The position numbers were made by a program, and so were the translations under genes. Below are positions 1 to 11,251 of a DNA stretch of 11,251 nt, in pieces. Position 1 is the stretch's first letter. Every line of letters starts with the position of its first letter. This stretch comes from Candidatus Auribacterota bacterium (lineage in GTDB: Bacteria > Auribacterota > UBA6266): positions 1 to 11,251 of the forward strand of contig JAGLRQ010000012.1 of the NCBI GenBank assembly GCA_023136205.1. The letters run 5' to 3'. Under the pieces are notes generated by a model. That model had not been told where the DNA came from. It made no database searches and was given only the letters and a program-made list of their open reading frames with translations.

Positions 1-8
1 AAAAAAAC

Positions 9-800
9 ATGATTATAATAGGCGAAAAAATTAATACAAGTAGGAAAAGTGTCGCGGAAGCCGTGAAAAACAGGGATGGAGACTTTTTGTCAAATCTGGC
101 AAAATCACAGGAAGAGGCAGGGGCTTCTTACATTGATGTTAACGTAGGGACATTTATTAAAACTGAACCCGAAGATATGGCCTGGGTTGTTGAAACAATA
201 AGTAAAGACCTGAATATTCCTTTGTCTATTGACAGCCCCAATCCCAAGGTTGTTGAATCCGGGCTTGGTGTTCTTAACAAACCCGCGCTCATAAATTCTA
301 TTTCGCTGGAAAAGAAAAGATTTGATGGAATTCTTCCCCTTGTTAAGGAATTTGAATGCCCTGTTATTGCCCTTCTGATTGAAGATGGTAATATGCCGGA
401 TGACACGGCATCGAAAATGAAAATTGCTCATGGCCTTATTGGAAAATTAAAAAATAATGGGATAGATGATAACAGAATTTTTGTTGATCCGATGGTAAAA
501 CCTCTTAGCACAAGCATGGCCGGCCTTGCTGATATTCTTGGCTTTGTGAAGTTATTCAGGGAGAAATATCCTCGTATTCATCTTTTGTGCGGCCTTAGCA
601 ATGTATCCTTTGGCCTTCCCAACAGGGGGATTATTAATAGAGCTTTTCTTGTTATGATGATGATTCTTGGAGTAGATGCGGTTATTTGCAATCCGCTGGA
701 TAAGGAGCTTATAGGGCTTGTTGCAGCTCAGGAAGCACTTGCCGGTAAGGACGAATACTGCATGAATTATATTAAGCTTTCGAGAGAAGGAAAAATCTAA
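9..800 (+). CDS. acsE: Methyltetrahydrofolate:corrinoid/iron-sulfur protein Co-methyltransferase (AcsE-type pterin-binding TIM-barrel protein)
   Basis: 263-aa ORF. The N-terminus MIIIGEKIN matches the (L/I)IGERIN start of AcsE/MetH pterin-binding modules. DSPNP and INSIS motifs are present. The C-terminal GLSNVSFGLPNRGIINRAFLVMMMILGVDAVI is colinear with Moorella AcsE as I recall it ([30 protein letters not shown]). Length matches stand-alone AcsE (about 262 aa). Only 8 nt are visible upstream, so the RBS and promoter cannot be assessed. Confidence 0.85.
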   Translation: MIIIGEKINTSRKSVAEAVKNRDGDFLSNLAKSQEEAGASYIDVNVGTFIKTEPEDMAWVVETISKDLNIPLSIDSPNPKVVESGLGVLNKPALINSISLEKKRFDGILPLVKEFECPVIALLIEDGNMPDDTASKMKIAHGLIGKLKNNGIDDNRIFVDPMVKPLSTSMAGLADILGFVKLFREKYPRIHLLCGLSNVSFGLPNRGIINRAFLVMMMILGVDAVICNPLDKELIGLVAAQEALAGKDEYCMNYIKLSREGKI

Positions 801-806
801 AAAGCA

Positions 807-871
807 GTGAATCGTGAATAGTGAATGGTGAATCGAGAAAAACTATTCACTAAATACGAAATACAATTCAC
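807..871. repeat. GTGAAT hexamer cluster: four tandem 7-nt units plus two inverted copies
   Basis: Tandem units are gtgaatc (807-813), gtgaata (814-820), gtgaatg (821-827) and gtgaatc (828-834). Reverse-complement copies attcac lie at 845-850 and 866-871. Positions 819-828 can pair with 843-852 (10 bp including one G-T wobble, 14-nt loop). Confidence 0.8.
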
Positions 872-879
872 AAGATAGT

Positions 880-912
880 GCGTAGCGTAGCGTAGCCTTC
901 CCGGAGGGGACC
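880..912. repeat. (GCGTA)x3 tandem pentamer followed by a short GC-rich hairpin
   Basis: gcgta gcgta gcgta spans 880-894 and is followed by gccttcccggaggggacc. Within that, tccc/ggga can form a 4-bp stem around a ggag loop. The segment is GC-rich against an AT-rich background. Confidence 0.7.
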
Positions 913-930
913 AGATACTGTCTTTAAAAT

Positions 931-1557
931 ATGCAAAGCGATAAAAGTCAGCTATATCTAAAAGTTCTTGGCAAAAAAATCCCTTTTAAGAAAGGAGAGT
1001 CTTTTAGAGATGTGCTCCAGAAAAATGGGATTGAAATAATGTATCCCTGCGGGGGGGCAGGTCTTTGCGGCAGGTGTGGTATAAAGGTTTTATCGGGAAG
1101 TATCGAACCAACTTCGAAGGATAGAGATAAGTTTGATGAAAAGGATGTTCTATCTGGGTGGAGGCTGGCATGCGGGTCTGTTTTGACTGAAAACACGGAA
1201 GTTTTTGTTCCGCCGGGAAATCTTTTAAGTGAAGAGGAAATAAAGATTTCAAAAACCAGAGATGGTAAAGACGGATTTTTAAACGGTAGTAAGCAAAAGG
1301 GAAAAAGGTTTGTTGCGGGTGTTGTCATTATCACGATATCGGTTTTTTTGGGACAGCCTTTTTTTATCGCGGCTCTTGCTTGCTTCGCGGCAAAAAAATA
1401 TTTCATAGGAGTGGTCTGTTTTGTAATATACGGTATTTCCTGGATTCTTTTGCTATCGGGCATTTACCTTGCGGGTAAGGAGGGATATGTTTTTGTAAAA
1501 AAAAGGTTTAAAAGTTTTTTTAAATTTAAAAAGAAAAGAGTACAACTAAATAAATGA
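931..1557 (+). CDS. Membrane-anchored [2Fe-2S] ferredoxin-domain protein (RACo/AcsV-like N-terminal domain without the ASKHA ATPase body)
   Basis: 208-aa ORF. Residues 1-97 carry YPCGGAGLCGRCGIKV...GWRLAC, i.e. Cys40-x5-Cys46-x2-Cys49-x31-Cys81. This is the ferredoxin module found at the N-terminus of corrinoid reductive activators. Residues about 127-181 (nt 1309-1473) are strongly hydrophobic (FVAGVVIITISVFLGQPFFIAALACFAA and YFIGVVCFVIYGISWILLLSGIYLAG), followed by a Lys/Phe-rich tail. No clear Shine-Dalgarno precedes ATG 931. The stop overlaps the rnc start (ATGA, 1554-1557). Confidence 0.7.
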   Translation: MQSDKSQLYLKVLGKKIPFKKGESFRDVLQKNGIEIMYPCGGAGLCGRCGIKVLSGSIEPTSKDRDKFDEKDVLSGWRLACGSVLTENTEVFVPPGNLLSEEEIKISKTRDGKDGFLNGSKQKGKRFVAGVVIITISVFLGQPFFIAALACFAAKKYFIGVVCFVIYGISWILLLSGIYLAGKEGYVFVKKRFKSFFKFKKKRVQLNK

Positions 1558-2249
1558 CTGTACGGGATTTAACTTACCTGAAATTTGAAGAAACTATCAA
1601 TTATTCGTTTAGAAACAAATCTCTTTTAGCTCTTGCCTTAATACATAAATCTTATAAAAATGAAAATCAGGATGAGGTAGAAGATTGCAACGAGCGCCTG
1701 GAATTTCTTGGAGATTCAGTTCTAGGGTGTGCTGTGGCCGCGGCTCTTTTTAAAGAGTTTACCGATATGGATGAAGGAAGACTCTCATTTCTAAAATCAT
1801 TTGTTGTGTCGAAGAAGGTGCTCGCGTTGGTCTCTTCTGAATTAAATCTGGGAACATTCCTCAAGATGGGGAAGGGTGAGGAGAAAAGCGGAGGCAGAAC
1901 AAGGGAATCTAACCTGGCTAACGGGCTGGAAGCTTTAATAGCGGCTATTTATCTGGACAGCAGTTATTCCGCGGCAGAAGAGTGGATAATAAATAAATTC
2001 AAAAAACACATAAAAGAAGGGATTGATTTTTATAACCACGGCGCGAAAAATGAGCTCCAGGAATTTGCCCAGGCAAAATACGCGGAACTTCCGGTTTACA
2101 CGGTTTTGGATAAGCTTGGCCCCGAACATAGGAGGGAATATATTGTTCAGGTAGAGATAAATGGCAAACTGTTGGGAAAGGGTAAGGGGCCATCAAAGAA
2201 AGAGGCTGAAAGCAATGCGGCTTGTGAAGCTCTTGAAAAACTTAAGTAG
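1554..2249 (+). CDS. rnc: Ribonuclease III
   Basis: 231-aa ORF. The RNase III signature ERLEFLGDSVLG lies at residues 47-58 (nt 1692-1727). NGLEALIAAIYLD is present. The C-terminal dsRNA-binding domain reads ELQEFAQ...GPEHRREYIVQVEINGKLLGKGKGPSKKEAESNAACEALEKL. Length and domain order are canonical. Confidence 0.93.
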   Translation: MTVRDLTYLKFEETINYSFRNKSLLALALIHKSYKNENQDEVEDCNERLEFLGDSVLGCAVAAALFKEFTDMDEGRLSFLKSFVVSKKVLALVSSELNLGTFLKMGKGEEKSGGRTRESNLANGLEALIAAIYLDSSYSAAEEWIINKFKKHIKEGIDFYNHGAKNELQEFAQAKYAELPVYTVLDKLGPEHRREYIVQVEINGKLLGKGKGPSKKEAESNAACEALEKLK

Positions 2250-2478
2250 TATTTTTCCGGTGTTGTGTATTTTAATTGCAGCCCAGGGCTGTTATTTATC
2301 TCCGGAGGAAAAAGGAGAACCTGAGAAAGCGGGAAAAAAAGTTGAGCAGGCTGATGAAGATGATGAGCCGGCAATACACAAGCTTCCCCTGGTAAAAAGG
2401 ACAAAGCAAAAACTTAAAAAAATTTACAATGAAAGAAATAAACAAATAGATGAACAGTTAAACCAGATCAATAATTAA
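2215..2478 (+). CDS. Small secreted protein or lipoprotein (87 aa), function unknown
   Basis: The track ORF is 2161-2478, and I prefer the internal ATG at 2215. aaagagg (SD-like, ending at 2205) lies 9 nt upstream. The product then starts MRLVKLLKNLSSIFPVLCILIAAQGC: a basic n-region, a hydrophobic core and a Cys after AQG (an imperfect lipobox). The remainder is a charged low-complexity tail. It overlaps the last 35 nt of rnc in another frame. Confidence 0.45.
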   Translation: MRLVKLLKNLSSIFPVLCILIAAQGCYLSPEEKGEPEKAGKKVEQADEDDEPAIHKLPLVKRTKQKLKKIYNERNKQIDEQLNQINN

Positions 2479-2482
2479 AAAG

Positions 2483-2538
2483 GGATTAGTGTTTTTTGGG
2501 ATATTAAACCAACGCTAATCCTGGCCAAAAAACTTTTT
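2483..2538 (+). terminator. Possible terminator-like stem-loop after the rnc/small-ORF unit
   Basis: ggattagtgtt (2483-2493) pairs with aacgctaatcc (2511-2521): 11 bp with one G-U wobble and a 17-nt loop. A T5 run sits at 2534-2538 but is 12 nt from the stem. The long loop and distant T tract make this non-canonical. Confidence 0.3.
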
Positions 2539-2579
2539 ATTCCAAACCAATGTCAACAATAGATAACCATAAGCAAATC

Positions 2580-2608
2580 TTGATAAATATAGACAGCATC
2601 GATATAAT
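2580..2608 (+). promoter_or_regulatory. Sigma70-type promoter candidate for the giant gene
   Basis: TTGATA (2580-2585), an exact 17-nt spacer, then consensus TATAAT (2603-2608). It lies in the AT-rich gap between convergently unlinked units. It would give a leader of about 115 nt to ATG 2730 or about 180 nt to ATG 2793. Confidence 0.5.
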
Positions 2609-2665
2609 AAAACGAAGTTTTTATATTAATTGACGTAGATATTATGAAGAAATGCCTTTGATGGC

Positions 2666-2681
2666 CAGTGTGAATACACTG
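2666..2681 (+). promoter_or_regulatory. Small perfect hairpin in the predicted 5' leader
   Basis: cagtgt (2666-2671), loop gaat, acactg (2676-2681): a 6-bp perfect stem. Function is unknown. Confidence 0.3.
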
Positions 2682-2729
2682 AAAAAGATATAGAAAAACA
2701 AAAAAATATGGATAGATAAGGCAATAAAA

Positions 2730-5700
2730 ATGTTTAACTATTGCTTTAACGACACAATAACTGCTGTTAAAAAAAGGTGTTCTAATGGAAAGATGGGGAA
2801 ATATCCCATCTTTTTGTTTTTTATATGGGTGTTTTTACTGGTTTTGCCTGCGAATGTCTACGCTGATTTGCACACATGGGATGGTGATGCAGCTCCTGAT
2901 AACAATTTTAGCACAGCGGCAAACTGGGTGGGCGATGTGGCTCCGGTAGCAGACGACGACGTTACATTTAACGCTGGCGCCGTTAATTGCACACTTGACG
3001 CCTTCGATTTAGACCAGGGTGATTTTACTGTAACCGCCGGCTATAGCGGCACATTTTCTTCCTCTGGAACCTTCCTGTGCGATGCTGTTACCCTGGATTT
3101 GACTAATGCGGCGTGGAGTATATCCAATGAGTTTTATCCGGGAAGAACTGACAACGGTGCTTTGACGATTACGGCGGGAACATTCACAACATCAAACGCA
3201 ATGCAATGCAACGGCGACATTGCCTTAAGCGGCACAGGAACGATAAATCAGAGCGCCTCTTATACGGCTATGATAGGGACTGCCTCAAAGACGATCACCA
3301 ACACGGGCGGTGGGACCATTACCTTTCATAAATTTATGGAAAGCAGTGATACCAATCATGGGCAGGCCGACCCGCATCCTGATGCTAAAACAACTATCAA
3401 TGCTGATATAACAGTGAATAATTGGTGTGATATAAATGGGTGGGCTGTTGCCGGAGACGGTCAGCTAATACTTGCGGCAAATAAGACAATTACTGTTGCA
3501 AACAGCGGCTTTAACAATCAAGGAAGTTTTTCCGCAAATAGCGGGTCACTTGTAAAGGTTGATGACCACATATATTTAAATAGCAGCCACGCCTGGGAAT
3601 TCAGTAATTCAGGCACCTTTGAATGGACCGGCTCAGCCACTAAACAGTTGCGTGGAAATTCAGATAATAGCCTTAATCATTTTAATGATTTTACAATGTC
3701 AGGGTTAGCCGAACTGCAGGCATATTGGGAGGGCGGTGCCATTATCATAGATGGTAACTATTTGCAAAGTAACGGGACATTTTTAGTAGATTATTCAGGA
3801 TTTACGATAAGCGGTACAACGACAATAACAGATGGCATTCTGAGATTCCTGAAAAACGGGACATTAACAGGTTCTGTAATAATAGGTTCCCCGGGAGGAA
3901 CCGGTGAGCTTGAGTTAAAAGCCTCATCTGAGAATCTAACTCTTACTATAGATACTTCTATTACAACTACGAATAGCGGTTTTATTGACGTTGATTGGAC
4001 TGATGGGGTGAATACGGCTACCATAGATGGCGTTAATGGTGATGAAACTATTAGCGGCAACGATTTTGATATAGGCACAAATGGGCAGGTTCTTTATCTT
4101 AGCGATATTGACTGTCAAATTTCCACCGTAACCTTGGGCAGCAACGAACACATTCGACTTTCCGGCGACTGCACCTTTGATGCTATAACATTAAATGGTG
4201 ACGCAAACACAGAGTTTACAACTAACGATAACAAGGCTGCGTGTTCGGGAGGCACGCTTACTGTAACCAGTGGTGTTGTTACTATTTCTGATGGCGGGGA
4301 GATTGATGCTGCCGGGCAGAATGTTTCAACAGCCGCAAATGGCGCCATTACCTTAGTCGGCAATTCTACTTTAAAAGCGGTTAATATTACCAATGCAGGG
4401 ACTATTAATTTGGACCATAACAGCAATGTTATCGATATTACCGGCAATATTGATAACGATAATGCTATTGATGTCGCCGGAACATCTGCCAATATTTACC
4501 TTGAAGGCAACTGGGATAATACGGGCGGTGCTTTTACCTGTGGATCTTCGACGGTAACTTTTGATGGAACTGCCGCTGGTCAAACCCTGACAAGCGATAC
4601 CGAGACTTATAATATCATAACTGTTTCTAATTCTCATGCTGACGGAGTTATCTTCGCGGATGCTTTTACGACCGAGACTTTCAATGATACGACAGGCAAT
4701 AGCAAACTTACGTTTAACGCGGGGGATACCTATACCATAACGGGAGCGGCAGGATTAAACCTTGACGGCGGGGCTGCGGGAAGTGAGATAACTATAATCA
4801 GTGACAGCGCGGGAACACAGTTTATTTTTAATGTTACGGGGGGTTCTCAGACGGTAACATATGTAAATGTAAAAGATTCCGCGGCGAGTACTAACAATAT
4901 AACAGCCAATATTTCAATAAACAGTGGAGGAAATGACGACGGTGATCCTGATCCTCATTGGGTATTTGGCAATGTTACGAGATACTGGGTAGCGGCGGGT
5001 AACAGCGATTGGGATACCAATGCCAACTGGTCATCTTTTTCCGGTGGTGGAGGCGGGGCGGATTATCCCACTGCCGGAGATACTGCTGTATTTGATAATG
5101 GAAGTGACTTTAACTGTACCCTTGATGCTGTTGTGTCTATAGCGGTATTGAATGTTCAATCTGGTTATGATGGGATTATCTCCTGTGGGACTGATAACTT
5201 TACAACGTCGGGCAATATGACTTTATCCGATGGTATATACACAGTTGGTGCGAATATAACCCGGGTAGATGGGACATTAACTGTATCGGGAGGCACCGGT
5301 ACTTTTACCTCGGGAGCAATAGATGCTAATGGAGCGGTTAGTATAACGGGCGGGGAGCTTATTGCCCCCAGCGGTGATTTTAATGTAGCCGCCAATTGGT
5401 CTCATGCCGGTGGGATCTTTACGCATTCAGACGGCACGGTTATCTTTGACACGGCCGCGGTTTCCACCATCGCCAATGATACCACCTTCTATGATTTGAG
5501 TTGTACTACAGCCGGCAAAACAATTAATGTTACTGCTGGAACCACACAAACGGTAGATAATACTTTAACAGTGGACGGCCAGGATTCTGCCACTAAAATA
5601 ACTTTGCATTCTACAGCGGATAATAACAGTTATATCTTAGATTTTCCTGCTGGCTCTCAGACAATAATATATGTTGATTTAAAGGATTGTACAGCGGGGA

Positions 5701-8700
5701 CTACCGCGTCGACGGCTTATAATTCCATTGATTCGACAGGTAATACCAACTGGACATTCCTGCGTGTTGATCCCTACGGTGTAGTTTTTGATTCTGTAAG
5801 CGATAGTCCGATTCAGGGAGCGGTAGTTACCATATATACTTCGGCGGGAGTAGAGTGTACATCCGGTATTGAGATAGATGCCGCGGACACTAATCCCCAG
5901 ACAACCGGAGTTGACGGAGCGTACTCATACAATTGTATAAACGGCGATTATTACATTACAATAACTGCTAATGGATATGCATATCCGACCGCTAAAACAG
6001 ATGCGGAACTTCCTTTCGCGCGAACCATAGTTACCCCGGGTTCCAGGGGAGAAGAATTTACTGTAGCCGGCGTAGTAATAGAGATGGACCATCCGATGGA
6101 TCCTGGAGTTAACCTGCTCACGATAAAAAAGGACGCGAACAAAGAGGAAGCAGCTATTGGTGACATTGTAACTTATACGGTTTCGATAGAAAATGCCACC
6201 GCGAGTGATATCAGCAATGTATATATAGAAGACAAGATTCCACCCGGCTTTAAATATATAGATGGTAAAACGATTTTGGATGGTCAACGCATATCCGATC
6301 CTACGGGTAACAGGCCGCTTACATTTAATATTGACACAGTAGAATCGGGCCAGGCCCGGGCCCTAAAATATCAACTGGTTGTAGGTACCGGAGTAACAAC
6401 CGGTTATTATAAAAATGAAGCGTTCGCGAAATCGGGTGCAAATTCCGTGATCATATCCAATATTGCAACAGAAACAGTTAAGGTCGTTTTTGACCCGCTT
6501 TTTGATTTAGCTGTTGTTATTGGCAAAGTATTCTGGGATCACAATGAGAATGGCAGACAAGATTCGTCGTCCCCCTACGCCCTTCGGGCTTCAAAGGACA
6601 GGCAGTCTACAGTCCACAGTCCACGGACAACAGAGTCAGGGATTGCTAATGTACAGATTGTAATGGAAGACGGTACAATTGTAACTACGGGTAAAGACGG
6701 CAAGTATCACCTGCAGGCCATAATTCCCGGAAGACATCTTTTTAGATTAAATGAAAAAACTCTTCCTGACGGAGCTTATTTAACTACGGATAAAGTTGTT
6801 ATAGCGGATATTACTCCCGGGCTCCTTACCAAGGTAAACTTTGGGGTAACATGTTCTACCCTGATGGACACAGGTGAGTCGCAAGCTATGAGCAGGGCTA
6901 AAGCGCCTTTTGTAGTTGCTCAGGAAAGGTCGAGACCTCTTCCCCGTCTTAATGTTGCCGGTAGACTAAAAATAGAAACCGGTAAATTGAAGGGTGAATA
7001 TGAATTCAGGATTTTTACCAATTATAACTTATTTATAAAGAAATGGACGCTGGAAATACTGGATAAAGATACAAAATGGGTTGTAAAAACATTTAGAGGT
7101 ACAAAAGATAATATTTTTGGCCCTATTTATTGGGATGGTATGACGGATGATAAAGAGTTAATAGTGGATGATCCCGAAAGGACAGGTAAAAATTATGTTT
7201 ACAGGTTAAGAGTAACGGGAGCCGCGAACAAGGAAGATGAAACGTTGGAAAAGGAATTTGACCTCTCAACCAAATATGAAGAATGGTTAGAAAAAGAGAG
7301 CAGGACGAATAATTTAGAAAAACAGACAATTAAAATAAAAGGAGAAACAATAAAAATCCATGGCCTGGAATCTTCAGACAGTATCCGGGTTATGAAATCA
7401 GGCGAGGTTCAGGCTGAGATACCGGTTACAGGAAGCGAAGGATTGGCGGCGAAAGATCTGCTGGAAGGATTTGCGTATGATAAACCTCCGCAGGTTGAGA
7501 TAATTTTACCTGACGGCCGGTATGATATAAAACTTAAATCTGAGAGAGATCAAAATATTGAAGGAAGTATTATAGAACCAAAAACATCAGCGGAAGGCTC
7601 GTCTGTTCCACCTGAAAGTTACTCACAACACATTAAGGTTGGAGATGATTATTTGTTCTTTGTAGGTATGGGGGATGCTAAGGCAGGTTATACTTTTAAC
7701 AGCGGAAACATTGAACCGGTATCGCACGATGATAAATTTAAAGAAGGATTCTGGTATGAAGGTAAATTAGCTTATTATTTAAAAGGGAAAGTTCTTGGTA
7801 AGTTCCTTATTACGTCGAGCCTGGATACCGAAAGACATAAGAAAGAACTATTCAGGAATCTGGATCCAAACAAATACTATCCTATTTACGGAGATAGTTC
7901 ATCGGCTGACTATAAAGCTGCGGATACCCAGGGGACATTATATCTTTTAATTGAATGGGATAAATCCTCGGTTATATGGGGTAACTACAATACAGCTTTT
8001 ACTGATACGGAGTTTGCTCAATTCAGCCGGACACTTTACGGTGGCAAAGTCCATCTTGAGACGACGTCTGCCACGCAATTTGGTGAACCTCATACAAAAT
8101 TAGTTGTTTTTTATGCTGAAGCCAAACAGAAGTCCGCGCATAACGAGTTTACAGGTACGGGAGGATCGCTTTATTACCTTAAAAACAAGGATGTTATTGA
8201 AGGTTCTCAGAAGGTTGAGATAGAAGTCAGAGATAAGATTACCGGCCTTGTTTTAGCTTCAGAGAAAATGAGAGAAGGTTCTGACTATGAGATAGATTAT
8301 GAGAATGGCCGAATTATTTTCTGGCAGCCGTTAAGTTACATAACTGAATCGAATTCAATAATATCTACCCACCTTCTGGATGGCAACCATGTTTATGTAG
8401 TTGTAGATTATGAATATGAAGTGAAAGATTATACTGATCAGACATCTGTTGGTGCTCGGGCTGAAGCTGCACTGGGTGACTATTTAAGTGTGGGTGGGAC
8501 CTATGTTAAAGAAGAGCTGATGGAAGAAAATTATGAATTAAGGGGAGTGGATGCAACGCTGCATTTAGGCAAGGATATAAAGTTAACCGCAGAATATGCC
8601 GAGACTAAAGCGGAGGCAGAGAGGAGTTTCATTTCCACAGACGGCGGGTTAAACTTTATCGAGCTTGCTACAAAAGAAGATACCAGAGGTGAAGCTTACG

Positions 8701-10844
8701 GGTTAAAAGGGGAAGCCCATTTGTTTGATAACAGACTTGGCCTGACCGGTTATTATAAACGGATAGATGATAATTTTTCGACTTCGGCTACAAGCTCGCA
8801 GCAAGGCAAAGAACTTATTGGCTTTGGTTTTGCATATGATATTTTTAAGAGGACAAGGTTAATCCTATCACATGACATCCAGAAATTAATTGATGGCGGT
8901 AATCTTCAGGCCCGGCTCCAGGTTGGCGCAAAGAAGACTGAAACAACCTTGGCTCAGGTTGTTCATGATATGGATAGACTGAAACTAACCGGTGAATACC
9001 GCCATCAGGCGGTAACCGAGCGCAAGAATGAGTTTGACTCTGAAACTAATACTAAAGGCGATATTGTTGCTATAAGAGCGGATTATGAATTGACTGAAAA
9101 AGTAGATGTGTCGTTAGAACAGCAGGCAGCGCTTAAAGGGGAGGCTAATTATCAGACTACAGCTGGTGTTAAAGCGAGGATGTTTGACTGGTTATCTTTG
9201 CGCGGCAAAGGGACTGTTGGCAATGATGGTATTTCCTCGAGTATTGGAGCAACGACTGATGTAAATGACAAGATAAAAATTTCCGGTGATTATACGAGAG
9301 CTGATTATGCGGCAGGAGAAAGCAGTGACTCTGTATCTTTAGGCGCGAGCGCAAAGACGGATGATAAAACTGAAATTCACACTACTTATGCTGTAACTGA
9401 TTCTACTATTGACGGTGAAACCTCATCCCTTACTTTTGGCTCGAAGAAAGAAATGGGGAATGGAATAGAGTTAGTCACAGACAAAACGGTTGCTGTTTCC
9501 GGGGACAAAAAGAGTTATGGTACAGATGTTGGATTGGCAAGAGAAAAAGACGGTAAGAGGTTAGAAGCTACTTTTGGAGAACAATATTCTGAGAGTTCTA
9601 CGGAAATATCCAATTCAAATATCTTCGGTTTGTCAGGCGCCATTAATAATAGATGGGCTGCTGCAACAACTTTTGAACGCGGTATTATCCAGAACCATGA
9701 TGGAACCGAGACGATGAGAAATGCCGGTACTTTAAGATTGGGTTTTGTTGATAAAGATGAAAAAACCGGTGAACTAAAACTTAAAGCATCAACTAAAATA
9801 GAGCTTCGTTTTGACAGAGGGGATGTAAGCAAGAGACAGTATCTTTCATATAGTGCCCTTGAGAGAAAACTTCATCGTGATACAACACTTTTTGCCAAGG
9901 CAAATTTATCCCAGACTAAAGATGTTGCCGCGGATTCGGTTGAAGCACAGTATAAAGAACTGGTGTTTGGAACAGCTTACAGGCCTGCCCAATTTGACTG
10001 GCTTAATCTATTAACTAAATATTCCTATTTAGAAAATGATGCGGCTATTTCACAGGAAGATATTGACGGGATTGAAAAAGAAAGGGCTCATATATTGGCA
10101 GGGGAGGCTGTTATTGATTTAACTCCAAGGTTGCGGTTAACAGAAAAACTTGCTTACAGAATGGGGGAAGAAAGAGTAGCCGGGTTTGATTTTACAAAAG
10201 CCTCAACATGGCTCTGGATAAACAGGCTTGGTTACAACATAGGTGATGGCTGGCAGTTAGCAGGTGAATATAGGATTTTAGGCCAGAAAGAAGCAAAAGA
10301 TCAGAAACATGGTGCTTTGATTGAAATAAACAAAGACATAGGGGATTTTGTCCAAGTTGGTGTTGGATATAACTTTACGGATTTTAACGATGATTTAACA
10401 CACCTTGATTATACTGCCCATGGCCCTTTTGTCAGAATAACAGGTAAACTCTATGAACGTACAAACGAAGAGGTAGAACGCGCTGAACAGAAAAAACTAA
10501 GGCGGAAAATACATCGGTGGACACTGGCGCTGGTTTACGATGTACTGGCAAAGCCCGGCAGTGAAGTTATGAAGGAATTGAATAATTGTTTTTCTTTAGC
10601 CCGTGCCGCGCAAGAGAGCGGGAGATTGGAAGAAGCGAAGAAATATTATAAAAAAATATTATATACTCACGAAATGATATATGATAAAACGGTTAACTAT
10701 ATAACAAAGTGTATTAAGTTAGATGAAAATCTCAGAAGTTATAATAAACTTGTTTCAGAACTTTACAATGAGGGCGGGTTGGCAAAAGTAAAAGAATTGT
10801 GGGCCAGAATAATTACAGAATCCAGGTGGGAGGGAAAAGAATGA
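2730..10844 (+). CDS. Giant secreted surface/outer-membrane mosaic protein (2704 codons from ATG 2730; 2683 from ATG 2793)
   Basis: Uninterrupted 8115-nt ORF carrying several recognisable domain motifs, listed as sub-features below. Start is ambiguous. ATG 2730 has aagg 8 nt upstream. ATG 2793 begins a textbook signal peptide (MGKYPIFLFFIWVFLLVLPANVYA/DL). The stop overlaps the next gene's ATG (ATGA, 10841-10844). Confidence 0.9.
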   Translation: MFNYCFNDTITAVKKRCSNGKMGKYPIFLFFIWVFLLVLPANVYADLHTWDGDAAPDNNFSTAANWVGDVAPVADDDVTFNAGAVNCTLDAFDLDQGDFTVTAGYSGTFSSSGTFLCDAVTLDLTNAAWSISNEFYPGRTDNGALTITAGTFTTSNAMQCNGDIALSGTGTINQSASYTAMIGTASKTITNTGGGTITFHKFMESSDTNHGQADPHPDAKTTINADITVNNWCDINGWAVAGDGQLILAANKTITVANSGFNNQGSFSANSGSLVKVDDHIYLNSSHAWEFSNSGTFEWTGSATKQLRGNSDNSLNHFNDFTMSGLAELQAYWEGGAIIIDGNYLQSNGTFLVDYSGFTISGTTTITDGILRFLKNGTLTGSVIIGSPGGTGELELKASSENLTLTIDTSITTTNSGFIDVDWTDGVNTATIDGVNGDETISGNDFDIGTNGQVLYLSDIDCQISTVTLGSNEHIRLSGDCTFDAITLNGDANTEFTTNDNKAACSGGTLTVTSGVVTISDGGEIDAAGQNVSTAANGAITLVGNSTLKAVNITNAGTINLDHNSNVIDITGNIDNDNAIDVAGTSANIYLEGNWDNTGGAFTCGSSTVTFDGTAAGQTLTSDTETYNIITVSNSHADGVIFADAFTTETFNDTTGNSKLTFNAGDTYTITGAAGLNLDGGAAGSEITIISDSAGTQFIFNVTGGSQTVTYVNVKDSAASTNNITANISINSGGNDDGDPDPHWVFGNVTRYWVAAGNSDWDTNANWSSFSGGGGGADYPTAGDTAVFDNGSDFNCTLDAVVSIAVLNVQSGYDGIISCGTDNFTTSGNMTLSDGIYTVGANITRVDGTLTVSGGTGTFTSGAIDANGAVSITGGELIAPSGDFNVAANWSHAGGIFTHSDGTVIFDTAAVSTIANDTTFYDLSCTTAGKTINVTAGTTQTVDNTLTVDGQDSATKITLHSTADNNSYILDFPAGSQTIIYVDLKDCTAGTTASTAYNSIDSTGNTNWTFLRVDPYGVVFDSVSDSPIQGAVVTIYTSAGVECTSGIEIDAADTNPQTTGVDGAYSYNCINGDYYITITANGYAYPTAKTDAELPFARTIVTPGSRGEEFTVAGVVIEMDHPMDPGVNLLTIKKDANKEEAAIGDIVTYTVSIENATASDISNVYIEDKIPPGFKYIDGKTILDGQRISDPTGNRPLTFNIDTVESGQARALKYQLVVGTGVTTGYYKNEAFAKSGANSVIISNIATETVKVVFDPLFDLAVVIGKVFWDHNENGRQDSSSPYALRASKDRQSTVHSPRTTESGIANVQIVMEDGTIVTTGKDGKYHLQAIIPGRHLFRLNEKTLPDGAYLTTDKVVIADITPGLLTKVNFGVTCSTLMDTGESQAMSRAKAPFVVAQERSRPLPRLNVAGRLKIETGKLKGEYEFRIFTNYNLFIKKWTLEILDKDTKWVVKTFRGTKDNIFGPIYWDGMTDDKELIVDDPERTGKNYVYRLRVTGAANKEDETLEKEFDLSTKYEEWLEKESRTNNLEKQTIKIKGETIKIHGLESSDSIRVMKSGEVQAEIPVTGSEGLAAKDLLEGFAYDKPPQVEIILPDGRYDIKLKSERDQNIEGSIIEPKTSAEGSSVPPESYSQHIKVGDDYLFFVGMGDAKAGYTFNSGNIEPVSHDDKFKEGFWYEGKLAYYLKGKVLGKFLITSSLDTERHKKELFRNLDPNKYYPIYGDSSSADYKAADTQGTLYLLIEWDKSSVIWGNYNTAFTDTEFAQFSRTLYGGKVHLETTSATQFGEPHTKLVVFYAEAKQKSAHNEFTGTGGSLYYLKNKDVIEGSQKVEIEVRDKITGLVLASEKMREGSDYEIDYENGRIIFWQPLSYITESNSIISTHLLDGNHVYVVVDYEYEVKDYTDQTSVGARAEAALGDYLSVGGTYVKEELMEENYELRGVDATLHLGKDIKLTAEYAETKAEAERSFISTDGGLNFIELATKEDTRGEAYGLKGEAHLFDNRLGLTGYYKRIDDNFSTSATSSQQGKELIGFGFAYDIFKRTRLILSHDIQKLIDGGNLQARLQVGAKKTETTLAQVVHDMDRLKLTGEYRHQAVTERKNEFDSETNTKGDIVAIRADYELTEKVDVSLEQQAALKGEANYQTTAGVKARMFDWLSLRGKGTVGNDGISSSIGATTDVNDKIKISGDYTRADYAAGESSDSVSLGASAKTDDKTEIHTTYAVTDSTIDGETSSLTFGSKKEMGNGIELVTDKTVAVSGDKKSYGTDVGLAREKDGKRLEATFGEQYSESSTEISNSNIFGLSGAINNRWAAATTFERGIIQNHDGTETMRNAGTLRLGFVDKDEKTGELKLKASTKIELRFDRGDVSKRQYLSYSALERKLHRDTTLFAKANLSQTKDVAADSVEAQYKELVFGTAYRPAQFDWLNLLTKYSYLENDAAISQEDIDGIEKERAHILAGEAVIDLTPRLRLTEKLAYRMGEERVAGFDFTKASTWLWINRLGYNIGDGWQLAGEYRILGQKEAKDQKHGALIEINKDIGDFVQVGVGYNFTDFNDDLTHLDYTAHGPFVRITGKLYERTNEEVERAEQKKLRRKIHRWTLALVYDVLAKPGSEVMKELNNCFSLARAAQESGRLEEAKKYYKKILYTHEMIYDKTVNYITKCIKLDENLRSYNKLVSELYNEGGLAKVKELWARIITESRWEGKE
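2793..2864 (+). other. Sec-type signal peptide of the giant protein (residues 22-45 of the ORF)
   Basis: MGK n-region, YPIFLFFIWVFLLVLP hydrophobic core, ANVYA c-region with an A-x-A-like cleavage site before DLHTWDG. Confidence 0.75.
2871..4967 (+). other. Passenger module A: Gly/Thr/Asn/Asp-rich beta-helix-like region with conserved head and cap motifs
   Basis: Head: HTWDGDAAPDNNFSTAANWVGDVAPVADDDVTFNAGAVNCTLDA. This is followed by long runs of short T/G/N/S/D-rich beta-strand-like segments. Cap (residues 594-746): NWDNTGGAFTCGSSTVTFDG...GSQTVTYVNVKDSAAS...NSGGNDDGDPDPHWVF. Confidence 0.6.
4980..5759 (+). repeat. Passenger module B: shorter diverged duplicate of module A (protein-level repeat)
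   Basis: Head RYWVAAGNSDWDTNANW...YPTAGDTAVFDNGSDFNCTLDA parallels the module A head. Cap NWSHAGGIFTHSDGTVIFD...GSQTIIYVDLKDCTAG...IDSTGNTNWTF parallels the module A cap. DNA at 4839-4889 versus 5649-5699 is roughly 70 percent identical by eye. Confidence 0.65.
5766..5984 (+). other. Carboxypeptidase-regulatory-like / Cna-B-like beta-sandwich domain
   Basis: VDPYGVVFDSVSDSPIQGAVVTIYT...TTGVDGAYSYNCINGDYYITITANGYAY fits the D-P-x-G-V-V-x-D...P-I-x-G-A-x-V-T-L...G-x-Y...G-x-Y-x-h-x-h...G-Y pattern of this fold. Confidence 0.6.
6108..6479 (+). other. DUF11 ('conserved repeat domain') surface-protein domain
   Basis: LLTIKKDANKEEAAIGDIVTYTVSIENATASDISNVYIEDKIPPGFKYIDGKTILDG fits the DUF11 pattern K-x(n)-G-D-x-V-x-Y-T-h-x-V-x-N-x-G...V-x-h-x-D-x-h-P-x-G. 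It is preceded by the typical MDHPMDP linker. Confidence 0.7.
6513..6848 (+). other. SdrD-B-like / Cna-B-type domain, interrupted by an insertion
   Basis: VIGKVFWDHNENGRQDS[22 aa]ESGIANVQIVMEDGTIVTTGKDGKYHLQAIIPGRHLFRLNEKTLPDG. Outside the brackets this matches the IGKVF-x-D-x-N-x-NG-x-QD-x-GE-x-GI-x-GV...EDG...TD-x-x-G-x-Y...PG-x-H...TLP-x-G pattern. Confidence 0.65.
6567..6632 (+). repeat. 66-nt GC-rich in-frame insertion (SSPYALRASKDRQSTVHSPRTT) containing three tandem 7-nt units
   Basis: About 59 percent GC by hand count, in visibly AT-richer surroundings. Contains ctacgcc, a gccc-ttc-gggc hairpin (6579-6589), and cagtcta/cagtcca/cagtcca (6603-6623). It sits exactly where the family motif expects only x-G between QD and E-x-GI. 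Confidence 0.6.
6990..7244 (+). other. FlgD-Ig-like beta-sandwich domain (tentative)
   Basis: YEFRIFTNYNLFIKKWTLEILDKDTKWVVKTFRGTKDNIFGPIYWDGMTDDKELIVDDPERTGKNYVYRLRVTG fits the W-x-L-x-I-x-D...V-x-x-F-x-G...I-x-WDG-x-x-D...G-x-Y-x-Y-x-L-x-V pattern seen in FlgD-Ig-type modules of surface proteins. Confidence 0.4.
8442..10454 (+). other. Array of about 18 beta-hairpin units: predicted very large outer-membrane beta-barrel (possibly starting as early as nt 7635)
   Basis: Amphipathic strand pairs are joined by short turns recurring every 27-53 residues. Turns seen: LGDYLSVGG, LGKDIKLTA, FDNRLGLTG, FKRTRLILS, MDRLKLTG, LTEKVDVSL, MFDWLSLRG, VNDKIKISG, TDDKTEIHT, GNGIELVT, DGKRLEAT, INNRWAAAT, TGELKLKA, LHRDTTLFA, QFDWLNLLT, LTPRLRLTE, IGDGWQLAG, IGDFVQVGV. 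The array ends with a beta-signal-like strand, GVGYNFTDF...GPFVRITGKLY. Confidence 0.55.
10455..10841 (+). other. 129-aa charged alpha-helical C-terminal extension with a TPR-like motif
   Basis: ERTNEEVERAEQKKLRRKIHRW...ELNNCFSLARAAQESGRLEEAKKYYKKILYTHEM...LAKVKELWARIITESRWEGKE. There is no beta-strand alternation. One motif of about 34 aa is TPR-like (about nt 10566-10667). Confidence 0.5.
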
Positions 10845-11251
10845 AACAGATTATAAGGTTTTTGAGAAAAACTATTATACCGACTATAGTAGTGGTTGCC
10901 CTTTTTGGTTGCGTTCCTTTAAATTATGCTCAGGAAGATTTGAATAAAGATGATATATCCTTTGGAAAAACTAAAACCCGAAATTATACCCTGAATCTAA
11001 AGCAGCTTATAAAGGAGACAGAAAAAAATATAAAGAAGGTTGAAAATGAGATAGAAGAAGGGAAAATTAACGACCGCAATCGGAAAAGAGAAGATGAAGT
11101 CAAAAAACATTTTGAAAAAGGAAATATTCTTCATAAGGAAGGTAAATTAAAGGAAGCAAAAAAAGAGTGGCAGAAAGCATTAAAAATTAGCAAAGACCCT
11201 GAAATGAAAGGTTATATAAAGGAAAGTGCAAAAAGGGCGAAGAAGGAAGAG
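10841..11251 (+). CDS. TPR-like lipoprotein, 5' part only (137 codons, runs off the window)
   Basis: Absent from the supplied track because it has no stop in the window. I translated it by hand. ATG 10841 is preceded by GGAGG (10829-10833, 7-nt spacing). MKQIIRFLRKTIIPTIVVVALFGC has a lipobox-like LFGC with Cys24. It continues without stops through a Lys/Glu-rich helical region carrying the TPR-like motif VKKHFEKGNILHKEGKLKEAKKEWQKALKISKDP (nt 11099-11200). Confidence 0.75.
   Translation, partial: MKQIIRFLRKTIIPTIVVVALFGCVPLNYAQEDLNKDDISFGKTKTRNYTLNLKQLIKETEKNIKKVENEIEEGKINDRNRKREDEVKKHFEKGNILHKEGKLKEAKKEWQKALKISKDPEMKGYIKESAKRAKKEE

Follow-up and report, generated by a model that had tools for sequence, protein, structure and literature searches.

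A predicted giant outer-membrane barrel in a candidate self-anchoring surface protein of Candidatus Auribacterota

The locus and the domains that precede the barrel

The window (i.e., the whole stretch of DNA that was analysed, 11,251 nucleotides from a Candidatus Auribacterota bacterium) carries a single 8.1-kb ORF of 2,704 aa at positions 2730 to 10844, which occupies 72% of its length, followed by the start of a second gene; all features described here lie on the forward strand. The product is identical to NCBI MCK4946872.1, deposited from a Candidatus Aureabacteria/Auribacterota MAG under the name 'DUF11 domain-containing protein'. A preliminary description, made from the sequence alone, had reported the extent of this ORF correctly and its domain order essentially so, and had credited the ORF with a strong promoter of its own. 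The latter claim held only in part: a sigma-70-like candidate (TTGATA-17-TATAAT, positions 2580 to 2608) agrees with 11 of the 12 consensus positions, but it rests on the consensus match only, and the count of promoter-like sites around it is not above that of shuffled sequence.

The protein starts with a Sec-type signal peptide (residues 1–45, positions 2730 to 2864), with a long basic n-region, an h-region (IFLFFIWVFLLVL) and a VYA|D cleavage site; this claim held on features visible in the translation only, no predictor having been used. Two beta-solenoid (beta-helix-like) modules follow. Module 1 (residues 46–745, positions 2865 to 4964) was assigned from AF2 secondary structure and weak Foldseek matches, and module 2 (residues 746–1013, positions 4965 to 5768) repeats the C-terminal third of module 1, with 30% identity between residues 481–736 and 746–1010 (BLASTP, E 2e-13). 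The duplication put forward in the preliminary description, as two copies of a beta-helix-like passenger, is therefore retained, with the second copy matching that C-terminal third. AF2 predicted a short-strand solenoid for residues 45–1013 (pLDDT 74.7), reaching pLDDT 85–93 over roughly the first 340 residues of module 1 and >90 at model residues 790–969 in module 2. Foldseek returned weak matches for this region (E >= 0.02), of which the best-ranked were all right-handed beta-helices, the top matches including PL6 lyases, Ag43, TibA and HxuA. For module 1, which represents the variable 'passenger' part, the search found 24 homologues only. The N-terminal region is thus variable and beta-solenoid in character. 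Note that a ~150–200-aa stretch of module 1 also occurs in proteins bearing a T9SS CTD or a TPS domain; a module common to T9SS-cargo and TpsA-like proteins counts toward an extracellular front end.

The conserved core of the family begins after these modules, as homologue alignments start at about residue 1013 of the query, and its first part is a neck of three Ig-like domains. The CarboxypepD_reg-like Ig-fold domain (residues ~1014–1110, positions 5769 to 6059) is weak in the window protein, with E 0.1–0.2 only (PF13715 E 0.21), and is backed by many homologues for which PF13620/PF13715 matches are precomputed. The DUF11/CLIPPER domain, present in one copy (residues 1130–1235, positions 6117 to 6434), is significant with both PF01345 (E 2.5e-11 / 6e-13) and TIGR01451 (E 6.5e-12). 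As a stalk domain of fibrillar adhesins, CLIPPER/DUF11 has been characterised experimentally (Costa et al. 2025, PMC12617251), and from that work we take the function of the domain here, i.e., a CnaA-like isopeptide-type stalk domain. With the CLIPPER crystal structure 9IFR it aligns weakly (E 0.22). As regards the intramolecular isopeptide triad (Lys, Asp/Glu, Asn), one Lys and one Asp of the window protein stand opposite a Lys and an Asp of 9IFR, without a certain mapping onto the published Lys-715 / Asp-748, and the aligned part omits the Asn region. The SdrD_B-like domain (residues ~1255–1375, positions 6492 to 6854) holds a ~22-aa S/T/R-rich insertion; PF17210 remains under the Pfam gathering score in the window protein (E 7.7e-4), and the family profile matches the SdrD structure 10ps_A (E 8.5e-7).

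Between the neck and the barrel lies a variable region (residues 1376–1640, positions 6855 to 7649), FlgD_ig-like here and delimited by homologue comparison, since many homologues lack query residues 1373–1615 or have other sequence in their place. Folded domains of the OmpA, FlgD_ig or Glucodextran_B type stand at this position in relatives, and the peptidoglycan-binding OmpA domain PF00691 occupies it in P0102, P0106, P0114 and P0230; the window protein has no OmpA match in Pfam. FlgD_ig was not detected in the window protein, and its support comes from the homologue P0080 (E 1.5e-4) and a weak profile match to FlgD (E 0.38). Overall, a conserved Ig-like neck (CarboxypepD_reg-like, DUF11/CLIPPER, SdrD_B) is followed by a variable pre-barrel domain. 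Of the four domains named beforehand in this part, DUF11 held, the SdrD-B-like domain held in part, the CarboxypepD_reg-like domain depends on homologues, and the FlgD-Ig-like domain depends on homologues and the weak profile match only.

The giant barrel, its helical tail and the downstream gene

Residues 1641–2575 (935 aa, positions 7650 to 10454), which end in ...HGPFVRITGKLY, were assigned as an outer-membrane beta-barrel of ~38–42 strands from AF2, Foldseek and coevolution. The AF2 model of residues 1601–2704 (pLDDT 79.7, pTM 0.73) contains ~42 strand elements; the barrel strands are predicted to be long and antiparallel, and they show amphipathic, outer-membrane-protein-like patterns. 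Among the 50 matches listed by Foldseek against the PDB, 49 are outer-membrane barrels (SlpA, TBDTs, LptD, SprA, MtrB), the exception being the ApoB100 beta-belt at rank 4, and the TM-scores to known barrels are low (0.1–0.27). Coevolution analysis (mfDCA, 244 sequences) identified strand 1 and the last strand as mutual best partners. Their antiparallel ladder reaches a score of 0.679, the 99.9th percentile being 0.446, and tops ~820 non-adjacent strand pairs, the pairs 1649–2569, 1655–2563 and 1647–2571 sharing one antidiagonal. Because the first and last strands rank as each other's best coevolution partner, we conclude that residues 1641–2575 are a single closed outer-membrane barrel of ~40 strands, as predicted by the model and by coevolution, the coordinates themselves not having been inspected. 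Strands 3 and 4, which flank the inserted domain described below, gave no coevolution signal with each other, nor did several adjacent strand pairs, and model residues 604–702 have pLDDT <50.

The barrel matched no Pfam or NCBIfam barrel family (Porin_4 and OMP_b-brl stayed below the Pfam threshold), and PDB sequence and profile searches gave no match for it. The C-terminal beta-rich region of more than 900 aa that had been described beforehand therefore holds, at residues 1641–2575. The same description named two results that would refute it, namely a match to a characterised family or a prediction of soluble beta-sandwich repeats. Neither was met: no such family was matched at full length or at the level of the barrel, the proposed candidates (Autotransporter, TonB_dep_Rec, LptD, SprA and MtrB/PioB) gave no match in Pfam, NCBIfam or PDB sequence searches, and AF2, Foldseek and the first/last-strand ladder favour one closed barrel.

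The most conserved segment of the family (residues ~1700–1885, positions 7827 to 8384) is a compact beta domain located after the third barrel strand, in which the invariant residues concentrate and for which AF2 predicted short strands with pLDDT 90–97. It has no Pfam or PDB sequence match. This inserted domain could possibly be a plug or a clamp, the plug role being inferred.

After the barrel, a helical TPR-like tail (residues 2576–2704, positions 10455 to 10841; AF2, TPR_8 E 5.7e-6) closes the protein. Its helices, at residues 2579–2698 (model 979–1098, pLDDT ~90), confirm the helical tail noticed earlier, and in the modelled regions (45–1013 and 1601–2704) helices are confined to it. The ~130-aa tail is specific to an Omnitrophota/Auribacterota clade, is missing from most relatives and is presumed to be periplasmic. 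The downstream partner gene starts within the window (positions 10841 to 11251), with an ATGA overlap with the large ORF, and encodes a secreted TPR (TPR_2 E 1.3e-5) and K/E-rich coiled-coil protein of ~430 aa when complete, as seen for the full gene in locus L084. The synteny check suggested beforehand was run: the gene is syntenic, but only with tail-bearing loci (9 of 11, against none of the 55 tail-less loci). Its description as a lipoprotein remains uncertain, since its LFGC box is non-canonical and orthologues have no Cys there.

The barrel family and known systems

The protein is not the lone mosaic of the preliminary description, since at least 4,592 clusters make up the large and widespread family of its barrel, which is uncharacterised. 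Indeed, the barrel profile retrieved 4,592 protein clusters of 1,000–7,600 aa (2,410 at E <= 1e-30), and at least 581 species were matched. The barrel occupies the C-terminal end of all 150 listed members, with 0–6,600 aa before it, and most relatives stop at its terminal aromatic residue. For this reason, the earlier objection that the barrel does not sit at the extreme C-terminus fails, the helical tail being a clade-specific add-on. Minimal members of ~1,550 aa consist of neck and barrel with almost no passenger, and therefore the conserved core has a function that does not need displayed cargo.

In nearly all of 80 loci, a DUF11(CLIPPER)-SdrD_B neck was found 1.7–2.9 kb upstream of the barrel, either fused to it or encoded by the preceding gene. 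Many cultured Proteobacteria have two genes, a giant fibrillar-adhesin gene and then a translationally coupled barrel gene (annotated examples are Phyllobacterium, HB779_RS24255/24250, and Eleftheria, N7L95_RS29305/29300). The adhesin gene of these split systems ends with DUF11-SdrD_B(-OmpA), OmpA-like domains ending most of the upstream genes; the barrel genes carry their own signal peptides, and the upstream stop overlaps the barrel-gene start by 4 nt in 14 of 21 split loci. As an example, the upstream giants of S. meliloti T073 pSymA and V. campbellii are isopeptide-domain stalks (DUF7507 x14, DUF11, SpaA), and the fused protein P0230 runs from eight CLIPPER domains through OmpA to the barrel. 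The front ends of relatives reach 2,500–6,600 aa, with isopeptide stalk domains, cadherin/Big_9 repeats and beta-helices, and some relatives bear BamB-like PQQ propellers at the N-terminus.

No accessory gene is conserved across the family, the neighbours being clade-specific only; they include a two-component system, DUF11 or Glucodextran_B proteins and housekeeping genes. TonB dependence, suggested because PGAP calls some homologues 'TonB-dependent receptor' and because ExbBD-TonB genes adjoin the system at one locus, was rejected, as there is no Plug/TBDT signal and that locus is the only one of 88 with such neighbours. Plug (PF07715) and TonB_dep_Rec (PF00593) had no Pfam/NCBIfam match and the Foldseek TM-scores were 0.10–0.27; the label is thus unsupported by the Plug, TonB_dep_Rec and neighbourhood tests.

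The system is autotransporter-like in its logic and falls outside every type V class. As in type Va proteins (Ag43, pertactin), an N-terminal Sec signal, a beta-helical front and a C-terminal outer-membrane barrel are joined in one polypeptide, in which the barrel is conserved and the passenger highly variable. However, the type Va barrel has 12 strands in ~280 aa, in contrast to ~40 strands in 935 aa here; a three-domain Ig-like neck (plus OmpA in relatives) stands between passenger and barrel, and a natural two-gene version exists in this family. PF03797 was not matched by the whole protein (E <= 1) or by fragments (E <= 5), and AF2 placed no helix corresponding to the type Va linker in the low-confidence coil before strand 1 (model residues 1–40). 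Regarding type Vb, PF05860, POTRA and the 16-strand Omp85-type barrel were unmatched in the window protein and in two split pairs (L055 and L045). Type Ve proteins (intimin/invasin) have the opposite order, with N-terminal LysM and barrel and a C-terminal Ig-like passenger, whereas the barrel is C-terminal here, and IAT_beta had no Pfam match in the window protein.

LptD, SprA and MtrB-PioB (26, 36 and 26 strands, respectively) gave no Pfam match and structural TM-scores of at most 0.27. SprA (Sov), the T9SS translocon, is likewise a single-chain barrel of very large size, through which folded domains can pass, and T9SS adhesins encoded beside PorP/SprF-type barrels follow the same gene logic, a giant adhesin adjoining a dedicated barrel. 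However, SprA shares no sequence similarity with this barrel and aligns with a TM-score of ~0.2 across 2,000 columns; a T9SS C-terminal domain is missing from the window protein, and its neighbourhood holds no further T9SS genes. The best structural match is SlpA (8ae1; Foldseek E 4.6e-9, TM-score 0.21–0.23, 9% identity), a member of the SlpA/OmpM connectors between outer membrane and peptidoglycan; these likewise have a large C-terminal barrel after periplasmic linking domains, and in both groups some members bind the cell wall. SlpA differs by its 30 strands, its SLH domain and its trimeric coiled coil, the window protein having ~40 strands and neither of the latter two (SLH without Pfam match), and the N-terminal regions of the present family look adhesin-like.

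Our search of the literature for barrels of 38 to 44 strands found only a 2021 prediction paper and the SlpA paper, and the barrel family is not described in the Omnitrophota giant-gene preprint. The prediction paper (Solan, Pereira, Lupas, Kolodny, Ben-Tal 2021 PNAS, PMC8346858) proposed a superfamily of 38- and 40-strand outer-membrane barrels, and three 38-strand barrels were predicted in D. radiodurans (PMC9388160). As here (38–42 strands), these are single chains larger than any solved, without assigned function, and the predicted contacts of the former include a barrel-closing signal; sequence homology with them was not compared. In the text examined, neither paper connects these barrels with fibrillar adhesins, with a DUF11-SdrD_B neck or with fused and split genes. 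The architecture of the split giants is that of the fibrillar adhesins of PMC12617251, with an adhesive or variable tip, an isopeptide-type stalk and an OmpA-like end, as in the Gram-negative A. silvestris B9T28_05395 with its C-terminal OmpA-like anchor. The CLIPPER domain sits equivalently in the window protein, which differs in having no OmpA domain and in being covalently fused to a barrel; an outer-membrane partner is not mentioned in that paper ('outer membrane' and 'barrel' are absent from its text).

Proposed function and rival explanations

We propose that the protein is a self-anchoring surface fibre or adhesin standing on a dedicated giant outer-membrane barrel, a reading to which we give a slight preference (probability ~0.55). 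It supports the view of the preliminary description that this is a candidate for a self-anchoring giant surface protein of no nameable class, with the reservation that surface exposure of the N-terminal part is inferred only, without any experiment or coordinate-level model. In the proposed mechanism, both barrel ends would face the periplasm, and therefore the domain directly before the barrel would also be periplasmic, which fits the presence of OmpA there in relatives. The N-terminal part would be threaded outward via the very wide barrel lumen, with the pore filled or plugged, and the fibre held, by the neck domains and the conserved inserted domain; their placement relative to the lumen is a proposal, as the AF2 coordinates were not inspected. 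In this clade, which lacks the OmpA domain, tethering to the envelope may instead fall to the periplasmic TPR tail and to the TPR/coiled-coil protein inherited with it. Against display, the topologically simplest layout leaves everything N-terminal of strand 1 in the periplasm, the ~1,550-aa members are nearly without passenger, and the BamB-like PQQ propellers of some relatives could be periplasmic. In addition, no energy source or translocation signal for display was identified.

The most serious alternative, which remains possible, is that the protein is an SlpA/OmpA-like connector between outer membrane and cell wall, or a major structural OMP, whose N-terminal region is wholly periplasmic and links the membrane to peptidoglycan or other envelope layers. 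It is favoured by the best structural match (D. radiodurans SlpA, whose 30-strand barrel is joined to a periplasmic connector), by the OmpA domains directly before the barrel in relatives, by the minimal members made of neck and barrel only, and by the resemblance of the tail and the K/E-rich coiled-coil partner to a periplasmic spacer. Carboxypeptidase-regulatory-like domains are periplasmic in SusC-type receptors, which is a further point for a connector. However, front ends of 2,500–6,600 aa are typical of extracellular fibrillar adhesins (PMC12617251, PMC9210967) and hard to fit in the periplasm, the window protein itself lacks the SLH domain and coiled coil, and the similarity to SlpA is limited to the low TM-score and identity given above. 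Less likely, the barrel serves other substrates (e.g., large polymers, proteins or nutrients) as a giant gated channel or translocon, with the inserted domain as plug and the N-terminal domains as substrate-binding or regulatory appendages instead of cargo. Such a function would agree with a barrel exceeding that of SprA, the 36-strand T9SS translocon, with the presence of SprA, LptD, TBDTs and MtrB among the fold matches, with the highly conserved compact domain after strand 3 and with the PGAP name of some homologues. Against it stand the absence of any Plug, TonB_dep_Rec, LptD, SprA or MtrB sequence signal, the single locus of 88 with adjacent ExbBD-TonB genes, the absence of family-wide conserved cargo or accessory genes, and the fact that the barrel is strictly fused or translationally coupled to a single adhesin-like protein, which favours a dedicated partner.

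The two remaining explanations concern the barrel itself and carry little weight. An open or soluble beta-rich repeat array over-predicted as a barrel by AF2 could be argued from the uninspected coordinates, the TM-scores of 0.1–0.27, the low-confidence model residues 604–702 and the adjacent strand pairs without coevolution signal. We regard it as very improbable, given the first rank of the first/last antiparallel ladder among ~820 non-adjacent pairs, the 49 membrane barrels among the 50 listed fold matches, the split barrel proteins with signal peptides and a terminal aromatic residue, the sub-threshold Porin_4 and OMP_b-brl matches and the independent prediction of 38- and 40-strand barrels (PMC8346858). 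A divergent type Va autotransporter or two-partner secretion protein fits the order of signal peptide, beta-helix passenger and C-terminal barrel, as well as the existence of a two-gene version, but it is contradicted by the membership tests and can practically be set aside: there is no PF03797, TPS, POTRA or Omp85 match, ~40 strands compare with 12 or 16, strand 1 is not preceded by a predicted helical linker, and relatives carry periplasmic-type OmpA domains between passenger and barrel.

The self-anchoring surface fibre can be extended to a bolder reading, for which the odds fall slightly on the negative side, that of an unrecognised outer-membrane display and anchoring pathway with fused and two-gene forms in many phyla (among them Omnitrophota, Auribacterota, Planctomycetota, Acidobacteriota, Nitrospirota, and Alpha-, Beta- and Gammaproteobacteria). 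The ~40-strand barrel, wider than any solved single-chain barrel, would pass a folded, isopeptide-stabilised adhesin stalk, which the conserved DUF11-SdrD_B neck would hold and whose base would be tied to peptidoglycan by the OmpA domain; in this clade, the TPR tail and the coiled-coil partner would replace the OmpA tie. For giant fibrillar adhesins of Gram-negative bacteria that are exported by Sec and anchored in the periplasm by an OmpA-like domain, the route across the outer membrane is not known, and the barrel family would, if this is true, supply the missing outer-membrane component. It would likewise assign a biological function to single-chain beta-barrels of the largest class yet predicted and represent a non-homologous counterpart to type V secretion with thousands of protein clusters, so that the family may be an unrecognised bacterial way to display and anchor surface fibres. 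The uncultured Auribacterota bacterium would then have a major surface structure using a large share of its coding capacity. Since the clusters include genetically tractable cultured organisms (such as Stenotrophomonas, Lysobacter, Vibrio campbellii and Sinorhizobium meliloti), the hypothesis is directly testable.

The C-terminal barrel and its closure

The window contains, as the preliminary description had it, a single 8.1-kb ORF (2730..10844, + strand; 2,704 aa) filling 72% of its length, and residues 1641-2575 of the product very likely form one closed giant barrel. This conclusion relies on AF2, Foldseek and coevolution, without reading model coordinates. From a 74-sequence alignment, AF2 predicted for the C-terminal region (pLDDT 79.7, pTM 0.73) ~42 strand elements across these residues; a compact domain of high confidence interrupts them after strand three, and the model ends in a helical tail. 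Foldseek listed 50 PDB matches (E <= 2e-5), of which 49 were outer-membrane barrels (SlpA, TonB-dependent receptors, LptD, SprA and MtrB) and one was the ApoB100 beta-belt; TM-scores to known barrels were only 0.1-0.27, as expected since barrel size differs. The strands also display outer-membrane-protein-type residue alternation (e.g., LGLTGYYKRI and WQLAGEYRILGQ). Closure was tested by mean-field DCA on 244 non-redundant family sequences, independently of the AF2 coordinates and with modest depth (Meff about 228 for 950 columns). The first (1641-1659) and last (2561-2575) strands were mutual best partners, their ladder score reaching 0.679 against 0.446 for the 99.9th percentile of non-adjacent pairs, with residue pairs 1649-2569, 1655-2563 and 1647-2571 aligned on a single antidiagonal. 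Such a ladder is what a single closed barrel would leave, and it speaks against an open sheet as well as against a pair of barrels. The C-terminal beta-rich region of more than 900 aa initially proposed thus held, while its soluble-repeat alternative was not borne out by AF2, Foldseek or the DCA ladder.

The window protein failed the defining tests of type Va, Vb and Ve secretion, which upholds the doubt first expressed about a type Va autotransporter, and it did not pass those of TonB-dependent receptors, LptD, SprA or MtrB, the families whose membership had been considered decisive for the C-terminus. Barrels of 38 and 40 strands were computationally predicted in 2021 (PMC8346858), and 38-strand barrels were predicted in D. 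radiodurans (PMC9388160); their sequence identity with the present family is untested. The literature searched held no account of barrel-fibrillar adhesin coupling, of the conserved neck (the CarboxypepD_reg-like, DUF11/CLIPPER and SdrD_B domains upstream of the barrel) or of a fused/split organisation. Considering the failed tests, the prior giant-barrel predictions and this undescribed coupling, we class the protein as a barrel-anchored surface protein, known in kind; this is the likely reading, its surface position being inferred without experimental localisation evidence. A distinct pathway, separate from known systems, keeps a substantial chance, if one a little short of even.

Neck, N-terminal region and tail

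Only DUF11 (residues 1130-1235, E 2.5e-11), as first proposed, and one TPR in the tail were significant in Pfam and NCBIfam. The SdrD_B (E 7.7e-4) and CarboxypepD_reg-like (E 0.1-0.2) domains, also claimed initially, remained sub-threshold in Pfam fragment scans, as did Porin_4 and OMP_b-brl; homologues gave clear PF13620, PF01345 and PF17210 matches in the same order, and the family profile matched the SdrD crystal structure (E 8.5e-7). The claimed FlgD-Ig-like domain was supported in relatives only. In the SdrD_B-like domain, a ~22-aa insertion rich in Ser/Thr/Arg (SSSPYALRASKDRQSTVHSPRTTE; window 6660-6730, residues ~1311-1334) interrupts the loop that reads DxNxNGxQDxGExG in the family consensus, which may explain the low Pfam score.

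An internal duplication (E 2e-13) lies in the N-terminal ~1,000 aa, so the claim of two beta-helix-like modules held for the duplication. As to the fold, AF2 predicted a short-strand solenoid (pLDDT 74.7), and the fold matches were weak (E >= 0.02), the best-ranked all being right-handed beta-helices, among them PL6 lyases, Ag43, TibA, HxuA and tailspikes. The region is fast-evolving; only 24 homologues were found, and a ~150-200-aa N-terminal module is shared with proteins that bear a T9SS C-terminal domain or a TPS domain. In five Planctomycetota members (P0093, P0095, P0097, P0098, P0107), an N-terminal PQQ/BamB-like beta-propeller replaces the beta-helices; whether this propeller is displayed or stays in the periplasm matters for the topology.

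Most relatives stop exactly at query residue ~2574, ending ...GPFxRxTGKF, and therefore the 130-aa helical TPR tail is a clade-specific appendage. Separate barrel proteins of Proteobacteria end ...GKF, ...GKY or ...GFY. As to the synteny of the downstream TPR gene, raised as a question at the outset, a secreted TPR and K/E-rich coiled-coil gene accompanies 9 of the 11 loci with a tail and none of the 55 without. This partner reaches 1,700-2,070 aa in Omnitrophota (L005 13277-19495, L006 10678-15864, L009 13519-19386) versus about 430 aa in the Auribacterota organism. Its repeat arrays are of very low complexity, and an assembly gap falls inside those of the copy at L084, the locus where this organism's partner gene is seen in full.

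Gene organisation and the inferred path of the chain

About 40 of 80 loci showed a fused form (1,500 to more than 4,200 aa), in which the barrel is joined to the DUF11-SdrD_B neck and a variable front end. In about 32, a separate barrel gene (~1,200-1,270 aa), whose product has its own signal peptide (no predictor was used), follows a giant gene with the neck at its C-terminus; the upstream stop codon overlaps the barrel gene start by 4 nt in 14 of 21 split loci. The split-form giants, with DUF7507 (x14), DUF11, SpaA, Big_9, cadherin-like and He_PIG domains, are by content typical fibrillar-adhesin stalks and usually end with one or two OmpA-like domains (L045: Pfam E 2.4e-13). In Eleftheria, by exception, the OmpA domain lies at the barrel protein's N-terminus, and the fused P0230 reads CLIPPER x8, OmpA, barrel. 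Split-type barrel proteins share N-terminal motifs missing from the window protein, CxGxC...LLFRVRTRGE...NRRVDV (in which NRRV is similar to the final strand of OmpA-like domains) and NGG(V/I)(V/I)W(A/V)TEDP, found in L055 (~9200-9470), L029, L037, L038, L041, L056, L063, L065, L067, L069, L070, L075 and L080; they could be a docking site for the giant partner.

In BAM-assembled barrels, the last strand terminates in the periplasm. Since strand 1 is antiparallel to it, the barrel N-terminus should also be periplasmic, which fits the OmpA domains at the equivalent position in relatives. Experiments have characterised DUF11/CLIPPER as an isopeptide domain in the stalks of surface fibrillar adhesins, and one Gram-negative adhesin is on record with an OmpA-like anchor at its C-terminus and no outer-membrane partner mentioned (PMC12617251). 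A periplasmic base and an extracellular stalk would most simply be reconciled if the chain passed through its own dedicated barrel, an inference made without localisation experiments. A ~40-strand lumen of roughly 6-7 nm (estimated from strand number, the model being unmeasured) would admit Ig-like domains, and the conserved neck and inserted domain may fill it. A SlpA-like role as periplasmic connector is the main rival, favoured by minimal ~1,550-aa members without passenger and by the coiled-coil partner; the window protein likewise failed the defining tests of SlpA.

Family spread and genomic setting

Among 1.84 billion representatives, the barrel-only profile found 4,592 clusters at 50% identity (2,410 at E <= 1e-30), with proteins of about 1,000 to 7,612 aa and the barrel C-terminal in every case; no barrel model exists in Pfam (2025) or NCBIfam (2026). 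Scanning one genome per species gave at least 581 carriers, including Omnitrophota, Planctomycetota, Acidobacteriota, Nitrospirota, Campylobacterales and many cultured Gammaproteobacteria, and plasmid/chromid records added S. meliloti, Phyllobacterium, Vibrio campbellii, Ralstonia and Eleftheria. Among the homologues (L087 13740-17576, HB779_RS24250; H6 and H8-H12 of the plasmid/chromid search), several are named 'TonB-dependent receptor' by RefSeq/PGAP and one 'outer membrane protein transport protein'; these names are probably wrong, as Plug or TonB_dep_Rec signal was absent in the members scanned. A 949-aa barrel-only homologue in a MAG labelled Bacillota (L073 9761-12610), with no DUF11-SdrD_B module found within reach, might reflect a diderm Firmicute, a binning error or a stand-alone form.

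The public record MCK4946872.1 ('DUF11 domain-containing protein'; Candidatus Aureabacteria/Auribacterota MAG, PVC group) is identical to the window protein, and a near-identical copy lies on a 538-kb contig, surrounded by housekeeping genes. A TTGATA-17-TATAAT motif (2580-2608) lies upstream of the large ORF, whose end overlaps the start of the next ORF (from 10841) as ATGA. Within the large ORF's 5' end, a terminator-like 15-bp hairpin with T-run (2784-2818) sequesters an internal ATG (Met22, 2793-2795) and the preceding GGAAAG; it could be an attenuator, a translational control element or chance. A small K/E-rich ORF (2161-2478; called as 87 aa at L084 9486-9749) overlaps the RNase III gene 3' end; its sole family match is a faint GA-like domain (E 0.037), and whether it is a real gene is unknown. 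Further upstream, a pterin-binding (CdhD-like) protein (9-800) and a 2Fe-2S ferredoxin-domain protein (931-1557) precede RNase III; these genes belong to a housekeeping block (on the long contig RF-1, PrmC, EPSP synthase, Ffh, ribosomal proteins S16 and L19, TrmD and RNase HII) and bear no relation to the giant barrel. Some neighbours hint at dedicated regulation: at 1-3 kb downstream of the barrel gene, about ten loci from different phyla (L019, L024, L028, L036, L042, L045, L061, L067, L074, L082) encode an OmpR-type response regulator together with a HAMP histidine kinase, and in Eleftheria a response regulator is encoded upstream along with FecR-domain and CHASE2 proteins.

Follow-up and report, generated by a model that had tools for sequence, protein, structure and literature searches.

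A predicted closed outer-membrane barrel of about 44–46 strands as the C-terminal module of a large, unnamed family partnered with DUF11/SdrD-B regions

The window analyzed here, a stretch of 11,251 nucleotides (positions 1–11,251) of contig JAGLRQ010000012.1 from a Candidatus Auribacterota bacterium, encodes a protein (P0001) in which aa ~1641–2575 are predicted, from modeling and coevolution, to form one closed barrel of 44–46 strands (±2), wider than any barrel solved to date. This barrel makes up the C-terminal module of a very large family that carries no name and is partnered with DUF11/SdrD-B regions. On balance, we favor the reading that this closed barrel holds, and probably passes, a fibre built of Ig-fold and beta-helix units.

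Gene layout and the strand array

P0001 is translated from a single forward-strand ORF of 2704 aa (nt 2730–10844). The translation places its likely true start at Met22 (nt 2793) and not at the ORF start; from there, a Sec signal peptide recognized by eye covers aa 22–45 (nt 2793–2864), reads MGKYPIFLFFIWVFLLVLPANVYA and ends in VYA directly before D. A DUF11 (TIGR01451) Ig-fold domain lies at aa 1130–1235 (nt 6117–6434; Pfam E 2.5e-11, NCBIfam E 6.5e-12) and is followed by an SdrD-B-like stretch. Immediately ahead of the barrel are conserved beta-rich domains of ~250 aa (nt 6867–7619), into which the family consensus continues upstream of the barrel. This region is common to the stand-alone family members of ~1220 aa, and its equivalent in relatives matches the Pfam models FlgD_ig and Glucodextran_B.

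The region from aa 1601 to the C-terminus (aa 1601–2704, which sets the model numbering used below) was modeled with AlphaFold2 from an alignment of 58 rows, giving a pLDDT of 81.2 and a pTM of 0.72. In this model, DSSP assigns 46 strands of 7–19 residues outside an inserted domain, followed by four helices. Strands 1–7 (aa 1641–1798, nt 7650–8123) fall at model 41–59, 73–88, 92–99, 137–143, 146–154, 168–177 and 189–198, with strands 3 and 4 being short (5–8 aa), and they are followed, beyond the insert, by 37 consecutive strands of 8–17 residues at aa 1904–2575 (nt 8439–10454), that is, 18.5 hairpins averaging ~36 aa each.

The first-pass annotation had flagged nt 8442–10454 (aa 1905–2575) as a run of evenly spaced strand-turn-strand units at spacings of 27–53 residues. 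The mean hairpin length falls within that range, and the units themselves are borne out by the 37 DSSP strands and by a strong hydrophobic/polar alternation (34 nine-residue windows versus 8.7 ± 4.3 in shuffled sequences). The turn motif on which the units had been counted, h-x-(D/N/G)-(K/R/W/G)-h-x-h-x-h, was said to recur 18 times; in its strict form, it occurs once (WINRLGYNI, aa 2496) against an expectation of 0.66 ± 0.81 from 1000 shuffles, and a loosened pattern gives eight matches against 3.8 ± 1.8. For the flagged stretch, the estimate of about 36 strands holds; for the whole barrel, which begins 7–9 strands farther upstream, at aa 1641, and reaches ~44–46, it is too low. Four strand-like segments noticed from nt 7635 onward are all modeled as strands (41–59, 73–88, 137–154 and 189–198). 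The flagged end at nt 10454 coincides exactly with the end of the family-wide module, where the proteins of most relatives stop.

The strand count, which draws on DSSP strings together with loop parity and coevolution and not on coordinates, carries an error of about ±2. Whether it is given as 44 or 46 depends on the first and last strands of the insert (model 201–208 and 286–296), which may also be wall strands. These two pair with each other (couplings 204–293, 229–292 and 264–290), and the ladders that bear on the choice, 7–15 and 8–14, reach z 2.0 and 2.2. Two hairpins are specific to the clade of P0001. Hairpin 1 (model 577–608, nt 9258–9353; pLDDT ~75) has a gap fraction of 0.64–0.80 in the distant group versus 0.05–0.08 in close relatives, and hairpin 2 (model 660–691, nt 9507–9602; pLDDT 32–46) a gap fraction of 0.91 versus 0.17. 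Given a pLDDT of 30–57 over model 641–710, hairpin 2 may be a loop and not part of the wall. The majority form, lacking both hairpins, comes to about 40–42 strands by DSSP and loop parity.

Closure of the barrel and the parts attached to it

Closure was assessed by coevolution in a set of 381 sequences (Meff 322), which is independent of AlphaFold. The first strand (aa 1641–1659, nt 7650–7706) pairs with the last (aa 2561–2575, nt 10410–10454): pair 49–969 ranks 7th and pair 55–963 ranks 39th of 73,168 pairs, both on register i+j=1018. The resulting ladder between strands 1 and 51 has a z of 5.2, higher than every background pair, and scores 1.2–1.4, compared with at most 0.8 for either strand against any middle strand. 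This signal needed the full alphabet on column subsets; with a reduced 10-letter alphabet and DCA over all columns, the closure z is only 2.2. Among sequential ladders, 1–2, 2–3, 3–4 and 5–6 have z values of 5.4–8.5, and coevolution backs most of the sequential hairpins in aa 1904–2575. Apart from strands 1 and 51, no genuine non-sequential ladder was seen in the module, which argues for a single closed barrel. The same conclusion comes from the structural alignments: small porins align with VIA from model ~45 to ~975, so that the N- and C-terminal strands must adjoin.

Comparison with known structures places the barrel in the size class of the largest outer-membrane barrels, as the first-pass annotation had proposed. 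Foldseek and VIA match the whole model to outer-membrane barrels only; Foldseek is led by SlpA (30 strands) and SprA (36 strands), and VIA aligns SprA over 633 residues (model 38–974) with Z 15.4 and an rmsd of 11.8 Å. The outcomes named in advance as refuting, a solenoid, tandem small domains or a count of 12–22 strands, are absent: the model is one large barrel with far more strands. An N-terminal sub-model alone aligns to SprA with Z 10.8 (186 residues, 19% identity), and a 241-aa sub-model finds adhesins and hemolysins in Foldseek at a TM-score of about 0.2.

An Ig-like beta-sandwich (aa 1799–1900, nt 8124–8429) is inserted after strand 7/8. Its consensus is GTGGSLYYL...EVRD...DYEIDY..GRI, and its sub-model resembles phage Ig-like domains (Z 7–8.7, rmsd 1.6–2.5, 63–76 residues aligned). 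The most conserved motif of the family, with the consensus LFRxLDPDxYYPVYGDDST and invariant D, Y, G and D columns, lies in the 37-aa loop that connects strand 3 to strand 4 (nt 7827–7937), which is modeled with low pLDDT. The loop coevolves with the insert (couplings 114–256, 116–289 and 112–215), and the two probably lie together inside the lumen or above it. By loop parity in the model, the chain goes from the periplasm into strand 1. The residues ahead of that strand (model 1–36) are disordered at a pLDDT below 50, and the model shows no pore-spanning linker, helical or extended.

In most members, the family consensus ends in ...GxFxNxxGKF, which is also the C-terminus of the protein. The equivalent strand of P0001, at the family's beta-signal position in the alignments, ends GPFVRITGKLY and is internal, with a 129-aa tail behind it; the beta-signal strand is likewise internal in OmpA-like proteins that carry a periplasmic domain at the C-terminus. 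The tail (aa 2576–2704, nt 10455–10841) consists of four long helices (DSSP, model 979–1098; pLDDT 82–95) with a weak TPR_8 match. Because it comes after the last strand, it should be periplasmic. It is restricted to an Omnitrophota-type clade and kept in 11 loci. The downstream gene (nt 10841–11251, cut by the contig end) overlaps the stop codon of P0001 (ATGA) and encodes a lipoprotein with a lipobox (LFGC) and TPR-like repeats, homologues of which lie immediately 3' in 11/11 tail-bearing loci.

Family, partner and possible function

The barrel family comprises 3020 clusters at 50% identity from at least 596 species, including the cultivable genera Stenotrophomonas, Lysobacter, Halopseudomonas, Kangiella and Leucothrix. 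No Pfam or NCBIfam model matches the barrel of P0001 (E ≤ 0.1), and Stenotrophomonas and Halopseudomonas members are also negative; distant relatives match OMP_b-brl and OmpA_membrane inside the module. Searches of PDB sequences with phmmer and a profile gave no family match, only the porin Omp32 at E 0.078, and the ESM Atlas holds only unnamed clusters of ~850 aa labeled "hypothetical" or "outer membrane protein". The family was not found in literature on Omnitrophota giant genes or on DUF11 with barrels. A DUF11/SdrD-B region accompanies the barrel in 71 of 80 loci, either within the same protein or in the gene just upstream (upstream genes were checked with Pfam for L051 and L042); the split form occurs in Stenotrophomonas, Lysobacter and Halopseudomonas. 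Across the phylum, the distribution is patchy (8/79 genomes), with up to eight or more paralogues in one genome.

In the mechanism proposed here, the barrel of P0001 would be inserted into the outer membrane by BAM; BamA is encoded in the same genome as the window (PF01103, E 4.9e-74, above the cut-off). The DUF11/SdrD-B Ig-fold region would act as the constant partner, fused N-terminally as in P0001 or supplied by the gene immediately upstream, and the barrel would hold the Ig-fold/beta-helix fibre and probably pass it to the cell surface. In that case, the fused form would be like an autotransporter of very large size, and the split form like a pair of the two-partner or usher type; the insert and the conserved loop would gate a lumen roughly 7–8 nm wide. 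Surface exposure of the passenger, its passage through the lumen and such gating are what we infer for this barrel. Extended to the whole family, the proposal is a tentative one: the 40–46-strand barrels may represent an unrecognised, widespread secretion and anchoring system that exports and holds DUF11/SdrD-B fibres in fused or two-partner form, with the insert and the YYPVYGDD loop as a gate. If true, the barrel would be the widest single-chain membrane pore known.

The barrel may act as an anchor and translocon or as a periplasmic tether; a pore or translocon role beyond anchoring had been suggested by the first-pass annotation. As a tether, the giant barrel would be accompanied by a periplasmic Ig-fold region, either as a connector between outer membrane and cell wall or a large gated pore, as in SlpA/OmpM, or as a plug-and-barrel pair such as LptD–LptE and MtrB–MtrA, with DUF11/SdrD-B plugging the lumen from below. 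In P0172 and related proteins, an OmpA_C peptidoglycan-binding domain precedes the barrel, and in L042 the upstream DUF11 protein ends in one. Such a domain puts at least these N-terminal regions in the periplasm and speaks against a simple model in which all that precedes the barrel is exported. Entry of the chain into strand 1 from the periplasm, the need to plug a 7–8 nm lumen and the further periplasmic parts provided by the helical tail and TPR lipoprotein point the same way. However, most members have no peptidoglycan-binding domain at all, and the N-terminal regions, 1600 to ~6700 aa long, are built of beta-helix, DUF11, SdrD_B and Big domains in the manner typical of surface fibres; a periplasm would hardly accommodate them, least of all in a small-celled organism with a 1.76-Mb genome. 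The patchy, multi-paralogue spread is also unlike that of a core envelope tether; together with the size of the N-terminal regions, it is more in keeping with an accessory surface protein than with core envelope machinery, and a periplasmic location is considered rather unlikely.

Distant kinship with SprA is improbable, although SprA is the best structural match to both the whole model and the N-terminal sub-model, and both barrels contain inserted domains. A distant relative of this T9SS translocon would export separate substrates, and its fused N-terminal region would be accessory. SprA is absent from the PDB profile search at E ≤ 10, no SprA model of Pfam or NCBIfam matches (E ≤ 0.1), the rmsd is 9.6–11.8 Å and the strand numbers differ. 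The family is also widespread in Pseudomonadota, which are not known to have a T9SS, and its conserved neighbor is not PorV or Plug but a DUF11 protein. As for the single giant barrel being a modeling artefact, with tandem barrels, or soluble beta domains next to a smaller barrel, in its place, the closure evidence makes this very improbable: the first–last ladder matches the sequential hairpins in strength and is the sole non-sequential one, and neither of the two internal closures expected of a two-barrel fold was seen by coevolution. The isolated N-terminal piece still models as a wall-like sheet with an Ig domain, and without templates AlphaFold2 recovers the 36-strand barrel of SprA (bioRxiv 10.1101/2022.10.09.511469). 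These points stand against the errors of AlphaFold DB for some very large barrels (bioRxiv 10.64898/2026.03.07.710327), a pLDDT below 60 at model 641–710 and 101–130 and the moderate family-averaged alternation (face difference >1.5 in 27/44 strands).

Barrels of 38–40 strands are predictions only, and P0001 adds a well-supported predicted case of about 44–46. With thousands of members, cultivable genera and a DUF11/SdrD-B partner gene, the family makes two questions directly testable: by what means many Gram-negative bacteria place very large fibres of Ig-fold units on the outer membrane or beneath it, and how a pore 7–8 nm wide is assembled by BAM and plugged in the cell.

Comparison with known systems

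SprA (PDB 6H3I and 8GL6), the T9SS translocon, has 36 strands and is the largest solved single-chain barrel. Like the P0001 barrel, it is a giant barrel with domains inserted in wall connections and would need a plug; the two differ in strand number, taxonomic range and partners, and have no detectable sequence similarity. Closer in size are the predicted giant barrels of 38 and 40 strands, described as a superfamily of outer-membrane beta-barrels (Solan et al., 2021; PMC8346858) and as three "38-stranded, N-terminal Ig-like domain" barrels of Deinococcus radiodurans (AAF11946, UID71982 and UID69687; von Kuegelgen et al., 2022; PMC9388160, Table S3). These barrels resemble P0001 in being unsolved, in being predicted from contact maps or AlphaFold as one barrel of more than 36 strands and in having N-terminal Ig-like domains; the majority form (~40–42 strands) is close to them in strand number. 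The P0001 clade differs from what is described there in its two extra hairpins, the 129-aa tail, the TPR lipoprotein and the 1600-aa passenger, and the passages of the two papers drawn on here contain no mention of a DUF11/SdrD-B partner linkage.

Type Va autotransporters (PF03797) share with P0001 a single chain with a signal peptide, a repetitive N-terminal passenger and a C-terminal barrel with a beta-signal. Their barrel has 12 strands and a pore-spanning helix, whereas P0001 has ~44–46 and no such helix is modeled; Pfam gives no PF03797 match in P0001. Unlike them, the P0001 family includes split two-gene forms, and some members carry a periplasmic OmpA_C domain N-terminal to the barrel.

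The ushers FimD and PapC (24 strands) are the second-best structural class (Z 11–13 over model ~40–600). They share a beta-sandwich inserted among early wall strands and a cargo of Ig-fold units, and the usher plug is located between strands 6 and 7. However, the sub-model of the P0001 insert is closer to phage Ig-like domains than to the usher plug (FimD Z 6.5). P0001 has no Usher Pfam match, a barrel almost double the size and no neighboring chaperone gene. The partial structural match and the similar insert position are thus resemblances only.

SlpA of Deinococcus is the top Foldseek match (E 2.8e-8), with a TM-score of only 0.21–0.23. Its 30-strand barrel follows an N-terminal peptidoglycan-binding SLH domain and a coiled coil, neither of which is present in P0001, and the P0001 family has an accessory, patchy distribution. 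With SlpA and the OmpM-type tethers, P0001 shares a large C-terminal barrel, and some members of its family have, as these do, N-terminal periplasmic or wall-binding parts (OmpA_C).

Closure and strand number of the P0001 barrel

The C-terminal region (aa 1641–2575) of P0001, the 2704-aa protein encoded on the forward strand at nt 2730–10844, is predicted to form a single closed giant barrel with a β-signal-type last strand. An AlphaFold2 model of aa 1601–2704 (model residue i is protein residue 1600 + i), built with 57 relatives at 27–61% identity (alignment A2), has a mean pLDDT of 81.2 and a pTM of 0.72. DSSP assigns early strands at model 41–59, 73–88, 92–99, 137–143, 146–154, 168–177, 189–198 and 201–208, a small β domain at 209–285, 38 later strands from 286 to 975 and four long helices at 979–1098. 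Foldseek, suggested in the first-pass annotation for comparison with known barrels, returns outer-membrane barrels only from the PDB, with the biggest ranked first: SlpA (30 strands; E 2.8e-8), then SprA (36 strands). SprA is the best match in VIA-align (Z 15.4, 633 aligned residues, model 38 to 974), and small porins match from model ~45 to ~975, which requires the N- and C-terminal strands to be neighbors.

Closure can also be read from coevolution. Mean-field DCA (full alphabet, column subsets) on 381 distinct sequences of the family, aligned to the query columns and with an effective number of 322, ranks coupling 49–969 7th and coupling 55–963 39th of 73,168 pairs. Together with 47–971, 57–960 and 44–976, both fall on the antiparallel register i + j = 1018. 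The ladder that joins strand 1 to the last one has a z of 5.2, greater than every background strand pair and equal to the sequential hairpin 1–2; in two further column windows its ladder score is 1.2–1.4, with either strand against any middle strand at 0.8 or less. The sole other non-sequential signal, between two clade-specific hairpins, is co-occurrence and not contact. There is one closure only and thus one barrel.

The first-pass annotation had derived about 36 strands from a turn motif repeated 18 times in nt 8442–10454 (aa 1905–2575). The strict pattern occurs there once, with 0.66 expected by chance, so the 18 copies cannot be reproduced; a loosened pattern occurs 8 times (3.8 by chance). 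The underlying hairpin rhythm is genuine, with 34 windows of strong hydrophobic/polar alternation compared to 8.7 ± 4.3 in shuffles. The strand number holds for aa 1904–2575, where the AlphaFold2 model has 37 strands, or 18.5 hairpins of ~36 aa, but not for the whole barrel, for which the predicted number is 44–46. Strands were counted from DSSP and loop parity, read back from the C-terminus; parity agrees along the chain, with long loops outside and periplasmic turns of 2–4 residues. The count carries some caveats: barrel strands 3 and 4 are short, model 641–710 is of low confidence (pLDDT 30–57), and hydrophobic alternation averaged over the family stands out in no more than 27 of the 44 strands.

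An Ig-like insert and a conserved loop

The spread in the count stems from an insert. When model 95–335 is folded alone with 77 trimmed relatives (A3; pLDDT 77.6), sub-model residues 105–206 form an Ig-like sandwich inserted in the barrel, which matches phage Ig-like domains (Z 7–8.7, rmsd 1.6–2.5 Å, 63–76 aligned residues). The flanking strands match barrel walls, best that of SprA (Z 10.8), followed by OccD2 (Z 8.2) and SlpA (Z 7.9). The opening and closing strands of the insert (model 201–208 and 286–296) are paired with each other (coupling 204–293) and also with the sandwich (couplings 229–292 and 264–290). If these two strands belong to the insert alone, the wall would have 7 + 37 = 44 strands; the two-residue turn between 189–198 and 201–208 suggests that they may also run in the wall, giving 46. 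Coevolution favors neither number. With radius = 4.4 Å/(2 sin(π/n) cos tilt) and a tilt near 42°, the C-alpha diameter would be ~8 nm, and that of SprA ~6.8 nm by the same formula.

The family's most invariant residues (D, Y, G and D in ...DPDxYYPVYGDDS...) lie outside the barrel wall, in a loop at aa 1700–1736 (nt 7827–7937) modeled with low confidence. This loop coevolves with the Ig-like insert and may serve in binding or gating.

Family distribution and linked genes

At E ≤ 1e-3 an exhaustive HMMER search finds representatives of 3020 clusters (50% identity); 1060 of them pass E ≤ 1e-30. The conserved module spans aa ~1630–2573 of P0001, and its end coincides with the protein end (...GKF) in most relatives. 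Across the family, sizes run from ~900-aa barrels to proteins of 7612 aa. No model in Pfam or NCBIfam covers the family itself; distant members match Pfam OMP_b-brl and OmpA_membrane inside the module. Two hairpins, or four strands (model 577–608 and 660–691), are missing from the distant majority, which implies barrels of ~40–42 strands there. Species-representative genomes hold at least 596 confirmed loci, those listed coming from Omnitrophota, Planctomycetota, Acidobacteriota, Nitrospirota, Campylobacterota and many Pseudomonadota, with cultivated members among Stenotrophomonas, Lysobacter, Luteimonas, Halopseudomonas, Kangiella and Leucothrix strains. Within the window's phylum the module is patchy (8 of 79 genomes) and was not found in the sister genus. 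One genome of the phylum (G012) has at least eight paralogues on different contigs, and most have none.

P0001 carries a textbook Sec signal peptide beginning at Met22. The first ATG of the ORF (nt 2730–2792) adds 21 residues (MFNYCFNDTITAVKKRCSNGK) ahead of it, and the true start is probably nt 2793. Pfam and NCBIfam recognize nothing in P0001 beyond a DUF11 domain (aa 1130–1235). Using aa 1100–1330 (DUF11 plus SdrD-B-like) as query for the partner at 80 loci, a homologous region is found in the barrel ORF itself at 37 and in the ORF directly upstream on the same strand at 34; several of the other nine have a barrel ORF cut by the contig end. Pfam bears this out for the upstream proteins of two split loci, whose two genes are adjacent or overlap: a Stenotrophomonas locus encodes a protein with Big_9, DUF11 and SdrD_B (18–2093) followed by a ~1220-aa barrel protein (2098–5763), and a Halopseudomonas locus a protein with DUF11 and OmpA_C (47–1942) followed by a barrel protein of similar ~1220-aa length (1942–5649). 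Fused and split forms are one and the same two-part system, and both genera are cultivable, which opens the family to study there.

After its last strand, P0001 continues into a 129-aa helical tail, present in 11 loci; tail and downstream gene together take up nt 10455–11251 (forward strand). A homologue of the downstream gene directly follows the barrel gene on the same strand in all 11 and in none of the tail-less loci. This gene, which encodes a TPR protein, overlaps the P0001 stop codon (ATGA); its product is a lipoprotein with lipobox LFGC and TPR-like repeats, and the ORF reaches at least 970 aa in tail-bearing relatives.

The window, an entire contig of 11,251 bp, belongs to a 1.76-Mb genome (93% completeness) that encodes BamA. 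Upstream of P0001 (within nt 9–2249) lie genes for a pterin-binding methyltransferase (acsE-like, with a weak CdhD match), a 2Fe-2S ferredoxin-domain protein and RNase III. None of these housekeeping genes is related to the surface protein; they hint at Wood-Ljungdahl-type metabolism.

Proposed role and known giant barrels

We favor, with some reserve, a role in which the barrel would hold the N-terminal Ig-fold fiber at the outer membrane and probably pass it to the surface; the lumen would then be filled by the Ig-like insert and the conserved loop. What the analysis does show is the Sec signal peptide, the closed giant barrel, BamA, the Ig-like insert and the constant Ig-fold partner. In the main alternative, which is rather unlikely, the N-terminal parts would remain periplasmic and act as a tether or plug; the OmpA_C domains of some relatives support it.

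Two further readings are less likely than this periplasmic one. An SprA-like translocon for other cargo is improbable, and a giant barrel produced by modeling alone marginally more so; the DCA ladder that joins the first strand to the last speaks against the latter.

Barrels of this kind are already known as predictions. Solan et al. (2021; PMC8346858) used contact maps to predict a barrel superfamily with 38 and 40 strands, and von Kuegelgen et al. (2022; PMC9388160) list three D. radiodurans barrels of 38 strands that carry Ig-like domains at the N-terminus. SprA is still given as the largest known barrel in a 2026 preprint (bioRxiv 10.64898/2026.03.07.710327). To these accounts the present analysis adds closure evidence independent of AlphaFold, the Ig-like insert, a predicted count of 44–46 strands together with two clade-specific hairpins, the rule that the DUF11/SdrD-B partner is fused or adjacent, and the pairing of the tail with a downstream lipoprotein.
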